From: Gemmatimonadales bacterium
GTDB lineage: Bacteria; Gemmatimonadota; Gemmatimonadetes; Gemmatimonadales; GWC2-71-9
Reading direction: 5' to 3'
Length of the DNA: 64,000 nucleotides
NCBI GenBank assembly: GCA_036501385.1
Contig: DASYAK010000074.1
Span: 27,646 to 91,645, forward strand
In this document: positions 1 to 64,000 of the stretch, one piece after another
Numbering within the stretch: position 1 is the stretch's first letter
How the letters are laid out: each line of letters begins with the position of its first letter
Made by a program: the position numbers and the translations under genes
The notes under the pieces: model-generated
What the model saw: the letters and a program-made list of their open reading frames with translations, nothing else
What the model was told of the DNA's origin: nothing
Database searches by the model: none

Positions 1-121
1 CGCGCACGTCGGGGAGGGCGCGCGACACTATCACGCTCATCGAGTAATTGATGAACGATTGCTGCAGTTCCTCTTCGATCAGGCGCGGAACGATCCGTTC
101 GCGAGAATTTGGCGCGGTCAT
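1..121 (-). CDS. gyrA: DNA gyrase subunit A, N-terminal fragment (continues beyond window start)
   Basis: Minus-strand ATG at 121..119. Translation [40 protein letters not shown] matches the conserved GyrA N-terminus ([23 protein letters not shown]). Absent from the ORF track because it is truncated. Confidence 0.8.
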
Positions 122-325
122 CGGGGTCCGGTTTGCGGGGAACGGTGTCGGTCTCGAGGCCGGGACCGGTAACGCGCAAATATACCGGATTCATCCTCGG
201 GTTACAAGCCGGTACGACCGGCGCAAGTCATTGCAGATGAAGGCCTTAGCCGTTGGTCGGGCGGCCGCATCCTCCCGGGCTGGCGGTGACGCGGCGCTGC
301 GGGTCGTGCGGCGAGGATCGGCGGG

Positions 326-865
326 TCATCCCGCTTGGCCAATGGGGATCGCCGCGGCATTCCATCCAGCGGGATCGACGTCGTTCTTGTGCATCGCGCC
401 GACGTTGACGACAACGTTGTTGCCGGTCCGGGCGAGCGTGAAACGATCCATGTTTCGCGTCGCCCGGCCAGAGATAAACGTTCCGTCCGGTTGGTACTTG
501 GAATGATGCTTGGGACACTGGAACTCACTGTCTCCCTGGTTCCAGCGCAGCGCAGTGTTCTGGTGCGGACATGACAGGTTGAAGGCGTAGACCTCGCCCT
601 TCCACCGCACCAGGATCACCTGGTTGTCGTGGTCGATCTGCACACCATCGGCGGGAGGAATCGGGTAGCTCGGATTGGCGCCGACCCGCCGGCGTGACAC
701 GATGGCCTCGGGTGTGACGCTCGCCGCAAGGCCGGCGGGGACGCCGACCAGCATCAGCGCCCCGACGGCGGCGAGTCCCATCTGCCGCACGAATTCGCGG
801 CGATCAGGAGCCAGCCCGCAGCCATCGCAGGGCGCATCATCGGGGTCGGGACGGGAATGGTTCAT
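326..865 (-). CDS. Tat-exported Rieske [2Fe-2S] domain protein
   Basis: Rieske motifs CPHQNTALRW and CPKHHSKY. Twin-arginine signal DRREFVRQMGLAAVGALML. Internal ATG at 865 (MNHSRPDPDD) chosen; the upstream part of ORF 326..1390 is Arg/Pro-rich junk overlapping the next gene. Confidence 0.85.
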   Translation of the reverse strand: MNHSRPDPDDAPCDGCGLAPDRREFVRQMGLAAVGALMLVGVPAGLAASVTPEAIVSRRRVGANPSYPIPPADGVQIDHDNQVILVRWKGEVYAFNLSCPHQNTALRWNQGDSEFQCPKHHSKYQPDGTFISGRATRNMDRFTLARTGNNVVVNVGAMHKNDVDPAGWNAAAIPIGQAG

Positions 866-900
866 CGCCGGATTCCATCGGAAGAATGTGGTGTCGTTCG

Positions 901-1434
901 TCAGACGTTGAGCAACGCGGTTCCAGCCACCACCGTGCACGTCCAGAGCGTGATGCTGAGCCATGACGCGGCGCGCAATCGCCGCCAGAGAACCGGCGTG
1001 GCGTCGGGCGATGCAGGCCGGTCCACCTCCCCGAACACCCGGCGACGCAGCAGATGTTCCGTGTGCGCGAGGAAGATTCCGTTGAGGCAGAGGAGGGCGA
1101 CAAACCCGAGCTTGATGAGGAGCACCGGCGACTGGGCATATGTCTTGATGTCCGAGGCGAGGAGGGCGACACCACTCACGAAGAGGATGACGAGCCCGAT
1201 CACCACCGGGCGATGCGTCGCATGCAGTTCGTCGAGCGCCTGCGGTTCCATCCACGACCCGGTGCGCATCGCGCGCAGCGTGTCGCGATCGGCGGCGATC
1301 GCGATCCCGCCGCCTACCATTGTCGCGGCGATATGGATCGACGTGACCGTCGTCTCGAGAATCTTCGAATCGGCGTACAGCGATTGCCACGGGGCGAACC
1401 AGCGTACCAGCGTCGTGATCATGGCGGCGAGCAT
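901..1434 (-). CDS. Hypothetical integral membrane protein (about 4 TM helices)
   Basis: Hydrophobic helices (ATMVGGGIAIAA, VVIGLVILFVSGVALLA, LIKLGFVALLCLNGIFLA, WLSITLWTCTVVAGTALL). The ATG at 1434 overlaps the upstream TGA (TGATG). The longest ORF would start at 1452. Confidence 0.55.
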   Translation of the reverse strand: MLAAMITTLVRWFAPWQSLYADSKILETTVTSIHIAATMVGGGIAIAADRDTLRAMRTGSWMEPQALDELHATHRPVVIGLVILFVSGVALLASDIKTYAQSPVLLIKLGFVALLCLNGIFLAHTEHLLRRRVFGEVDRPASPDATPVLWRRLRAASWLSITLWTCTVVAGTALLNV

Positions 1435-2078
1435 CAGTTCTTCCAGAGCCACATCATCAGCGTGGCCGCGGTCGCCACACCCATCGACGCAATGGCGAGC
1501 GATCGATGGCGGTCGGCACCGCCGTCAGCGGGCCGCGCGGACCCAGCGGACTGTGCCGTCGCGACGAAGCCCGCATCGGCGGTCAGCATCGCGATGCTGT
1601 GAATCCAGCGCCGAGTCCTGCCCGCGGGATCATGGCGCGACTCGACCAGGTTCCAGACACCCGTCACGGTGTTGATCGCGAACAGTCCCTCGAGACCGGT
1701 CGCAACCGCCTGATGTGGTCCGCGGAGACTCGATCGCATCCCGGTGGCCTGCTCGTCACTGATGAGCTTCTGCCCGATTACGTACTCCGCCGCGAAGAGC
1801 GGAAGCTCGACGTAGCTCCCGATCCGGTGGATCGTCAGCCGGGTGAAATAGCCCGAGCTGTATTCGATGGCCCGCGGCCGCCCGGTATCACTTGGCGCGA
1901 TGAGGCCGGAATGCGCGGCGGAAATGCAGGGACTGCAAACGGCGGACGGACCGGGAGGCATCGTATCCTGCCGCTGCGCCGCGAGTGGATGTCCGATGAG
2001 CATGGCCGCCGCGGCCAGCATGGCGGCCGCGCCTGATGCCAGCGGCGGCGACGGTTTGGCTGCGGTGCCCATGACCAA
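1434..2078 (-). CDS. Hypothetical membrane/exported protein
   Basis: N-terminal signal-like AAAMLAAAAMLIGHPLAAQ and C-terminal hydrophobic helix LAIASMGVATAATLMMWLW. High GC3. First gene of a 3-gene minus-strand unit ending in the Rieske gene. No family recognised. Confidence 0.5.
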   Translation of the reverse strand: MVMGTAAKPSPPLASGAAAMLAAAAMLIGHPLAAQRQDTMPPGPSAVCSPCISAAHSGLIAPSDTGRPRAIEYSSGYFTRLTIHRIGSYVELPLFAAEYVIGQKLISDEQATGMRSSLRGPHQAVATGLEGLFAINTVTGVWNLVESRHDPAGRTRRWIHSIAMLTADAGFVATAQSAGSARPADGGADRHRSLAIASMGVATAATLMMWLWKN

Positions 2079-2140
2079 GGAAACGTTTCACCTCCGCCGA
2101 ATCTCACATCGTGGTTGCTGGCGCGACGCGCAGCAGGCGC

Positions 2141-5100
2141 CTAGGTCGCCTCCGCGATCTTTCCCGGAACCGGCGCGGGGTGGCGCCGGCGCGCGAAGCG
2201 ATCCTTGAGCCCGTCGAACCAGACATAGACTACCGGTGTAACGAAGAGGGTGATCAGCTGCGACACCGCGAGCCCGCCCACCACGGCGATGCCGAGAGGG
2301 CGCCGCGACTCGGCACCGGCTCCCGATCCGATTGCGATCGGAAGGGTTCCCATCAGCGCCGCCATCGTGGTCATCATGATCGGGCGGAAACGCACCATGC
2401 ACGCTTCGTGAATCGCCTCGCGCGCCGATTTCCCTTCCTTGCGTTCGGCCTCCACGGCGAAATCGATCATCATGATGGCGTTCTTCTTCACCAGTCCGAT
2501 CAGCATGATGATGCCGACGAAGGCGTAGACGCTGAGTTCCATGTGGAAGATCATCAGCGCGAGGAGTGCGCCGAAGCCGGCAAACGGCAACCCCGAGAAA
2601 ATCGTCAGTGGATGCACGAAGCTCTCGTAGAGGACGCCAAGGACGATGTAGATCACCACGATCGCCAGCACCAGCAGGACGGCGAGGCCATGCTGCGCAT
2701 CCTGGAAGGCCTGCGCCGTCCCCTGTGCCGCGGCTGTGATGCCGGTCGGCAGGATCGTCGCCGAGACCCGCTGGATCTCGTCGAGCGCCGGGCCGATCGA
2801 GACCCCCGGCGCGAGGTCGAACGAAATCGTCACCGCCGGCAGCTGGCTGGAATGGTTCACGGTGAGCGGACCGACCGACTCGGATACCTTCGCCAGCGCC
2901 GTGAACGGCACCAGCTGGCCGTTGCTGCCCTGCATCGAGATCAGCGACATCGCGCCCAGGTCGCGCTGATACTGCGGCAGGAGTTCCATGATGACCCAGT
3001 ACTGATTGGTACTGGTGTAGATCGTCGACACCTGGCGCGCCCCGTACGCGTCGTACAGCGCATCCTCGACCTGCTGCATAGTGACGCCGACCGCCGAGGC
3101 GCGGTCGCGGTCGACGCTGAGCTGGATCTCGGGATTCTTGATCTGGAGATCGCTGGTCACCCCACGGAGGTCCTTCATCTGCTCCATCCGGGCCTGCAGG
3201 TCCTGCGACGCCTTGTAGAGTGCCGTGATATCGGCCCCTTGCAGCGTGTACTGGTAGAGACTCTTGGAGATCCGGCCACCGATGTTGATCACCGGCGGGT
3301 TCTGCACGAAGGCGCGGAGGCCGGGCACCTGAGACAGCTTCGCCTGCAGTTCGCGGGCGACTTCGTCGGCCGTCTCCTTCCGCTTGCTGCGGTCGGCGAG
3401 CCGCACGATGTAGCGCCCCTGGTTTGTCGTACTGCCGGCGCCGCCGGTGCCGAGCGACGACATGAATCCGGCGACGTTGGAATCCGCGATCACGACATGA
3501 TTCGCGTCGACCTGATGGCGGTACATCCCGTCGAACGACGTCCCCTCGGACGTTTCCGTGGTGATCCGCAACTGCCCCTGGTCCTCTGACGGGATGAATC
3601 CCTTGGGAACGGCGTGTGCCAGCCACATCGTCGCGACCAGGATGATCGCGGAGAAGATGAAGACCGGACGCGTGTGGCCGAGGACCCAGACGAGTCCGCG
3701 ATCGTAGCCGTTGTGCGCCCGCTGGTAGATTCCTTCGGTCACGCGGAAGAGCGGTGCCAGGGCGCCACCACCTTCATCGGCATGACTGATGCGCAGGAAA
3801 CGCGAGCAGAGCATCGGCGTGAGGGTGAGCGAGACGAAGCCCGAGACCAGGATCGCGGCGCCGATCGTGACGGCGAATTCGTGGAAGAGGCGTCCGATGA
3901 GGCCGCCGAGGAAAAGCACCGGAATGAAGACCGCCACCAGCGACATCGTCATCGACAGGATGGTGAAGCCGATCTCCGCCGAGCCGTTGTACGCGGCGTC
4001 GCGCGGGTTCTCGCCCATCTCGGTGTGGCGGACGATGTTTTCCAGCATCACGATCGCGTCGTCGACCACGAACCCGACCGACAGCGTGAGTGCCATGAGC
4101 GACAGGTTGTCGAGCGAATAGCCGAGGAGAAACATCACCGCGAAGGTGCCGACCAGTGACATCGGAAGCGCGAGTGACGGGATGATCGTCGCCGACACAT
4201 TGCGGAGAAAGAGGAAGATCACCATCACCACGAGGAAGAGCGTCAGATAGAGCGTGAACTTGACGTCCTTCACCGACGCGTCGATCGACTCCGATCGATC
4301 GTAGATCGTGGTCACCTTGACCGACGCCGGGAGCGACTTGGTCATTTGCGCCATCTCGTCGCGCACCGCCTGGGCCACCGCGATGGTGTTGGTGCCCGGT
4401 TGCCGCTGGATGCCGAGCACGACCCCTCGCGAATTATTGAACCACGCCGCGGCCTTGGTGTCCTGCACGCTGTCGACGACGTTGCCCAGATCGCCGAGGC
4501 GCACCGGACGTCCGTCGCGCCACGCGACGATCAGCGGGCGGTAGGCCGCCGCGTTGAGCAGCTGTCCCTGCGCATCGAGCGAATACGCCTTGTCGGTGCC
4601 CCAGAGCGTGCCGGTCGGCAGGTCGACATTGCCATTGCTCACTGCGTCGAAGACCTGGTCGATGCCGATCTTGCGGGCCGCGAGTGACTGCGGATCGAGC
4701 TGGATCCGCACGGCGTACTTCTGCGAACCGTAGACCTGCACCTGGGCGACTCCCGACACCGTGGACAACTGCTGCGCGATCTCGTTCTCGCCGTACTCGT
4801 CAACGGTGGAGAGCGGCAGCGTGCTCGACGTCAGGGCGTACAGGATGATCGACGACGCCGACGGATCGACTTTCCGGTACGACGGCGGGAGGAGCGTGGT
4901 CGGCAGGGTGCGCGACGCCTGCGTCATTGCCGCCTGCACGTCGGCGGCCGCGGCGTCGATATCGCGATTGAGGTCGAATTGCAGCGTGATGCTGGTGGTG
5001 CCAAGGAGCGATGACGATGTCATCGAACTGAGCCCGGCGATCGTCGAGAACTGCTTCTCCAGCGGTGTCGCCACCGCTGACGCCATCGTTTCCGGGCTCG

Positions 5101-5338
5101 CGCCCGGCAACGATGCTGTGACCGATATGGTCGGATAGTCGACGCTCGGCAGGTCGGCGACCGGAAGGCCGCGGTAGGCGGCGATCCCGAATATCAGGAT
5201 TCCGCTCATGATGAGGGTGGTCATTACCGGACGCGAAATCCACGGGGATGACAAACTCCGGGTGCGGCCTTTGATATGTCCCTGGCCCCGGTCGGGCGCT
5301 TCTTCGCCGGCCGGGGCGTCGTCGTCGCGGTCGGTCAC
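2141..5338 (-). CDS. RND efflux transporter permease (AcrB/MdtB-like, HAE1 type)
   Basis: 1065 aa with the typical RND N-terminus (ISRPVMTTLIMSGILIFG), 12-TM topology and two large periplasmic loops. The GTG start overlaps the MFP stop (GTGA at 5335..5338). Confidence 0.95.
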   Translation of the reverse strand: MTDRDDDAPAGEEAPDRGQGHIKGRTRSLSSPWISRPVMTTLIMSGILIFGIAAYRGLPVADLPSVDYPTISVTASLPGASPETMASAVATPLEKQFSTIAGLSSMTSSSLLGTTSITLQFDLNRDIDAAAADVQAAMTQASRTLPTTLLPPSYRKVDPSASSIILYALTSSTLPLSTVDEYGENEIAQQLSTVSGVAQVQVYGSQKYAVRIQLDPQSLAARKIGIDQVFDAVSNGNVDLPTGTLWGTDKAYSLDAQGQLLNAAAYRPLIVAWRDGRPVRLGDLGNVVDSVQDTKAAAWFNNSRGVVLGIQRQPGTNTIAVAQAVRDEMAQMTKSLPASVKVTTIYDRSESIDASVKDVKFTLYLTLFLVVMVIFLFLRNVSATIIPSLALPMSLVGTFAVMFLLGYSLDNLSLMALTLSVGFVVDDAIVMLENIVRHTEMGENPRDAAYNGSAEIGFTILSMTMSLVAVFIPVLFLGGLIGRLFHEFAVTIGAAILVSGFVSLTLTPMLCSRFLRISHADEGGGALAPLFRVTEGIYQRAHNGYDRGLVWVLGHTRPVFIFSAIILVATMWLAHAVPKGFIPSEDQGQLRITTETSEGTSFDGMYRHQVDANHVVIADSNVAGFMSSLGTGGAGSTTNQGRYIVRLADRSKRKETADEVARELQAKLSQVPGLRAFVQNPPVINIGGRISKSLYQYTLQGADITALYKASQDLQARMEQMKDLRGVTSDLQIKNPEIQLSVDRDRASAVGVTMQQVEDALYDAYGARQVSTIYTSTNQYWVIMELLPQYQRDLGAMSLISMQGSNGQLVPFTALAKVSESVGPLTVNHSSQLPAVTISFDLAPGVSIGPALDEIQRVSATILPTGITAAAQGTAQAFQDAQHGLAVLLVLAIVVIYIVLGVLYESFVHPLTIFSGLPFAGFGALLALMIFHMELSVYAFVGIIMLIGLVKKNAIMMIDFAVEAERKEGKSAREAIHEACMVRFRPIMMTTMAALMGTLPIAIGSGAGAESRRPLGIAVVGGLAVSQLITLFVTPVVYVWFDGLKDRFARRRHPAPVPGKIAEAT

Positions 5339-6528
5339 TGGCGCGGTTTCCTCCGCGCTCCCGCGCTCCCGGTCCCACCCGGTGCGGGATCGCCGGCTTT
5401 TGCCGTGGCGTTGGCACTATCAGCGGTTGGCGCAGTTGCAGGATTCCGGATGCTGACTCGCGAACTGTCGGTGAGGCGCAACTGGCCGTCAGTTACGATC
5501 GTTTCGCCGGCCGTGACGCCGCTCTGCAACATGGTGAGCGAATCGGAGCTCCGCGCCACGGTCACCTTGACGGGGTGCGCGCGCCGGTTCGAATCGACGA
5601 TCCAGACCACACTTCCGTTCTGGCTGTTCTGGACCGCGGCAGTCGGCACCACGAGGGCGTTCCGGGCCACATCGAGCTGCAGCGAGACGGCGTCGAGGCC
5701 GCCTGGCCAGAGCGCGCCATCGGCGTTGGGGAAGATCGCCTTGAGCAACACGGTGCCGGTGAGTGAGTCGACGTTGTTGTCGAGGAAGGTGAGCTTGCCG
5801 TATTCGACGTGGGCCGAATCGCCCACCGGCCGTGCTTCAACGGCGAGCCCGCTGTCGGCGCGGCGGCGCACGGCGTCGAATAGCGCGGCTGGCACGGGGA
5901 AGCGGACCATGATCGGCGAGATCTGGTTGATCACGACCAGCGTCTGGCCGGCGCCGCCACGCACCTGGTTCCCTTCCTTCACCAGCACCGAGCCGGCGCG
6001 CCCGCTGATCGGCGCGCGAATCGTGGCGTACTGCACGTTGAGCCGCGCCTGGGCGATCATGGCGCTGTCGGTGCGGAGCGTCCCCACAAGCGCGTCGGCC
6101 ATCGCCCGCGTCTGGTCGAGTTGCTGCTGGGTGACGTAGTCCTTGGCGGCGAGCGCCTGGTAGCGGGCGACGTCGTGCTGCGCACTGATCCAGCTGGCGT
6201 AGTCGCGCGCCTGTGCGCCCTGCGCCTGCTCCAGCGCGGCCTCGAACGACCGCGGGTCGATCTCGAACAGGATCTGTCCCTCGTGGACTTCGTCACCCTC
6301 CTTGAAGAGCACGTGCTGCAGCAGGCCGCTCACCTGTGCCTGCACCTCGGCCGTCTGGATCGGCTCAATCGTGCCGGTCGCCGCGATCATCCGCGGCATG
6401 TCGACGCGCCGCACCTGGGTGACCGCGACCGGAACTGGCGGCGGCGGCGTCGCAGCCTTGCTGTGGCAGGCGGCGAGAACGAGCGGAGGGAGCGCAAACA
6501 AGCAGCAAAGGCGTGACACGCGAATCAT
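5335..6528 (-). CDS. RND efflux periplasmic adaptor (membrane fusion protein), lipoprotein
   Basis: Lipobox [21 protein letters not shown]. HlyD/AcrA-like coiled-coil and barrel regions (GTIEPIQTAEVQAQVSG, YATIRAPISGRAG). The internal ATG at 6528 overlaps the OMF stop (ATGA). ORF track 5335..7008 is over-extended. Confidence 0.9.
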   Translation of the reverse strand: MIRVSRLCCLFALPPLVLAACHSKAATPPPPVPVAVTQVRRVDMPRMIAATGTIEPIQTAEVQAQVSGLLQHVLFKEGDEVHEGQILFEIDPRSFEAALEQAQGAQARDYASWISAQHDVARYQALAAKDYVTQQQLDQTRAMADALVGTLRTDSAMIAQARLNVQYATIRAPISGRAGSVLVKEGNQVRGGAGQTLVVINQISPIMVRFPVPAALFDAVRRRADSGLAVEARPVGDSAHVEYGKLTFLDNNVDSLTGTVLLKAIFPNADGALWPGGLDAVSLQLDVARNALVVPTAAVQNSQNGSVVWIVDSNRRAHPVKVTVARSSDSLTMLQSGVTAGETIVTDGQLRLTDSSRVSIRNPATAPTADSANATAKAGDPAPGGTGSAGARRKPRQ

Positions 6529-7994
6529 CGGTTGTTGCCTGATGCGGAGGTTGGTTGACCGGGAGCCAGGCGCAGTTGCGTCGCCCCGCTCGGTTGCAGC
6601 ATGCCGGCGTCGTGCGCGAGCTGGACCAGAGATGTGTGCCATGTGATTCGCGACTGAATCCGCTGCGACCGCGCGTCGGCCAGCGAGTTCTCGGCGGTGA
6701 GCAGCTCGAGCAGCGAGCCGACGCCCTCGCGGTACCGGGCGCGAGCCGCGTCGACCGCGGCACTGGCGCTGGCGTAGAGTTCGTCCGACGTCGCGACACT
6801 CTGCGTCGCGGTGCGGAGTGCCTGATAGCTCTGATACACCTGGAGGGCGACCTGCTGCTCCATGGTGCGGAGCCGCGCCGTTTCGGCATCGGCCGTGAGT
6901 GCTGCAGCCTGAGCCGCGTACTGCCATCCGAGGCCATTGAAGATCGGAATCGAGAGCGACAATCCGACGTTGTACGACGGAAAGTTTCCCGAGAGTCCGG
7001 TCACCCATTCCGTGCCGCTCGTGCCGGTGGCGCTCAGCGACGGCAGGTATTGCGACCGCGCCTCGCGCGCCTCGGCCCGCCGCATATCGACCTGGGCGCG
7101 TTCGGCCGCGAGGTCGGGACGCTGGAGGAGACCGTTCTGCATCAGCGAATCGACTTTCGCGGCGATCGGTGCCACCGGAGTTCCCGCATCGGCGGTATCG
7201 ACGTCGAAGATCGCATCGGGTGGCATGCCGATCAGCGTCGCCAGCGCACCGCGGGCGCTCGCGAGCGCACCGTCCGCCTGCTGCAGCGCGAGCTGCGCCT
7301 GCGACACCGCTGTTCTCGCCTGCAGCACGTCGGAGATCGTTGCCACACCGACGGTCCGCCGGTCTTCTGTCGCCGCGAGGTTGACCTGGGTTTCCGAGAG
7401 ATTGATTTGCTGGGCCTCGAACAACCCCCGCGCGCCGACATAGGCGAAGTAGCCCTGCACCGTGCGCCGCACCACGTCGGCGACGGTTGCGTTATGGGTC
7501 CAGTCGGCCGAGTAGAACCCTTGCCGCGCGGCGTCGATGGCGCCCGCCCGGCCGCCGAAGTCGAGGAGAAGCCAGTCGAGTGACAAGGTGGGTCCATACG
7601 TCGTCTGCTGGACTGACACCCGGCCGCCGGTGGCCGCGGTCTTGAGCCGGTTCGCGGCGAGATCGCCGGTGATGTCGGGAAAGAGGCTCGATCGCGCTTC
7701 ACCGAAGGTGGCCGACGCCGCCCGGGCGGTGAGCCAGGTGGCGCGAGTCTCCGGACTCCGTTCCAGCGCCAGGTTGACAAGATCGGTCGTGGTCAGCGCG
7801 GTGCGCCGGGTTTGCATCGGCGCCGGAAGCGAATCGGGCCCGAGGCGGCTCTCGGTGGCTTCGCGCACCCCGGACTGCGGGGGCTGCCAAGCGGCGCCAG
7901 GATTGGGCGCTGACGGGGCCGCCCCTCCCGAACCGGGCAGGGGCGGATAGCATGCCGACAGTGCGGCCAACGTCGCAATCGTGCCGGCGAACAA
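6525..7994 (-). CDS. Efflux outer membrane factor, TolC/NodT-family lipoprotein
   Basis: 489 aa. Lipoprotein signal (ATLAALSAC). Duplicated TolC-type repeats with typical [13 protein letters not shown] and coiled-coil segments. First gene of the OMF-MFP-RND operon. Confidence 0.9.
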
Positions 7995-8206
7995 GGGAAC
8001 TTTCAGAAGTCCGGAACCTCCAGCGGTCGGCGCTGCTCTGCCGTGTCTGACTGCTACGTCGCCGCAACCATGAACGTTGACCGCCGGGGTGCCTGCGCGA
8101 ACCAGCGGATACAGGATAGTTCAGGCATGCAGCAACGCAAGGAACGGAAGAGTACGGGGCTGGTTCACTATCTTTGGCTGCGGCTGACTCATTCACCGGA
8201 TCACGG

Positions 8207-9301
8207 ATGCATCGCACTGCCCTCGACGCCCGCCACCGCGCTCTCGGAGCCCGGATGATCTCCTTCGCGGGATGGGAAATGCCGGTCCAGTACAGCGGAC
8301 TGGTCGAGGAACACCACGCGGTTCGCCGGGCCGCCGGGCTCTTTGATCTGTCGCATATGGGAGAGCTTTACCTCACTGGAACCGGCGCGGGTGCCGCACT
8401 CGATTACGCTCTCGTCACCGCACCGGGAAAGCTTGCCGCAGGGCGGGCCCATTACTCGATGATCTGCGCCGCCGACGGCAGTGTGATCGACGACCTGATC
8501 GTCTATCGCCTGGGCGAGATGCGCTACCTCGTGGTCGCCAACGCGTCGAATGCAGCGACGGTGGCCGCGGCGCTCGAGGAGCGGCTGGCCGGATTCGATG
8601 CGCGGCTTGACGACGCGTCGATGCGCACGTCGCTGGTCGCGATCCAGGGGCCGCGTGCCGCCGAAATCCTCCAGCCCCTCACGAGCTTCGATCTCGCCAC
8701 GCTCAAGTACTACGCTGGCGTCGAGGTGACCGCCTGCGGCGTGCGCGCGTTGCTCGCCCGCACCGGATACACCGGAGAAGACGGCTTCGAGCTCTTCGTG
8801 GAATGGAACGATGGCGTTGTGGTATGGGATGCGCTCCTCGAGGCAGGAACTCCTGCCGGACTCATTCCCGTGGGACTCGGCGCGCGCGATACCCTGCGCC
8901 TCGAAGCCGGGATGCCACTCTACGGGCAGGAACTTGGGCGCGATACTACGCCATTCGAAGCCAACCTCGGCCGGGTGGTGAAGTTCGACAAGGCAGGCGA
9001 CTTCGTGGGACGTGCCGCACTCGACCGCGCCAAGGACGCCCCGCGCAAGACGCTGGTCGGGCTGCGGATCACTGGTCGAGGGATCGCCCGGACCGGCTAC
9101 CCCGTCTATCTTCCCGCCGCGCCGGAACCGTGCGGCATGATTACAAGCGGTACGGCATCTCCCACGCTCGGCGTCGCCATCGCGATGGGATATGTCCCGG
9201 TCGAGCAGGGCCGCGCCGGCAACACCTTCGAGGTGGGCATCCGGAACCAGCGTGCCGCGGCCGAGATCGTGCCGCTGCCGTTCTATCGACGTTCGACCTG
9301 A
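8207..9301 (+). CDS. gcvT: Glycine cleavage system T protein (aminomethyltransferase)
   Basis: [53 protein letters not shown] is the canonical GcvT N-terminus. ATG at 8207 preferred to the TTG at 8174. Confidence 0.95.
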
Positions 9302-9318
9302 GGCTTCTGGAGGCGACG

Positions 9319-9702
9319 GTGAATATCCCCGACAAGCTCAAGTATTCGGCTGAGCACGAATGGCTCGCCGTCGACGGCACCACCGGCACAGTGGGGATCA
9401 CCGCGTTCGCCGTCGAGCAGATCGGTGACATCGTCTTCGTCGAACTCCCCGCGGTGGGCTCCACGGTGGAAGCCACCAAGGCGTTCGGCGTGATCGAGTC
9501 GGTGAAGGCGGTGAGCGAACTTTTCGCCCCGGCGTCGGGGAGGGTGGTCGCAATCAACGAAGCCCTCGCCGATGCACCCGAGACGGTGGCCAGCGATTGC
9601 TACGGCGCCGGATGGCTGATCAGGATCGAGCTGAGCAATCCCAGCGATCTCAATGCGCTCAAGGATGCCGCAGGGTATCGCGCCATGATCGCGAGTCTCT
9701 AG
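9319..9702 (+). CDS. gcvH: Glycine cleavage system H protein (lipoyl carrier)
   Basis: GTG start at 9319 preceded by GGAGG. KYSAEHEWL and the lipoyl-lysine motif VIESVKAVSEL. In frame inside the over-long ORF 8803..9702. Confidence 0.95.
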   Translation: MNIPDKLKYSAEHEWLAVDGTTGTVGITAFAVEQIGDIVFVELPAVGSTVEATKAFGVIESVKAVSELFAPASGRVVAINEALADAPETVASDCYGAGWLIRIELSNPSDLNALKDAAGYRAMIASL

Positions 9703-9714
9703 ACCAGATACGGC

Positions 9715-12603
<2,889 letters not shown>

Positions 12604-12732
12604 GGGACCAAAGAAGAGTGTAGCGGGGGAGGAAAGATCGCTTCTAGTTCCGCCCTATCGGATTCGGGACCGAGCTGTAATTTCATCTGTCCTTTCCCCA
12701 TACCTCCCAACTTTTCAGCGCTGGAGGGTCAC

Positions 12733-13398
12733 ATGTTCGATGAAGGCACGTCCGGGGTCCCGCGTCGCGGGTTCATTGGCAGTGTTGCCGCAGCTGCGGT
12801 CGGTCTCGGCATGACTGCCCTCGTATCCGATCGCGCCCTGGCTGAAACCGGCAGCTCGAACGCGGCCGACGCACAACTCGAAGCATGGTTCGGCAAGCTC
12901 ACGGGAAAACATCGGGTGGTCTTCGATGCACCGGCCGTCAACAACGGGATGCCGATGGTCTGGCCGCGAGTCTTTCTGATGACCACCGACGGGACGTATC
13001 CCGGCGAGGGAAGCAGCGCGATGGTGATCGCACGGCACGAAGGCCTGCCGCTGGTACTCCAGGACAGCATCTGGGCGAAGTACCATCTCGGCGAGATGTT
13101 CAATGTGAAGGACGGCGCCGCACCCGCCATGAAGAATCCGTTCGCGTCCATCACCAACCTCCCGCTCCCCAATCTCGGAACCACCGGCATGCTGAAGACT
13201 GGCGTGCTCGTCGGCGCATGCGACGTGGCGTTGACGGTGTACAGCGGGGCAGCCGCGGCGAAGATGAAGCTCAACCCCGCAGCCGTGAAGAAGGAATGGG
13301 TCGCCGGGCTCTACCCTGGAGTACAGGTCGTGCCGTCTGGCGTGATGGCGGTTGCTCGCGCGCAGCAATTCTCGACGCAGTACATCTTCGCCGGCTGA
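12733..13398 (+). CDS. Tat-exported hypothetical protein (possibly DsrE-like fold, tentative)
   Basis: Twin-arginine signal VPRRGFIGSVAAAAVGLGMTALV. RBS GGAGGG upstream. High GC3. Followed by a perfect hairpin. Confidence 0.65.
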   Translation: MFDEGTSGVPRRGFIGSVAAAAVGLGMTALVSDRALAETGSSNAADAQLEAWFGKLTGKHRVVFDAPAVNNGMPMVWPRVFLMTTDGTYPGEGSSAMVIARHEGLPLVLQDSIWAKYHLGEMFNVKDGAAPAMKNPFASITNLPLPNLGTTGMLKTGVLVGACDVALTVYSGAAAAKMKLNPAAVKKEWVAGLYPGVQVVPSGVMAVARAQQFSTQYIFAG

Positions 13399-13413
13399 CC
13401 GAGCGTACGGGAT

Positions 13414-13435
13414 GGGGGGCGCAAAGGCGCCCCCC
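13414..13435 (+). terminator. Perfect 9-bp GC hairpin after the Tat protein gene
   Basis: GGGGGGCGC-AAAG-GCGCCCCCC, 16 nt after the stop at 13398. No U-tract, so the intrinsic-terminator call is tentative. Confidence 0.35.
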
Positions 13436-13491
13436 AGCTCGCGATCATCCATCGCCGTTCTGCGAACACCGCCCGCCAGGTCAGAGGTCCA

Positions 13492-15504
13492 ATGAACGAA
13501 CCCACTCCGTCGCCGCGAATCGTTTCCCGGCGCGCCTTCGTCGAGCAGGGCGCCGCCGCGGCCGCACTGGTGATGCGTCCGCCGATCGCCGCCTTCCAGA
13601 GTTCGCGCGACGACTTTTCTCTCGCCACGGACGGAATCGAAGCGTACTGGACGCTCGCCGGCGGGTCGTTCCGCGTGACGCGGATCGTCGACCGGATCGG
13701 CAACCGGGTCATCACGCCCGCCAGCGATCCGTTCGTCATCCGGTTGCACGACGGTTCCGCAATCGCCGCATCGGCGATGCGAATCACCGGCGGCCCGCGA
13801 CAGGTCCGCCTCGGCGCGGATCACCACGCCTCCCGCCGCTCGGAACAGCTCGGTGGTCACGCAGTCGAGGTCGACCTCGAACATGCCGCGACCGGGCTGC
13901 GCATCACCTGGCGGGCGATAGGACGGGACGGGTCGCGCTACCTGCGGCAGGAAGCCGCGCTCACCGCGATCGCATCACCAGTGCCGATCGGCGAGATCGT
14001 CTTCCTCGATGTTGAATGCGATGGTGCCGCGGTCGTCGGGTCTGTCAAGGGTTCACCGGTCGTGGCCGGAAATGTCTATTTCGGCTTCGAACACCCGTTG
14101 TCGATGCACGCCGTGAGCGGTAATCGTGTCACGGGCTCGCTCACGCGCGAACTCCCGCTCCGTCCCGGCACCGCGTTCACGGTGTCGTCGGTGGTCGGGA
14201 CGACGGCAACCGGGCAGCTGCGTCGCGACTTCCTGCAATATCTCGAGCGCGAGCGAGCGCACCCGTACCGGACCTTTCTGCACTACAACTCGTGGTACGA
14301 CCTCGGCTACTTCACCAAGTACGACGAGGCCGGCGCACTCGATGTGATTCACCGCTTCGGCGAAGAGCTGCATCGCCGGCGCGGTGTGACGCTGAGTTCG
14401 TTCCTCTTCGATGACGGGTGGGATGATTCGGCCACGCTCTGGCATTTCAACGCCGGATTTCCCGACGGCTTCACCAATCTCCGCCGGGCGGCTGCGCAAT
14501 ACCATGCCGCACCCGGCGTCTGGCTTTCTCCATGGGGCGGATACGGCGATCCGCGGAAGCAGCGCCTGCAATACGGCAAGGCGCAGGGGTACGAAACCAA
14601 CGCCGGGGGCTTCGCGCTTTCGGGGCCACATTACTATCGGCTTTTTCACGACACCTGTGTCGAGTTCATCAGGAAGTACGGCGTCAACCAGTTCAAGTTC
14701 GACGGGACCGGTAATGCTTCGCGCGTCGTTCCCGGAAGCGCCTTTGACAGCGACTTCGACGCGATGATTTCGCTGATTGGCGACCTGCGGCGGGTCGAAC
14801 CCGACGTGTATGTGAACCTCACCACCGGGACTTATCCCTCGCCGTTCTGGCTGCGTCACTGCGATTCGATCTGGCGGGGCGGCGAGGACGACGATGTGGC
14901 GGGAGTCGGGCCCGACCGCGAGCGATGGATCACCTACCGCGACGGCGACACGTACGCCGGCATCGTCAGGAAAGGGCCGCTCTACCCGCTCAACTCGCTG
15001 ATGCTGCATGGGATGATCTATGCCAAGCACAACCGGCGCCTTACCGTCGATCCCGATCACCGGTTCCGCAACGAGGTCCGGTCGTATTTCGGCACCGGAA
15101 CGCAGCTGCAGGAGATGTACATCACGCCGTCGCTTCTCTCCACCGAAAACTGGGACGACCTGGCCGAAGGAGCCAACTGGTCGCGCCGGAACGCCGGCGC
15201 GCTGGTGGACACTCACTGGATCGGCGGTGATCCGGTGAAGCTCGAGCCGTACGGCTGGGCGTCGTGGTCGCCGGCGTCAGCGACACTGGTGCTCCGCAAT
15301 CCGGGAGACTCCGCGCGCTCGATCGACGTCGACCTCGCGGCGGCGTTCGAACTCCCCGAGCATGCGCGCCGCAGCTACCGGCTGTTGGAACCATGGCGAG
15401 ACGCTCGCGCCTCGCCGCCGCTCGAGCTCACCGCCGGCTCGCCGCACTCGTTCCGGCTGGAGCCATTCGAGGTGCTCACGCTCGAGGCGACGCCGACCTC
15501 CTAG
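13492..15504 (+). CDS. Tat-exported putative glycoside hydrolase (alpha-galactosidase/melibiase-like TIM barrel, tentative)
   Basis: Twin-arginine signal IVSRRAFVEQGAAAAALV. FLHYNSWYDLGY and FLFDDGWDD motifs resemble GH27/36-type catalytic barrels. 670 aa. Confidence 0.7.
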   Translation: MNEPTPSPRIVSRRAFVEQGAAAAALVMRPPIAAFQSSRDDFSLATDGIEAYWTLAGGSFRVTRIVDRIGNRVITPASDPFVIRLHDGSAIAASAMRITGGPRQVRLGADHHASRRSEQLGGHAVEVDLEHAATGLRITWRAIGRDGSRYLRQEAALTAIASPVPIGEIVFLDVECDGAAVVGSVKGSPVVAGNVYFGFEHPLSMHAVSGNRVTGSLTRELPLRPGTAFTVSSVVGTTATGQLRRDFLQYLERERAHPYRTFLHYNSWYDLGYFTKYDEAGALDVIHRFGEELHRRRGVTLSSFLFDDGWDDSATLWHFNAGFPDGFTNLRRAAAQYHAAPGVWLSPWGGYGDPRKQRLQYGKAQGYETNAGGFALSGPHYYRLFHDTCVEFIRKYGVNQFKFDGTGNASRVVPGSAFDSDFDAMISLIGDLRRVEPDVYVNLTTGTYPSPFWLRHCDSIWRGGEDDDVAGVGPDRERWITYRDGDTYAGIVRKGPLYPLNSLMLHGMIYAKHNRRLTVDPDHRFRNEVRSYFGTGTQLQEMYITPSLLSTENWDDLAEGANWSRRNAGALVDTHWIGGDPVKLEPYGWASWSPASATLVLRNPGDSARSIDVDLAAAFELPEHARRSYRLLEPWRDARASPPLELTAGSPHSFRLEPFEVLTLEATPTS

Positions 15505-15542
15505 CGCTGTCTACCGCGTCCCGGCGCAACGTACATTGCAGG

Positions 15543-17687
15543 ATGCGTGTCGCCCTCCTGCTGCTGGCCATTCCCTCGCTGCTGAGCGGGCAATCGGTCC
15601 CGTTCATTCCAGGAATGATCATCGCCCGATCGACGCGGATCCGCCCGGGACGATACCTGGCACCGGCCGGCGACTCCGCGGCGCTCACGGTCCGCGGCTC
15701 GGGCATCACGGTGGATCTGTCGGGCGTCGAACTCGTCGACGACAGCGACCGCACGACTCCGGATCGTTTCACCGGGACCGCGGTCCGGATCGACGGCGGA
15801 CACGATATCACGGTGAAGGGGCTGCGGGCCCACGGGTACCGGATCGGCATCATCGCCCGTCGCGTCACGCGGCTGTCGCTGCTCGACAATGACCTGTCGT
15901 ACAACTGGAAGCCGCGCCTCTACAGCGGCATCGAGAAGGAATCGCTGATCGATTGGCTCGACTATCACCACAACGAGCACGACGAGTGGTTGCGGTACGG
16001 GGCCGGGATCTACCTCGCCGACGTGACGATTGGCGAGGTCAAGGGGAACAGGGTGGTGCAGGGGATGGACGGCTTGATGATGGTGCGGTGCACCGGCCTC
16101 CGCGTCTGGAATAACACGCTGTCGTACAATTCCGGCATCGGCATCGGCCTTTATCGCTCCTCGCGCAACTACATCATGCACAACCGCATCGACTGGAACG
16201 TGCGCGGCTATTCCGACACCTTCTACAATCGCGGCCAGGACTCCGCCGGGCTGCTGGTATACGAGCAGAGCAGCAACAATATCGTTGCCTACAACTCCGT
16301 GACACACTCCGGCGACGGGCTGTTTCTGTGGGCCGGCCAGTCGACGATGGACACCGGCATCGGCGGATGCAACGACAATCTCTTCTACGCCAACGATTTC
16401 TCCTTCGCTCCGACCAACGGAATGGAGGCGACCTTCTCCAGGAACGCGTTCGTCGGCAATCGCGTCGACGGCAACTGGCACGGCCTCTGGGGCGGATACT
16501 CTTACGGATCGGTGGTGCTGGGCAACCGCTTCGACGACAATGGCGAAGCGATTTCGATCGAACACGGCCAGGACAACCGCATCGCCGGGAACATCTTCAG
16601 CGGCGACACGGTCGGAGTCCATCTGTGGTGGAATCGGGTCGAGCCGTCGGATTGGGGATACCCGAGACACCGTGACACGCGGTCCCGTGATTACACCATT
16701 GCGGGCAACACCTTCACCGGAGGACGTGTCGGACTGGAAGTCGACAATACCGAGCAACTGCACGCGACGGGAAATGGCTTCCGCGCGGTGGATACGCTCG
16801 TTCGCCAGAGTGGCGACACCGCCGGGTGGCAATTCTCGGTGGCACCCGGAAGGATCGCGCCGACGATCATCCAGGCGCGCTATCGCGTTCCGAGACTCCC
16901 CGGCGGAATCGACGCGATCATGCCGGCTGCCATGCGACGCGGCCGAGCCGCGATCATCGTCGATCAATGGGGCCCGTACGACTGGAAGAGTCCCAAACTC
17001 TGGCCCGCCGGGCGCGACGACGTGTCGCCGATCACGCTGAAAGTGCTGGGCCCACCGGGGCACTGGCGCGTCGTATCCCGTGACGGCATTGCGGCGCTTT
17101 CCGCGGATTCGGGGACGATGTCGCGGACGATTATCGTAACCCCGATACCGGGTCGCGAAGGGGATTTCGGCCTCGACCTCGAATACCGCGGGGCGGCGGT
17201 GACGACACCGTTCGGTGACCGGGTCGCCGCGGGAAAGGCGGTCCGCTTCGGGTGGCATCGCTTCCTTCCGATCGCCACATGGCACGTCACGTTCGTGCCG
17301 TTCGATTCCACACAAACGCGTTCCAGCGATGCCGCGGCGGTGAGCCGCGCTCTCGACGCTGTTCCAGTCGCCGCATTCGACACCAACCGCCTCGATCTCA
17401 CCTGGTATGCTCCGCCGAGCAAGGCGATTCCACAGGCCAGCGTTCTCACTCGTGCCGTTGCAACGATCCACCTGGCACCGGGTCGCTACACTGTCCGCAC
17501 GATCGCCGACGATGCCGTTCGCGTCTACGTCGACGACCGCCTGGTGCTCGACGACTGGATTCCGGGCGAGTCGCATCTCAAGGAGGCATCCTTCGTGGCA
17601 ACCGGGACCGATCACTTCCGCGTCGAGCATCTGCAACGCGACGGCTGGTACGAGCTTCGACTCGACATCGAGGCGGCGGCCCCATGA
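15543..17687 (+). CDS. Secreted right-handed parallel beta-helix repeat protein with C-terminal PA14-like domain
   Basis: Sec signal MRVALLLLAIPSLLSGQ at the internal ATG 15543. Repeated N/G-rich beta-helix turns (NNTLSYNSGIGIGLY, HNRIDWN, NSVTHSGDGLFLW, GNRVDGNWHGLWG). The C-terminus RYTVRTIADDAVRVYVDDRLVLDDW is PA14-like. Confidence 0.75.
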   Translation: MRVALLLLAIPSLLSGQSVPFIPGMIIARSTRIRPGRYLAPAGDSAALTVRGSGITVDLSGVELVDDSDRTTPDRFTGTAVRIDGGHDITVKGLRAHGYRIGIIARRVTRLSLLDNDLSYNWKPRLYSGIEKESLIDWLDYHHNEHDEWLRYGAGIYLADVTIGEVKGNRVVQGMDGLMMVRCTGLRVWNNTLSYNSGIGIGLYRSSRNYIMHNRIDWNVRGYSDTFYNRGQDSAGLLVYEQSSNNIVAYNSVTHSGDGLFLWAGQSTMDTGIGGCNDNLFYANDFSFAPTNGMEATFSRNAFVGNRVDGNWHGLWGGYSYGSVVLGNRFDDNGEAISIEHGQDNRIAGNIFSGDTVGVHLWWNRVEPSDWGYPRHRDTRSRDYTIAGNTFTGGRVGLEVDNTEQLHATGNGFRAVDTLVRQSGDTAGWQFSVAPGRIAPTIIQARYRVPRLPGGIDAIMPAAMRRGRAAIIVDQWGPYDWKSPKLWPAGRDDVSPITLKVLGPPGHWRVVSRDGIAALSADSGTMSRTIIVTPIPGREGDFGLDLEYRGAAVTTPFGDRVAAGKAVRFGWHRFLPIATWHVTFVPFDSTQTRSSDAAAVSRALDAVPVAAFDTNRLDLTWYAPPSKAIPQASVLTRAVATIHLAPGRYTVRTIADDAVRVYVDDRLVLDDWIPGESHLKEASFVATGTDHFRVEHLQRDGWYELRLDIEAAAP

Positions 17688-18319
17688 CGCGGCCACTGAT
17701 CATCGGGATCGTCGGTGGATCCGGGTCGGGGAAGACGACGGTCGCGCGAGCCATCGTCGATGCCGCCGGCGTGCGCGCGGCCGTGCTCGACCAGGACGGG
17801 TACTACAAGGATCTGACCCATCTCCCGCTCGACGAGCGGAGGCAGGTCAACTTCGACCACCCCGATTCAATCGACACCGAACTCCTCGCTAGCCATCTCG
17901 CGGCCCTGGCACGTGGCGAAGCGATCGACAAGCCGGCGTACGATTTTGCGGCGCACACCCGGGCTGCGACGCGAGTACGGGTGGAGGCGGACCCGATCGT
18001 CGTCGTCGACGGGATTCTCCTGTTCGCCGATCGCCGCCTGCGGGATCTGTTCGATATCAAGGTGTATGTCGATGTCGCCGACGACATCCGCTTCATCCGG
18101 CGACTCGATCGCGACGTGGTCGAGCGCGGGCGATCGATGCCCGATGTGATCCGTCAGTATCTCGCCACGGTGCGACCAATGCACCTCGAGTTCGTGGAAC
18201 CGTCCAGGCGGCACGCCGACATCATACTTCCTGGCGGTGGTCACAATCGGATCGCCATCGAGATGATCGTGGCACGGGTGCACCTCGAACTTCAGCAGCG
18301 CGCTCGCGCAAGTGCGTGA
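17684..18319 (+). CDS. udk: Uridine kinase
   Basis: P-loop IIGIVGGSGSGKTT. NFDHPDSID, and the RRLDRDVVERGRS region. The ATG overlaps the upstream stop (ATGA at 17684..17687). Confidence 0.93.
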   Translation: MTRPLIIGIVGGSGSGKTTVARAIVDAAGVRAAVLDQDGYYKDLTHLPLDERRQVNFDHPDSIDTELLASHLAALARGEAIDKPAYDFAAHTRAATRVRVEADPIVVVDGILLFADRRLRDLFDIKVYVDVADDIRFIRRLDRDVVERGRSMPDVIRQYLATVRPMHLEFVEPSRRHADIILPGGGHNRIAIEMIVARVHLELQQRARASA

Positions 18320-19214
18320 GCTGGGCGACGTCATCGCGCGAGCGGCGGCGCTCAAGGATTCCCGCTCGCACTGGACGACCCGTTTCGCGCCGTCGCCGAC
18401 CGGCGAGCTTCACCTCGGCCATGTACTGCATGCGCAATGGGTGTGGGGGATCGCCGCGGCCTTCGAAGCCACGGTGCTGATCCGGGTCGAAGATCACGAT
18501 CGGAGCCGTTGCACCGCCGACTTCGAGCGCTCGATTCTCGACGACCTCGCCTGGCTCGGTTTCGAGGGCGATGCGGAGTCCCGCGCGTCGCTCGAGCGTT
18601 ACCGGTCGCCCTTCCGGCAGAGCGATCACGCCCCGCGCTACGTCGAGTCGCTATCCCAGCTTTGCGCGATGACCGACGTCTACCAATGCACCTGCACGGG
18701 TGCGGCGCTGCCGAGGAATGCGAGTGGCGAACACCGGTATCCCGGGACGTGCCGCGGTACGCCGCTTGACGGACGGAGCGGTGCGACTATTCGTGTCCGG
18801 ATTCCCGACGATGCGGTTACCATCGACGATCTCCAACTCGGATCGCTCATCCAACATCCGCAGGAGGACCAGGGCGACGTCGCGATTCGCGATGCCCGCG
18901 GTCAATGGACCTATCAATTCTGCGTCGTGGTCGACGATCTCCACGATGGCGTGAATCTCGTCGTCCGGGGGGAGGATCTTGCGGCGTCGACGGGGCGGCA
19001 ATTACTCCTGGCACGCATGTTGGGACGTACCATCCCTTTCGTCACGGCGCACCACCCGCTGATTGTGGCACCCGACGGGCGCAAGCTCAGCAAGCGCAAT
19101 CGGAGTGACACGATCCGCGCGATGCGGCAACGAGGAATGAGCCGGGACGACGTCCTCAACGCAGCGGAGTCGGCGCTCCGTACAGCATCCGGTACACCGC
19201 CTCGTTCCGGATGA
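18312..19214 (+). CDS. gluQ: tRNA glutamyl-Q(34) synthetase (GluRS paralog)
   Basis: RFAPSPTGELHLGH (HIGH motif), VVDDLHDGVNLVVRGEDL, KLSKR motif. About 300 aa with no anticodon-binding domain. The GTG start overlaps the udk stop. Confidence 0.9.
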   Translation: MRELGDVIARAAALKDSRSHWTTRFAPSPTGELHLGHVLHAQWVWGIAAAFEATVLIRVEDHDRSRCTADFERSILDDLAWLGFEGDAESRASLERYRSPFRQSDHAPRYVESLSQLCAMTDVYQCTCTGAALPRNASGEHRYPGTCRGTPLDGRSGATIRVRIPDDAVTIDDLQLGSLIQHPQEDQGDVAIRDARGQWTYQFCVVVDDLHDGVNLVVRGEDLAASTGRQLLLARMLGRTIPFVTAHHPLIVAPDGRKLSKRNRSDTIRAMRQRGMSRDDVLNAAESALRTASGTPPRSG

Positions 19215-21438
19215 TCGCCCGCACGTAATCGCGCGTTTCGACGAACGGAATCCGCTCGACGAAGAGGTCGGGATCGTCGATCGGATCGCGGACGTGATCG
19301 GCGCTGCGTCGCTGGCCGTTCAGCGGCGAGATGGTCCAGCTGTCCACTCGGCTCGTGCCGGCGTTGTACGCCGCGACACCGCGCACTACTTCGGGGTATC
19401 GCCGGAGCGCCGCGGCAAAATGATGAATCCCAAAGGCGAGGTTGACTGGCGGGACCCAGAGGAGGGCGGGGTCGAAGTCGGGAAATCCGAGCGTCATCGC
19501 CAGGTCGCGGCCGGTCGATGGCTGGACCTGCATCAGGCCGCGCGCATCGGTGCGCGACGTGGCGTGTGGTTCGAATCCCGATTCCTGGCGGATCACCGAA
19601 GCCACCAGGAGCGGATCCACCGATTCCGACTCGGCCGTCTGCCGCAGTGATTCCGCAAACGGCAGCGGATAGAGGAGACGCCAAAGCGACGCGTCGCGTG
19701 GCGCACCTGCGGTTGCTGCGCGCCCGCCGAGTTGCGTGGCACGCGCCATGAAGCCGTGCGAGAAGAACGCTTCCGCGGTCCGTTCGGCGTTGAGGCCTCG
19801 CGCGTCGGCGGCGATGCGATCAAGCTCGAACCTGGCTTCTGCGTCGAGGCCCAGTGCGCTGAGCCGCGCTGCCCGGGCAAAGATGCCGTCGAGGGAGTCC
19901 GGCGGCGTGGCAGGAACGGTCGTCACTGCGGGCCACGGGATCGTGTCGAGCCGAATCGCCGCGCGCACCGCGTAATAGTTCTCCGGTCCGCGCGCGAGCA
20001 GGGTGCGCCAGGCTGTGCGGGCGTTCGCGGTGTCGCCAAGCTGCCACATCGCCCGTCCGAGCCAGTAGCGGCACGCGTCGGTCTCGAGCGGAACGGTCCG
20101 GCTGTCGAGTGCGCGGGAGAGTTCGCGGATCGCGACCCCGGCATCGCCTCGCTCCAGTGCGATCAGCGCCGCGGTAAGGATGGCGTGCGACCGCTGGATG
20201 CTGCTGGGATAACGAGTGGCGAGCCGGAGGTAGTCGGACCGGGCGGAATCGACCTGTCCGACGTCGATGGCGAGATCGGCGAGGAGGTAGAGGGCGATCG
20301 AGGCCGCCGAGGTATCGGCGGGATAGTGTTCAATCACCTGATGCAGTGCGGTGACCGCGGCGTCCTGCTGGCCAGCACGGAGGAGCGCGCGAGCCCGGAA
20401 ATATGCCGCCTCACCGGCGTAGGCCGCTTCGCCTACGCCCGCAAAGACCTCTGCCGCGTCCGGCCAGCGGGAGACGGCGCCGAGCGCCGTGCCCAGCGCC
20501 ACGCGATCCTGATCGGAAAGCGGACTTTCCGTCGCGGCGCGCGAAAACTGATTCACCGCATCCTGGGGCCGGTTGACGGCGGCGGCCCGGCGTGCAATGG
20601 CGAGACGCGCATCGCGCGTGAACGGCGGATCGATCTGATCAACCAGGTCGAGCGCATCGCGCGCTTCGGTCGCGCTGGTTCCGGTGCGCAGCAGCTCGGC
20701 CAGTCCGGCGGCGATCGCTCCCTTCGCCGAGTCGGTGCTCGCGCCGCGCCATTCCACCTTGAACGCCGCGACGTGGGCGCCGAGCGCGTCGTAGCGCGTC
20801 GCAGCCCCGTCGATGTCGTCAGTGCGATCGCGCGCCAGCGCTTCGGTCCACGGGATCCGCGGCACCGCCGCCGGTAGCGCCACCGACGCATACAACGATG
20901 CTCGCCCCCCGGAATCGGCGGTGACGCCGGCGGCGCGGAGGGCGAGCCAGTCGGCGAGGTCCGGCAGCAGAGCCATCGCGTGCCGGTAGATCACGGCCGC
21001 GCTGTCGAGCTGGTCGATCCGGTCATAGGCACGCGCGAGATCGATCAGACGTCGCGCCTGCTCGTCATTGTCCCGGGTGCTGTCGACGATCACCGCAGCG
21101 CGAGCGTCATCGACCGCGTCGGAATTGCGGAATTGCGCGAGGTCGGCTTCGGCAAGGAGCCGACGTCCGAGGCGATCGAACTGGTTATCGAGCCAACCCT
21201 CGTGCTCGAGAAGCGCTCGAACGGTCGGCCACCCTTCCCAGGCTGCGGCGGCACGCGCGGCGAGAAGAACGACGTCGGGTGTACGGGTCGCCGAAGTGGC
21301 AAGCGACGGCGCCAGCAGCTGGTTGGCGCGCCATGGCTGTCCCGCCGCGAGCGCTGAATCGGCCGCCGCGTACGGCGTCTGTGCCGCTCCGGGCACGGCA
21401 GCGACTGTAACGAGGAAGGCAACGGCCAGGTGACGCAT
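19156..21438 (-). CDS. Soluble lytic murein transglycosylase (Slt70-like)
   Basis: Signal peptide MRHLAVAFLVTVAAVPGAAQ. Long superhelical Ala/Leu-rich N-domain. C-terminal SLT catalytic motif ASVIRQESGFEPHATSRTDARGLMQV and AYNAG. Confidence 0.9.
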   Translation of the reverse strand: MRHLAVAFLVTVAAVPGAAQTPYAAADSALAAGQPWRANQLLAPSLATSATRTPDVVLLAARAAAAWEGWPTVRALLEHEGWLDNQFDRLGRRLLAEADLAQFRNSDAVDDARAAVIVDSTRDNDEQARRLIDLARAYDRIDQLDSAAVIYRHAMALLPDLADWLALRAAGVTADSGGRASLYASVALPAAVPRIPWTEALARDRTDDIDGAATRYDALGAHVAAFKVEWRGASTDSAKGAIAAGLAELLRTGTSATEARDALDLVDQIDPPFTRDARLAIARRAAAVNRPQDAVNQFSRAATESPLSDQDRVALGTALGAVSRWPDAAEVFAGVGEAAYAGEAAYFRARALLRAGQQDAAVTALHQVIEHYPADTSAASIALYLLADLAIDVGQVDSARSDYLRLATRYPSSIQRSHAILTAALIALERGDAGVAIRELSRALDSRTVPLETDACRYWLGRAMWQLGDTANARTAWRTLLARGPENYYAVRAAIRLDTIPWPAVTTVPATPPDSLDGIFARAARLSALGLDAEARFELDRIAADARGLNAERTAEAFFSHGFMARATQLGGRAATAGAPRDASLWRLLYPLPFAESLRQTAESESVDPLLVASVIRQESGFEPHATSRTDARGLMQVQPSTGRDLAMTLGFPDFDPALLWVPPVNLAFGIHHFAAALRRYPEVVRGVAAYNAGTSRVDSWTISPLNGQRRSADHVRDPIDDPDLFVERIPFVETRDYVRAIIRNEAVYRMLYGAPTPLR

Positions 21439-21478
21439 GACGAAAGCTAGGCGGAAGGGGGAAGCAAGTACCCGCTCC

Positions 21479-22723
21479 TCACGCGGACAGGGATCCCGCC
21501 TGCTCGGGGTGAAACTCGCCTTCCCATCGCGCCATCACCACGGCGGCGAGACAGTTGCCGAGGAGATTGATCGACGTGCGCGCCATGTCCATCAGCGCGT
21601 CGACGCCAAGGATCACCGCGACGCCCTCGAGCGGGAGGCCGAACGACGCGAGCGTACCCGACAGGATCACCAATGCCGCCCGCGGCACGGCGGCGACACC
21701 TTTCGAGGTGAGCATCAGTGTCAGCAGCATCAGGACCTGCGTCCCAAGCGGCATGGCGATTCCCGCGGCCTGAGCCACGAACACCGACGCGATGGCGAGA
21801 TAGAGCGTCGACCCGTCGAGGTTGAACGAATATCCGGCCGGGAGGACGAAGGCGACGATCCGCTTGGGAACTCCCATCTTCTCGATGTTCTCCATCGCCA
21901 GCGGAAGGGCTGCCTCCGACGACGCCGTGGAAAAGGCGATGAGATACGGTTCCCGGACGTACTTCCAGAAAAGCCCGATCGGAACGCGAAAGATCAGCGC
22001 GACCGGCACCAGTGCCACCAGCACAAAGACGACGAGCGCCCCGTACAGCGTCAGCACCAGCACGCCCAGATTGCGCAGCACGCCGAGGCCGCTGTGCCCT
22101 ACCGTGACGGCCACCGCGGCGCCGATCCCGATCGGCGCGAATTTCATCACGATGTCGGTGAACTTGAACATCACCTGGGTCAGCGAATCGCAGAACCCCA
22201 GCATCACTTCGCGCGATCGTCCAGGGACCCGGCTGAGTGCCGCGGCGAAGATCACGGTGAAGACGACGATCTGCAGCACTTCGTTTTTCGCGGCGCTGTC
22301 GAAGAACGACACCGGGACCGCGTGGGTGAGGACGCCGGCGAAAGTGACCTTGGTCTGCGCCAGCTGCTGTCCCGCGGCCCCGGTTCCGGTCAGCGCGACG
22401 CCGACGCCGGGCTTCACCAGGTTCACCATCGCGAGTCCGACGATCAGCGCAATGGTGGTGATGACTTCGAAGTAGATCAAGGAGCGGAGTGCCAGCTTGC
22501 CCACTCGCGAAAGGTCGTCGCCGTGCCCGGCGATCCCCACCACCAGGGCACCGAAGATCAGCGGCACGACGATGCATTTGATCAGCGCCAGGAAGATTGT
22601 CGAGAAGGGCCCCAGGATCTGCGCCATGTCAGTCGCTGGCCAGTAGGCGTGGTTGAGCCAGCCGATCGCCACGCCCACGATCATCGACACGATGATCCAT
22701 GTGGTCAGTGAGACCTTCTTCAT
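21479..22723 (-). CDS. Dicarboxylate/amino acid:cation symporter (DAACS family, GltP/DctA-like)
   Basis: MKKVSLTTWIIVSMIVGVAIG start at the internal ATG 22723. Conserved PAGYSFNLDGSTLY and TSKGVAAVPRAALV segments. Confidence 0.93.
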   Translation of the reverse strand: MKKVSLTTWIIVSMIVGVAIGWLNHAYWPATDMAQILGPFSTIFLALIKCIVVPLIFGALVVGIAGHGDDLSRVGKLALRSLIYFEVITTIALIVGLAMVNLVKPGVGVALTGTGAAGQQLAQTKVTFAGVLTHAVPVSFFDSAAKNEVLQIVVFTVIFAAALSRVPGRSREVMLGFCDSLTQVMFKFTDIVMKFAPIGIGAAVAVTVGHSGLGVLRNLGVLVLTLYGALVVFVLVALVPVALIFRVPIGLFWKYVREPYLIAFSTASSEAALPLAMENIEKMGVPKRIVAFVLPAGYSFNLDGSTLYLAIASVFVAQAAGIAMPLGTQVLMLLTLMLTSKGVAAVPRAALVILSGTLASFGLPLEGVAVILGVDALMDMARTSINLLGNCLAAVVMARWEGEFHPEQAGSLSA

Positions 22724-22760
22724 CACGATTCCTTCGTCAGGGTGTGGTCCAGCGCGCCGG

Positions 22761-23870
22761 TCAGGCGGCGAGTGCACCGGCCTTCTGCTTGACGCGGTCG
22801 ATCAGCGCAGTCCAGCTGTCGGAGAACTTGCGCACGCCATCGTCTTCGAGAAAGGCCGTCTTCTCCGCCAGTGGTGCCACGCCGAGCTTCTCGTAGCCGA
22901 CCAGGAGGGCCTCCGCTTCGATCTCGCTCTGCGGGGTGATCCGGACTTCGGGATGGCCGTGGTCGTTATAGGCCCGGAAGGTATCGGGCGGCAGCGTATT
23001 GACGGTGTCCGGCGCAAGCAGTGCTTCGGCGTAATAGATGTCGGAGAGGCCCGGGTCCTTGGTACTGGTTGACGCCCAGAGCGGGCGCTGCGCCTTGGCA
23101 CCCTTGGTGGCAATTGCCTGCCAGCGCGGGTTCATCAGCGACCTGCCGAAGACGCCGTACGCCACCCGCGCATTCGCAATGGCCATCTGATGGAGGAAGC
23201 GCTTGCCGCGTTCGCCGGCCTTGACCAGCAGGGGATCGGTCTGTCCATCGACCCGGCTCACGAAGAAGCTCGCCACCGAATAGACGGTGTTCACGGGCAA
23301 GCCGAGTCCGATCCGTCGCTCGAGGCCGCTGAAGAAGGCGTCGATCACCTGCTTGTATCGCTCGACGCTGAAGAGCAGAGTGATGTTGATATTGATCCCG
23401 TCGGCCAGGCACTGGGCAATCGCCGGCAATCCGGCGGCCGTTCCCGGGATCTTCACCATGAGGTTGGGACGGTCCACGAGGCGCCAGAGACGATGCGCCG
23501 CCTCGATGGTTCCTTCGGTGTCGTGGGCGAGTCTGGGTGAGACTTCGATCGACACCGTGCCGTCGCCGTGCCCGCTCTGGTCGTAGACCGGGCGGAAGAC
23601 ATCGCACGCTGCTTTCACATCCTTGACCATCAGCGCTTCGACGATCGATTCCGGTGACTCGCCGGCGCGGCTGAGCGTGCGGATATCTTCGTCGTAGTCG
23701 CTGCTTCCCGCCACGGCCTTCTCGAAGATCGTGGGATTCGACGTCATCCCGCGAAGATGGTCGCTCGTCACCAGGCGCTTGAGTTCGCCCGAGTGAATCA
23801 GGTCTCGGGTGACGAAATCGTACCAGATGCTCTGGCCGAGTTCGGTGAGCCGTTGCAAGGGCTGTGACAT
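22761..23870 (-). CDS. tal: Transaldolase
   Basis: Internal ATG 23870 gives MSQPLQRLTELGQSIWYDF. Motifs GMTSNPTIFEKA and NLMVKIPGT. ORF track 22761..24188 is over-extended into tkt. Confidence 0.93.
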   Translation of the reverse strand: MSQPLQRLTELGQSIWYDFVTRDLIHSGELKRLVTSDHLRGMTSNPTIFEKAVAGSSDYDEDIRTLSRAGESPESIVEALMVKDVKAACDVFRPVYDQSGHGDGTVSIEVSPRLAHDTEGTIEAAHRLWRLVDRPNLMVKIPGTAAGLPAIAQCLADGININITLLFSVERYKQVIDAFFSGLERRIGLGLPVNTVYSVASFFVSRVDGQTDPLLVKAGERGKRFLHQMAIANARVAYGVFGRSLMNPRWQAIATKGAKAQRPLWASTSTKDPGLSDIYYAEALLAPDTVNTLPPDTFRAYNDHGHPEVRITPQSEIEAEALLVGYEKLGVAPLAEKTAFLEDDGVRKFSDSWTALIDRVKQKAGALAA

Positions 23871-23883
23871 GGCGGTGCTCCGG

Positions 23884-25920
23884 TCAGACGAGCGCGCGCA
23901 CGGCCTGTGCGACGCGTTCGGGGGTGAATCCGAACTCGGTGAAGAGTCGCTCGGCAGGCGCCGAAGCGCCGAAGTGATCGAGTCCGATTGCCGTGCCACG
24001 ACTTCCCGTCCAGCGACACCATCCGAATGTCGACGCGGCTTCGATCGACACCCGCGCCATGATGGACGACGGTAGCACCCGCTCGCGCCACACATCGTCC
24101 TGCGCTTCGAACAACTCCCACGACGGCATCGAAACGACTCGCACTGGAATCCCTTCGCCGTCGAGGATTGCCGCCGCCTTGACCGCAATCTGGACTTCGC
24201 TGCCCGTGGCGATCACGATCGCGCGCGGTGATGTCGCCGGTTCACGGAGAATGTACCCGCCGCGGGCGGTTTCACCCACGCCCTGGGCCGTGCGATCCTG
24301 CGCCGGGAGTTTCTGCCGCGTGAGGATCAGGGCCGTGGGACCGTTGGTGCGCCGCATCGCCACCTTCCATGCTTCCACCGTCTCGGCCGCGTCGGCCGGA
24401 CGAATGGTCATCATCCCGGGAATGCTTCGCAGCATGGCGAGCTGTTCGACCGGCTGATGAGTCGGGCCATCTTCGCCGAGGCCGATCGAGTCGTGGGTGA
24501 AGATATAGATCGGCGCCACCTTCATCAGCGACGCCAGCCGCACCGACGGTTTGCAGTAATCGAGGAAGATCAGGAACGTGGCGCCATATGGACGGAACCC
24601 GCCATGCACCGCGATGCCATTGAGTGCCGCCATCATGCCGTGCTCGCGTACTCCCCAGTGCATCCGCGGACCGGTTGTTTCGGTGTCGAAGATCTCGCCG
24701 ACCTTGATATTGGTGCCGTTGCTGCCGCCCAGATCGGCCGATCCCCCCATCAGCGACGGCACCGTCCTGGCGATTACCTCGAGTGCCTTCTGCGAGGCCT
24801 GACGCGTCGCGAGCGACTCCTTCGACAGATCCGGAAGCGTCGCATCCCATCCGTCGGGGAGCTCGCCCGCAAGCCGGCTCCGGAACGCTGCGGCATCGGC
24901 ACGCGCGGCAAGCCGGGCCTCCCAGCTTGCCACCCTCGAATCGCCCGCCGCGGCGAGAGGCCGCATCTCGTCGTACGCCGCCGGCGCCACGAAGTACGGT
25001 TCCTGTGGCCAGTGGAGAATCTCCTTCGTCTTCGCGACCTCGTCCTTTCCGAGCGGTGCCCCGTGCGCTTCGGGCGTGTCCTGCTTGGTTGGCGCCGGAT
25101 TGCCGATCACGGTGCGGAGGCGGATCAGCGTCGGGCGGTCCGATCGTGACGCGGCGTCAGCGAGTGCCGCGTCAATCGCGGCCAGGTCGTTGCCATCCTC
25201 CACGTGCAGCACTCGCCAGCCGTACGCCTGGAAGCGCTGCTCGACATTGTCGGTGAAGGTGATCTCGGTGTGGCCGTCGATGGTGATGTGATTGTCGTCA
25301 TAGATCACCGTCAACTTGCCGAGGCGCAGATGTCCGGCGAGCGATGCCGCTTCGCTTCCGACTCCTTCCATCATGTCGCCGTCGGATGCAAAGACCCAGG
25401 TGCGATGGTCGACGATGTCGCTGCCGAATTGCGAGGCAAGAAGTCGCTCGGCGATCGCCATGCCGATCGCGTTGCCCATCCCCTGTCCGAGCGGTCCGGT
25501 CGTGGTCTCGACACCGACCGTGTGGCCGTGCTCGGGGTGACCCGGTGTCTTCGACCCCCACTGCCGGAAGTTCTTGATCTCGTCGAGCGACAGGTCATAC
25601 CCCGACAGATGGAGCAGCGAATAGAGCAGCAGCGACGCGTGTCCGCACGAGAGGACGAAACGATCGCGGTCGGGCCAGTCGGGGTGATGCGGCGCGTGCT
25701 TGAGGTGACGTCGCCAGAGAAGATATCCGACGGGTGCGAGCGCCATCGGCGTTCCGGGGTGGCCGGAGTCGGCGGCCTGCACCGCGTCCATGGCAAGGAC
25801 CCGGATCGAATTGATCACCTGCCATGCGGCGTCGGGATTGATCGGCGGATTGCTGGGAGTGGCAGTGGTGGTTGGCACTGGTCCCGCCTGCGTGGGTAGT
25901 CCGGACTTCAGGTGCAGCAA
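23884..25920 (-). CDS. tkt: Transketolase
   Basis: [51 protein letters not shown]. 678 aa. The exact start is uncertain because there is an unusual ~30 aa N-terminal extension. Confidence 0.95.
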
Positions 25921-25955
25921 GATAATGGGCGGAGGGCGAACTATCTTGCGGGGCG

Positions 25956-26444
25956 ATGCAATACCAGATGAAGCAGAAGCTTTTCTCCTGGGGCGACGAT
26001 TTCACCATCCAGGATGGCACCGGGAATGATGCGTTTTTCGTTGACGGCAAGGCGTTCTCGCTGGGTCATCAGCTCTCATTCCAGGACATGTCGGGACGCG
26101 AACTCGCCTTCATCAAGCAGAAGCTCCTCGCCTGGGGGCCGACCTACGAACTTTACCGCGATGGCGCGCTCGCCGCTGTCGTCAAGAAGCAGCTCTTTAC
26201 CCTCTTTCAATGCACCTTCAGCGTCGATGTCCCGGGGCCAGACGATCTGACTGCCAAGGGCGAGTTCACCGACCACGAGTATCTCCTGTCTCGTGGCGGA
26301 CGCGAAGTTGCCACGGTCTCGAAGCGATGGTTCGCCTTGACCGACACCTACGGCGTCGACATCAACGATGGTGAAGACGCCGTGCTCATCCTCGCCAGCA
26401 CCGTAGTGATCGACATGGCATGCCATCCCGACGGGCGGCGCTGA
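25956..26444 (+). CDS. LURP-one-related / tubby C-terminal-like family protein
   Basis: [44 protein letters not shown] followed by a second [11 protein letters not shown] repeat, typical of the family. Confidence 0.8.
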
Positions 26445-27526
26445 ACTCCGAGGTGTCCGAAGCTTCCGGCCGTGTCGCTTTCGATCAGGAAGGATTCAAC
26501 TCCGCCGCGTGGCCTGACCCCGTCGCCATCGACGGCATCACCTCCACCGATCGATTCTTCTCCCGCAGCCACGCGGCGGTGCCGCAGATCGATCCCGTAA
26601 CGTGGAGGCTCGAGGTTGGCGGGATGGTCGAGCATCCCCGGCGCTATTCGCTGGCCGAGATCGGTGCGATGTCTCGCCATACCGTCACCGCAACCCTGGT
26701 CTGCGCCGGAATGCGCCGGGCTGAACTCCTCACAGTTGCACCGCTCCCGGGCGAACTGCCGTGGGGGGCCGAGCCGGCGGCCACCGGGAAGTGGACCGGC
26801 ATACCGCTGCCCGAACTCCTCGAGCGATCCGGAATCGCACCCGGCGCGCGATATGTCGAATTCGCGGGGCTCGATCGGGTCGACCGTGACGGGCGACAGT
26901 TTGGATTCGGTGGTTCGATCGATCTCGACAAGGCACGTTCCGGTGACGTGCTGCTGGCGACGCACCTCAACGACGAGCCGCTGACGCCCCGCACCGGTTT
27001 CCCGCTTCGAGCGATCGTGCCGGGGTGGATCGGCGCGCGCAGCGTCAAGTGGCTCGGGGCGATCACCCTTCGCCACGATCCATCAGAGAATTATTTCCAG
27101 ACGCGAGCCTACCGGATGCAGCGGATCCCCGATCCTGCACACCCGCGGGATGTGTCCGACGGGACCGCGCTGATCGAGGTCTCGCTCAACTCGGTGATTC
27201 TCCACCCCCGCGCCGGCGCGATCGTCGAGGCCGGCCCGCTCACTGTCCGCGGCTGGGCGATCGGTACCGGAGCGGCGCCCCTCGCGTCGATCGAGGTGTC
27301 GCCCGACAATGGCGTCCACTGGATACCGGCCCGCACCATCCCGGCGGGTCGCTGGGCATGGACGCTATGGGAGGCCTCGATGTCATTCCATCCGGGGAAA
27401 CACGTCCTTGCAGTACGGGCCACTGATGCCGATGGCCAGACGCAGCCCGCGACACTCGAGGAGGTGTGGAATGTCAAAGGGTACTGCAATAATGCCTGGC
27501 ATCGGATTGCGATCGAGGTGGCCTGA
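26420..27526 (+). CDS. Sulfite oxidase-family molybdopterin oxidoreductase (no signal peptide seen)
   Basis: FFSRSHAAVPQIDPVTWRLEVGGMVEHP, TLVCAGMRR (Mo-ligand Cys region), and a C-terminal dimerisation Ig-like domain. The start may instead be the GTG at 26453. Confidence 0.85.
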   Translation: MPSRRAALNSEVSEASGRVAFDQEGFNSAAWPDPVAIDGITSTDRFFSRSHAAVPQIDPVTWRLEVGGMVEHPRRYSLAEIGAMSRHTVTATLVCAGMRRAELLTVAPLPGELPWGAEPAATGKWTGIPLPELLERSGIAPGARYVEFAGLDRVDRDGRQFGFGGSIDLDKARSGDVLLATHLNDEPLTPRTGFPLRAIVPGWIGARSVKWLGAITLRHDPSENYFQTRAYRMQRIPDPAHPRDVSDGTALIEVSLNSVILHPRAGAIVEAGPLTVRGWAIGTGAAPLASIEVSPDNGVHWIPARTIPAGRWAWTLWEASMSFHPGKHVLAVRATDADGQTQPATLEEVWNVKGYCNNAWHRIAIEVA

Positions 27527-27560
27527 TGCGCGCGGCGCGCACCGCCGGAGTTTCACGCGC

Positions 27561-28109
27561 ATGATGGGACTCATCGTCTGCTTCGCGTACACGCTGCTTC
27601 CGGCGCGGTCACTCGCGGCGCAGGCCGGGCCCCGGATCATCCTGATCCGCCACGGCGAGAAACCGGCTGACGCTCAAAACCCGCATCTTTCGCCCGCCGG
27701 CGTGCGGCGCGCCCAGACCCTCGTGACCTTCGTCACCCACGACCCGGCAATCGCGGGACCAGGTCTCCCGGTCGCGATCTTCGCCACGCGCACCACGCAT
27801 GATGGCGACGGACAGCGGACCCAGGAGACCGTGACGCCTCTCGCGCGCACGCTCCACCTCGCCGTGCAAGCGCCGTTTCACGGCAGCGAATACGCTCGGC
27901 TTGCGCGGGCCATCCTCAGCGACCGCGCCCTCGCGGGAAAGACGATCCTGATCTGCTGGAACCACGAGGAAATTCCGCAGCTTGCGGCCGCTCTCGGCGT
28001 TCGACCCGAGCCACGCAAATGGAAGGACGGCAATTTCGATCAGGTCGACATCATCACGTATCACAAAGGACGAGCGCGGCTCGCGATCACGCGATACGGC
28101 GCGCCATGA
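27561..28109 (+). CDS. Exported histidine phosphatase superfamily protein
   Basis: Signal MMGLIVCFAYTLLPARSLAAQ followed by the RHG catalytic motif (IILIRHGEKP). Internal ATG 27561 of ORF 27309..28109. Confidence 0.75.
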   Translation: MMGLIVCFAYTLLPARSLAAQAGPRIILIRHGEKPADAQNPHLSPAGVRRAQTLVTFVTHDPAIAGPGLPVAIFATRTTHDGDGQRTQETVTPLARTLHLAVQAPFHGSEYARLARAILSDRALAGKTILICWNHEEIPQLAAALGVRPEPRKWKDGNFDQVDIITYHKGRARLAITRYGAP

Positions 28110-28118
28110 TCGCGCCGT
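28096..28118. terminator. Hairpin between convergent histidine phosphatase and MBL genes
   Basis: ACGGCGCG-CCATGAT-CGCGCCGT (8 bp) spanning the stop codon at 28107..28109, followed by GATTTCCTT. Confidence 0.3.
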
Positions 28119-28155
28119 GATTTCCTTGGTGACCGTGATCTCTACCTGCCGTCGG

Positions 28156-29358
28156 TTACTCCGGCGTGCGGTGTGGTCCCAGTAACGACACCCATCCGCA
28201 CTCGCTCAGCACGCCAACGTACCGGTGAAATCCATCGGTTCCGATGACGAACGGATTGGGAATCGGCGCTTTGGCGCGCCGTAGCGTGTCCATCCGTGCC
28301 ACGGCGCTGTCGACGAACGGATAGCTGTTGAGCTCGGCGTCGGCGTGGGCCGAATCTGCGGCAGCGGCGAGATGCACCAATGACGTTATGTAGGTGTTCT
28401 TCATGTCGCTCGAGGCCGGCATTGCGGTCCCGCCGAGGACCACCGCGGTGTGCCGGGTGCCGTGATCGGTGACAGGTACGACGACCGAAATCGTTCCCGG
28501 CGAATGCGCGGGCGTAAGAAGGACGGTCACGGTTTCGTCGCCCAGGGTAAAGGTCTGTCCGTCGACTGCGGTCAGATCGTGGTGGGGTGCCTCGTCGACT
28601 GCCACTGCCTCGTCGACCGATGGGCGATTGCCACCCGTCGATCCGCCTCCACCGCGCCCTCCGCCAAAGCCGCCCCGCCCGCCGCCAAAGCCACCGCGCC
28701 CTCCGCCGAACCCGCCCCGTCCGCCACTGCCACCACCACCGCCACCGCCGCCACCACCGCCGCCACCACGGCGACTTCCGCCGCCCAGTGAATCGCCGCC
28801 GTGCCCGCTGCGCGAAGGACGCATTCCGCCCAGCTGTGTGATGTCGGTCCAATCTGCTGGCGACATGATCACCTGCGCTGCGTATTTGTCCTGGAAGTAT
28901 TTCGCCCCGCCGTAGTTGTCGCCGTCCGCCTGAGTGACGATCACGTATTTCACTTGCGCGGGATCGAGGCCGAGCTTGTGGAGTCCTGGAAGGAGGACCG
29001 ATTCAACCGATTTGGTATGCATCGCATTGATCAGGATGATTCCCGCTGAGGTGTTCACCGCCCACGCGCCGAGATGCTCCGTCCCGATGTAGAAGACATT
29101 GTCGAAGACTCTCGTCGGCGGCACATGGCCGTCCTTCCCCGAGGGACGATACGGGTTGTCCTCACCCAGCTCGTTGCATTGCACTTCCTCCGTGGTGAGA
29201 AACGAGCTGCCAGCCAGTTCGCGTGCGCGCGCAAGGTGCTGGCGTGCTTCGTCGGTCGGCGTTTGCGCGCCGAGCGGTCTTGGGGCACCGACGATGAGGC
29301 CGAGGGCTGTCGTGACGACGAGGAAGTGCATGGAGCGGGACTGCATGGACATCTTCAT
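28156..29358 (-). CDS. Exported metallo-beta-lactamase-fold protein with degenerate metal motif and a Gly/Arg-rich insertion
   Basis: Signal peptide (HFLVVTTALGLIVGAPRPLGAQ). MBL-like core with VIVTQADGDNYGG in place of THxHxDHxGG. LTPAHSPGT is retained. A roughly 55-aa GGG/RGGFGGG insertion. Confidence 0.75.
   Translation of the reverse strand: MKMSMQSRSMHFLVVTTALGLIVGAPRPLGAQTPTDEARQHLARARELAGSSFLTTEEVQCNELGEDNPYRPSGKDGHVPPTRVFDNVFYIGTEHLGAWAVNTSAGIILINAMHTKSVESVLLPGLHKLGLDPAQVKYVIVTQADGDNYGGAKYFQDKYAAQVIMSPADWTDITQLGGMRPSRSGHGGDSLGGGSRRGGGGGGGGGGGGGSGGRGGFGGGRGGFGGGRGGFGGGRGGGGSTGGNRPSVDEAVAVDEAPHHDLTAVDGQTFTLGDETVTVLLTPAHSPGTISVVVPVTDHGTRHTAVVLGGTAMPASSDMKNTYITSLVHLAAAADSAHADAELNSYPFVDSAVARMDTLRRAKAPIPNPFVIGTDGFHRYVGVLSECGWVSLLGPHRTPE
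28631..28790 (-). repeat. In-frame GC-rich coding tandem repeat (about 3.5 x 21 nt encoding RGGFGGG, flanked by poly-Gly)
   Basis: The plus strand reads ccgcgccctccgccaaagccg / ccccgcccgccgccaaagcca / ccgcgccctccgccgaacccg, then ccaccaccaccgccaccgccgccaccaccgccgccacc. The minus-strand translation is GGGSRRGGGGGGGGGGGGGSGGRGGFGGGRGGFGGGRGGFGGGRGGGGSTGG. Confidence 0.8.
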
Positions 29359-29480
29359 CTCCGGAGTATCTGCGTGAGACGGTCCAGGACCCGGCGCGTT
29401 ATCTTCGTTCCAAACCGAGGCGCGACGGCAGGTCGCCTGCTGTTGCTACACTACGCACAGCCCCCCACGAAGGACGATCG

Positions 29481-30110
29481 ATGACCCCGGCGCGCGACGC
29501 CCTGATCCGGCTGCGAGATGGCAATCGCCGCTTCGCCCAGCACGTCAGTGGTTCGGATTCCTACCTCAGCCACACCCGGCGCGCTGACCTTGCGGCCAAG
29601 CATCCTCCTTTCGCGGTCATCCTGGGATGCTCGGATGCCCGAGTTCCAGCGGAGATCATCTTCGACCAGGGTCTTGGCGATCTCTTCGTGATTCGCGTGG
29701 CGGGAAACATCGTCGCGCCGTCGCAGGTCGCCAGCGTCGAGTTTGCCGCCGCCCGTTTCGGTACGCGCCTCGTAGTGGTGCTGGGTCATTCGGACTGCGG
29801 TGCGATTCGGGCCACGATCGACGAGCTGCGCCATCCCGCGCCGGCCGGTTCGCATGCGCTCGATGCCATCGTCAACCGGGTGCGACCATCGGTAGAGGAA
29901 CTCCTCACAACGGAGCTTGCCAACGATGACGCCGCGCTAGCGGCCCACGCCGTGCGCGGCAATATCCGGGCGTCAGTCTCGCATCTACGCCATGGGTCGC
30001 AACTGATCGAGCAGCTCGGCCGCGACGACGGACTGTGGGTCGTCGGGGCTGAGTACTCGGTCGAAACCGGGGTCGTCGAGTTCCTTGACTCGGAGATCGC
30101 CGGCCACTGA
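29481..30110 (+). CDS. Beta-class carbonic anhydrase
   Basis: LRDGNRRF, zinc-ligand motifs CSDARVP and HSDCGA, FVIRVAGN. Confidence 0.92.
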   Translation: MTPARDALIRLRDGNRRFAQHVSGSDSYLSHTRRADLAAKHPPFAVILGCSDARVPAEIIFDQGLGDLFVIRVAGNIVAPSQVASVEFAAARFGTRLVVVLGHSDCGAIRATIDELRHPAPAGSHALDAIVNRVRPSVEELLTTELANDDAALAAHAVRGNIRASVSHLRHGSQLIEQLGRDDGLWVVGAEYSVETGVVEFLDSEIAGH

Positions 30111-30128
30111 ATCGGCCGGGGCGATCCG

Positions 30129-30587
30129 CTACTGCTTCATTAACTGGCCGCGAATCTCACCGTTCGGGTCGGTGGCGGTGTGCACGTTCACATACGCGTG
30201 CCCGTTGCTGAGCAGCGTCTTGAGCGAATCACCGGACACACCGGGGCTCGCCGCCATGTTCAGATCGATCGTTCCTGCTGCCACCGTTCCGTCCTTGATA
30301 TGATGCACGGTGAAGCTGTAGACCGGCGGCCCCCCCACGCCGGTGGCGCCAACATGGATATGCGCCGCGGTGGCGGTGTTGGAAAGATTGTGGACAGTCA
30401 CGGTGTAATGCAGCCTTGAGCCGATGAGCGTCAAGGTGGCAGTGCCGGTGGCGGTCGACGTCGTTGCCGGAGTTTCCTGCGCGCCGGTCATCTGGGCGGT
30501 GTACGTGATGCTCTGAGCGGATGCGGGGTGCGCGAGACGCGCGGTGAGCGCGGCGGCGAGACCCAGGGCGGCGATTCGAACGTGCAT
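30129..30587 (-). CDS. Secreted CHRD domain protein
   Basis: Signal MHVRIAALGLAAALTARLAHPASA. CHRD hallmarks: GAQETP, GTATLTL, AAHIHVGATGVGGPPV, AYVNVHTATDPNGEIRGQL. Confidence 0.85.
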   Translation of the reverse strand: MHVRIAALGLAAALTARLAHPASAQSITYTAQMTGAQETPATTSTATGTATLTLIGSRLHYTVTVHNLSNTATAAHIHVGATGVGGPPVYSFTVHHIKDGTVAAGTIDLNMAASPGVSGDSLKTLLSNGHAYVNVHTATDPNGEIRGQLMKQ

Positions 30588-30649
30588 GCGATCCTCGGGA
30601 AGGTGGACGCTTCCGGGGACGATGTTCCCGCCGCCCTATGCACCCAGGG

Positions 30650-32599
30650 CTATTGCTTGGCAGCCCCACTGAGGAGCGTGGTCAAGTCGGCGATCGCGGT
30701 GCGGCGGATCGGCCGTGACCGGACGAAGACCACCGTCTTCTCGTCGGGGGTCAGCGCCGCGGCACCTTCGTCGGCACCGGTGTGAGTCAGCTGGCGGCGA
30801 ACGCCGGTGGTCCGGTCGAGGATTCCCAAGTCGCGGGTTGCGCCGCTCAGCATGAGGTAGAGCACCTTCGAGCCGTCGTCGGAGATGAACGCAAAATTGT
30901 CAGCTGGATTCAACAGCGGCGTAGCATCGCGGTCGCTCCCCATCGGCACGGCGTAGAAAGCGAAGCCACCCGTCCCGTTCTGGGCGACAATGGCCGAGTC
31001 CCCCGGGAGCGGATCGACCGCGAAGGCGTTGTTCCGTTTCCAGATCGGGGAGAACGTCCCGTTGTCCTTCACGACCATCGGTGCGAATCGTCCGTTGGCG
31101 TCGACGATCGTCGCGAGGATTTCGGAGCGGCCAGTGCGGCCAGTGAGGTTGTTCACGTTCCCTGACTGGGTGATGCGCTGCGGCTCGCCGCCTGCGATCG
31201 ACACCTTCCACGCATCGTCGACCCGCGAATCGTGGTCGGAGGCGAAGTAGATCGACTTCCCGTCGCCGCTCCACACGGGATTCTGTTCGCTGCCCGGCCA
31301 GTTGTCGAGCTGGCGCGGCGCACCGCCGGCAAGGTCAACGACCCAGAGGTCCGGGGTCCCATTGCGGTCCGAGATGAACGCCAGATGCGCTCCGTCCGGC
31401 GACCACGCCATCTCGGAGTTGCTTCCCCCTTGCACCAGCGTTCGCATTGCACTGCCGACGACCGGGATCACGGCGAGGTCGCTCATGTTGCCACCGCGAT
31501 CGATCCGGAACGCCACTTCCTTTCCGTCGGGTGAGAGCTGAAGCTGGGTGGCGCGGATCGAATCGGGAGTCAGCCGGCGTTCGGTGCTGTCGGCGAGCGA
31601 CATTGCCCAGATCCCGCTTTCGCCCTGCCCGGTGGTATACACCAGCTTGTGGGAGTTGGGGAACCACTGCAGGATCGACTCCTCGTCGGGGTCGTCGGTG
31701 ACGCGAATCTCCGGTCCGCCGGCGACCGGAACCACCCAGAGATCGTTCTGGCGTCCGCGGTCCGATTCAAATGCGATCCATTTGCCGTCCGGTGACCAGA
31801 GTGGCCTGGTGTCGTTGCGGACATCGCGGGTCAATTGGCGTGGCGCGCCGCCATCGGCTCCCACAATCCAGATGTCGGACGTGCCGGTCCGTCGCGATTC
31901 GTAGGCGATCTCCTTGCTGTCCGGAGACCACACCTGATCGGCCTGGAGCGCAAACGACTCGAAGCCGTCGGCGGTGAGTTGCCGCGGATTCCGCCCCGCG
32001 CTGTCGGCCACCCAGATCGTGCTCTTGCCACCGTCCTCCACGAAATAGGCGATCCTGGTGCCATCGGGTGACCAGTAGCCGATGTATGAATGGGTCTCTC
32101 CCGGTACCAGCGGTGCCGTTGTGTGGTGGCTGCTCGACACGATGAACGCCTGGAATGCGCCGCCGCCGACTCCCGTGGTCGCGGCGTAGAGGAGCCGGTC
32201 GCCATCGCGATTCCACATGACCGGAACCGCCGCACCCGATTTATCGGTGAGTTGCTCGGGCGCACCGCCAGTGGCGGAAACGACGGCGACCTGGAGGAGT
32301 CCGCCGTCGCTCGAGGCTGCCGCGACGCGCGACCCGTCGGGCGACCAGAGCGGGGGGACGAGCGAAAGTGAAGTGACCGGCACCTTCATCGGATGCCGCA
32401 TTCCGGAATCCGATGTCCAGAGCTGCTGGACCTGCCCGCTTGGCTCCCACCAATCGATCCGTGATCCGTCGGGAGAGAACCGCGCCAGGACCTGGTCGGC
32501 GCTGTCTGACGAAATGAACGTGACCGGCGGTAATCCCGACGGCTTCGGCGCGCACGCCGCGAGTGAAATCATGGCACCGGCGAACCTTATCCGCTTCAT
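30650..32599 (-). CDS. Periplasmic PD40/WD40-like (TolB-type) beta-propeller repeat protein
   Basis: Lipoprotein-like signal (GAMISLAAC). More than 10 repeats of the PD40 signature (WSPDG.RIAF, SDIW.V). The ATG overlaps the kinase stop (ATGA at 32596..32599). Confidence 0.85.
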   Translation of the reverse strand: MKRIRFAGAMISLAACAPKPSGLPPVTFISSDSADQVLARFSPDGSRIDWWEPSGQVQQLWTSDSGMRHPMKVPVTSLSLVPPLWSPDGSRVAAASSDGGLLQVAVVSATGGAPEQLTDKSGAAVPVMWNRDGDRLLYAATTGVGGGAFQAFIVSSSHHTTAPLVPGETHSYIGYWSPDGTRIAYFVEDGGKSTIWVADSAGRNPRQLTADGFESFALQADQVWSPDSKEIAYESRRTGTSDIWIVGADGGAPRQLTRDVRNDTRPLWSPDGKWIAFESDRGRQNDLWVVPVAGGPEIRVTDDPDEESILQWFPNSHKLVYTTGQGESGIWAMSLADSTERRLTPDSIRATQLQLSPDGKEVAFRIDRGGNMSDLAVIPVVGSAMRTLVQGGSNSEMAWSPDGAHLAFISDRNGTPDLWVVDLAGGAPRQLDNWPGSEQNPVWSGDGKSIYFASDHDSRVDDAWKVSIAGGEPQRITQSGNVNNLTGRTGRSEILATIVDANGRFAPMVVKDNGTFSPIWKRNNAFAVDPLPGDSAIVAQNGTGGFAFYAVPMGSDRDATPLLNPADNFAFISDDGSKVLYLMLSGATRDLGILDRTTGVRRQLTHTGADEGAAALTPDEKTVVFVRSRPIRRTAIADLTTLLSGAAKQ

Positions 32600-34002
32600 G
32601 GTGTTGCTCCTGGTTGCTTCGATCCGGCCAGCACGCTGTCGACCCCGTGCCGGATCCTGCCCACGACGGTGTCCTGCGCTTCGAGCACGTTGCTGACATT
32701 GGGGCTGTAGGTGTCGGCCCAGAGACTGCGTGATGTCACCGGGTTGGTGAACTGGACATTGATCCGCATCACGTCACCCGCGCGGAAGACCGTCGCCTCC
32801 ACCAACGCGTCGAGCTTGAGCTCGCTGGCGATCTCGCGGTCGGTCTTGGGGCTTCCCTTATACCGCATCATCTCCGACCGCGACGCCACACCGACGGTGC
32901 CGAGGCGCGACAGCGAGTTGGTGAGCGCGTCCTGCATTGCCGTCACGAAGACTGAATCTTTCCCCGAGATATCCTCGATCGGCATCACACCGATCCGCTG
33001 GATCCTGCCGGCGCCGCGATGGGTCAGCAGCCATGCGCCACCTACCACGATCAGGACCGCGATCACCAGGATCAACGCCAGATTCCGCCGCCGCGAAGCC
33101 GGCGGAGCACCACCGACACCCGCGAGACGCCTCGTCGTCGTCGGCGTGATTCCGCCGCTCGGCACCGCCGCGATGAGATCGAGCTGCGCCAGGATTTCCT
33201 CGGCGCTCTGCCACCGATCGGCCGGGTCCTTGGCGAGGCAGCGCATGATGACCTGCGCCAGCGCATCGCCAACGTCGGGACGGAATTCTCGGATATCCTT
33301 CGGCGTCTCCATCACGTGCGCCGCAAGAATTCCCTGCGGCGTCTCGGCCGTGAACGGCGTCCGCCCGGAGAGCATTTCGTAGACGAGAATCCCGAGGGCG
33401 TAGATGTCGGCACGCTGGTCGATGTTGGCATCGCCCATCGCCTGCTCGGGCGCCATGTAATGCGGTGTGCCGACCGCCATCCCCACGGTCGTCATCGAAT
33501 CGCCGCCGGCTGCCGTCACTGCCTTGGCGACACCGAAGTCGGTAACGACTGCGTGCCGGCCGCTCAGCAGGACGTTGCCGGGCTTGATGTCGCGATGGAC
33601 CACGCCGCGGGCGTGCGAATAGGCGAGCGCGTCGGCTACTTCCTTGAAGATCCGCACGGCGTCGACAATCGGCAGCCGCTTTTCCCGCGCAAGGCGATCG
33701 CGGAGCGATTCGCCCTCGACGTACGGCATCACATAGAAGAGGAAGCCCTGCACTTCGCCGGAATCGTAGAGCGACAGGATGTGCGGGTGATTGAACTGGG
33801 CGACGAACTTGATTTCCCGCGGGAAGCGCTCGGAACCAAGCGCTGCCGACAGCTCGGGCCGGAGCACCTTGAGCGCGACCTTCCGGTCGTGCTTGAGGTC
33901 GCTCGCCAGGTACACTGTGGCCATTCCGCCGGCGCCAACCTCCCGGTCGATGACATACCGGCCGGTGAGTGCCTCGGCGAGTCGCGCCTGGGGATCAGTC
34001 AC
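32596..34002 (-). CDS. Transmembrane Ser/Thr protein kinase with TolB-N-terminal-like periplasmic domain
   Basis: Hanks kinase motifs GAGGMATVY, VALKVL, HRDIKPGNVLL, DFGVAK, GTPHYMAPE. One TM helix (LALILVIAVLIVVGGAWLL). C-terminal IGVMPIEDISGKD module. GTG at 34002 (VTDPQARLAEAL) preferred; the longest ORF reaches 34173. Confidence 0.9.
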   Translation of the reverse strand: MTDPQARLAEALTGRYVIDREVGAGGMATVYLASDLKHDRKVALKVLRPELSAALGSERFPREIKFVAQFNHPHILSLYDSGEVQGFLFYVMPYVEGESLRDRLAREKRLPIVDAVRIFKEVADALAYSHARGVVHRDIKPGNVLLSGRHAVVTDFGVAKAVTAAGGDSMTTVGMAVGTPHYMAPEQAMGDANIDQRADIYALGILVYEMLSGRTPFTAETPQGILAAHVMETPKDIREFRPDVGDALAQVIMRCLAKDPADRWQSAEEILAQLDLIAAVPSGGITPTTTRRLAGVGGAPPASRRRNLALILVIAVLIVVGGAWLLTHRGAGRIQRIGVMPIEDISGKDSVFVTAMQDALTNSLSRLGTVGVASRSEMMRYKGSPKTDREIASELKLDALVEATVFRAGDVMRINVQFTNPVTSRSLWADTYSPNVSNVLEAQDTVVGRIRHGVDSVLAGSKQPGATP

Positions 34003-34115
34003 CGGACTCCGAAGATCGGGAGGGTACGCCGGGCGCAGCCAGGCACCTGGCCGGGCGGCGGGGGAGGGTAGATAGTACGGGTGAACCGGCCGGGCGGCAA
34101 TTGCCAGCCCGCCGA

Positions 34116-34142
34116 TGTCGATTTCGGCCGTTCTCGTTCGAC
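34116..34142 (+). promoter_or_regulatory. Candidate ECF-type promoter TGTCGA-N17-CGAC upstream of the YCII/DGPF gene
   Basis: TGTCGA at 34116..34121, a 17-nt spacer, CGAC at 34139..34142, 78 nt before the ATG at 34220. As I recall, ECF42 sigma factors are associated with a TGTCGA -35 element and a CG(A/T)C -10 element upstream of DGPF genes. Confidence 0.35.
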
Positions 34143-34219
34143 GATCATGCAGGACCTGGATTGTGGCGGCCACCCCGGCCGTCCACGGGAGCTACCCGAA
34201 ACCTGAAAGAGGCTCGACA

Positions 34220-34639
34220 ATGCGGTTCATGGTGATCGTCAAGGCGAATAGGGAGTCTGAGGCGGGTGTCCTGCCCACCACGGAAATCCTGACCGCCATG
34301 GGGAAGTACAACGAGGAGCTGGTCAAGGCAGGCGTCATGCTCGCCGGCGAGGGGCTCCACGCGTCGTCAAAGGGGGCGCGGGTCAAGTTCGAAAACGGCA
34401 AGACGTCGGTGACCGATGGACCCTTCGCCGAGTCGAAAGAGCTGATCGCCGGCTTCTGGCTCTGGCAGGTGAAGTCGAAGGACGAGGCGATCGAGTGGCT
34501 CAAGCGCGCCCCATTTGGTGGCGGCGTCGAGATCGAGCTCCGTCAGGTCTTCGAGGCCGAAGACTTCGGCGCGGTCGCGACTCCCGAAATTCTCGAACGG
34601 GACGCCCGGCTCCGCGCGACGACCGCGGCCCGGAAGTAA
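34220..34639 (+). CDS. YCII-related (DGPF-motif) domain protein
   Basis: MRFMVIVKA, VTDGPFAESKELIAGFWLWQVKSKDEAIEWLKRAP. Internal ATG 34220 of ORF 34115..34639. Confidence 0.85.
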   Translation: MRFMVIVKANRESEAGVLPTTEILTAMGKYNEELVKAGVMLAGEGLHASSKGARVKFENGKTSVTDGPFAESKELIAGFWLWQVKSKDEAIEWLKRAPFGGGVEIELRQVFEAEDFGAVATPEILERDARLRATTAARK

Positions 34640-34661
34640 CCGGGCCAGCGCAACCATTTAT

Positions 34662-34690
34662 CCCGCCCCGGGTCGACCCCCCGGGACGGG
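34662..34690 (+). terminator. GC-rich hairpin after the YCII gene
   Basis: CCCGcCCCGGG-TCGACCC-CCCGGGaCGGG (10 bp plus 1 mismatch), 23 nt after the stop, followed by TGGTGTTACACTCTTT. Confidence 0.35.
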
Positions 34691-34726
34691 TGGTGTTACA
34701 CTCTTTGACCTGATGGAGGCAGAACG

Positions 34727-35146
34727 ATGCTGACGATGGAACCCTATCTTTATTTCGACGGCAATTGCGGCGAGGCGATGAGATTCTACGCCAAGCTCTT
34801 CGGTGGGAACCTCGACATCATGTCGCACGCCGATTCGCCGATTGCCGATCAGGTCCCGGCCGCGAATCGTGACCGGATCATGCACGCGCGACTCGACATT
34901 GACGGCCGCATCCTCATGGCATCGGACGCCCTGGCCGGACATTCGTACAGCGGGATGCACGGCTTCTCGATCGCGCTCTCGTATCCCGACCCCGTCGAGG
35001 CGAAGCGAGTCTTTACCGCGCTTTCTGAGGGCGGCCGCGTCACGATGCCGCTGCAGAAGACGTTCTGGATCGAACTCTTCGGAATGGTCGTGGACCGGTT
35101 CGGTGCACCGTGGATGATCAACGGCGGCGCTGCCGCTCCGATGTAG
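34727..35146 (+). CDS. VOC/glyoxalase-fold protein (PhnB-like)
   Basis: [55 protein letters not shown], typical of the PhnB/3-demethylubiquinone-methyltransferase-like VOC family. Confidence 0.85.
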
Positions 35147-35174
35147 GCAGTCAACTACACGAAAGGATCCCGAG

Positions 35175-36290
35175 ATGAGCGGTGTTCGAGTCCTCGTCGG
35201 TACGCACAAGGGTGCGTTCATCCTGACCTCCGACGGGAAGCGGAAGCGGTGGAACGTCAGCGGGCCGCACTTCGCGGGGTGGGACATCTATCACGTCAAG
35301 GGATCGCCGGTTGATCCCGACCGCCTCTACGCATCGCAGTGCAGCGGCTGGTTCGGCCAGATCATTCAGCGCTCCGATGACGGCGGCAAGAGCTGGAATC
35401 CAGTGGGAAACGCGTTCACCTACGACGGCGTTGCGGGCACCCATCAGTGGTACGACGGCACGCCGCATCCGTGGGAGTTCAAGCGCGTTTGGCATCTCGA
35501 GCCGTCACTCACCGACCCCGATACCGTCTACGCCGGCGTCGAAGATGCCGCGCTCTTCCGCTCCACCGACGGCGGCCAGAACTGGCACGAACTCTCCGGC
35601 CTGCGCCAGCACGGATCAGGGCCGCGCTGGCAGCCGGGCGCCGGCGGGATGGGACTGCACACCATCCTCCTCGATCCGGTGCATCACGGTCGGATCTACA
35701 TCGCCATCTCGGCGGCGGGCGTCTTCCGCAGTGACGATGCCGGAGTGACCTGGCAGCCGATGAACCAGGGACTCCGCTCGCAATACATTCCCGACCCCGC
35801 CGCCGACGTGGGCCACTGCGTGCACCGGATCGCGCTCCACCCGTCGCGCCCGGACGTCCTCTTCATGCAGAAGCACTGGGACGTGATGCGCAGCGACAAC
35901 GCCGCCGAAAGCTGGCAGGAAGTGAGCGGCAACCTCCCCACCGATTTCGGCTTCCCGATCGACGTGCACGCCCACGAGCCCGAGACGGTGTACGTGGTGC
36001 CGATCAAGAGCGACTCCGAACATTATCCGCCCGAGGGGAGGTTGCGGGTCTATCGCAGTCGCTCGGGTGGCAACGAATGGGAACCGCTCACGAAGGGCTT
36101 GCCGCAGGAAAACTGCTACGTCAATGTGCTGCGCGAAGCGATGGCGGTCGACACCCTCGACGACTGCGGCATCTACTTCGGCACCACTGGCGGCCAGGTC
36201 TACGCGTCGCCCGACGGTGGTGACAACTGGGAGCCGATCGTGCGCGATCTGCCTTCGGTGCTCTCGGTCGAGGTGCAGACGCTGACATGA
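35175..36290 (+). CDS. Cytoplasmic BNR/Asp-box repeat beta-propeller (sialidase-like fold, function unknown)
   Basis: Six Asp-box-like motifs ([53 protein letters not shown]). No signal peptide. Confidence 0.8.
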
Positions 36291-36583
36291 TGCGAGTGGA
36301 ATTGCCGGCGCATCTGCGCACCATCGCGCGAGTCGATGGACTGGTGGAGCTGGAGCCCACGGCACCCGTGACGCTCCGATCCACCCTCGACGCACTCGAG
36401 ATGCGGTATCCGGCCTTGCGCGGCACGATCCGCGATCACGTCACCTTCAGGCGCCGCCCGTTCCTCAGGTTCTTTGCCTGCGGCGAAGACCTCTCCCACG
36501 ATTCGCCCGACAAGGCGCTCCCCGATGCCGTGACTCGCGGCGATGAACCATTGCTCGTAGTGGGAGCGATTGCGGGGGGATAA
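36287..36583 (+). CDS. ThiS/MoaD-like ubiquitin-fold small protein ending in Gly-Gly
   Basis: 98 aa. The ATG overlaps the upstream TGA (ATGA at 36287..36290). The C-terminus [10 protein letters not shown] is followed directly by a stop. Size and pattern fit the beta-grasp sulfur-carrier family. Confidence 0.7.
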
Positions 36584-36640
36584 CAAGAGAGACGAGACAC
36601 GAGAGAGGAGCGACGAGAACGTGCAGCGGAAACGGAACGC
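36584..36640. other. Strand-asymmetric polypurine tract between convergent genes (C/U-rich, G-poor on the minus-strand transcript; possible rut-like site)
   Basis: The plus strand caagagagacgagacacgagagaggagcgacgagaacgtgcagcggaaacggaacgc is overwhelmingly A/G, in an otherwise GC-balanced, very GC-rich window. Confidence 0.3.
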
Positions 36641-37060
36641 CTAGTTCGCGCAGAGCTCGTCAATCGATCCCTGTTGACCGCGAATCAGTTGTACGTCCAC
36701 CGATGATCCGGGCGCCACGTTCGTGATTCCAAGCAAATACGACACCTGCATCAACTGTCCGCTGATTCGACCGGTGAGTGCGATCGAGTAGGCTCCGGCG
36801 GGCAGGTTGCCCATGCCTTCGTTGGTCGCGACAAACTGGAAGATCCCATCGTCCTTGAGATCGATGGCGCCGCGCGTCACGAATGCCATGCAGGGAAGCC
36901 GTACCTGCATGCTGTCACCCCCGGCCGCAATCCGGAGATCAGTTCCTCCCCAGATTCCGTCAATCGCGGCGGATGCATCGGAACTCGACGAACATCCAGT
37001 CAACAGCGTGACAACGAGTGTGAGAGCGGTGCAGCAGAGCGGCAGTAATCGACGCATCAA
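36641..37060 (-). CDS. Hypothetical lipoprotein
   Basis: Lipobox MMRRLLPLCCTALTLVVTLLTGC followed by a Ser-rich linker. 139 aa. No family recognised. Confidence 0.6.
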   Translation of the reverse strand: MMRRLLPLCCTALTLVVTLLTGCSSSSDASAAIDGIWGGTDLRIAAGGDSMQVRLPCMAFVTRGAIDLKDDGIFQFVATNEGMGNLPAGAYSIALTGRISGQLMQVSYLLGITNVAPGSSVDVQLIRGQQGSIDELCAN

Positions 37061-37129
37061 CTAACTATACCGGCTGAATCATTTCTGGCAACGGCCTCGA
37101 TCGCCACGCCGCCTCCACCCGGCGCTCGT

Positions 37130-38371
37130 CTACGCCTGCCGTCTCCTGGCCACGGAGACGGCGATCAGCACCGCCAGCGCCGAGTAGATCGCCAGCAACG
37201 GAATCCACGAGAGGCGCAACGTGGCACCAGTCAGGATCTCGGCGCTGCGGAACTCCGCATCGTGCGTCGCGAGCCATTGCGACTTCGCCCACCGCTCGAC
37301 CCCTTCGCCCAGCGATTCGTCGAACGCCCGCTGGAATGCAATCTCGAACGGCTGATCCGATGTCCAGAATTGCCGGAACCGGTCCCGGCCGTACTGTCCG
37401 ATCAGCCCGGCGATGAACGTCGGGCTCGGCGTTCGCACCGTCGCGAACGTCGCCGAATCGCCGGTCCGCAGGTAAGCGGGCATCGTCATATCGGGGGGGA
37501 CGAGCCGGTCGACCCATTCGGCCGCCGCCGGATGGAGCACGGTTGTCGCGCACGAACTGGCGCGTCCGCCGAGGCACCGGACGCCGTCCGCGCCGTAGTC
37601 GTACGGCGGGCGAAGCAACTCTGCGAGATCGAGCGCGCCGATCCCGGACGCAATCTGGAAAAACGCGTTGTACGGGAAGTCCGTGACACTGGTATTCCGC
37701 ATCCGTTCGAAGGGGCCAAACTGGTCGCGGAAGTCCCGGGGCCGGGTGAGCCAATCATTCGATCGCGCTTCGAGATAGCGCGTCGCCGTCAGCCACTCCG
37801 CGATCGCGGTGCCTGGTTGACCAAACGCGGCGCGCAGCGCGCAAGGCGAAGTCGCTGTTTCGAGCGAAGACTCGTTCACCGACACCGTTGACTGTTTCGA
37901 ATAGGCATACCCGCCGACAATCGCGACACACCAGTTGCGTCCGCCGCGCTCCGCGAACAGAGCGCCGCGATACCGCCCCCACTCGAACTTCGACACCTGA
38001 TCCACGCCCTCGTTCTGCACCAGCACGACAACATTCAGCGCCGAATCGGTCGGGCCGATCGCGCGCCAGAGTGCATTGACCGTCGCCACCGTTTTCGGCG
38101 CGCTGATTCCCGCCGGGAATCCCTGGAATACCACCTGCGGAACCGGTCCTGTCGGCGTCGCGGCGTGGTCGAGATACGCCAGCGCCGAATCGCGCTGACT
38201 GAATTGCGACCAGACGGTCGCTGCGGTGTATTCATGCAGGGTGAGCGCGTTGAGCTGCGCACCGTGATCGACCAATTGGTCGACCGCTGACACTGAGCCG
38301 GACCGCTTCCACAACGGGAGGAGCACACCCGCGAGCGCCAGCGCCGCGAAACCGATCCTGCCGCCCCTCAT
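37130..38371 (-). CDS. Hypothetical bitopic membrane protein (N-terminal signal/anchor, large periplasmic domain, C-terminal TM)
   Basis: The start ATG at 38371 overlaps the upstream stop (ATGA); ATG 38377 is an alternative. N-terminus MRGGRIGFAALALAGVLLPLW. C-terminal helix WIPLLAIYSALAVLIAVSV. Last gene of the YtrA/ABC operon. Confidence 0.6.
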   Translation of the reverse strand: MRGGRIGFAALALAGVLLPLWKRSGSVSAVDQLVDHGAQLNALTLHEYTAATVWSQFSQRDSALAYLDHAATPTGPVPQVVFQGFPAGISAPKTVATVNALWRAIGPTDSALNVVVLVQNEGVDQVSKFEWGRYRGALFAERGGRNWCVAIVGGYAYSKQSTVSVNESSLETATSPCALRAAFGQPGTAIAEWLTATRYLEARSNDWLTRPRDFRDQFGPFERMRNTSVTDFPYNAFFQIASGIGALDLAELLRPPYDYGADGVRCLGGRASSCATTVLHPAAAEWVDRLVPPDMTMPAYLRTGDSATFATVRTPSPTFIAGLIGQYGRDRFRQFWTSDQPFEIAFQRAFDESLGEGVERWAKSQWLATHDAEFRSAEILTGATLRLSWIPLLAIYSALAVLIAVSVARRRQA

Positions 38372-39336
38372 CCCCATCGTGACGCTCCCAACGCGCCGGC
38401 CAGCGCCAGCGCCGTCCATCCGAGCGCCAATACCACGATACTCGGCGTCAGTGGCGACGCCGTGGGCCGCATCGCAAGCAACTGGGCGCGCCAGCGCACC
38501 AGCAACGAATCAGCCGGTATCCCGGCCGCCGCGGCGAGCGCGGGTTCCAGCCCGTCGGCACCGGTGTCGCGGAATCGGCTCCACGCACCGGGACCGCCGA
38601 TGTCCAGGGCCGTCAGCAACAGATCAGCGCGTAGAAGTGGTGGAAATGGCCCACCCGCCGACGAGTCAGAGCCACGACGAACGTCGAGCGCCAGTGCGCA
38701 CCCCTGCACGTCACCGCGCACGCAGGCACGCTGCGCCGGACCCGTTCCGGTTACCAGCAGGTACATCGCGAGATTGCGGCGTTCGTGATCCGACGTCGTG
38801 ATCGGCGGCGCAAACGCGAGCCAATCGTGTAGTCGCGGCGTCAGTTGTTCAAACATCATCGTGTTGAATCCGTCGATCAGCGTGCTGGCGAGAAACACCG
38901 GCGACGTCGTCCGCTGGACACGCACAGCGCGCCCCGTGTCCGGAAGCCCCGCAAGGACCACGGAGCCGACCTTGCGGTCTACGTCATATTGCCGGTCCTC
39001 GTCGGCACGTCGCTGCTCGGTCCGCACCACGATTCGAAAGCCGTCAGGTGATGGCACCGCGCCGCTGAACCAGCGCCCCGTCGTACTGTCGAATACGTGC
39101 ACCGCGGCCAGTGCAGCATCCCGCTGCGACAGCGACGCCGCGACGGCAGTATTGCCGTGTCGTGCGATTTCCACGGTCCCGGAATCGCCCTGAACCAGCG
39201 AGTCGTGCAGCACTTGCACCTGAGCCGCAATCCGGACCAGCGAGTCGCGCCACGCATTGGCCTCCTGTGCCCGGGCGGCGAGTGGCAGCGCGAGGAGCAG
39301 CGCGGCAACCGGCCCCCATTGCCACGCGCTACGCAT
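38368..39336 (-). CDS. Hypothetical exported protein with C-terminal TM anchor
   Basis: Signal MRSAWQWGPVAALLLALPLAARAQ. C-terminal helix IVVLALGWTALALAGALG. 8-nt overlap with the upstream permease gene. Confidence 0.6.
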   Translation of the reverse strand: MRSAWQWGPVAALLLALPLAARAQEANAWRDSLVRIAAQVQVLHDSLVQGDSGTVEIARHGNTAVAASLSQRDAALAAVHVFDSTTGRWFSGAVPSPDGFRIVVRTEQRRADEDRQYDVDRKVGSVVLAGLPDTGRAVRVQRTTSPVFLASTLIDGFNTMMFEQLTPRLHDWLAFAPPITTSDHERRNLAMYLLVTGTGPAQRACVRGDVQGCALALDVRRGSDSSAGGPFPPLLRADLLLTALDIGGPGAWSRFRDTGADGLEPALAAAAGIPADSLLVRWRAQLLAMRPTASPLTPSIVVLALGWTALALAGALGASRWG

Positions 39337-39979
39337 CGATCAGCATCCAGCGTCCGCCGAGCGGTGCAAACGGCCCGGGGAAGACGGCGAGCGCTCGCAC
39401 CGTGATCCACAGCAGATTGACCTTCGGTGCCAGGAGAATCACCGCGACGTGCACGGCGAGGAAGAGCCCCACGATCCGGATCGCGATCCCGATGCTTCGC
39501 GCCGACGCCGACGCCAGGGCGAAGGAGATGCCGAACAGCAGCAGAAGCGTGATCGCGAACTTCGCGGCGATCGCGTCGGGATAGCTGCGGACTCCCGGTG
39601 GCAGATCGAGCCCGATTGTCGCCACGTGCGCGCCGAGCCAGAGGGCCACCGCGACTGGCGCCAGCAGTATCAGCCCCGCCGCGTACCGCAGCAGCACATA
39701 CCGCCACCTCGGCAGCGGGAGGAGCATCGCGTAGACGTGCTGGCCGCGACGATCGGACATCCACGTCGCCGCGGCGAGTATCAACGCTGCCACCGCTGCG
39801 AGGACCGGATAGAAGAGACCCCAGAGCTCGAGCTCGGTCAGAAAGAGTGGCAGGTTCGCGGTGGCTCCGCCCCAGCCCAGCCGGATCGAGATGATCGGCA
39901 ACGCGAATGCGGTCAGCGCGAGCGCGGCAACAAGCGTGCGGGTCGCGATCCACTGGATCGAGATGATCGCCTTCAGCAT
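39329..39979 (-). CDS. Polytopic membrane protein, probable ABC-2-type permease partner
   Basis: 216 aa, about 6 hydrophobic helices. The start overlaps the ATPase stop by 7 nt. Its position after an ABC ATPase in a YtrA-type operon supports the call. Confidence 0.65.
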   Translation of the reverse strand: MLKAIISIQWIATRTLVAALALTAFALPIISIRLGWGGATANLPLFLTELELWGLFYPVLAAVAALILAAATWMSDRRGQHVYAMLLPLPRWRYVLLRYAAGLILLAPVAVALWLGAHVATIGLDLPPGVRSYPDAIAAKFAITLLLLFGISFALASASARSIGIAIRIVGLFLAVHVAVILLAPKVNLLWITVRALAVFPGPFAPLGGRWMLIDA

Positions 39980-40890
39980 GATGGTACTCCTTCCGCGCGC
40001 TCGGTCCGGAAGGCGCGCAACAGTTCGACGAATCCATCCTCGAGATCGAGATCGGCCACGTCACGCAGCGTGACGCCCCCGCGATCGAACCACCCGGTCA
40101 TCTCCGGTTCCCATCCGCGCACCACCCACGTCTCCGTCGAACCGGCGTCACGAGTGCGAGCGAGGATGGTGAACGGCGTAGCCGCAACGTCGAGCGCAAT
40201 GTCGGTCGACACCCTGATCCGCTTGTTGCCATTGCGGAACTCGCTCATCGGGAGTTCCACCACCAGGCGCCCGCGATCCATCACGCCGATCCAGTCACAG
40301 AATCGCTCCAGCTCGTGCACCAGATGGCTCGACACCAGGACCGTGGCGCCGTGCGTCGACACGTATTCGAGGAGTGCCGCGAGCACATCGCGCCGCACCA
40401 CGGGATCGAGTCCGTCCATCGGCTCATCGAGGACGAGGAGGTCGGGTCGTTGGCAGAGCGCGAGCAGCAGCATCAGCTTCGCGGTTTCGCCCTTCGAGAG
40501 GCCGGCGACCTTCTGCGCCGCGCGGAGCCGAAAATCCTCGAGCAGCTGCGCGGCCCATTGCGGATCCCATCGCGGATAGAACGCCCGGTGAAAGTCGAGC
40601 GATTCGGCGACGGTGAGATACCGGTGCAGATGCGGCCGATCGGGAATCACGCCGGTGCACGCCAGCGCCGCCGGGAGCTGATCCGGAACGCGATGACCGA
40701 GGAGGGTGATCGATCCCGCATCCGGGCGAAGCAGCCCCAGCAGCAGGCGGATCGTCGTCGTCTTGCCGCATCCATTCGGTCCGAGGAATCCGTAGAGCGC
40801 CCCGGCGGGAACAGCGATCGACAGGTCCTCGATCCCGAAATCCTGCGACGTACGGTACGACAGCCCATGGGTTTCGATGGCAAGACTCAC
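39973..40890 (-). CDS. ABC transporter ATP-binding protein
   Basis: Walker A GPNGCGKTT, signature LSKGETAKL, Walker B LLVLDEP, H-loop SSHLV. The GTG at 40890 overlaps the GntR stop (GTGA). The upstream part of ORF 39973..41289 is an out-of-frame shadow of the GntR gene. Confidence 0.9.
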   Translation of the reverse strand: MSLAIETHGLSYRTSQDFGIEDLSIAVPAGALYGFLGPNGCGKTTTIRLLLGLLRPDAGSITLLGHRVPDQLPAALACTGVIPDRPHLHRYLTVAESLDFHRAFYPRWDPQWAAQLLEDFRLRAAQKVAGLSKGETAKLMLLLALCQRPDLLVLDEPMDGLDPVVRRDVLAALLEYVSTHGATVLVSSHLVHELERFCDWIGVMDRGRLVVELPMSEFRNGNKRIRVSTDIALDVAATPFTILARTRDAGSTETWVVRGWEPEMTGWFDRGGVTLRDVADLDLEDGFVELLRAFRTERAEGVPSC

Positions 40891-41267
40891 CGGCTTCCTC
40901 CCTCGAGTTCGTGTCGAATCGCTTCGCGCAATTCCTGTTGCGACAGTCCCAGCCGCGCCGCGTCGGCCAGCATCTGGCGCGCCAGCCGCCGCGCCTGCGC
41001 AATCCGTTCCCGCGACCGGCTCTCCACCGCCATGCTTCGGACGAAGGTGCCGGCCCCCTGCCGCAACTCGACGAACCCCTCGTCTTCGAGCACCCGGTAC
41101 GCCTGGACGACCGTGGCGGGATTGATCCGCAGCCGCCCCGCCAGTTCCCGCACCGACGGGAGGATCTCGCCGGACCGGAGTTCGCCGGTCGCCACCGCGG
41201 CCTTGAGCCGCACGGCGATCTGCTCGTAGAGCGGGACGGCGCTTTTCGGGTCGAGATCGGCGAGCAT
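40887..41267 (-). CDS. GntR-family transcriptional regulator, short YtrA subfamily
   Basis: 126 aa. Winged-HTH PLYEQIAVRLKAAVATGELRSGEILPSVRELAGRLRINPATVVQAYRVLEDEGFVELRQGAGTFV with only a short C-terminal helical tail. Confidence 0.9.
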   Translation of the reverse strand: MLADLDPKSAVPLYEQIAVRLKAAVATGELRSGEILPSVRELAGRLRINPATVVQAYRVLEDEGFVELRQGAGTFVRSMAVESRSRERIAQARRLARQMLADAARLGLSQQELREAIRHELEGGSR

Positions 41268-41278
41268 GCATCTCCGGG

Positions 41279-41311
41279 TGTATCGTCAACTGTATTGCTG
41301 TACCGATACAG
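41279..41311. promoter_or_regulatory. Candidate YtrA/GntR operator: nested inverted repeats and three TGTAYYG direct repeats
   Basis: TGTATCG (41279), TGTATTG (41291), TGTACCG (41299). GTATCG(41280..41285)-N18-CGATAC(41304..41309) and CTGTAT(41290..41295)-N10-ATACAG(41306..41311). Lies 12-44 nt upstream of the GntR start at 41267. Confidence 0.35.
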
Positions 41312-41399
41312 TAGATGTTTTCCCGGGCCGCGTCAAGTGGGCGCCGTCCGGACGGCTCGCCGGTTGCCTCCCGCGCCGGGCCCCGCGTGATTGCTGTCG

Positions 41400-42695
41400 A
41401 TGACCGCCACCGAAACCCATCGCGCCGTCGAGGCGGTCTGGCGGATCGAGTCGTCCCGCCTCATCGCCGGTCTGACCCGGCTGGTCCGCGACGTCGGTCT
41501 CGCCGAGGATCTGGCCCAGGACGCGCTCGTTGCGGCCCTCGAGCGGTGGCCGGTCTCGGGGATTCCCGACAACCCAGGCGCGTGGCTCATGGCCACGGCG
41601 AAACACCGAGCCATCGATCATCACCGCCGTTCGACGCGCCTCGACGCCAAGCACGCCGCACTCGGGATCGAACTCGACGCCGAGCGCGACGCGGAGGTCG
41701 CCAAGCTCGACGCCGCCCTCGACGATCCGGTCGGCGACGATCTCCTCGGCCTGATGTTCATGACCTGTCATCCGGTCCTGCCGAGTGAAGGTCAGGTTGC
41801 CCTCACCCTCCGGCTTCCCGGCGGTCTGTCGACTCCCGAAATCGCGCGCGCGTTTCTGGTGCCGGAGGCCACAGTGGCGCAGCGCATGGTCCGTGCGAAG
41901 CGCACCCTGGCGCAGGCGAAGATCCAGTTCGAAGTGCCGCGCGGCGCCGAACTCGCCGCCCGCATGCCCGCAGTGCTTGGCGTGATCTATCTCATCTTCA
42001 ACGAGGGATACTCCGCCACCGCTGGCAACGCATGGACTCGTCCCACGCTTTGCGACGAAGCACTTCGCCTCGGCCGGATCCTTGCCGAGCTCGCGCCGGA
42101 AGAGGGCGAGGTGCACGGGCTGGTAGCGTTGATGGAATTGCATGCGTCGCGTTTGCGGGCGCGCTCGGGCCCGGCCGGCGAACCGATTCTGCTTCTCGAT
42201 CAGGATCGGGCGCGATGGGATCAGATGCTGATTCACCGCGGTCTCGCGGCACTCGCGCGCGCGGCCAGTCTCGGCGAACTCGGGCCATATGGCCTCCAGG
42301 CCGCGATTGCGGCATGCCACGCCCGGGCCCGGGTTGCATCGGAGACCGATTGGATCCGGATCGCCGCACTCTACAGCGCGCTGGTTCTCCGCGCGCCATC
42401 TCCAGTCGTCGAATTGAACCACGCCGTCGCGATCGGGATGGCGTTCGGTGCCGAACCGGCGCTGGTGCTGGTCGACGCCCTCCGCGATGAGGGGCTCCTG
42501 GCCCAGTACTACCTTCTCCCCAGCGTGCGCGGTGACCTTCTCGAAAAAATCGGACGCTTCGATGAGGCCGCGGCGGAGTTCGAGGCGGGTGGATCACTCA
42601 CGCACAACGAACGCGAGCGGACGATCCTCCTCGATCGTGCCCAGCGTGCGCGGCGCCACGCCGCTGGCGTGCCGCCGGCATCGTCGGCATCTTAG
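41400..42695 (+). CDS. ECF sigma factor with long C-terminal extension (ECF42-like)
   Basis: AVWRIESSRLIAGLTRLVRDVGLAEDLAQDALVAALERWP, NPGAWLMATAKHRAID (region 2), LSTPEIARAFLVPEATVAQRMVRAKRTL (region 4), then a helical extension of roughly 230 aa. The ATG at 41400 or the TTG at 41391 could be the start. Confidence 0.9.
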   Translation: MTATETHRAVEAVWRIESSRLIAGLTRLVRDVGLAEDLAQDALVAALERWPVSGIPDNPGAWLMATAKHRAIDHHRRSTRLDAKHAALGIELDAERDAEVAKLDAALDDPVGDDLLGLMFMTCHPVLPSEGQVALTLRLPGGLSTPEIARAFLVPEATVAQRMVRAKRTLAQAKIQFEVPRGAELAARMPAVLGVIYLIFNEGYSATAGNAWTRPTLCDEALRLGRILAELAPEEGEVHGLVALMELHASRLRARSGPAGEPILLLDQDRARWDQMLIHRGLAALARAASLGELGPYGLQAAIAACHARARVASETDWIRIAALYSALVLRAPSPVVELNHAVAIGMAFGAEPALVLVDALRDEGLLAQYYLLPSVRGDLLEKIGRFDEAAAEFEAGGSLTHNERERTILLDRAQRARRHAAGVPPASSAS

Positions 42696-42754
42696 GGCCG
42701 ACGGCCAGCATGGTCGCGCCGGATGAGTGCCACCCTTGGTCACCGGAGGATTGC

Positions 42755-43096
42755 ATGTCGGTCTCGGTCGCGGGAGTGACGCTGCACGTGGCCGATGTCG
42801 ATCGGTCGCTGGCATTCTATCGGGCGCTTCCCGGCGCGCAGGTACACTTTCACATGCCGGGGCAATTTGCCCTGGTGCAATTCGGCGCGGGGCGTATCGG
42901 TCTGCTCGCCGATCAGAAGCGACAGTTCCACGTCGAACTCGAAGTCCCCGATCTCGATGCAGCCGCGGCAACGCTCAAGGAACTCGGCGTCAAGTTTGAC
43001 GGGCCGACGACACGTCCCTGGGGCGAGCGAGACGTGCTGGTGCACGATCCCGACGGCTACCTCGTCGAATTCGGGACGCCGGATGGCGCCAGCTGA
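42755..43096 (+). CDS. VOC/glyoxalase family protein
   Basis: ATG 42755 preceded by GGAGGA. VTLHVADVDRSLAFY, HVELEVPDLDAAAATLKELGV, VLVHDPDGYLVEF. Confidence 0.85.
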   Translation: MSVSVAGVTLHVADVDRSLAFYRALPGAQVHFHMPGQFALVQFGAGRIGLLADQKRQFHVELEVPDLDAAAATLKELGVKFDGPTTRPWGERDVLVHDPDGYLVEFGTPDGAS

Positions 43097-43124
43097 TGAT
43101 TCACTCATAGACGTCGAGAGCGCA

Positions 43125-43646
43125 ATGAATCCATTCGATCCGCCCGCCCCCGGCGAAGCGGCAGAATATTTCTCCGGCTACATCGCCAAGGCACCAGCCG
43201 GCGATATCCGTCGCACGCTGGAAGCCCAGGGGAATGACGTCCTTCTCTTCCTGCGCTCCATCTCCGAAGACCACTCGTTGCACCGCTATGCGCCGGGCAA
43301 ATGGTCGATCCGCGAGGTGCTGAGCCACGTCAACGACACCGAGCGGGTCTTTGTCTATCGCACGCTGTGGTTTGCGCGCGGGTATGACGCGCCCCTGCCG
43401 AGCTTCAACCAGGACGTCGCGGTCGAGTCGGCGGGGGCGGATGCGCGCGGCTGGGCGAGCCACGTTGCGGAATTCGACGCCGTCCGCCGCGCGTCGACAG
43501 CACTCTTCAATTCACTCCCCGACAGCGCGTGGAGCCGCCGGGGCGTAGCCGGCGGGAACCCGTTCACCGTGCGGGCACTCGGCTACATCGTCGCGGGGCA
43601 TGTGGCGCATCACGTCGATCTCCTCCAGACCCGGTATCTCACCTGA
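43125..43646 (+). CDS. DinB-family four-helix-bundle protein
   Basis: KWSIREVLSHVNDTERVF and YIVAGHVAHHVDLL (His triad pattern). Internal ATG 43125 of ORF 42795..43646. Confidence 0.85.
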   Translation: MNPFDPPAPGEAAEYFSGYIAKAPAGDIRRTLEAQGNDVLLFLRSISEDHSLHRYAPGKWSIREVLSHVNDTERVFVYRTLWFARGYDAPLPSFNQDVAVESAGADARGWASHVAEFDAVRRASTALFNSLPDSAWSRRGVAGGNPFTVRALGYIVAGHVAHHVDLLQTRYLT

Positions 43647-43715
43647 TCGGTCGTGAGATGACGATGTGATACCTTTGATTCGCTCCCGCAACATCTGTTT
43701 CCGATGGAGGTTCCC

Positions 43716-45956
43716 ATGTACTGGTCCGCTCCCGTCCTGGCACTCATCCTCGCCGCTCCCACCCCCCGACCCGCACCGGTGCGGCACCGTCCGGTTCCGG
43801 CGGCCGAACGGTCGCGCTGGGATGCGCGGGCGCACAACGTCACCATCATCCGGGATGACTGGGGAATTGCACACGTCTACGGCAAGACCGACGCCGACGC
43901 GATCTTCGGCGGGATCTACGCCCAGGCAGAGGATGATTTCAATCGCGTCGAGATGAATTACATCAACGCGATGGGGCGACTTGCCGAAACCGAAGGCGAG
44001 TCGGCGATCTGGCGCGACCTCAGGATGAAGCTTTTCATCCATCCCGACACACTGAAGGCGCTGTACGCGTCGAGTCCGGCGTGGCTCAAGTCCTTGATGG
44101 ATGCGTGGGCCGACGGCCTCAACTTCTACCTCGACAAGCACCCCGACGTGACGCCGAAGGTGATTCGTCACTTCGAGCCGTGGATGGCGCTGTCGTTCAC
44201 CGAGGGGAGCATTGGCGGCGACGTCGAGAAGATCAATCTCGCCGGGCTGCAGACCTTCTACGGCGGAACCACCGCGACTCCGGCTCCCGTGCCCCCGGGG
44301 AGCGGCGACGGCTTCCCGCCCGAACCGGGCGGATCGAACGGGATTGCTATATCAGCCAATAATACAGTTGGCCATCACGCGCTGCTGCTGATCAATCCGC
44401 ACACGTCGTTCTTCTTCCGCTCCGAGCTGCAGATGGTGAGTGATCAGGGACTCGACGCGTACGGTGCGGCGACCTGGGGGCAGTTCTTCATCTATCAGGG
44501 ATTCAACGACAAGATCGGCTGGATGCACACGTCGAGTGCCGTCGACGCGACCGACGAGTTTCTCGAGACCGTGACCAAACGTGGAGACCACTACGTCTAC
44601 AAGCACGGCGCCGACGAGCTGCCGGTGCGCGAAGCGGTGATCACCGTCCCCTACAAGACGGCGACCGGCATGGCGGAGACGAAGTTCACCGTCTATTACA
44701 CGCAGCACGGGCCGGTGACCCATGCCGTCGGTGACAAGTGGGTCACCTTCGACATGATGAACGAGCCGGTCAAGGCGCTGACGCAGTCGTATATCCGCAC
44801 CAAGGCGCGAGACTACAAGACCTTCCGCCAGTCGCTTGAACTGCATACCAATTCATCAAACAACACGATCTTCGCCGACGCGGCCGGCGACATCGCCTAC
44901 TTCCACGGCAACTACATCCCCCGGCGCGACACGTCGTTCGACTGGACGCGCCCGGTCGACGGGAGCAATCCCGCCACTGACTACCACGGCCTGCTTTCGG
45001 TGGACGAAACGCCCCACCTCTTCAACCCGGCCAGCGGCTGGCTCTACAACTCGAACAACTCGCCGTGGTCGGCGGCGGGTCCGAGCTCGCCGAAACGCGA
45101 GGACTATCCCCGATACGTCGACAATGGCAGCGAATCGGCCCGCGGCCTGCATGCGATCCGGGTGCTGCAGAATCGCAAGGATTTCTCCATCGAAGCGCTG
45201 CGCGCCGCCGCGTTCGACTCCTACCAGACCTGGTTCGAGAAGCCGATTCCCGCGCTCATCGCCGCCTGGGATGCTCTCCCTGCAAACGATTCGCTCAAGG
45301 CGAAGCTGTCGGAGCAGATCGGGATGCTGCGTAGCTGGGACCTGCGCTGGTCTGCGGCGTCGATTCCGACGACACTGGCGGTGTACTGGGGATCTGACAT
45401 CCAGCGCGCCGGTCGTGGCGGTGGGCGTGGAGCTGGGCGCGCTGCCGGCGGCGGTGGCGGCGCTGCCGGGGCGCCGTCAGCGGCCGATCCGCTCGGCAAC
45501 CGGGTGACACCAGCGCAGATGCTGCAGTCGCTGGTCGCGGCGTCGGACAAGCTCACCGCCGACTTCGGAACCTGGAAGATGCCGTGGGGAGAGGTCAACC
45601 GATTCCAGCGGGTCACCGACGATATCACGGCGACATTCAATGATGCGGCGCCAAGCATTCCGGTGATGTTCAGCACGGCGACGTGGGGATCCCTGGCTTC
45701 GTTCGCCACGGCACGCACCACGCCCCAGGCGAAGAAGCTCTACGGCACCAGCGGCAATTCGTTCGTTGCCGTGATCGAGTTCGGCGACAGCGTGCGGGCG
45801 ATCGCGGTGACCGCTGGCGGCGAGAGCGGCGATCCCAAATCGAAGCACTTCACCGATCAGGCCGAGCGCTACGCCACCGGGAATCTGCGGCCGGTGTACT
45901 ACTACCGGTCGCAGCTCAAGGGGCACACGGAGCGAGAGTATCATCCGGGCGAGTGA
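43716..45956 (+). CDS. Penicillin/AHL-acylase family Ntn-hydrolase (peptidase S45-like)
   Basis: Signal MYWSAPVLALILAAP. WGIAHVYG. Autoprocessing/nucleophile region PEPGGSNGIAISANNTVGHHALLLINPH. 746 aa from the 43716 start (ORF-track translation from 43704 is 750 aa). Contains a Gly/Arg-rich insertion at 45405..45476. Confidence 0.9.
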   Translation: MYWSAPVLALILAAPTPRPAPVRHRPVPAAERSRWDARAHNVTIIRDDWGIAHVYGKTDADAIFGGIYAQAEDDFNRVEMNYINAMGRLAETEGESAIWRDLRMKLFIHPDTLKALYASSPAWLKSLMDAWADGLNFYLDKHPDVTPKVIRHFEPWMALSFTEGSIGGDVEKINLAGLQTFYGGTTATPAPVPPGSGDGFPPEPGGSNGIAISANNTVGHHALLLINPHTSFFFRSELQMVSDQGLDAYGAATWGQFFIYQGFNDKIGWMHTSSAVDATDEFLETVTKRGDHYVYKHGADELPVREAVITVPYKTATGMAETKFTVYYTQHGPVTHAVGDKWVTFDMMNEPVKALTQSYIRTKARDYKTFRQSLELHTNSSNNTIFADAAGDIAYFHGNYIPRRDTSFDWTRPVDGSNPATDYHGLLSVDETPHLFNPASGWLYNSNNSPWSAAGPSSPKREDYPRYVDNGSESARGLHAIRVLQNRKDFSIEALRAAAFDSYQTWFEKPIPALIAAWDALPANDSLKAKLSEQIGMLRSWDLRWSAASIPTTLAVYWGSDIQRAGRGGGRGAGRAAGGGGGAAGAPSAADPLGNRVTPAQMLQSLVAASDKLTADFGTWKMPWGEVNRFQRVTDDITATFNDAAPSIPVMFSTATWGSLASFATARTTPQAKKLYGTSGNSFVAVIEFGDSVRAIAVTAGGESGDPKSKHFTDQAERYATGNLRPVYYYRSQLKGHTEREYHPGE

Positions 45957-45978
45957 AGCCGCGCTGATTGCCAGGGCG

Positions 45979-46890
45979 ATGGTCCGCTCTTTCATCGGCG
46001 CCATCGCTGTCGTCGCGATCCTGGGCACTGGAGCCCTCGCTGCGCAGGGCCCGCGCGTGCCGATCGTTCCCGGCGAACGGGTCGCATTGCGTATCCCGCC
46101 CGCCGCGTTCGCCGACAGTCTTGTCGATTCGCTTCGACGGATCCCGATCGCCGTGGCCGAGCGATCCGGTGATGCCATGCGGGTCAATGGTCGCGATGAA
46201 TGGGAGAGCGCCGGCTTTGTGTCGCCACATCCCGTCGGGATCGATTCCGTGCGAGTTGACCCGCGAAACAAGCGGCTCGATATCACGGTCGAAGGCAATG
46301 ACATTGGTCAAGTACTGGTGCGCGTTCCGCTCGGCGACACGGCATTCGTTTTCGCGCGAATCTTCTCACCGGCCGGTGACACCGCAACGATCGAATCGGC
46401 CGGGCGCGAGGCGGTGGCCGCGCGCGTCTTTGCCGGCGCGATGTCGGTGGAACCCGCGGCCCAGCAGGCGGCACTCCTGCAGCTTCTCCGAGCGAACATC
46501 CTGTTGAGTGCAGTGCGAGTCGACTCGGCGGAAGGCCGCCCATACCTGGCGTTTCGGGCGAGCGAGTCGACCTACACCTGCGCCGGACGGCCAATCACCG
46601 ACCCGGAGCGCCTGGGCGATGTACTGGAAGAAGTCGCGCTCCCGGTGCTGTGGAATGTCGGGCACGCCGCACCGGCGCAGCCCGGGTCGTTCGGGTACGT
46701 CGTCACGGTGCGGATGAAACGGGAATATTCTTGCGGCAGCGAACCCGCGCCCGGGGATTCACTGACGATCTATGTTGGCGCCGATGCGGCGGGTGAATTC
46801 GCCGCCGCCAGCGTCACCGGGCGCAAGCTGATCAGCGAGTCGCCGATCTTCTTCCGCGGCCATCGCATCGCGGTGGCGTTTTCGAAGTAG
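45979..46890 (+). CDS. Hypothetical secreted protein
   Basis: Signal MVRSFIGAIAVVAILGTGALAAQG. High GC3. No family recognised. Confidence 0.55.
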   Translation: MVRSFIGAIAVVAILGTGALAAQGPRVPIVPGERVALRIPPAAFADSLVDSLRRIPIAVAERSGDAMRVNGRDEWESAGFVSPHPVGIDSVRVDPRNKRLDITVEGNDIGQVLVRVPLGDTAFVFARIFSPAGDTATIESAGREAVAARVFAGAMSVEPAAQQAALLQLLRANILLSAVRVDSAEGRPYLAFRASESTYTCAGRPITDPERLGDVLEEVALPVLWNVGHAAPAQPGSFGYVVTVRMKREYSCGSEPAPGDSLTIYVGADAAGEFAAASVTGRKLISESPIFFRGHRIAVAFSK

Positions 46891-46899
46891 CGGCAAATG

Positions 46900-46933
46900 A
46901 CCAAAGCCGGCGAAATCGCTTCGCCGGCTTGGT
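46900..46933. terminator. Hairpin between convergent genes (hypothetical + / BNR paralog 1 -)
   Basis: ACCAA(A)GCCGGCGAA-ATCGC-TTCGCCGGCTTGGT (14 bp with one bulge). A UUU run follows on the minus-strand reading. Confidence 0.45.
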
Positions 46934-46966
46934 CGCCATCGTCATCCATCCCCGGTCAGCAATCAC

Positions 46967-49900
46967 TCACTGCGGCGCTTCGATCGCCGCCTCTCCCGCC
47001 GCCTTCAGCTTCGCGTTCAACGCGGCGAGTCCGGTCGTCCGGAGCGCATTCCACCGAAGCGTCACCGCCACCGATTCCGCGCGCGCCTGGCCGCATGCTG
47101 CCACCTCGCTTGCCGTTGGCGCGACTTCGGCGCTCTGCATGGCGAGCGCCGCCGCCATGAAGGCGCTGCTCGCGCCGTCCAGCGTTGACGTACCGGCGCC
47201 GCTTGCAGCACCGCGCCCCCGGCCGCCCGCGCGTCCAGCTGCAGGTGGACCGGCTGGCGCACCCGCTCCAGTCGCCGCTCCTGCTGCGCCGGCGCCACCA
47301 CCTCGCCCACCTCGACCACCGCCACCGCGTCCGCCGCGCCCGCCCCCTGCAGCCGCAGCGGGTGCGAGCGAGTCAACCTTCGCCTTGAACGCAGCGGCGT
47401 CACTTCCACCGGCGCTTTCGAGTTTGGCCGAGAGTGCCCGGGCGGCATCATACGCTTCGTGAGTGGTGCGGGCGCCGTCGTACATCTCGCGCGTAAGCGT
47501 CGCGAGTTGCGTGAGTGCGATCGCCGGCGTCCTGACGCGCGGATCGAGCCTAACCATGATCGGCTGGGTGTACGTCTTTCCGTCGACGGTCAGCTGAACC
47601 GAGTAACTCCCCGGCGGCGCCCAGGGCGATGCGACCCCCGGATAGGTGCGATGCGGCACCGCTCCACCCGCGCCGCCGCCGCGTCCGCCGCCACCCGACC
47701 CGATCGGATCGTAGTGCATGTCCCAGCTCCAGCGATGCATTCCGTGCGCCGCCGAGAGCGCCACTGATGGTGCCGGCCAATAGAGTGGCAGACCGCAATC
47801 CGGCGCGTTTGGTGTCGCCTTGCAGACCTCGTTGTACTTCACCGGATCGCGCGCCGGGTCAGGATTCATCGCGATTTCATCGCTCGTGTAAGTGCGGACG
47901 ACGTGATGTGCCCCATCGAGGACCTGGAGCGTGACATGCGACGCATCGGCTGCGAGGTAGTAGTCGATCAGCGCGCCCGGCGGAGGATTCTCGCCGGCCG
48001 GAAGTTCCGGCGGCCACGGCGTCGGATCGTTGCCGGCGAAGCGGATGCGCACCGCCGTCTCCGGCTTGAAGAGATAATTCCCGCCGCCGGCCATCGCGGC
48101 CGCGGCCTGTCGCAGCGGCGTTACGTCGTCGAGAATCCAGAAGCCGCGCCCGTGCGTTCCGGCGACGAGATCGGCGCAGAGGCACGAGCTGTCGTCCTTG
48201 ATCTGGATGTCGCGCACCGAGATCGCCGGCATGTCGAGCTTGAGCGACTCCCAGTGATCGCCGTCGTCGAATGACACCCAGACCTGGAGGTCGGTCGAGG
48301 CGTAGAGCAATCCCTTCTTGCGGGGATCTTCGCGGATCGAGTTGGCGACCGCGCCCGGGGCGATCCCATTGTCGATCTCGGTCCACGTCTTCCCGCCGTC
48401 GTGCGTGCGCCAGAAGTGCGGGTTGAGGTCATCGAGACGCAACGTGTTGGCCGCGGCGTAAGCAGTCAGCGTGTCGAAGTGACCGGCCTCGATGTTGAAG
48501 ATCCGTGTCCACGGCTTGATCGCGGCCGGCGTGACGTTGCTCCAGTGCGCTCCGCCGTTCGTTGTCACCTGGATGTTGCCGTCGTCCGTTCCGGCCCAGA
48601 GGACGTTGACACTCCGCGGCGACGCCGACAGCGCGGTGATCGCGCCCTCGGGCGCGGGCGTCACGGTCGACGTGTACTTCCCGGCGTTGGCCGGCACCGC
48701 CCACGTCACGCGAGTGAGATCTGGCGAGATCCGGGTCCACGAATGTCCGTGATTGATCGTCTTGAACACCACGTTCGATGCATAGAAGAGGACGTCGGCA
48801 TTGACCGGTGACCAGACGATCGGCATGGTGCGCACGTTGCGCCCGAATGCCGGCGTGCGCACACTCGCGTCAGGTCCCACGGTTGTCGTCTGCCCCGTCT
48901 TCCTGTTGTAGAGCGAGACATTGGTCCGCTGGCTGGCGTAGACCAGGTCTGGATCCTTGGGATCCGGTGCCGCAACGCCGTACTCCTGGATGTTGACCGG
49001 GTGCCAGTCGTGGAAGGTGATCTCGCCATCGGGTGAGCGCGATTCGACGCACGCCGATCCCGAATCCTGCTGCCCGCCACAGACCATGTAGGGGAACGAA
49101 TTGTCTGTGCTGACGTGATACATCGCCGCGGTGGGCTGGTTGTACCAGTTGCTCCACGACTTGCCGCGATTGGCCGAGACCACGCCGCCCTGATCCGAGA
49201 CCACGAGGAGGACGTCGGGGTTGACCGGATTGATCCATGTTTTCTGGTAGTCGTCGCCACCCGGCGCGCCGCGCACCGCCGACCAGGTGATTCCGCCGTC
49301 GTCGGTGCGCCAGAGCACGGTCGACGAGCTGTACACCACCTTGTCGTTCTTGGGATCGACCGCGATGGTGGGGAGATCGCCGCCACCAATGCGCGCCATC
49401 GGGCGCATGTCGGGCGCGTGCTGCTGTGCGGCGTCGTTGACTGCCAGATGCCAATGCTCACCGCCATCAGTCGACTTGTAGAGCCCGGTGCCTGCGCCAC
49501 CCGCGCCACCTCCGCGGCCGCCACCGCCGCCTGCACCGGCGGCACTCCCGACGACGGCATACACTACTTGCGAATTGCTCGGCGCTATCGCGAGGTTGGC
49601 CTGACTTACCGTCGGCAACCCGTCAGTCAATTGCTTCCAGGTCGTTCCCCCGTCGGTCGACTTGAAGATGCCGCCGCTGGCACCAGCAAACCCGCGACCA
49701 TTCTCCGAAAACTCCTGCTGCTGCTGCCACATCGCTGCATACACGACCTGCGGATTTGACGGATCGATCCTCACGTCATTGGCGCTGGTGTATTCGTCCT
49801 TGTAGAGGACCTTCTGGAAGGTCTTGCCGCCATCGGTCGAGCGGAAGATTCCACGCTCGGTGTTGGGGCCATACGGATGGCCCAGCGCTGCGACAAAGAA

Positions 49901-50365
49901 CCGATCGGGATTGGTCGGGTCGACGTCGAGCATTGCGATCATCTGCGTGTCGAAGAGGCCGACGTGAGTCCACGTCTTGCCGCCGTCGGTCGACTTGTAG
50001 ACGCCGTCGCCCACCGCGAGGTCGGGGCGGATGATCCCGGCGCCGGTGCCGACGTAGATCACGTCGGGATTCGATTGCGACACGCCGATCGCGCCGATCG
50101 ATCCGGTCGGTTGGTGATCGAAGAGCGGCTCCCAGTTCGAACCGTAGTCGGTCGATCGCCAGACGCCGCCGTTGTCGAATCCGATATAGAACACGTTCGG
50201 CTGGCTCGGCACGCCCTCGAGCGCCCGGGCGCGGCCGGCGCGAGTTGGTCCGATCTCGCGCCAGTGCATCTCGGAGTACATGTCCGGCGATTGCGCCGGT
50301 GCGAGTTGGACGATGACCGCGGCTACAACGACGGTCAGCGAAAGTCGGCGGACGACGATGCGCAC
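46967..50365 (-). CDS. Secreted VPS10/sortilin-like BNR-repeat protein (double beta-propeller), paralog 1
   Basis: GTG at 50365 gives the signal VRIVVRRLSLTVVVAAVIVQLAPAQ. Many Asp-box motifs (WRSTDYGSNW, YKSTDGGKTW, FRSTDGGKTF, FKSTDGGTTW, YKSTDGGEHW, WRTDDGGITW, TTNGGAHW, RTHDGGKTW, FDDGDHW). The start is uncertain; the ORF extends to 50572. Confidence 0.85.
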   Translation of the reverse strand: MRIVVRRLSLTVVVAAVIVQLAPAQSPDMYSEMHWREIGPTRAGRARALEGVPSQPNVFYIGFDNGGVWRSTDYGSNWEPLFDHQPTGSIGAIGVSQSNPDVIYVGTGAGIIRPDLAVGDGVYKSTDGGKTWTHVGLFDTQMIAMLDVDPTNPDRFFVAALGHPYGPNTERGIFRSTDGGKTFQKVLYKDEYTSANDVRIDPSNPQVVYAAMWQQQQEFSENGRGFAGASGGIFKSTDGGTTWKQLTDGLPTVSQANLAIAPSNSQVVYAVVGSAAGAGGGGGRGGGAGGAGTGLYKSTDGGEHWHLAVNDAAQQHAPDMRPMARIGGGDLPTIAVDPKNDKVVYSSSTVLWRTDDGGITWSAVRGAPGGDDYQKTWINPVNPDVLLVVSDQGGVVSANRGKSWSNWYNQPTAAMYHVSTDNSFPYMVCGGQQDSGSACVESRSPDGEITFHDWHPVNIQEYGVAAPDPKDPDLVYASQRTNVSLYNRKTGQTTTVGPDASVRTPAFGRNVRTMPIVWSPVNADVLFYASNVVFKTINHGHSWTRISPDLTRVTWAVPANAGKYTSTVTPAPEGAITALSASPRSVNVLWAGTDDGNIQVTTNGGAHWSNVTPAAIKPWTRIFNIEAGHFDTLTAYAAANTLRLDDLNPHFWRTHDGGKTWTEIDNGIAPGAVANSIREDPRKKGLLYASTDLQVWVSFDDGDHWESLKLDMPAISVRDIQIKDDSSCLCADLVAGTHGRGFWILDDVTPLRQAAAAMAGGGNYLFKPETAVRIRFAGNDPTPWPPELPAGENPPPGALIDYYLAADASHVTLQVLDGAHHVVRTYTSDEIAMNPDPARDPVKYNEVCKATPNAPDCGLPLYWPAPSVALSAAHGMHRWSWDMHYDPIGSGGGGRGGGAGGAVPHRTYPGVASPWAPPGSYSVQLTVDGKTYTQPIMVRLDPRVRTPAIALTQLATLTREMYDGARTTHEAYDAARALSAKLESAGGSDAAAFKAKVDSLAPAAAAGGGRGGRGGGGRGGRGGGAGAAGAATGAGAPAGPPAAGRAGGRGRGAASGAGTSTLDGASSAFMAAALAMQSAEVAPTASEVAACGQARAESVAVTLRWNALRTTGLAALNAKLKAAGEAAIEAPQ
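47192..47359 (-). repeat. Low-complexity Gly/Ala/Arg coding tract near the C-terminus of BNR paralog 1
   Basis: Encodes AAAAGGGRGGRGGGGRGGRGGGAGAAGAATGAGAPAGPPAAGRAGGRGRGAASGAG. Coordinates were derived by counting 75 codons back from the stop at 46967. Confidence 0.75.
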
Positions 50366-50440
50366 TGAAACTGCTCCGGTCGGGAGAAGACGAGTGATGA
50401 CCTGGGGGTAGCTCCAATATGTATCGCGACGTCGCCCGGG

Positions 50441-50459
50441 GAAGGGCGGCGCGCCCTTC
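50441..50459. promoter_or_regulatory. Inverted repeat GAAGGGC-N5-GCCCTTC in the divergent control region of the two BNR paralogs
   Basis: Seen directly at 50441..50447 and 50453..50459, within the 177-nt gap 50366..50542. Confidence 0.2.
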
Positions 50460-50542
50460 GCTGGCGAACCGCGGCGCGGGTCGTGATAATTCGACGAGAC
50501 CCGCCATCCCCCGGAAATAGTCCAGTTCAACCAGGAGCCGCA

Positions 50543-53500
50543 GTGATCCCGCCGCTCGTCAGCCCGCTCCAACGTGCCTGCCGCAAAGCCTCGCCGCTGA
50601 TCGCATTGGGCGTCCTCGCCGCCGTACCCGCGATGCGCGCATCGGCGCAGGGCGTCAACCCCGACTACTACGCCGGAATGCGGTGGCGCTCGATCGGCCC
50701 CAACCGGTCGGGCTACGTCGCCGCGGTAGCCGGTATTCCGGGTGATCCCACCACCTACTACATCGGCCTCCCCGAAGGAGGCGTGTGGAAGACGACCGAC
50801 GGCGGAACCGTCTGGAAGCCGATCTTTGATTCAGTGCACGTCGCGTCGGTGGGCGCCGTTGCTGTGGCGCCATCGGAACCGGCGACGGTCTATGCCGGGA
50901 CCGGGAATCAGTCGGGGTGGTCGTTTACGCCTGGCGACGGCGTCTACCGGTCGCGAGATAGCGGAACGACCTGGGAGAATGTCGGCCTGCGCGGATCGCA
51001 GTATATCGGCGCCATCGTCGTCGACCCGCATCACCCCGACGTCGTCCTGGTCGCAGCCCTGGGCGGCCGCGGCCCGGAAACCGGCCCCGATCATGAACGC
51101 GGCGTCTATCGCTCCGAAGATGGCGGTCGCAACTGGAAGCGCGTCCTTGGCGATGACGCAACCGGTGCATCCGATCTCAATTACGACTTCGACGATCCAT
51201 CGGTCATCTACGCGACGCTGCAGCGCGCCGGTGCGGGCGGCCGTGGCGGTGGAGCAGCACCGGCAGCGGCGCCCGCCGGGCCGTCATCGACCGGCGTCTA
51301 TCGATCGTCTGACGGCGGAGTCACCTGGAAACCGATCGCCGGGAAGGGACTCCCGCCCGGTGCCGCGGGCTTCGCGCTTGCCGTCGCGTCCGGCACGCAC
51401 GGCAATCGACTTTATGGCGAAATTCGCGGTGGTGCCCGCGGCGGTGGCGGTCCGAGCGGGCTCTATCGCTCCGACGACGGGGGTGAATCGTGGACTCTCG
51501 GCACGTCGGCGATCGCCAGCGCTGGCGGGCATATCTACGCCGATCCGAAGAATCCTGATGTCGTCTACCTCATGGGCACATCGATGTATCGCTCGACCGA
51601 TGGCGGCAAGCGCTTCGTGTCGTACATGGGTGCACCCAGCGGCGCGGACATCCGGTTGCTGTGGATCGACCCGACCAATTCGCGGCGGATGATCGCTGGT
51701 GCCGATCAAGGGCCGACGATTTCAGTCGACGGCGGCGAGACGTGGAATGGCTGGTACAACATGCGGAACGGCCAGTTCTACCGGGTGTCGACCGACAACG
51801 ACTTCCCCTATCACGTCTGCGGTCCGCAGCAGGACAGTGGTGACGCCTGCGTGCTGAGTCGCAGCGATTTCGGCGAGATTCGCCCCAGCGACTGGACGCC
51901 GGTTGGTGGCTTCGAGAATGGCTTCATCGCCACCGATCCCCTCAATCCTCGCTGGGTGTACAACCAGGGTTGGTATCATGTGCTGCAGCGATTCGATCGC
52001 AAGACCAGCCAGGTCGCGATCCTTTATACGCCGACACCCACCGACCGCTTCGGTGGCGCCCCGCCGCTGATCTTCTCGCCCCAGAATCCGCATCTGCTCT
52101 ACATGGGCGCGCAGTACGTCATGGCGTCGAGCGACAGCGCGAAGACCTGGAGACACATCTCGCCCGATCTGACGGTGCGTCATGGCCCTGGTCCCGACTC
52201 GAGTCAGACCGCGGTCCCCGGTCGCCGTAGCGGTCCGGTGGTCGGCGGTTCGATCCAGTCGCTCGCGCCGTCGACGCTCAAGGCCGGGGAAATCTGGGTC
52301 GGTACCGGCAACGGACTGGTCCAGCTCACCCGCGACGGGGGAGTCACCTGGCACGAAGTGACGCCACCGGGGATGCCGGCAGGCGGGATCAATGCCATCG
52401 ATCCCTCGCACACGGTGGACGGTGCCGCTTACGTGGCGCTACTCTCGCGCGACAATCACCCGCACCTCTACCGCACGACCGATTTCGGCAGGTCGTGGAA
52501 GGAGATCGACAGCGGCATTGCCGATGGGGGGACGGCGCGCGTGGTGCGCGAAGATCCCATCAATCCGGATCTCGTCTATGCGGGGACCGTGACTGGGGCC
52601 TGGGTGTCTTTCGACCGCGGTGACCACTGGCAGTCGCTGCAGATCAACCTGCCGACCACTGTAGTAAGCGATATGACAGTACACGGCAGCGACCTGGTGA
52701 TCTCGACGTACGGGCGCGGCTTCTGGATCCTCGACGACGTCACCCCGCTCCGGCAGGCGCACGACGCCGTGGCGGCGACCGGCGCGGCGTTCCTCTATGG
52801 CCCCGAGAACGCGACGCACGCCCGCTGGGACAACACCCAGGACACACCGCTCCCGCCGGAGGTGACGGTGGGGCAGAATCCGCCGGAAGGTGTCGTCATC
52901 GATTACTTCCTCAGGACGCCGGCAAGCGGTCCGATCACCATCACGTTCTCCGATCCCGCCGGGCACGTGATCCGCGAATTCAGCAATGCGCCACCGCCCG
53001 CCGACACCACGATGATCAATGTGCCGCCGTACTGGATCAAGCCACCGACGATCCTTTCCACCGAGCCGGGGATGCACCGGATTGCGTGGGATCTTCGCTA
53101 TCCGTCGCCGAGCGTGCTCAACTACGGCTATACCGGGACGCTGCTCGATTACACCGAGTTCACCGTGTCGTGGCACGCGATTCCAGGAGCGACACCCCGC
53201 ACCGTTCCGATGGGGCCGATGATTGCCCCGGGGCATTACACCGTGACGTTGACCGCCGGCGGCCAGCGATTCACTCGCCTCTTCGTGGTGACCCCGGATC
53301 CGCGCGTCCCCGCATCGCAGGCCGCGATCATCACCCAGGTCGCGTTCGAGCGCCGGATGGCCGCGGGGCTCGAAGCGAGCAACGCCGCGTTCCTGAATGC
53401 GATCGAACTTCGCGCCGCCATCGCTCGCCTTGGTGGCAACCTCGCCCCCGATGCGCGGACCGCTTCGCGGTCGCTCGATTCTGCGCTCACCGTGCTGCTG

Positions 53501-53770
53501 AGCGCGCCGCAGGGCGGACTCGGATCGACCAACCGCGACCTCGCGCGACGGCTCACCGACATGGAATACGGCGAAGTGCTGCCGACGACGAGTGTTGTCG
53601 CCGCGGTCAACATGAACTGCCGCGCCCTCGATCAGGGACTCGCGGCGCTGCGGGAGATCGAAGCGACGAGGATGAAGCAACTCGACACGATGCTTGCCGG
53701 TGCCGGATCAGGCGGACTGCCGGTTCCGGGACCGATTCCCGCCACCGGCTGCGGTACTGCAACGCCATAA
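50543..53770 (+). CDS. Secreted VPS10/sortilin-like BNR-repeat protein, paralog 2
   Basis: GTG at 50543 gives the signal LIALGVLAAVPAMRASAQ. Asp-boxes WKTTDGGTVW, YRSRDSGTTW, YRSEDGGRNW, YRSSDGGVTW, YRSDDGGESW, YRSTDGGKRF, SVDGGETW, TRDGGVTW. Colinear with paralog 1. Confidence 0.85.
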   Translation: MIPPLVSPLQRACRKASPLIALGVLAAVPAMRASAQGVNPDYYAGMRWRSIGPNRSGYVAAVAGIPGDPTTYYIGLPEGGVWKTTDGGTVWKPIFDSVHVASVGAVAVAPSEPATVYAGTGNQSGWSFTPGDGVYRSRDSGTTWENVGLRGSQYIGAIVVDPHHPDVVLVAALGGRGPETGPDHERGVYRSEDGGRNWKRVLGDDATGASDLNYDFDDPSVIYATLQRAGAGGRGGGAAPAAAPAGPSSTGVYRSSDGGVTWKPIAGKGLPPGAAGFALAVASGTHGNRLYGEIRGGARGGGGPSGLYRSDDGGESWTLGTSAIASAGGHIYADPKNPDVVYLMGTSMYRSTDGGKRFVSYMGAPSGADIRLLWIDPTNSRRMIAGADQGPTISVDGGETWNGWYNMRNGQFYRVSTDNDFPYHVCGPQQDSGDACVLSRSDFGEIRPSDWTPVGGFENGFIATDPLNPRWVYNQGWYHVLQRFDRKTSQVAILYTPTPTDRFGGAPPLIFSPQNPHLLYMGAQYVMASSDSAKTWRHISPDLTVRHGPGPDSSQTAVPGRRSGPVVGGSIQSLAPSTLKAGEIWVGTGNGLVQLTRDGGVTWHEVTPPGMPAGGINAIDPSHTVDGAAYVALLSRDNHPHLYRTTDFGRSWKEIDSGIADGGTARVVREDPINPDLVYAGTVTGAWVSFDRGDHWQSLQINLPTTVVSDMTVHGSDLVISTYGRGFWILDDVTPLRQAHDAVAATGAAFLYGPENATHARWDNTQDTPLPPEVTVGQNPPEGVVIDYFLRTPASGPITITFSDPAGHVIREFSNAPPPADTTMINVPPYWIKPPTILSTEPGMHRIAWDLRYPSPSVLNYGYTGTLLDYTEFTVSWHAIPGATPRTVPMGPMIAPGHYTVTLTAGGQRFTRLFVVTPDPRVPASQAAIITQVAFERRMAAGLEASNAAFLNAIELRAAIARLGGNLAPDARTASRSLDSALTVLLSAPQGGLGSTNRDLARRLTDMEYGEVLPTTSVVAAVNMNCRALDQGLAALREIEATRMKQLDTMLAGAGSGGLPVPGPIPATGCGTATP

Positions 53771-53790
53771 CACTTGCGAGAATCGGATGC

Positions 53791-53822
53791 GAAACGGGGA
53801 CCGCACTCGCGGTCCCCGTTTC
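53791..53822. terminator. Perfect 14-bp hairpin, probable bidirectional terminator between BNR paralog 2 (+) and LVIVD paralog 1 (-)
   Basis: GAAACGGGGACCGC-ACTC-GCGGTCCCCGTTTC, followed by CATTTCC. Confidence 0.6.
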
Positions 53823-53851
53823 CATTTCCGGTTGCTTGAACTGCTACATCG

Positions 53852-55816
53852 CTACTTCGTTGCCGCCGCCAGATTGCCGACCGAGGTCGCCAGTGTATGC
53901 GCCTTGGTCTGGTCGGTGGCACTCGCCGCGTCGCTGTGCAGCTGCGCCGCCAGCTTGGTCAGCGCCGCCTTCCGCGCGCCGCCCTGCAACTGCTCGGCAC
54001 TCGCGAGTGCCGTGCGCGCCGAGGCGATCTTCGCCGCGGACTGTCCCTTGTCGCGCTCCAGCTGGTCGAGATATGCGCCCGACAGCGCGAACGTCGCCGG
54101 CCAGCTGAACTTCGGCTGATCCTGGACGTTGAGCTGGTCGAAGTGGACCGAACGCGCCGCTTCGAGCTCATTGGCCGACAGCATCGGGCTCGGCGAGAGC
54201 TCGAAGATGTCGAGTCCGCGCGCGATTTCCGAGCTGTAGATACGTCCGTTGTACCAGTACGCCGACCATGAGCCGCCCATCTGGAAGGACGTCGAATCGA
54301 CCGGCCCGCGATCGAAGAAGGCGATCTCCCTGGGGTGCGCCGCATCGGTCCAGTCGAACACCGACACGCCGCCCTGGTACCACGCCTGCACCATCACGTC
54401 GCGGCCCGGAATCGGAATCAGCGAGCCGTTGTGCGCGACGCAATTCTCCAGCGACGTCTGCGCCGCCGGCAGCTTGTAGTAGCTCTGGAAAGCGAGCTTG
54501 CCGTTCTTCATCGTGAAGATTGCATCGGCGCCCCAGTCCTTCGGGTCGGTCACGCGGCACTTGGGCGCGCCGCCGCCACCCCACTCGTCGGAGAAGAGGA
54601 GCTTGGTGCCGTCGTTGTTGAACGTCGCCGAGTGCCAGTACGAGAAATTGGAATCGGACACCGCGTCGACGCGCACCGGATGCGACGGATCGTGGATGTC
54701 GAGGAGCAGCCCGTAGCCGGCGCACGCACCGCCGGCGTAGCCGATCGACGGATACACGGTGATGTCATGGCACTGATCGGGGCCGGTCGGCTTGTTGTTG
54801 ACGGCACCGCCGGTGAGAATCGCCACCAGCTTCGGGAGGTACGCCCGGAAGGCGTCGCTGTCGGCCTTGGTCGGGGCGCCCGTGCCGCCGCGTGCCTTGA
54901 CCACGCTGTCGAGCTGCGGGTTGACGAACTGGGGTGGCAGAAGGATGTGCTGCCCCGAGAATTCCGCGATGTATGCCCCGGCACGGCGCGCCGAATCCAT
55001 GGTCGCGATGTCGGCTGACGCTTCGCCATGCGTCGGCGGAGCGGCGAGGTCCGTGAAGATCCGCGGCGAGTTGACGATTGCGGCCTGCTCCGGGTGCGCC
55101 AGCGGAACCTTGATTACCTCAATGCGGAATCGCGCCGAATTGGGATCCTGGTCGGGCGAGGCCTTCGAACATCCGGCAAGCTCCGACGACGGGCGGACCT
55201 GCGCCTGGCCGGAGACGTAGACGTAGACATTGGCGTTGTCGTGCGGGTCGGTGACGACCGTGTGCGTGTGCGATCCCCGGCAGGTCTGTACATTGGCGAC
55301 GTACTTCGGGTTGTTGATGTCGCTGATGTCGAAAATCCGCACGCCGCGCATCCGTGCAGACGAAACGGAATCGCCGCCCGTCCCCTGCGTGCCGCAGTCG
55401 AGACGCCCGGTGTTCGATTCGCTCGACACGAAGAGAAGATTCTTGAAGACTGAGACGTCGTCCTGCGACGCCGGGCAGAGATCGGTCTTGGCGAGCACCG
55501 GGTGCTCCGGATTCGAGACATCCCACAGCAGCGGTCCGCCGTAGTTCCCCTGAATCACGTACTTGCCGAAGAAGGCGAGATCAGCGTTGGTCTTGCCGAG
55601 GAACGGCGCCGGCGGCGTGGTGTTGGAGAGGAGCTGCATGTTCCACGCAGCCATCGCGGCCGGCTCGACGACACCGTTCATGTCGAGCTTGCCTCCCCGC
55701 AATCCCACGCGAGGATCGGGATTCGGCGCCTGCGCCGAGGCGGAGATGGCGAGAACTGCCGCGAGACCTGCGGCAAATCCGAGAACGTTCCGGTGCATCG
55801 AGAGTGTCATCGTCAT
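53852..55816 (-). CDS. Secreted LVIVD-repeat beta-propeller protein with C-terminal helical tail, paralog 1
   Basis: Signal MHRNVLGFAAGLAAVLAISASAQA. Motifs DLAFFGKYVIQGNYGGPLLWDVSNP, VRIFDISDINNP, GLLLDIHDPSHP, GLDIFEL. The start overlaps the DUF305 stop (4 nt, 55813..55816). Confidence 0.8.
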   Translation of the reverse strand: MTMTLSMHRNVLGFAAGLAAVLAISASAQAPNPDPRVGLRGGKLDMNGVVEPAAMAAWNMQLLSNTTPPAPFLGKTNADLAFFGKYVIQGNYGGPLLWDVSNPEHPVLAKTDLCPASQDDVSVFKNLLFVSSESNTGRLDCGTQGTGGDSVSSARMRGVRIFDISDINNPKYVANVQTCRGSHTHTVVTDPHDNANVYVYVSGQAQVRPSSELAGCSKASPDQDPNSARFRIEVIKVPLAHPEQAAIVNSPRIFTDLAAPPTHGEASADIATMDSARRAGAYIAEFSGQHILLPPQFVNPQLDSVVKARGGTGAPTKADSDAFRAYLPKLVAILTGGAVNNKPTGPDQCHDITVYPSIGYAGGACAGYGLLLDIHDPSHPVRVDAVSDSNFSYWHSATFNNDGTKLLFSDEWGGGGAPKCRVTDPKDWGADAIFTMKNGKLAFQSYYKLPAAQTSLENCVAHNGSLIPIPGRDVMVQAWYQGGVSVFDWTDAAHPREIAFFDRGPVDSTSFQMGGSWSAYWYNGRIYSSEIARGLDIFELSPSPMLSANELEAARSVHFDQLNVQDQPKFSWPATFALSGAYLDQLERDKGQSAAKIASARTALASAEQLQGGARKAALTKLAAQLHSDAASATDQTKAHTLATSVGNLAAATK

Positions 55817-56454
55817 ACCCCTGGCATGGTGAGAAGCATCGTGGTCATGCGGTTGATTTCCGTGGTCTGATCGGCCTGGATGTCGTTGGCCATCTTGAAC
55901 ACTCCTTCGTCCTGTCCCGCGCCCGCGGCGAAGAGGTCGGTGACCATCTGCACCGCGCCGTGGTGGTGCTGAATCATGAAGCGGAGGAAGAGATGATCGA
56001 AGTTGACGCCGCGGGCCGCATCAAGTTCCTTCAGCTGCTCGTCGGTGAGCATTCCCGGCATCAGCATCGTCGTCTCGACACCGTTCATCATCATCTTCAT
56101 CGGCAGCGGTTTCGCCTCGGGGACCGGCTGATGCCGATCCTGCAGCCACCGCTGCATCAGCGCGATCTCGTCGGTCTGCGCGTTGATGATCCTGGCGCAC
56201 AGGTTCAGGACGTCTTCGCTTGCTCCGTGGGTCGGTGCCCACTTCGCCATCACGATCGCCTGCGCGTGGTGCGAGATCATTCCGGTGATGAATTGCACGT
56301 CCGCCGGCGTCACCGGATAGAGTTCCGGAAAAACCGGCGGCCGTATCGCCGCCGACGTGTCCCTCGCCTGGGCCGCGGCCGGCTGCGATCGGGCGGCGAC
56401 GAATGCCAGCGTCACGGCGAATGCCGCCGCGCGCCATTTCCTGCTCCTGTTCAC
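55813..56454 (-). CDS. Secreted DUF305 (ferritin-like four-helix) protein, paralog 1
   Basis: GTG start at 56454. Signal KWRAAAFAVTLAFVAARSQPAAAQA. Duplicated motifs FITGMISHHAQAIVMAK and FLRFMIQHHHGAVQMV. Met-rich linker PLPMKMMMNGVETTMLMPGM. Confidence 0.88.
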   Translation of the reverse strand: MNRSRKWRAAAFAVTLAFVAARSQPAAAQARDTSAAIRPPVFPELYPVTPADVQFITGMISHHAQAIVMAKWAPTHGASEDVLNLCARIINAQTDEIALMQRWLQDRHQPVPEAKPLPMKMMMNGVETTMLMPGMLTDEQLKELDAARGVNFDHLFLRFMIQHHHGAVQMVTDLFAAGAGQDEGVFKMANDIQADQTTEINRMTTMLLTMPGV

Positions 56455-56494
56455 GATATCCTCCAGAATCCTCGATGGTGCCGCGCGCCTTGAT

Positions 56495-56547
56495 GATGTT
56501 GCCCGGAACGCGTCGGTGCCAGTGTTTCGCGTACGGATGTTGCCAGG
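56495..56547. promoter_or_regulatory. Direct repeat GATGTTGCC(C/A)GG x2 in the DUF305/ICMT divergent intergenic region
   Basis: GATGTTGCCCGG at 56495..56506 and GATGTTGCCAGG at 56536..56547 (41-nt spacing), inside the 234-nt divergent region 56455..56688. Confidence 0.25.
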
Positions 56548-56688
56548 ATGTGGTTTCAGAACGCTACGGCTTCAGTGGCCGGAACGCAATGCACTGGTTC
56601 GACGCATTATTGGCCGGATCGGTTGCCTCGATGCGCCGGTTCATTCTCTTGGGAGTTGCCTCTTTGCCCGGGCGGACGACATTTGGGG

Positions 56689-57300
56689 ATGACAACATTC
56701 CGTCCCAGTGCCGATCTCGCGATTTACGCCGTCCACGGCGCCTTCTGGACCGCGTTCGGTATCACCCGGTCGCTGAGCCGGGTGAAAGAACCGCCCTCGC
56801 CACCACCTCCCACCGGCGAAGGCGTCGCGCCAGCGACCGCACGGTTCGCCCGTCTCCTGGTCGCGGTGCACGGCATTGGCTTCTTCGTCATGTACTTCGG
56901 TATCGGCGACGCCGTCTTCGGCCCCGGCGTGCCTCACTGGTTCGCGGGCCAGCAGATTGCCGGGACCGCGATCATTGCCGCCGGCGCGGCGCTGATGTGC
57001 TGGGCACTCCTTCATTTTCAGTCGTGGCGCTTCCAGGCACGGATCGAGAGCGATCATCAACTCGCGACCGGCGGTCCCTTCGCGCTGATGCGGCACCCGA
57101 TCTATGCCGGGCTCGACCTCCTCGCCCTGGGCTCGGCGGTCTGGATTCCGACGCCGATCATGTGGGCCGGCGTGATCCTCATGCTCCTCGGCGCCGACAT
57201 CCGTGGCCGGGCGGAGGAGACAGTCCTCACGGCGGCGTTCGGCGACGCGTATCGCCAGTACGCCGCGAAGACCCGGCGATTCGTGCCGGGGGTATACTGA
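56689..57300 (+). CDS. Isoprenylcysteine carboxyl methyltransferase (ICMT)/phospholipid-methyltransferase-like membrane protein
   Basis: Polytopic membrane protein with a C-terminal motif LATGGPFALMRHPIYAGLDLLALG and EETVLTAAFGDAYRQY typical of the ICMT/PEMT superfamily. Internal ATG 56689. Confidence 0.8.
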   Translation: MTTFRPSADLAIYAVHGAFWTAFGITRSLSRVKEPPSPPPPTGEGVAPATARFARLLVAVHGIGFFVMYFGIGDAVFGPGVPHWFAGQQIAGTAIIAAGAALMCWALLHFQSWRFQARIESDHQLATGGPFALMRHPIYAGLDLLALGSAVWIPTPIMWAGVILMLLGADIRGRAEETVLTAAFGDAYRQYAAKTRRFVPGVY

Positions 57301-57327
57301 GCGCAAGTGATCCCGTCCCGGAAACAC

Positions 57328-57355
57328 GAATGGCCGCCATCGCTGGCGGCCATTC
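57328..57355. terminator. Perfect 11-bp hairpin, probable bidirectional terminator between ICMT-like (+) and LVIVD paralog 2 (-)
   Basis: GAATGGCCGCC-ATCGCT-GGCGGCCATTC, followed by GCTTTATCGTTCGTT. A second 7-bp hairpin CTGAACG-N6-CGTTCAG lies at 57388..57407. Confidence 0.6.
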
Positions 57356-57403
57356 GCTTTATCGTTCGTTACTATAGCGACGTTCTACTGAACGTCCGCC
57401 CGT

Positions 57404-59731
57404 TCAGCTCGCGGTGGCGAGCTTGGTCACCGATGCCGCCATGGCGCGGACACGAGCACCATCCTTGGCGGTCGCGGCGTCGCTGTTGAGTTCGCTTGCG
57501 AGCTTGGTCAGCGCCGCCTTCTTGGCACCCCCCGACATTCCGTTCGCGGCGTCGAGTTCGCTCTTGATTGCCGCTGCGCGGGAACTCGAAATCCCGTTCC
57601 AGCGCACCAGCTGGTCGAGGTAGGCGCGCGGCACCGCGATGTTTGCCGGCCAGACGAACTTCGGCTGATCCTGCACGTTGAGCCAGTCGAACTTCACCAG
57701 CTTGGCCGCATCCAGTTCGTTCTGCGACAGATACGGGCTCGGCTTGAGCTCGAAGATGTCCATGCCGCGCTGGATCTCCGATCCCACGATGTATCCGTTG
57801 TACCAGTACGACGACCAGAAGCCGGCGTCGCTGGTACCGTTGTTCGGCGGAACATCGAGCGGGCCGCGATCGAAGAAGGCGATCTCCTTCGGGTGCCTGG
57901 GGTCGGTCCAGTCGAAGACCGAGATCCCGCCCTGGTACCACGACTGCACCATGACCTCGCGGCCCGGGACCGGAATCAGCGATCCGTTGTGCGCCACGCA
58001 GTTTTCCGCCTGCGTCTGCGCGGCTGGCATCTTGTAGTACCCCTGGAAGACCATCTTGCCGTTGACGATGTTGAACATCGCGTCGCCGCCCCAGTTCATC
58101 GGATCGGTGGCGCGGCAGTACGCCCGTCCACCACCGCCCCATTCATCGGAGAAGAGGACCTTCGACCCATCGTTGCTGAAGGTGGCCGAGTGCCAGAAGG
58201 AGAAGTTGGTGTCGGCTACGGCGTCGATGCGGCGCGGATTGGCCGGATCGCGGATGTCGAGAAGGAGGCCCATTCCGGCGCAGGCACCGCCGGCAAGCCC
58301 GACGCTCGGGTACACCGTGATGTCATGGCACTGCGTCAGCGTCCCGCGCGGCTGCGGCGGGAAGGGAATGTTGGCGTAGCCCATGGCGCGGAGCGAGTCG
58401 GTCGACTTCACCCAACGCATCGAATCGGCCTTGGCCGAGGTCGGCGTGAGCGGAGTCACCCGTGACAGCGCGTATTCGCTCCAGATCGTCAGCGAATCGT
58501 CGTGCGTTTCCGGGAGATTCCCGCGGCCGCCACGTCCGCCGCGTCCGCCACCGCCGCCGCGTCCCGCGAATCCACCGCGGTTGAGCGGGAAGTATCCGGC
58601 GCTCGTGAGCGAATCGGCTGAGTACTGCCGAGCCGCTTCGTCCGCGCTCGATGCGCCGGCAGGGGCCGCCGCCAGTTCGGCAATCGACCCCGTCATGTTA
58701 CCGGGAGCCGGGCGAACGAACACGGTCGGCGCTCCACCCGCTGCGCCAAACCCGCCGCGACCACGGCCGCCGGCTGCAGCGCCCTGATCCGATGCCGGTG
58801 CGCCGTGCGTGCCGATCCGGTTGACGAGATCACCGCCGGTCGCCGCGTCCTGGAAGATGCGCGCATGACTCACCACCGCGGCCTGCTCGGGATGCGCCAG
58901 CGGCACCTTGATCACTTCGATGTTGAAGAGCGCGGTGTTGGGATCGCGCGGATCGGGAATGCAGCGCGCGAGTTCCGCCGCCGGGCGCACGCCCGATGTC
59001 CCCGAGATGTAGATGTAGATGTTGTTCTTGTCGTTCGGGTCGGTCACCACGGTGTGGGTGTGCGAACCGCGGCAGGTCTGCACTTCGGTGATCACCTTGG
59101 GGTGCGCGATATCGGTAATGTCGAAGATGCGCACACCGCGGATCCGGTCCTTGTTGACCGCACCCGGAGCGCCGCCTGTCCCGCAATCGACGCGCGAGTT
59201 GGTCGCCTCCGCTGACACGAAGAGGAGATGGCCGTACACCGAGATGTCATCCTGCGACGCCGGGCACGAATAGCCGGTCGCCAGCGTGGGGTGGCTGGGA
59301 TTGGAAATGTCCCAGATCTCGTAGCCGTTGTAATTCCCCTGGATGACGTACTTCCCGTCGAAGGCGAGATCGGAATGCGTCGCGCCGGCCGACGACGGGC
59401 TCGGTGCCGTGTGCGACACCATGGTCATGTTCCAGATCGCCTCGGCCGCGGGCTTGGTGATCGTCTTGGTCGCGGCGTCCCAATCGCCCGGCGCCAGACC
59501 GACGCGCGGATCAGGTGACGGCGCGGCAATGGCATCCATCGCCGACATGTCGGGGGTCGGCAGCGGCGCCATCGCCGACGTCGGTCCCGAGCCGGTTGCC
59601 GGCGTCGGCGCAGTGCCCGCCTGCGTTGCCGGGTGATTGCACGCAGCGGCGTACAGCATCACGCCGGCGAGCGAAAGGAATGCGGTGGTCCACCGCGCGA
59701 ATGAACGTCGGTGCAGCGATGCGAGTGTCAT
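57404..59731 (-). CDS. Secreted LVIVD-repeat beta-propeller protein with C-terminal helical tail, paralog 2 (carries a long Gly/Arg-rich insertion)
   Basis: Internal ATG 59731 gives the signal/lipobox-like TTAFLSLAGVMLYAAAC. Colinear with 53852..55816 (DLAFDGKYVIQGNYNGYEIWDISNP, VRIFDITDIAHP, GLLLDIRDPANP, GMDIFEL). Confidence 0.8.
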   Translation of the reverse strand: MTLASLHRRSFARWTTAFLSLAGVMLYAAACNHPATQAGTAPTPATGSGPTSAMAPLPTPDMSAMDAIAAPSPDPRVGLAPGDWDAATKTITKPAAEAIWNMTMVSHTAPSPSSAGATHSDLAFDGKYVIQGNYNGYEIWDISNPSHPTLATGYSCPASQDDISVYGHLLFVSAEATNSRVDCGTGGAPGAVNKDRIRGVRIFDITDIAHPKVITEVQTCRGSHTHTVVTDPNDKNNIYIYISGTSGVRPAAELARCIPDPRDPNTALFNIEVIKVPLAHPEQAAVVSHARIFQDAATGGDLVNRIGTHGAPASDQGAAAGGRGRGGFGAAGGAPTVFVRPAPGNMTGSIAELAAAPAGASSADEAARQYSADSLTSAGYFPLNRGGFAGRGGGGGRGGRGGRGNLPETHDDSLTIWSEYALSRVTPLTPTSAKADSMRWVKSTDSLRAMGYANIPFPPQPRGTLTQCHDITVYPSVGLAGGACAGMGLLLDIRDPANPRRIDAVADTNFSFWHSATFSNDGSKVLFSDEWGGGGRAYCRATDPMNWGGDAMFNIVNGKMVFQGYYKMPAAQTQAENCVAHNGSLIPVPGREVMVQSWYQGGISVFDWTDPRHPKEIAFFDRGPLDVPPNNGTSDAGFWSSYWYNGYIVGSEIQRGMDIFELKPSPYLSQNELDAAKLVKFDWLNVQDQPKFVWPANIAVPRAYLDQLVRWNGISSSRAAAIKSELDAANGMSGGAKKAALTKLASELNSDAATAKDGARVRAMAASVTKLATAS

Positions 59732-59786
59732 GGATGAATCCGTGAAAGGGGCAGCGGGAAAACGGTGGTGGTCGGGTCGGTCGGCA

Positions 59787-60482
59787 TCATGGGTTGTTTC
59801 CGGTGATCGGCCTGCCGGCAAGCATCGCCTCCATCCGGGCGATCTCGGCCATCTGATCGGCATGTACGGCCGTGGCGAACTTGAAGATGTCGTCGTCCTG
59901 TCCGCCATTGGGTGAGGCGAAGAGGGTGTCGACCATCGAGAGCGCGCCATTGTGGTGCTGGATCATGAACGTCATGAAGAGGCGGTCGAAGTCGGGGCCG
60001 CGCGATTCGTCGAGCATCTTCATCTGCGCCGGGGTGAGCATTCCCGGCATCATCATCACCATGCCGGTGTCGGATCCCGACATCGACATCCCGGGCATCG
60101 ACGACATCGGCATCCGGCCGTTGGTGTCGGGCACGGCGAAATTGTGATCATGCAGCCAGTTCTGCATGAAGATGATATCGTCGTGCTGCGACAGTGCGAT
60201 GCGGGCGCAGAGCGTCTGGATTCCCTGGCTCGCACCATGGCTCGGCGCCCAGCGCGCCATCACGACAGCCTGGGCGTGGTGCGCGATCATTCCCTGCATG
60301 AAGTCGGCGTCGGCTTTCGACACCGGATAGCGTGGTTGGCCGGCCTCGGGAGCTGCGGCCGATTGGGCTTGAGCCTGGGAGACACACAGGCAGAGTGCGA
60401 GCGCGGTTGCACTCGCGGCGATCAGCGAATGGCGTAGCCGAAACACGAGATACCTCTGGGTCGGCGGAATTGCGCGAAACAT
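59787..60482 (-). CDS. Secreted DUF305 protein, paralog 2
   Basis: Internal ATG 60482. Signal LIAASATALALCLCVSQAQAQ. FMQGMIAHHAQAVVMAR and FMTFMIQHHNGALSMV. Expanded Met-rich linker GRMPMSSMPGMSMSGSDTGMVMMMPGM. Confidence 0.88.
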   Translation of the reverse strand: MFRAIPPTQRYLVFRLRHSLIAASATALALCLCVSQAQAQSAAAPEAGQPRYPVSKADADFMQGMIAHHAQAVVMARWAPSHGASQGIQTLCARIALSQHDDIIFMQNWLHDHNFAVPDTNGRMPMSSMPGMSMSGSDTGMVMMMPGMLTPAQMKMLDESRGPDFDRLFMTFMIQHHNGALSMVDTLFASPNGGQDDDIFKFATAVHADQMAEIARMEAMLAGRPITGNNP

Positions 60483-60674
60483 GTCAGGCAACCACGGATA
60501 AAAGGCCGTCTGCTCGGGGGAGAATCTAAGGTTAGGCCCGGTCGCACCGGTACGCAATCGTGACCGCCGCCGCCGGTGCGGCGAACTCACCATCACGTAT
60601 AGAATTGGAACTGGAATCGAGAGCGCCTGGCGCCCGTGCGCAATTGCCGGAAGCTGATCGTCCCCTCCTTTCTC

Positions 60675-61187
60675 ATGCCACAGACGCCGGAGATTCCCGT
60701 GACCATTGGCACCTCGCTTCTCCCCGAATTCGACCAGGAAATGGCCAATACTCGCCGCCTCCTGGAGCGCGTTCCCGGCGACAAGGCCGACTGGAAGCCT
60801 CACCCGAAGTCGTTTTCACTGGGGCACCTCGCGCAGCTGGTGAGCTGGATGCCGGGATGGATCGCACAGACGCTCACCCACGATTCGCTCGACCTTGCGA
60901 CTGGAGCGGGCTACAGCAACCAGAGCACCGCCGCCCTGGTCGATGGGTTCGATTGCAACGTCCATGAGGGGCGCGAAGCGCTCTCCAACGCGAGTGACGC
61001 CACCTTCGCCGGGACCTGGTCGCTCAAGCGCGGCGATCAGGTCTTCTGGGCCGCGCCGCGCGCCGTGGTGGTGCGGACTCACATCTCGCATCTGTCGCAC
61101 CACCGCGGCCAGCTCACCGTCTATCTCCGGATACTCGATGTGCCGCTGCCATCGATCTACGGTCCCACCGCCGACGAGCGGATGTAG
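60675..61187 (+). CDS. DinB-family protein
   Basis: FDQEMANTRRLLERVP, WKPHPKSFSLGHLAQLV, HISHLSHHRGQLTVYLR. Internal ATG 60675. Confidence 0.85.
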   Translation: MPQTPEIPVTIGTSLLPEFDQEMANTRRLLERVPGDKADWKPHPKSFSLGHLAQLVSWMPGWIAQTLTHDSLDLATGAGYSNQSTAALVDGFDCNVHEGREALSNASDATFAGTWSLKRGDQVFWAAPRAVVVRTHISHLSHHRGQLTVYLRILDVPLPSIYGPTADERM

Positions 61188-61370
61188 CGTTCCGGCGATC
61201 AACCGATACTCGATGACCCGGTCTGTGTTGGCGGCCCGGAGTGCCCGCGATTCGCGCCTCCTCGCGAAGCCGGACCAGACCGGGGTATCTTCGTCAACCC
61301 CCACACGTAGCCAACATTCGTGGCGTCTCTGACCGGAGCCGCCGCGCCACTAACACAGGAATTTCGAGCC

Positions 61371-61874
61371 ATGACGATCTGGAAGGAACAAGCCCCGGCG
61401 AAGAAGGAATCGATTCCCATTTCCCCTGCGGCGCCAAAGCTGGACAACCCACCCCGCGCCGAATCGGCGCAGGCCTATGACGTTCCCCGCCGCGTCCCCG
61501 ATCGCGAAGCCAAGGAATCGCTGATCGCTTCCGATCTGACGGTCGAAGGAAAGATCGAAGGCGCGGGCCATGTGCGGATCGCCGGCCGCTTCAAGGGCGA
61601 TGTCAACGTTCAGGGGCATCTCACTATCGAGGTCGGCGCCAAGCTGACCGGCGGCGTGCGCGCCAACACCGTGATCATCGGCGGCGAGCTCGACGGAAAC
61701 ATCGAGGCTGCCTCGCGAGTCGAGCTGCTCGAGACCGGCGTCCTCAACGGGGATCTCAAGGCCGGGTCGCTCACCGTCGCGGCCGGGTCGCGGATGCGTG
61801 GCCAGGTCGAGTTCGGTTGGGACGAAAAAGGTGGCAAGGCCGCGCTCCGCATGGAGAGTGGCTCGGCGTCATGA
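61371..61874 (+). CDS. Bactofilin (polymer-forming cytoskeletal protein)
   Basis: Pro-rich N-tail, then the beta-helical bactofilin core LIASDLTVEGKIEGAGHVRIAGRFKGDVNVQGHLTIEVGAKLTGGVRANTVIIGGELDGNIEAASRVELLETGVLNGDLKAGSLTVAAGSRMRGQVEF. Confidence 0.88.
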   Translation: MTIWKEQAPAKKESIPISPAAPKLDNPPRAESAQAYDVPRRVPDREAKESLIASDLTVEGKIEGAGHVRIAGRFKGDVNVQGHLTIEVGAKLTGGVRANTVIIGGELDGNIEAASRVELLETGVLNGDLKAGSLTVAAGSRMRGQVEFGWDEKGGKAALRMESGSAS

Positions 61875-62245
61875 GCACGACCCGTCAGGGCGTACCGGGC
61901 ACCACGCGAACCTGTCCGCACTGCCGGGCCACGATTCTGGAGAGCGCCAGCGTCTGTCCGGCGTGCAAGCATCGGTTGCGTTTCGATGCCAGCACGCCGC
62001 AGCGCGCGACGCCGAGTTTTTCGCCACTCCGTGTTGAAGGGACGATCCGCCATCCGCAGGAAGGCGGGGCGTGGGAATACTCGGTGCTCCTGTCGATTCG
62101 CAATGAACGCGGCGAGGAAGTGGCGCGTCAGATCGTCGGTGTCGGCGCGCTGCGTCCCACCGAGCAGCGCACCTTCACCCTCGCGGTCGAAGTGTTCACT
62201 CCCGGGCAAACCGGAATTCCAGGCGTGGATGCGCCGGAATCATGA
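61871..62245 (+). CDS. Zinc-ribbon protein of unknown function
   Basis: The ATG overlaps the bactofilin TGA (ATGA at 61871..61874). CPHC-N12-CPAC motif near the N-terminus followed by a beta-rich domain of roughly 80 aa. Confidence 0.6.
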   Translation: MSTTRQGVPGTTRTCPHCRATILESASVCPACKHRLRFDASTPQRATPSFSPLRVEGTIRHPQEGGAWEYSVLLSIRNERGEEVARQIVGVGALRPTEQRTFTLAVEVFTPGQTGIPGVDAPES

Positions 62246-62274
62246 CGCAGCGCGGCCCCGTCCGCTGAGTTGAT

Positions 62275-63135
62275 GTGATCGAGGGACGCCCCAGCCGCAC
62301 CGCACTGGGCGCGGCCGCGCGCCGAGCGATGCACCGCCTGCTCGATGACCCGCTGATTCTCGACGACCCGCTTGCGCTCGCGATCCTTCCTCCCGAGGGA
62401 GTCGAACGGGTGCGGCGCGAGACCACCGGCCGCAGGGCCCGCGGGTCGTCGCGGCTGCGCGGATTTCTTGCTGCACGCAGCCGCGTCGCCGAAGACTGGC
62501 TCGCATCGGTTGCAGCTCGCGGCGTCGATCAGTACGTCATTCTCGGCGCCGGCCTCGATACCTTCGCCTATCGCTCGCACGATCGCTTTCCGTCGTTGCG
62601 CGTCTTCGAGGTCGACCACCCCGCAACCCAGGCGTGGAAACGCGAACGGCTTGTCGCCGGCGAAATCGCAATTCCCGGAAGCGTCGTCTTCGTTCCGGTC
62701 GATTTCACCAGCGACTCGCTGATGGCGTCGCTGGTTCGCGCAGGGTTCGATCCCGCTCGTCCCGCCTGCTTCGCGTGGCTCGGTGTCACGATGTATCTGC
62801 ACCAGCCCGACGTCATGGCCACGCTTTCCGCGATTGCCGGGTGTGCGTCGGGCACCAGCGTCGTCTTCGACTACATGGTGAGCGACAGCCATCTGTCGCT
62901 CCTCGCGCGCTGGTTCGTCGGGCGCGGCGCGCGCCGGGTGGCTCGGCATGGGGAACCGTGGGTGGGGCGCTTCGACCCGCCGGTGCTCGCCGCGGCGCTC
63001 CACCGGGTCGGCTTCGGCACCGTGACCGATCTCGGCCCAGACGATCTCTACCGCCGCTTTTTCCAGGACCGGACCGACGGCCTGCGAATTGGTCCGGTCG
63101 GCCACGTCGTCATCGCCGAGGCCACCGGCGGTTGA
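62275..63135 (+). CDS. Class I SAM-dependent methyltransferase (leucine carboxyl/O-methyltransferase-like family)
   Basis: GRPSRTALGAAARRAMH, QYVILGAGLDTFAYR, VFEVDHPATQAWKRERL, WLGVTMYL. Confidence 0.85.
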   Translation: MIEGRPSRTALGAAARRAMHRLLDDPLILDDPLALAILPPEGVERVRRETTGRRARGSSRLRGFLAARSRVAEDWLASVAARGVDQYVILGAGLDTFAYRSHDRFPSLRVFEVDHPATQAWKRERLVAGEIAIPGSVVFVPVDFTSDSLMASLVRAGFDPARPACFAWLGVTMYLHQPDVMATLSAIAGCASGTSVVFDYMVSDSHLSLLARWFVGRGARRVARHGEPWVGRFDPPVLAAALHRVGFGTVTDLGPDDLYRRFFQDRTDGLRIGPVGHVVIAEATGG

Positions 63136-63243
63136 CCGGCGGCGTGCCTGATGAGGGCCCCTCGCCGTCTCCCTCCACCGCGGGCCGCCGCCCTCTTACG
63201 GCGATCGCGGTTTCCGCGCATTATCTGCGGGGAGGGATGATCC

Positions 63244-63681
63244 GTGGAATTGCACGATGGCTTTGTACTCGAGCGCTACAAGGTGCTGGTCGAACGTGAG
63301 CGCGCCTGCGCGGCAATGGCACGCGACGCCTTCGCGACCTACGGCAAGTTCGTCGTCGTCGTGGCGCTCGGCGCGGTGGCAATGGTGTCGGCGCGCGAGT
63401 CGCTCGGTCTCGACAAGGAGATGATGCCGCAGCTGCTGCAGCTCCTTGGCGGCCTGGTCGGCTTTCTCGCCCTGGTTGCCGTGGCGCAGATCATCACCGC
63501 GATGGTACGCCGCCACATGCTGCATCAAGCCCGGCGCGGAATCGATCCCGACACCGAGCGCATGCGACCCATCTGGTGGGTGGCCGATGCGATCTTTCTG
63601 CTGATCATCGTCGTGTCGCTGCTGTACGCATGGAGAGCGGCGGCCCAGCTCGCCGACCAGGTGGCGCGATCCGCGACGTAG
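63244..63681 (+). CDS. Hypothetical membrane protein (3 predicted TM helices)
   Basis: Hydrophobic helices FVVVVALGAVAMV, LLGGLVGFLALVAVAQIITAM, VADAIFLLIIVVSLLYAW. No family recognised. Confidence 0.5.
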   Translation: MELHDGFVLERYKVLVERERACAAMARDAFATYGKFVVVVALGAVAMVSARESLGLDKEMMPQLLQLLGGLVGFLALVAVAQIITAMVRRHMLHQARRGIDPDTERMRPIWWVADAIFLLIIVVSLLYAWRAAAQLADQVARSAT

Positions 63682-63769
63682 CCGCCGGTTCGGGGAAGCG
63701 AAAGCGGTGTGATCAGATCGTGACGGCGGCAGGGAAGCAATCGCCGGCGTTTTGGCGTAGCCTTCCGTC

Positions 63770-64000
63770 ATGGTGATTCTTCCACTCCTCTTCCAGATCG
63801 CGGCGCTTCCGCAGCGCGGAGTGCCCGACCCCGGCGTCATCGCGACCAATCAGCGGATCACGCCCGCGGGGGCGGAGACCGTCTTCGATGGGCGCGTCAC
63901 TGGATTGCGTTTCGGACGCGATCCCGGCGAAGTCCTCGTGGCCGTTGGCGCCGATGTCTACCGGATGGTGTGGGCCGACAACCGCGTCGCCGATCACTGG
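63770..64000 (+). CDS. Partial ORF running off the window end (hypothetical, N-terminal fragment)
   Basis: ATG at 63770, open to 64000 (MVILPLLFQIAALPQRGVPDPGVIATNQRITPAGAETVFDGRVTGLRFGRDPGEVLVAVGADVYRMVWADN). GC3-rich codon usage and a signal-like start. Not in the ORF track because there is no stop. Confidence 0.4.
   Translation, partial: MVILPLLFQIAALPQRGVPDPGVIATNQRITPAGAETVFDGRVTGLRFGRDPGEVLVAVGADVYRMVWADNRVADHW

Follow-up and report, generated by a model that had tools for sequence, protein, structure and literature searches.

At the locus described here, a gene for a beta-propeller protein with Asp-box repeats runs directly into a gene for a small protein ending in two glycines, and the question that it raises is whether the two form a dedicated unit or stand side by side by chance. 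The window, meaning the whole 64 kb stretch of DNA that was analysed, had been the subject of an earlier note, which described a 371-aa propeller with six Asp-box-like motifs and without a signal peptide, whose TGA stop lies within an ATGA shared with the start of a 98-aa ORF ending in ...VVGAIAGG directly before its stop. All of these elements are present in the sequence, the stop codon of the small ORF being TAA, and the features of the pair are the following.

35175..36290, + strand: propeller ORF, 371 aa, predicted cytoplasmic seven-bladed Asp-box beta-propeller of the 3b7f / YP_299179.1 family
36270..36275, + strand: Shine-Dalgarno-like hexamer GAGGTG, within the final codons of the propeller and assigned to the small ORF, whose ATG (36287) follows 11 nt later
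36287..36290, + strand: ATGA start/stop overlap of propeller and carrier, indicative of translational coupling
36287..36583, + strand: small ORF, predicted 98-aa MoaD/ThiS/SAMP1-like beta-grasp protein, ending A-I-A-G-G-stop
36575..36583, + strand: Gly-Gly codons and TAA stop (free C-terminal di-glycine), read from the sequence

It is in Gly-Gly beta-grasp carriers that ubiquitin signalling has its bacterial origin; they also act as sulfur donors for several cofactors, and to our knowledge every characterised carrier of this kind has a partner enzyme of known fold. Both ORFs are regarded as real genes, since the synonymous difference among 150 random pairs of homologous loci is near saturation (~0.62) while the non-synonymous difference is low (propeller 0.15, small ORF 0.19), a pattern that indicates strong purifying selection on both.

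The Propeller Protein

The propeller has a full-length homologue of known structure, PDB 3b7f (phmmer E = 1.8e-71, residues 4-366), and its AF2 model (pTM 0.81) matches this structure in Foldseek with E = 2.1e-29 and a TM of 0.85. The homologue is a structural-genomics entry, deposited without a function or a paper. It corresponds to Reut_B4987 / YP_299179.1 of Ralstonia eutropha JMP134 and has been assigned to a seven-bladed "YP_299179.1 family" with unusual blade closure, in the only analysis found, which does not mention a link to a Gly-Gly carrier (PMC2716378). The six Asp-boxes of the window protein follow the pattern S-x-[DNS]-x-[GA]-x-x-W at residues 67, 130, 186, 240, 295 and 345, four of them being canonical and two degenerate. 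No signal peptide was found at the N-terminus, where the sequence aligns from residue 4 onward with the first strand of 3b7f and the most hydrophobic stretch of 10 residues reaches 1.15 on the Kyte-Doolittle scale.

Public annotation presents this protein as a GH33 exo-alpha-sialidase, an assignment that was rejected. The match to Pfam BNR_2 scores 15.9 bits against a cut-off of 31.4 bits, no GH33 structure occurs among the top 50 fold matches, and a GH33 enzyme would be expected to have six blades and to be secreted or located on the cell surface, whereas the window protein begins with its first propeller strand and has no hydrophobic leader. Because it is seven-bladed and belongs to the 3b7f family, the propeller is not of the sialidase (GH33) type. 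The earlier note had stated that a sialidase-fold propeller is not a known partner of Gly-Gly carriers; the second part of this statement holds, as no paper on an Asp-box propeller in such a role was found, while the fold has to be corrected. Should the chemistry of the pair be worked out, the misleading "sialidase" label carried by thousands of genes could be corrected as well. A GH74 xyloglucanase, in which two tandem seven-bladed propellers form a catalytic cleft, was also discarded, the window protein being a single 371-aa propeller; where it matches GH74 structures by fold, the alignment spans just a portion of targets 685-778 residues long, with 12-18% identity.

Across 80 genomes from more than 10 phyla the propeller is 77-84% identical, and the residues K12, H162, D167, H217, Q232, H234, R239, S240, F258-G-F260, D280, R294 and R320 are invariant in all propeller clades. 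The same invariant residues are kept by solitary paralogues (40% identity), which have no carrier gene within 6 kb, and therefore the core activity of the propeller may be independent of the carrier.

The Small Gly-Gly Protein

The earlier note had proposed for the small ORF a beta-grasp fold of the MoaD/ThiS/SAMP/CysO type, and had named a different fold as grounds for abandoning the idea. The AF2 model (pLDDT 89.9, pTM 0.81) and the Foldseek comparison support the proposal. SAMP1 is the best structural match (3po0, E = 2.5e-5, TM 0.75/0.82), further matches are to CysO, MoaD/MOCS2A and Urm1 (prob 1.00), and the fold matches include the Ahp1-Urm1 complex and the BexX/CysO structure 4n6e, the latter being one of the top matches. 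In public annotations the protein is listed under the MoaD/ThiS family or as a molybdopterin synthase sulfur carrier.

By sequence, the carrier constitutes a tight and separate family, with only 1036 clusters (50% identity) at E <= 0.001 among 1.8 billion representatives. The window protein does not reach the Pfam ThiS (PF02597) threshold (13.4 bits against 22.5), and weak matches to this family occur in 43 of 46 homologues (best E = 1.8e-4). NCBIfam SAMP1 is its only full-length family match (E = 0.005), at 17.3 bits against a cut-off of 60. These two shortfalls have been counted against the reading preferred below. At 98 aa the carrier is longer than the ThiS (66 aa) and MoaD (81 aa) of E. 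coli, and its whole surface is highly conserved, 30 of the 98 columns being invariant.

The terminal Gly-Gly had been taken by the earlier note as the hallmark of the protein, open to refutation by a lack of conservation among homologues. It is in fact kept in 111 of 120 close homologues, in ~69 of 78 genome loci and in 75 of 80 metagenome loci, and ~90% of carrier homologues end in A-G-G-stop. The last four residues of the window tail (IAGG in ...AIAGG) are common to E. coli ThiS, which ends in ...VIAGG. A further ~6% of homologues carry 2-6 extra residues beyond the Gly-Gly, and no processing peptidase lies nearby.

Linkage of the Two Genes

A conserved adjacency beyond this genome, which the earlier note had put forward as a check, is borne out by both genomes and metagenomes. 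The carrier gene lies directly downstream of the propeller gene in 80 of 80 genomes from more than 10 phyla, among them Acidobacteriota, Gemmatimonadota, Actinomycetota, Planctomycetota, Verrucomicrobiota and Chloroflexota, and a reciprocal test in metagenomes recovered the adjacency in 69 of 78 cases, with the partner within 2.4 kb in 3 more. The 4-nt ATGA overlap is found in 58 of the 80 genome loci and in ~48 of 69 metagenome loci. With identities across phyla of ~80% for the propeller and 65-75% for the carrier, the pair appears to be better conserved than most housekeeping proteins, and these comparisons present it as a widespread, extremely conserved module rather than an oddity of one genome. 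Genes that lie between the partners were considered as a missing component and rejected, being unrelated toxin-antitoxin or SnoaL-like genes, and three sequences in which propeller and carrier seem fused (P0257, P0305 and P0336) are probably artefacts of frameshifts.

Two other arrangements have been detected. The gene order is reversed, with the genes still adjacent, in a 31%-identical proteobacterial clade that comprises Ralstonia, Burkholderia, Mitsuaria and P. aeruginosa, where we take the pair to be PA1355/PA1356. The proteobacterial carriers end in ALSGG and stand above the Pfam ThiS threshold at 27.7 bits. BLAST finds no match between the two carrier clades, and a profile-profile comparison with hhalign gives a weak colinear match (E = 0.006). 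In a third arrangement, the carrier is fused to a transglutaminase-like domain of the Cys-His-Asp type; five distinct fusions occur, all in one lineage, and the fusion gene directly follows a propeller gene in all three of those whose contigs were checked. The transglutaminase-like fold performs acyl transfer via a thioester. Linkage of propeller and carrier is thus near-obligate in three gene arrangements.

These data bear on the simplest account of the locus, namely that an ordinary MoaD or ThiS, serving the synthesis of molybdenum cofactor or thiamine, lies by chance beside an unrelated glycosidase-like gene. The public annotations of the small protein agree with it, a gene for a sulfite-oxidase-type molybdoenzyme is located ~8 kb upstream in the window, and moaA directly follows the pair in one actinobacterial lineage (L052, L073 and L078). 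However, in more than 160 loci MoaE or ThiG never adjoins the carrier while the propeller almost always does, and this linkage survives both the swap in gene order and the domain fusion. The separate family below the Pfam ThiS threshold and the greater length of the protein also speak against a housekeeping role, which the linkage data largely refute and which we consider very improbable.

Partner Enzymes and Neighbouring Genes

Pairs such as MoaD-MoaE, ThiS-ThiG, CysO-CysM and CysO-BexX resemble the present one in that a small Gly-Gly beta-grasp protein is encoded beside, and often translationally coupled to, one dedicated partner, and the fold matches of the carrier include MoaD/MOCS2A and CysO in its BexX and CysM complexes. 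Unlike in these systems, a seven-bladed Asp-box propeller takes the place of a partner with the MoaE, ThiG or PLP-enzyme fold, no E1 is encoded nearby, and the carrier falls under the Pfam ThiS cut-off within a tight family of its own.

The lack of an E1, MoaE, ThiG or JAMM gene in the 64 kb, as stated in the earlier note, was recovered by tblastn and motif searches. E. coli MoeB, ThiF, MoaE, ThiG, MoaA, MoaC and MoeA found no counterpart in the window (best E = 0.11), and the lone regex match to a JAMM motif falls in a CHRD-domain gene. In 87 related loci, tblastn with E. coli MoaE and ThiG as the acceptor-enzyme queries detected neither enzyme; an E1 is present within 10 kb of the pair in only one of the 87, and across them the surroundings of the pair contain no recurrent gene for an E1, an E2, a JAMM protein or a sulfur transferase. 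All-against-all clustering of ~4800 neighbour ORFs from 81 loci revealed no recurrent third gene, the commonest neighbours being YCII (12 of 81 loci) and an ECF sigma factor of the DUF6596 type within 10 kb (11 of 81). PADLOC returned no match, so that anti-phage defence and bacterial ubiquitin-like defence systems are unsupported. Literature searches combining BNR with MoaD and ubiquitin-like, or thiocarboxylate with propeller, and searches for PA1355/PA1356, found nothing.

The scarcity of such enzymes around the pair is one argument for a purely non-covalent reading, in which the propeller has the small protein as its chaperone or as a permanent structural or regulatory subunit. The terminal carboxylate of the small protein would simply be bound by a propeller pocket of Arg, Lys and His residues, with neither E1 and adenylation nor sulfur chemistry involved. 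The start/stop overlap, which suggests matched production, and the conservation of the whole surface of the small protein also agree with this, as does the non-covalent holding of peptide tails by related Asp-box propellers (sortilin and Ycf48). Nonetheless, a strict ending in a small residue and Gly-Gly, found in two clades that can barely be aligned, is a signature of E1-type activation rather than of docking, the IAGG tail is common to E. coli ThiS, and the solitary paralogues show that a propeller need not have a carrier. On balance, we regard a purely non-covalent role as rather unlikely.

Upstream Genes and an ECF42-Type Promoter

The earlier note placed the pair behind YCII and VOC genes in one co-directional cluster, and these genes are indeed co-directional with the pair, YCII being separated from VOC by 87 nt and VOC from the propeller by 28 nt. 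The features that accompany the pair are listed below.

34116..34142, + strand: ECF42-type promoter motif TGTCGA-N16-TCGAC (-35 TGTCGA, -10 CGAC), followed ~78 nt downstream by the start codon of YCII
34220..34639, + strand: YCII-family gene with DGPF motif, first in the co-directional run (Pfam YCII E = 3.8e-19)
34727..35146, + strand: VOC / glyoxalase-fold gene (YjdN-like), second in the run (Pfam 3-dmu-9_3-mt E = 5e-12, Glyoxalase E = 4.2e-8)
41400..42695, + strand: ECF sigma factor of the ECF42 type, extended C-terminally by DUF6596; situated 4.8 kb downstream and a candidate for the regulation of the operon

The VOC gene matches NCBIfam YjdN at E = 7e-24, under the family cut-off, and the sigma factor carries the Pfam domains Sigma70_r2, Sigma70_r4_2 and DUF6596 (E = 1.8e-36). 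The motif at 34116..34142 is the only exact match to TGTCGA-N16-TCGAC in the window, and no sigma-70-like promoter was found within 33900-36900. Of 77 related loci, 13 have the motif on the same strand in the 300 nt ahead of the propeller, against 0.7 expected (~20-fold). The run of YCII, VOC, propeller and carrier is accordingly predicted to be an operon under an ECF42-type promoter, and such a promoter would place the module in a stress-induced regulon.

ECF42 sigma factors are a very common group of regulators. The regulons of S. meliloti RpoE10, P. putida ECF-10 and the S. venezuelae ECF42s have in common with this locus a -35 element TGTCG(A/G), a spacer of ~17 nt and a -10 element CG(A/T)C, as well as a YCII neighbour, glyoxalase-like (VOC) genes as targets and a sigma factor extended at its C-terminus by a TPR-type region. 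The window motif resembles the target promoters reported for RpoE10 (ECF42), TGTCGG...CGTC (PMC6180224). Unlike in the present locus, neither a propeller nor a ThiS-like gene is among the targets reported in the accessible part of the literature, and the link is partial, the motif lying directly upstream in only ~1/6 of related loci. The literature found gives no defined function for the ECF42 targets or the inducing signal.

A stress-induced operon with VOC, YCII and DinB genes in its regulon would suit a Urm1/SAMP-like modifier, activated by an E1 under ECF42-sensed stress and attached to proteins, with the propeller as a substrate-recruiting adaptor or as the main target; as is the case for Urm1, this attachment and cysteine persulfidation may be coupled. 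SAMP1 and Urm1 resemble the carrier in fold and in the Gly-Gly terminus, and the pair is, in addition, linked to stress and has no E2 or E3, neither of which Urm1 conjugation needs. In addition to SAMP1 being the sole full-length family match and the Ahp1-Urm1 complex appearing among the fold matches, the short extensions past the Gly-Gly in some homologues recall modifier precursors, and the fusion to a transglutaminase-like Cys-His-Asp domain in one lineage is in keeping with such a role. The pair differs from SAMP1 and Urm1 in being bacterial, in its accompanying propeller, in a sequence identity of ~20% and in having no linked Uba4/UbaA-type E1 or JAMM peptidase. Neither another deconjugating enzyme nor a PADLOC match to bacterial ubiquitin-like defence systems was obtained, and a partner coupled 1:1 is what would be expected of an enzyme and its carrier more than of a general modifier. 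This makes a modifier of that kind an improbable explanation.

A Model for the Propeller-Carrier Pair

The reading that we prefer, and to which we give about an even chance, is a dedicated two-protein complex in which the Gly-Gly tail of the carrier, activated by an E1 encoded elsewhere, docks in the conserved His/Arg face of the propeller. Propeller and carrier would be made in matched amounts by means of the ATGA overlap and would then assemble, the flexible A-I-A-G-G tail being the working end and the propeller the fixed partner. The tail would insert into the conserved His/Arg/Lys-rich loop face, by analogy with the MoaD tail in MoaE and with C-terminal peptides in sortilin and Ycf48. A MoeB/MoeZ-type E1, encoded at another locus of the genome, would adenylate the tail and most probably also convert it to a thiocarboxylate, and the propeller would use or receive the activated C-terminus, either to pass sulfur to some substrate or for an acyl transfer of a related kind. 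The module would here form the distal half of the YCII-VOC-propeller-carrier operon within a stress-induced regulon.

The physical complex, the docking of the tail, the activation in trans and the transfer of sulfur or an acyl group are thus what we infer, and activation is pure inference, because an E1 is lacking in the window and is so rare around the related pairs. A precedent for a distant E1 comes from actinobacteria, in which a single MoeZ encoded elsewhere reportedly activates the carriers that share it, CysO of the BexX system among them. The extended termini of ~6% of homologues and the solitary paralogues have been counted against the complex. We also know of no beta-propeller that acts as the acceptor of a protein thiocarboxylate, a further point on that side.

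In a broader sense, the pair could possibly be an unrecognised, widespread bacterial stress system of the Urm1/SAMP type, or represent a novel enzyme class, dependent on a thiocarboxylate and with a beta-propeller as its scaffold, a suggestion offered tentatively. Under ECF42-controlled stress, a carrier activated by a housekeeping E1 would deliver sulfur, or itself, through the propeller, with no need for an E2, an E3 or a JAMM peptidase, and in one lineage the fused transglutaminase-like Cys-His-Asp domain would supply the acyl-transfer step. If true, this would give a first biochemical handle on the purpose of the ECF42/YCII/VOC regulon. Once worked out, the chemistry of the pair would make the function of this regulon testable and bring a new class of enzyme or partner into the biology of ubiquitin-like proteins and sulfur carriers. 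Versions of the pair occur in Pseudomonas aeruginosa and Ralstonia solanacearum, both genetically tractable organisms.

Evidence Bearing on the Proposed Tail Docking

Returning to the proposed complex, the closest non-enzymatic fold relatives of the propeller bind peptides, as in the Ycf48-D1 peptide and sortilin-PGRN peptide structures. The Vps10 domain of sortilin and Ycf48 share with it the Asp-box repeat type and the propeller fold class, bind short peptides including C-terminal tails, and can serve as a model for tail docking at 11-14% identity to the propeller. They differ from the window protein in that sortilin is extracellular and has 10 blades, while Ycf48 functions in photosystem II assembly, and neither has a beta-grasp partner.

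A second line of evidence comes from covariation between the two proteins. Among all inter-protein pairs, the highest MI-APC scores (~8 SD) link residue 95 (I/M) of the carrier tail to residues 204 (Y/H/F versus G), 103 and 261 of the propeller, a signal that may be partly phylogenetic and was picked after the fact. It would fit a non-covalent subunit too. The covarying changes fall on the same branches of an NJ tree more often than expected, with 3 observed against 0.7 expected and 6 against 1.05.

Organization and Regulation of the Locus

The Asp-box propeller and the Gly-Gly beta-grasp protein, here termed the carrier, are encoded by a pair of overlapping genes. Both ORFs, their shared ATGA and the carrier's terminal residues, as read in the earlier note, are present in the window sequence, together with the YCII and VOC genes that it had placed upstream on the same strand. 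The features are as follows:

26420-27526, upstream neighbour, sulfite-oxidase-type molybdoenzyme gene (Oxidored_molyb and Mo-co_dimer)
30650-32599, upstream neighbour, Ser/Thr kinase gene
32596-34173, upstream neighbour, Tricorn/PD40 repeat protein gene
34116-34142, ECF42-type promoter motif TGTCGATTTCGGCCGTTCTCGTTCGAC, about 78 nt 5' of the YCII start
34220..34639, + strand, YCII gene, 87-nt gap to the VOC gene
34727..35146, + strand, VOC/glyoxalase-fold gene, 28-nt gap to the propeller gene
35175..36290, + strand, propeller gene, ORF of 371 aa
36287..36290, + strand, start/stop overlap, ATGA common to both ORFs
36287..36583, + strand, carrier gene, ORF of 98 aa ending ...VVGAIAGG, then TAA
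41400-42695, ECF42-type sigma factor gene (Sigma70_r2/r4 and DUF6596), with VOC and DinB genes after it

A ribosome-binding-like hexamer, GAGGTG, lies 11 nt 5' of the carrier start. Between homologous loci the synonymous difference is about 0.62, near saturation, and the non-synonymous difference is 0.15 for the propeller and 0.19 for the carrier; both ORFs are real genes. Further upstream, on the opposite strand, the kinase gene overlaps that of the Tricorn/PD40 protein.

The window has a single exact TGTCGA-N16-TCGAC, the motif TGTCGATTTCGGCCGTTCTCGTTCGAC, which matches the ECF42 promoter type of the targets of RpoE10 of S. meliloti; these have TGTCGG...CGTC promoters and encode glyoxalase-like proteins, the sigma gene itself adjoining a YCII gene (PMC6180224). 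Of 77 related loci, 13 (0.7 expected) have this motif, in the same orientation, at most 300 nt 5' of the propeller; several others have it at a greater distance, ahead of co-directional genes (YCII, for example). A TPR-type C-terminal extension is a feature of ECF42 factors, of which the window encodes the candidate listed here. The stretch 33.9-36.9 kb yielded neither a sigma-70-like promoter nor an internal terminator, and we infer that YCII, VOC, propeller and carrier form a four-gene operon under ECF42 control. In many phyla, a sharply conserved form of this promoter stands ahead of the pair or of the YCII gene that begins the operon; mostly actinobacterial loci have another ECF-like motif instead, suggesting that in these the pair is under another sigma factor:

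TGTCGAT-N-CGTTCGAC, 49-198 nt 5' of the propeller in L014, L017, L027, L031, L034, L044, L060, L061, L065, L068, L070 and L082
TGTCGAT-N-CGTTCGAC, also at L004:6156, L089:5530 (-) and L089:594 (+)
CGATGAGTTT-N(about 16)-CGTC, about 60-140 nt 5' of the propeller in L013, L028, L043, L050, L052, L054, L077 and L081

In Pseudomonas aeruginosa the pair, which we take to be PA1355/PA1356 by gene count back from PmpM (taken as PA1361), lies four genes from the ECF sigma gene PA1351, which is without an anti-sigma factor, and is flanked by YciI and VOC genes bearing the same ECF42-type motif. The motif precedes both YciI genes flanking this neighbourhood.

Conservation of the Pairing

Scanning genomes at one per species yielded at least 596 loci, of which the best 80 were analyzed. 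These span Acidobacteriota, Gemmatimonadota, Actinomycetota, Planctomycetota, Verrucomicrobiota, Chloroflexota, Armatimonadota, Methylomirabilota, Burkholderiales and one bin labelled Firmicutes, with propellers 77-84% identical to that of the window. The carrier gene lies directly 3' of the propeller gene in 80/80, with the 4-nt overlap in 58/80, and a reciprocal metagenome test starting from the carrier placed a propeller immediately 5' in 69 of 78 testable loci and within 2.4 kb in three more, so that the adjacency holds well outside this genome. The genes between split partners are unrelated toxin-antitoxin or SnoaL-like insertions, the former, which in several genomes part genes that otherwise overlap, including AbrB/MazE-like with PIN and RHH with MazF-like genes (L076:11239-11888, L164:20-644, L167:217-791).

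Two further arrangements have been detected. In beta- and gamma-proteobacteria (Ralstonia solanacearum, Burkholderia stagnalis, Mitsuaria, P. aeruginosa) the order is swapped, with an 89-aa 'MoaD/ThiS family protein' gene 5' of a propeller only 31% identical to that of the window; this carrier ends ALSGG and scores above the Pfam ThiS threshold. The two carrier clades can be aligned at profile level only (E = 0.006) and share a P-x-L-R-G-x-I-x-D motif and the terminus. In the other arrangement, seen in a further lineage, the carrier is attached to the C-terminal end of a transglutaminase-like domain (PF01841) that has an apparent Cys-His-Asp triad (five distinct proteins, P0319 and P0391-P0394, 67-100% identity), and the fusion gene is directly 3' of a propeller gene in 3/3 contigs checked (including L095:1385-2287 and L096:877-1875), the one propeller compared being 67% identical to the window's. 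Together, the swapped order and the fusion make a functional link between propeller and carrier hard to doubt. The stand-alone form of this transglutaminase-like domain (200 aa) occurs commonly in Geomonas, among others; it was not seen near the remaining copies of the pair. Propeller paralogues of 36-40% identity (Streptomyces plasmid, Fuscovulum) have no carrier gene within 6 kb.

The absence from the 64 kb of a MoeB/ThiF-type E1, MoaE or ThiG, claimed earlier, was borne out by tblastn with E. coli MoeB, ThiF, MoaE, ThiG, MoaA, MoaC and MoeA (best E = 0.11), and the 87 related loci (about 1.3 Mb) hold one E1-like gene, in L046, 6.5 kb off. Clustering of about 4800 neighbouring ORFs revealed no recurrent third gene, the commonest neighbours being YCII (12/81) and an ECF sigma factor with DUF6596 (11/81), followed by HxlR, DoxX, VOC, ArsR and DinB genes; the locus also matched no known defence system. 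Thus the two genes make up a self-contained module. One actinobacterial lineage has a moaA (GTP 3',8-cyclase) homologue 3' of the carrier within 3-120 nt (L052:11412-12395, L073:11476-12459, L078:11529-12512), the only recurrent link of the pair to molybdenum-cofactor genes.

The Carrier

The carrier has no Pfam match at default thresholds, and its only family-level match is NCBIfam SAMP1, weak and full-length (E = 0.005). The beta-grasp fold proposed from the sequence is supported by a confident AlphaFold2 model built with 46 homologues (pLDDT 89.9, pTM 0.81), for which Foldseek against the PDB returned SAMP1 (3po0, E = 2.5e-5, TM 0.75/0.82, probability 1.00) and, also with probability 1.00, CysO in its BexX and CysM complexes, human and mycobacterial MoaD, and Urm1. 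Pfam ThiS is weakly matched by 43 of the 46 homologues (best E 1.8e-4), the window carrier scoring 13.4 bits, below the 22.5-bit cut-off. Among 1.8 billion cluster representatives, searched exhaustively, only 1036 relatives came up at E <= 0.001; the carrier belongs to a tight branch of its own within the ThiS/MoaD superfamily and is no ordinary MoaD or ThiS.

The terminal Gly-Gly is conserved in 111/120 of the closest homologues, in about 69/78 complete carrier genes from genomes and in 75/80 carriers from metagenomes; those without it mostly have 2-6 additional residues after Gly-Gly. E. coli ThiS ends ...VIAGG, sharing its last four residues, I-A-G-G, with the window carrier. Two carrier ORFs run past Gly-Gly, one into an AAA+ ATPase gene (L039:11110-12864, 585 aa in total) and one into a YjbR-like gene (L010:1200-1886, 228 aa), and may be sequencing errors or real fusions burying the Gly-Gly. 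Residues 50-90 (window 36434-36556), which include the invariant C65, D68 and H71, locally resemble the C-terminal metal-site region of the M20 amidase/hydantoinase/carbamoylase 5tp4 (E = 0.006 with the single sequence, 0.03 with the profile), probably by chance or convergence.

The Propeller

The six Asp-box-like motifs counted in the earlier note were recovered, four canonical and two degenerate, along with Pfam matches to BNR and Sortilin-Vps10 repeats, and no hydrophobic leader was found, in agreement with the reported lack of a signal peptide. The sialidase fold was not upheld: the protein is a seven-bladed homologue of PDB 3b7f (Reut_B4987/YP_299179.1, Ralstonia eutropha; E = 1.8e-71, model TM 0.85), with Pfam BNR_2 below cut-off. 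A GH33 sialidase was rejected on blade number, the BNR_2 score and the cytoplasmic location, and a GH74 enzyme because GH74 requires two tandem propellers. The one paper found on the structural-genomics entry 3b7f places it by itself in a '7-bladed YP_299179.1 family' and assigns it no function (PMC2716378). Next in fold similarity come GH74 halves, the protein-binding DAIP, Ycf48 with a D1 peptide and the sortilin/SorLA Vps10 domains with peptides.

An all-clade alignment revealed invariant residues K12, H162, D167, H217, Q232, H234, R239, S240, F258-G-F260, D280, R294 and R320, which look like a functional face; several lie in or beside long conserved loops placed without confidence in the model. 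Identity levels off at about 80% in every phylum with synonymous sites near saturation, and the best genome matches of the window propeller are Bryobacteraceae, not other Gemmatimonadales. The plateau points to extreme constraint, possibly with old horizontal transfer. One sub-clade (P0122, P0125, P0336, L095:84-1274) carries an insert of about 25 residues (…PKGESNKFVYD…) in the second blade, and database entries of 455-457 aa look like assemblies joining variants with and without it.

Working Model

Coupled expression, near-obligate linkage in three arrangements and extreme conservation indicate that both proteins act as one unit. Public annotations, 'exo-alpha-sialidase' and 'MoaD/ThiS family protein', are misleading; one propeller homologue has a crystal structure, and no description of the pairing, its distribution or its ECF42 link was found in open-access papers and preprints. 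In our assessment the pair joins a ThiS/MoaD-type carrier to a partner whose fold is without precedent in this role, with an appreciable though lesser chance that it is something more novel.

A strictly conserved small-residue-Gly-Gly end, kept across two carrier clades that BLAST cannot align, is the hallmark of C termini activated by a ThiF/MoeB-type E1. Actinobacteria are known to have E1s encoded far from the several carriers that they serve. The molybdoenzyme gene shows that molybdenum cofactor is made in this organism, which should therefore encode a MoeB-type E1 somewhere. Given the Gly-Gly conservation and such shared E1s, a carrier-enzyme pair with MoaD-MoaE logic is favoured by analogy over the two main rivals, in which the carrier would be a purely non-covalent subunit or a protein modifier of Urm1/SAMP type; the fusion to a transglutaminase-like domain and the extra residues that follow Gly-Gly in some homologues tilt a little towards the latter. 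In the favoured carrier-enzyme pair, the tail would be activated in trans and would enter the conserved His/Arg face of the propeller. The structure of CysO with BexX ranks among the carrier's best fold matches.

Covariation in 106 paired sequences offers a first, suggestive hint that the carrier tail may contact the propeller. The strongest inter-protein signal joins carrier tail residue 95 (Ile/Met) to propeller residues 204, 103 and 261: Tyr, His, Phe or Gln at 204 accompanies Ile in 70/76, and Gly accompanies Met in 17/26. For these pairs, chosen after the fact, a poorly resolved neighbour-joining tree gave 3 and 6 same-branch changes against 0.7 and 1.05 expected.

Follow-up and report, generated by a model that had tools for sequence, protein, structure and literature searches.

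YtrA/ABC modules are widespread; their function and their way of sensing are still under debate, even in Bacillus, and nearly all work on them has been done in Gram-positives. In the 'ABC extruder-repressor' module MbrRAB of Streptococcus salivarius, the cognate ABC ATPase, in its ATP-bound form and in the presence of substrate, sequesters the YtrA-like repressor, and YtrA-ABC synteny is found across phyla (bioRxiv 10.64898/2026.02.18.706565). Evidence for MbrRAB comes only from Bacillota, a single-membrane group, and its three genes include a two-gene transporter and no accessory proteins. The ytrGABCDEF operon of Bacillus subtilis combines two ATPases (YtrB, YtrE), the YtrC and YtrD membrane proteins and the FtsX-like YtrF (PMC12772383, PMC8060467), and the pmtR-pmtABCD operon of Staphylococcus aureus is an autorepressed exporter operon that has two pairs of ATPase and permease, lacks accessory proteins in the periplasm, and has its PmtR relieved through direct binding of PSM peptides (PMC5080381).

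Here we describe a five-gene operon on the minus strand (41267..37130) of the window, by which we mean the whole 64-kb stretch of DNA analysed. Its ORFs, read directly from the sequence, encode in order a 126-aa YtrA-type GntR repressor, an ABC ATPase, an ABC-2-like permease with some six TM helices and two proteins that we call P4 (322 aa) and P5 (413–415 aa). Our preferred reading, to which we assign a probability of roughly 55%, is that this is a self-contained, autoregulated YtrA/ABC-2 exporter operon typical of Gemmatimonadota, with P4 and P5 as its periplasmic subunits. As in MbrRAB, a YtrA-type repressor gene stands first in an operon that would be autoregulated, followed by a cognate ATPase and a small permease, and a palindromic operator, predicted here, lies at the promoter; sequestration of the repressor by the ATPase, and induction by peptides, would hold only by analogy. 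Unlike MbrRAB, the module belongs to a two-membrane phylum and includes two always-linked periplasmic proteins of no described family. As in the B. subtilis ytr operon, the genes of an ABC transporter come after that of a YtrA repressor, but the module has a single ATPase and a single permease. YtrF, a separate component with a large external domain, is the extracytoplasmic part of the B. subtilis transporter; P4 and P5 are unrelated to it at the sequence level (no Pfam match). The likeness to the Pmt system lies in the autorepressed exporter layout, which is predicted here, and in the fact that PmtR and PmtA are the best NCBIfam models for the regulator and the ATPase, with scores far below the equivalog cut-offs.

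Separate periplasmic partners are also found in ABC-2 exporters such as GldAFG (GldG) and NosDFY(L), where an ATPase, a 6-TM permease and an envelope protein are encoded in one operon. These systems are not known to have a GntR regulator, and the locus described here differs from them in having two paralogous partners. In GldG-type proteins, N- and C-terminal membrane helices flank a periplasmic domain, and P5 resembles them only in this two-anchor topology: neither P4, nor P5, nor 79 relatives matched PF09822 (ABC_transp_aux), NosD or any other Pfam family. The repressor-exporter core of YtrA/ABC modules is also present, and deeply conserved, in Gemmatimonadota, a little-studied phylum of abundant soil bacteria, where it is joined to two unannotated periplasmic proteins. 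The operon, its operator and the protein pair let one ask how an ABC-2 pump without an ectodomain gains one, and whether transporter-mediated capture of a repressor operates beyond Gram-positives.

The repressor, its promoter and the transporter core

The first gene (40887..41267, minus strand) encodes a GntR protein with a winged helix-turn-helix at residues 13-76 (PF00392, E = 1.7e-17, 63 bits against a cut-off of 27), as in the N-terminal part of the YtrA subfamily, followed by a short helical tail. Members of this subfamily total some 120-130 aa, with a C-terminal part of about 50 aa that forms two helices and has no FCD, UTRA or aminotransferase effector domain. The 126-aa protein has such a short C-terminal part, and Pfam detects no second domain in it. 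Among NCBIfam models it aligns over its whole length only with YtrA-type PmtR (5-118 of 125) and Rv1152, both below the equivalog cut-offs (for PmtR, E = 7e-19 over the full length, 68 bits against 200). The gene also lies upstream of ABC transporter genes and has a predicted palindromic operator in its own promoter, as is characteristic of YtrA regulators.

A sigma-70-like promoter precedes the GntR gene on the minus strand. Its -35-like hexamer, TTGACG (41331..41336), read from the sequence, lies 17 nt upstream of a -10-like hexamer, TACTGT (41308..41313); TTGAC is aligned and conserved 5' of the GntR gene across related cassettes, and positions 1, 2 and 6 of the second hexamer (T, A, T) are conserved among the aligned loci. 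The repeats that the preliminary description had placed upstream of the GntR gene are real: a search for inverted repeats and hairpins defines them as a strandless, operator-like inverted repeat, ACTGTAT-N10-ATACAGT (TGTATnnnTACAnnnATACA, 41289..41312), whose left arm overlaps the -10-like hexamer and which covers the -10 and the predicted start region. This repeat is conserved in register in six loci and retained in distant cassettes (for example ACTGTATC-N8-GATACAGT in L014). It occurs once in the window, against 0.02 occurrences expected by chance, and in cassette loci only upstream of the GntR gene. It is likely to be the binding site of the GntR repressor.

The ABC ATPase (305 aa, 39973..40890, minus strand; PF00005, E = 6.6e-25) starts at a GTG that overlaps the GntR stop codon. 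All the motifs expected of the nucleotide-binding subunit of an ABC-2 exporter are intact, namely Walker A (GPNGCGKT, 37), signature (LSKGE, 131), Walker B with the catalytic Glu (LLVLDE, 151) and H-loop (SSH, 187). The nearest NCBIfam models are PmtA (E = 6.5e-42, at 144 bits against an equivalog cut-off of 350), DrrA and NodI, and the GldA model is matched as well (E = 2e-31). The third gene (39329..39979, minus strand) encodes a 216-aa membrane subunit that hydropathy, with about six hydrophobic segments, and sub-threshold Pfam matches suggest to be a divergent ABC-2-type permease: ABC2_membrane_5, 2 or 4 is matched by the window permease and by 7/7 orthologues (8/8 in all), always under the gathering score (16-23 bits against 25-27). 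Judging from its hydropathy, this permease has no periplasmic domain. FtsX and MacB_PCD were not matched by any of the cassette proteins.

Gene junctions and recurrence of the cassette

Overlaps are found at 4/4 junctions of the window operon: a GTGA between GntR and ATPase genes (40887..40890), 7 nt between ATPase and permease (39973..39979), 8 nt between permease and P4 (ATGCGTAG, 39329..39336), and a P4-P5 overlap whose length depends on where P5 (37130..38377, minus strand) starts. The preliminary description had placed this start at an ATGA overlap (38368..38371). An ATG at 38371, the start in the JGI gene call (P0001), would indeed give this overlap and a protein of 413 aa, but an in-frame ATG at 38377 gives 415 aa (MGMRGG...) and an overlap of 10 nt, and the orthologous N-termini (MGVTxRR or MAVRLR) favour the latter; both versions end at 37130. 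Terminator-like sites were not found within the operon, and we infer that the five genes are transcribed as one unit.

We find this five-gene order in 13 distinct cassettes whose flanks are unrelated, down to about 30% identity and including relatives at only 20-30% (the window, L001, L002, L004, L006, L007, L010, L011 and L014-L018), and every named source is a member of Gemmatimonadota. Since order and overlaps recur in 13 independent cassettes, they reflect more than chance, and the arrangement of five genes with every junction overlapping, as originally proposed, is borne out. The 8-nt permease-P4 overlap is kept in 9/10 junction sequences, and the P4-P5 overlap measures 4-16 nt in every cassette examined. 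The start codon of P4 sits within the conserved C-terminal codons of the permease for LID(A/V)*, and both the Shine-Dalgarno sequence and the ATG of P5 lie inside the conserved P4 tail GASRW, being supplied by codons (GGAGCxTCxCGATGG) that most cassettes keep. The notion of 'obligate co-translation' put forward earlier goes too far: the overlaps recur and would permit translational coupling, but they do not prove it.

P4 and P5 accompany the GntR/ABC/permease trio in 13/13 cassettes, which answers in the affirmative the question, raised in the preliminary description, of whether their association with the trio extends to other genomes. Distant members of the P5 family that could be examined on long contigs lie within a cassette in five of five cases, and on short distant contigs the gene 5' of P5 is P4-like (E = 3.5e-11).

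Architecture of P4 and P5

P4 (38368..39336, minus strand, from ORF reading) starts with a cleavable signal peptide (cleaved between ARA and QE). Next come an alpha/beta domain and a helical one that contains an invariant C205-x7-C213, and the protein closes with a C-terminal TM anchor (295-319) ending in SRWG. An AQxAxxWRDS motif is conserved, and ten residues are invariant in 26 sequences (W172, C205, G208, C213, R236, R254, L267, W282, R283, W307). P4 has 23 close homologues; the P5 family spans 1,042 clusters (50% identity) at E <= 1e-3. In P5, a hydrophobic N-terminal anchor precedes a periplasmic domain that contains four invariant Cys (C148, C177, C266, C274), and a single TM helix (384-410) with RRRQA behind it stands at the C-terminus. 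The topology first ascribed to the pair, with an N-terminal signal or anchor, a soluble domain and a single C-terminal TM helix, is thus the one found, and both tails obey the positive-inside rule. Neither protein matches Pfam or NCBIfam, PDB profile searches with both were empty, and the AF2 model of P4 (pLDDT 84.6) has no fold match in the PDB, in agreement with the initial view that these are uncharacterised proteins beyond the described systems.

The weak likeness noticed at the outset before their last helices proved to be homology of a C-terminal module, made of a CxxGxxxxC, a helical region and the TM anchor. Profiles of the two families align by hhalign with a probability of 93% (E = 3.2e-7), and still with 92% (E = 7.7e-7) when the TM helix is removed. 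The best reading of P4 and P5 is that they are periplasmic, paralogous, disulfide-bonded and non-catalytic accessory subunits.

The same C-terminal regions had initially been likened to those of peptidase-MA-like domains, despite the lack of an intact HExxH. This lack is general, as HExxH occurs in 0/56 P5-type and 0/26 P4-type sequences, and the HEYTA of P5 is not conserved among orthologues. P4 and P5 also lack conserved His, Glu, Asp and Ser residues (at 70% or more, there is no column of His or Glu), and with neither the motif nor catalytic-type residues conserved, the peptidase-MA assignment is unsupported. Peptidase families were not matched in Pfam at E <= 10 by any of 79 family members, nor in NCBIfam at E <= 1 by any of 56 P5-family members. 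Alternatively, and as the weakest version of that suggestion, P4 and P5 could be degenerate zincin-like pseudo-proteases, of metzincin or peptidase-MA-like type, that act as periplasmic binding or regulatory modules. The N-domain order of strand(s), helix, three or four strands and long helix would fit a zincin-type alpha/beta domain, the invariant C177 and G184 of P5 have the spacing of H and G in HExxHxxG, and YbeY (1oz9, 7y7o), MMP-11 (1hv5) and a putative zinc peptidase (4l7a) are among the top Foldseek hits of P5, although none is significant. However, these fold matches (E = 0.24-2.3, probability at most 0.14) come from a P5 model of mean pLDDT 52, the confident P4 model finds no PDB peptidase, and the family searches just described and the absence of HExxH and of conserved metal-ligand residues in all 82 sequences make a degenerate protease improbable.

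The C-termini of P4 and P5, with a conserved Gly/Pro, a hydrophobic helix and an Arg cluster, also have the three parts of an exosortase-, rhombosortase- or sortase-type sorting signal. If they were one, the proteins would be cleaved and then released or attached at another place in the envelope, and the ABC system would serve their export or maturation. Two of the 56 P5-family members have weak Synerg-CTERM matches (best E = 0.0013) and there is one GlyGly-CTERM match, but the match of the window P5, the only one that was positioned, falls on its N-terminal hydrophobic segment. Moreover, a sorting enzyme was not found in or beside any of the 13 cassettes, and the P4 tail (SRW) has one basic residue, its conservation being explained by the embedded P5 start. 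We consider this possibility very remote.

P4 and P5 as a candidate ectodomain of the transporter

Under our preferred reading, that P4 and P5 are probably extra subunits of the pump, the GntR repressor would bind the inverted repeat and switch off its own operon. Because the overlaps place start signals inside the upstream coding sequence, P4 and P5 would be produced in fixed proportion to the permease. Held in the inner membrane, they may use the C-terminal module that they share to dock on the permease dimer, and supply the periplasmic ectodomain that the permease lacks. This ectodomain would recognise the substrate or hand it off, and the substrate is probably either a precursor of the envelope or a compound that is amphipathic or acts on the envelope. 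YtrA proteins have no ligand-binding domain, so that the transporter is the likely sensor, and induction would probably proceed as in streptococcal MbrRAB, with the ATPase of the working transporter capturing the YtrA-like repressor. A part in cell-envelope stress, which the preliminary description connected with YtrA/ABC cassettes, would be hypothetical for this operon.

It is also conceivable, although unlikely, that P4 and P5 are envelope proteins merely co-regulated by the YtrA-type repressor, for instance stress-induced protective or remodelling factors. A Sulfolobus YtrA regulator is described as repressing membrane-protein loci (PMC6746942), and no known ABC accessory family matches P4 or P5. 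Against simple co-regulation, none of the 13 cassettes has the two proteins separated from the ABC genes, the permease itself lacks a periplasmic domain, and the overlaps at both the permease-P4 and the P4-P5 junctions are kept, with start signals embedded upstream. P4 and P5 evolve much faster than the rest (29-57% identity to orthologues, against 56-94% for GntR and ATPase), and they diverge faster than the permease too; we count this against the subunit reading, as it also fits co-regulated envelope proteins.

A bolder version of the subunit reading, which we put forward only tentatively, is that P4 and P5 represent two new paralogous families with a new juxtamembrane domain of about 100 residues ('CxxGxxxxC-helical'), and that together they make up the periplasmic part, for sensing or hand-off, of an ABC-2 machine found throughout Gemmatimonadota, which reports to a YtrA repressor via its ATPase. 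If true, no extruder-repressor circuit would have been described before in a two-membrane phylum, nor one with dedicated periplasmic subunits. The task of the module might also lie in an envelope process specific to the lineage instead of in defence against antibiotics.

As to its boundaries, the lipoprotein gene that follows the operon is not part of the module, since its conservation is limited to the closely syntenic L001 and a promoter-like site of its own precedes it.

A conserved five-gene cassette

A six-frame ORF listing and a direct reading of the minus strand both place five consecutive genes between 41267 and 37130, with every overlap that the preliminary description had given: a GntR repressor (40887..41267, 126 aa), an ABC ATPase (39973..40890, 305 aa, GTG start), a membrane protein, the putative permease (39329..39979, 216 aa), the exported protein P4 (38368..39336, 322 aa), and P5, which ends at 37130 and starts at 38377 (415 aa) or 38371 (413 aa). 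The first three form a core of the known YtrA/ABC-2 kind. The repressor contains a GntR winged helix (PF00392, E = 1.7e-17) with only about 50 residues beyond it, and its full-length NCBIfam alignments are solely to the YtrA-type PmtR and Rv1152, both under the equivalog cut-offs. The ATPase matches PF00005, with PmtA, DrrA and NodI as the closest models, and its catalytic site is intact in Walker A, signature (LSKGE), Walker B and H-loop; PADLOC defence-system models recovered generic ATPase similarity only. The permease has about six hydrophobic segments, and its ABC-2 permease matches are sub-threshold, as they are in all seven orthologues tested.

Conservation of this order in other genomes, put forward earlier as a check, is borne out by 13 distinct cassettes: that of the window and the loci L001, L002, L004, L006, L007, L010, L011, L014, L015, L016, L017 and L018, with L003 and L008 merged into L002 and L005 into L004. 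A genome-wide locus search with a narrow P5 alignment yielded four loci; the contigs of P4 and P5 homologues were retrieved and checked by tblastn, their contexts being sampled homologue by homologue. The order is the same in every case (GntR, ATPase, permease of ~216 aa, P4-like protein of 306-377 aa, P5-like protein of 369-419 aa), and the flanks are mutually unrelated save for the syntenic window/L001 pair. Relative to the window, identity is 56-94% for regulator and ATPase, 33-84% for the permease and 29-57% for P4 and P5. The cassette is thus a genuine module of deep conservation. All named sources are Gemmatimonadales, Gemmatimonadaceae, Gemmatimonas or Gemmatimonadota; the window itself belongs to a Gemmatimonadales metagenome-assembled genome, and P0004, at 100% identity, bears the name 'Gemmatimonadales bacterium'. 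No second copy was found in the window.

The P5 family is large. When 1.84 billion representatives were scanned with its HMMER profile, 1,042 clusters matched at E <= 1e-3, of which 508 reached E <= 1e-10; almost all measure 370-420 aa. Distant members on long contigs (P0140, P0128, P0180, P0120 and P0160, about 20-25% identity) lie inside the cassette in five cases out of five. On two short contigs the gene upstream overlaps P5, and on the one tested that gene is P4-like.

Two cassettes show peculiarities. In L006, an ENA contig, tblastn pieces show the permease and P5 genes (5357..6005 and 6966..8053) each broken into several frames, through either sequencing frameshifts or decay of the copy. 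L007 alone carries an extra 369-aa gene (8210..9319) overlapping the end of P5; it has no match in a Pfam search and shows no kinship with P4 or P5 (hhalign probability below 1%).

Overlapping junctions and an operator-like repeat

All four junctions overlap in the window: GTGA between GntR and ATPase (40887..40890), 7 nt between ATPase and permease (39973..39979), 8 nt between permease and P4 (ATGCGTAG, 39329..39336) and, with the P5 start at 38371, ATGA between P4 and P5 (38368..38371). That last overlap exists, but P5 more likely begins at the upstream in-frame ATG at 38377, which GGGAGCG precedes by 7 nt. In the JGI gene call (P0001) the start is 38371, giving 413 aa; most other cassettes start P5 at the position equivalent to 38377, and orthologous proteins begin with MGVTxRR or MAVRLR, so P5 is probably a 415-aa protein with a 10-nt overlap.

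These arrangements recur. The permease-P4 overlap of 8 nt is found in 9/10 cassettes examined, the P4 ATG lying within the codons of the conserved permease tail LID(A/V)*; the exception is L017, with a 40-nt gap. P4 and P5 overlap by 4-16 nt in all cassettes examined, and both the Shine-Dalgarno sequence and the ATG of P5 sit inside the conserved P4 tail. By comparison across cassettes, the case that permease, P4 and P5 are translationally coupled is strong. The preliminary description had gone further and called the co-translation obligate: coupling is backed by the conserved overlaps and embedded starts, which give no proof that it is obligate. The P4-P5 junction is also dual coding (38375..38392, minus strand), the codons GGAGCxTCxCGATGG of the (L)GASRW tail doubling as Shine-Dalgarno and start of P5, with equivalent junctions in L002, L004, L007, L014, L017 and L018. 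The P4 tail may owe its conservation to the initiation of translation no less than to protein function.

Repeats noted earlier upstream of the GntR gene prove to be an inverted repeat, ACTGTAT-N10-ATACAGT (41312..41289), that is kept in other loci and overlaps the -10-like element TACTGT (41313..41308) of a promoter-like site. A 17-nt spacer separates the latter from the -35-like TTGACG (41336..41331), and a GGAG precedes the GntR ATG at 41267. This block is in register across six aligned loci, and distant cassettes keep the repeat, as in L014 (ACTGTATC-N8-GATACAGT). The pattern TGTATnnnTACAnnnATACA has a single site in the 64-kb window (chance expectation 0.02), and in the compared loci it is confined to the region upstream of the GntR gene. 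A conserved operator-like repeat overlies the operon promoter, the architecture expected of an autorepressed YtrA operon in which the repressor would bind the repeat.

P4 and P5 as paralogous, probably periplasmic proteins

P4 has a signal peptide, whose AQxAxxWRDS junction is conserved, and a single C-terminal TM helix with the tail SRW; in P5 a hydrophobic anchor at the N-terminus leads into a conserved LPP/LPL turn, and a single C-terminal TM helix carries an RRR tail. Both tails are consistent with the positive-inside rule. That the C-terminal helix is instead a cleaved sorting signal, as its position before a short basic tail might suggest, seems to us far-fetched. Two cysteines are invariant in P4 (C205, C213) and four in P5 (C148, C177, C266, C274), with a C-x2-G-x4-C motif common to the two, which fits disulfide-bonded periplasmic domains. 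Together, signal peptide, TM helices and invariant cysteine pairs point to periplasmic, membrane-anchored proteins.

The weak likeness suspected before the last helix is real: profile-profile comparison of the P5 family (56 sequences) with the P4 family (23) gives 93% probability and E = 3.2e-7 over P5 258-409 and P4 197-320, and still 92% and E = 7.7e-7 with the TM helix removed. A joint alignment delimits a common domain of about 100 residues. In the N-terminal domains, only a helix that terminates in an invariant Trp is alignable (P = 0.002), and the predicted secondary-structure order is similar. We conclude that the two proteins are paralogous over their juxtamembrane half at least.

Neither protein has a match in Pfam, NCBIfam, PADLOC or PDB sequences, and PDB sequence and profile searches with P4, P5 and the merged profile of their shared C-terminal module found nothing. 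A resemblance to peptidase-MA domains had been proposed, together with the absence of an intact HExxH; the absence extends to the family sequences examined (0/56 P5 and 0/26 P4 sequences), and membership of the peptidase family is rejected, as searches with 79 family members in Pfam (E <= 10) and with the 56 P5-family members in NCBIfam (E <= 1) gave no peptidase match. Invariance is confined to Cys, Gly, Trp, Phe and Arg, with no conserved His, Glu, Asp or Ser in either family, and it is very unlikely that P4 and P5 are enzymes. They could be regulators built on a degenerate zincin fold, a reading we hold improbable: the best PDB neighbours of the P5 model include zincin-fold proteins, but they are non-significant and the model is poor (pLDDT 52.4, from a 6-sequence alignment). 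P4 was modelled with confidence (pLDDT 84.6), and no significant neighbour emerged in PDB. Sub-threshold Secretin_N matches (PF03958) occur at residues 30-85 in four or five P4 homologues of one clade (including P0015, P0018, P0020 and P0021), the best scoring 22 bits (cut-off 28) at E = 1.5e-4; mature P4 opens with the helix, hairpin and helix that they cover, a possible structural lead only.

A putative exporter and its neighbourhood

Given permease, P4 and P5 genes whose conserved overlaps embed start signals, we propose that P4 and P5 would be stoichiometric accessory subunits of the exporter, docked through the C-terminal module common to both onto a dimer of the permease, which itself lacks an ectodomain, and supplying the exporter's periplasmic recognition or hand-off part. 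They might instead be envelope proteins that are merely co-regulated with the transporter; given the coupling to the permease we think this unlikely, though the least so of the alternatives to accessory subunits. The repressor, which has no effector domain, could be relieved by the working transporter, a mechanism demonstrated for MbrR-MbrA of Streptococcus salivarius (bioRxiv 10.64898/2026.02.18.706565). Among related systems, PmtR of Staphylococcus is relieved when the peptides exported by its own system bind it directly (PMC5080381), and inhibitors of the lipid II cycle elicit a response of the Bacillus ytr operon, whose true role is still debated (PMC12772383). We found no description of the paralogous pair, its shared domain or its occurrence in Gemmatimonadota in the libraries and literature searched, nor any paper connecting Gemmatimonas, GntR and ABC transporters. 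The cassette is a solid, testable module across the lineage, to which we ascribe a function by inference.

The downstream lipoprotein gene (36641..37060, minus strand, lipobox LLTGC) does follow after a 69-nt gap, as first described, and is no part of the module: it is found only in the window and L001, and the gap holds a sigma-70-like site (TTGCCA-16-TATAGT, 37064..37091, minus strand, 10/12 matches), so it probably has its own promoter. An ECF-type sigma factor gene with a C-terminal DUF6596 domain (41391..42695, plus strand, 434 aa), divergent from the GntR gene and starting about 120 nt away from it, was likewise rejected as a partner; since it adjoins the cassette in the window and L001 only, it is probably unlinked in function. 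Neither Rfam families nor tRNAs turned up when the window was scanned for them. On the plus strand, a BNR/Sortilin-type beta-propeller gene (35175..36290, 371 aa) overlaps by ATGA a 98-aa ORF (36287..36583) that has no Pfam match and ends in ...AIAGG, its C-terminal Gly-Gly being reminiscent of ThiS/MoaD-type small proteins. The pair is also present in L001 (8746..10154), and BNR or beta-propeller genes adjoin the cassette in L006 and L017 too.
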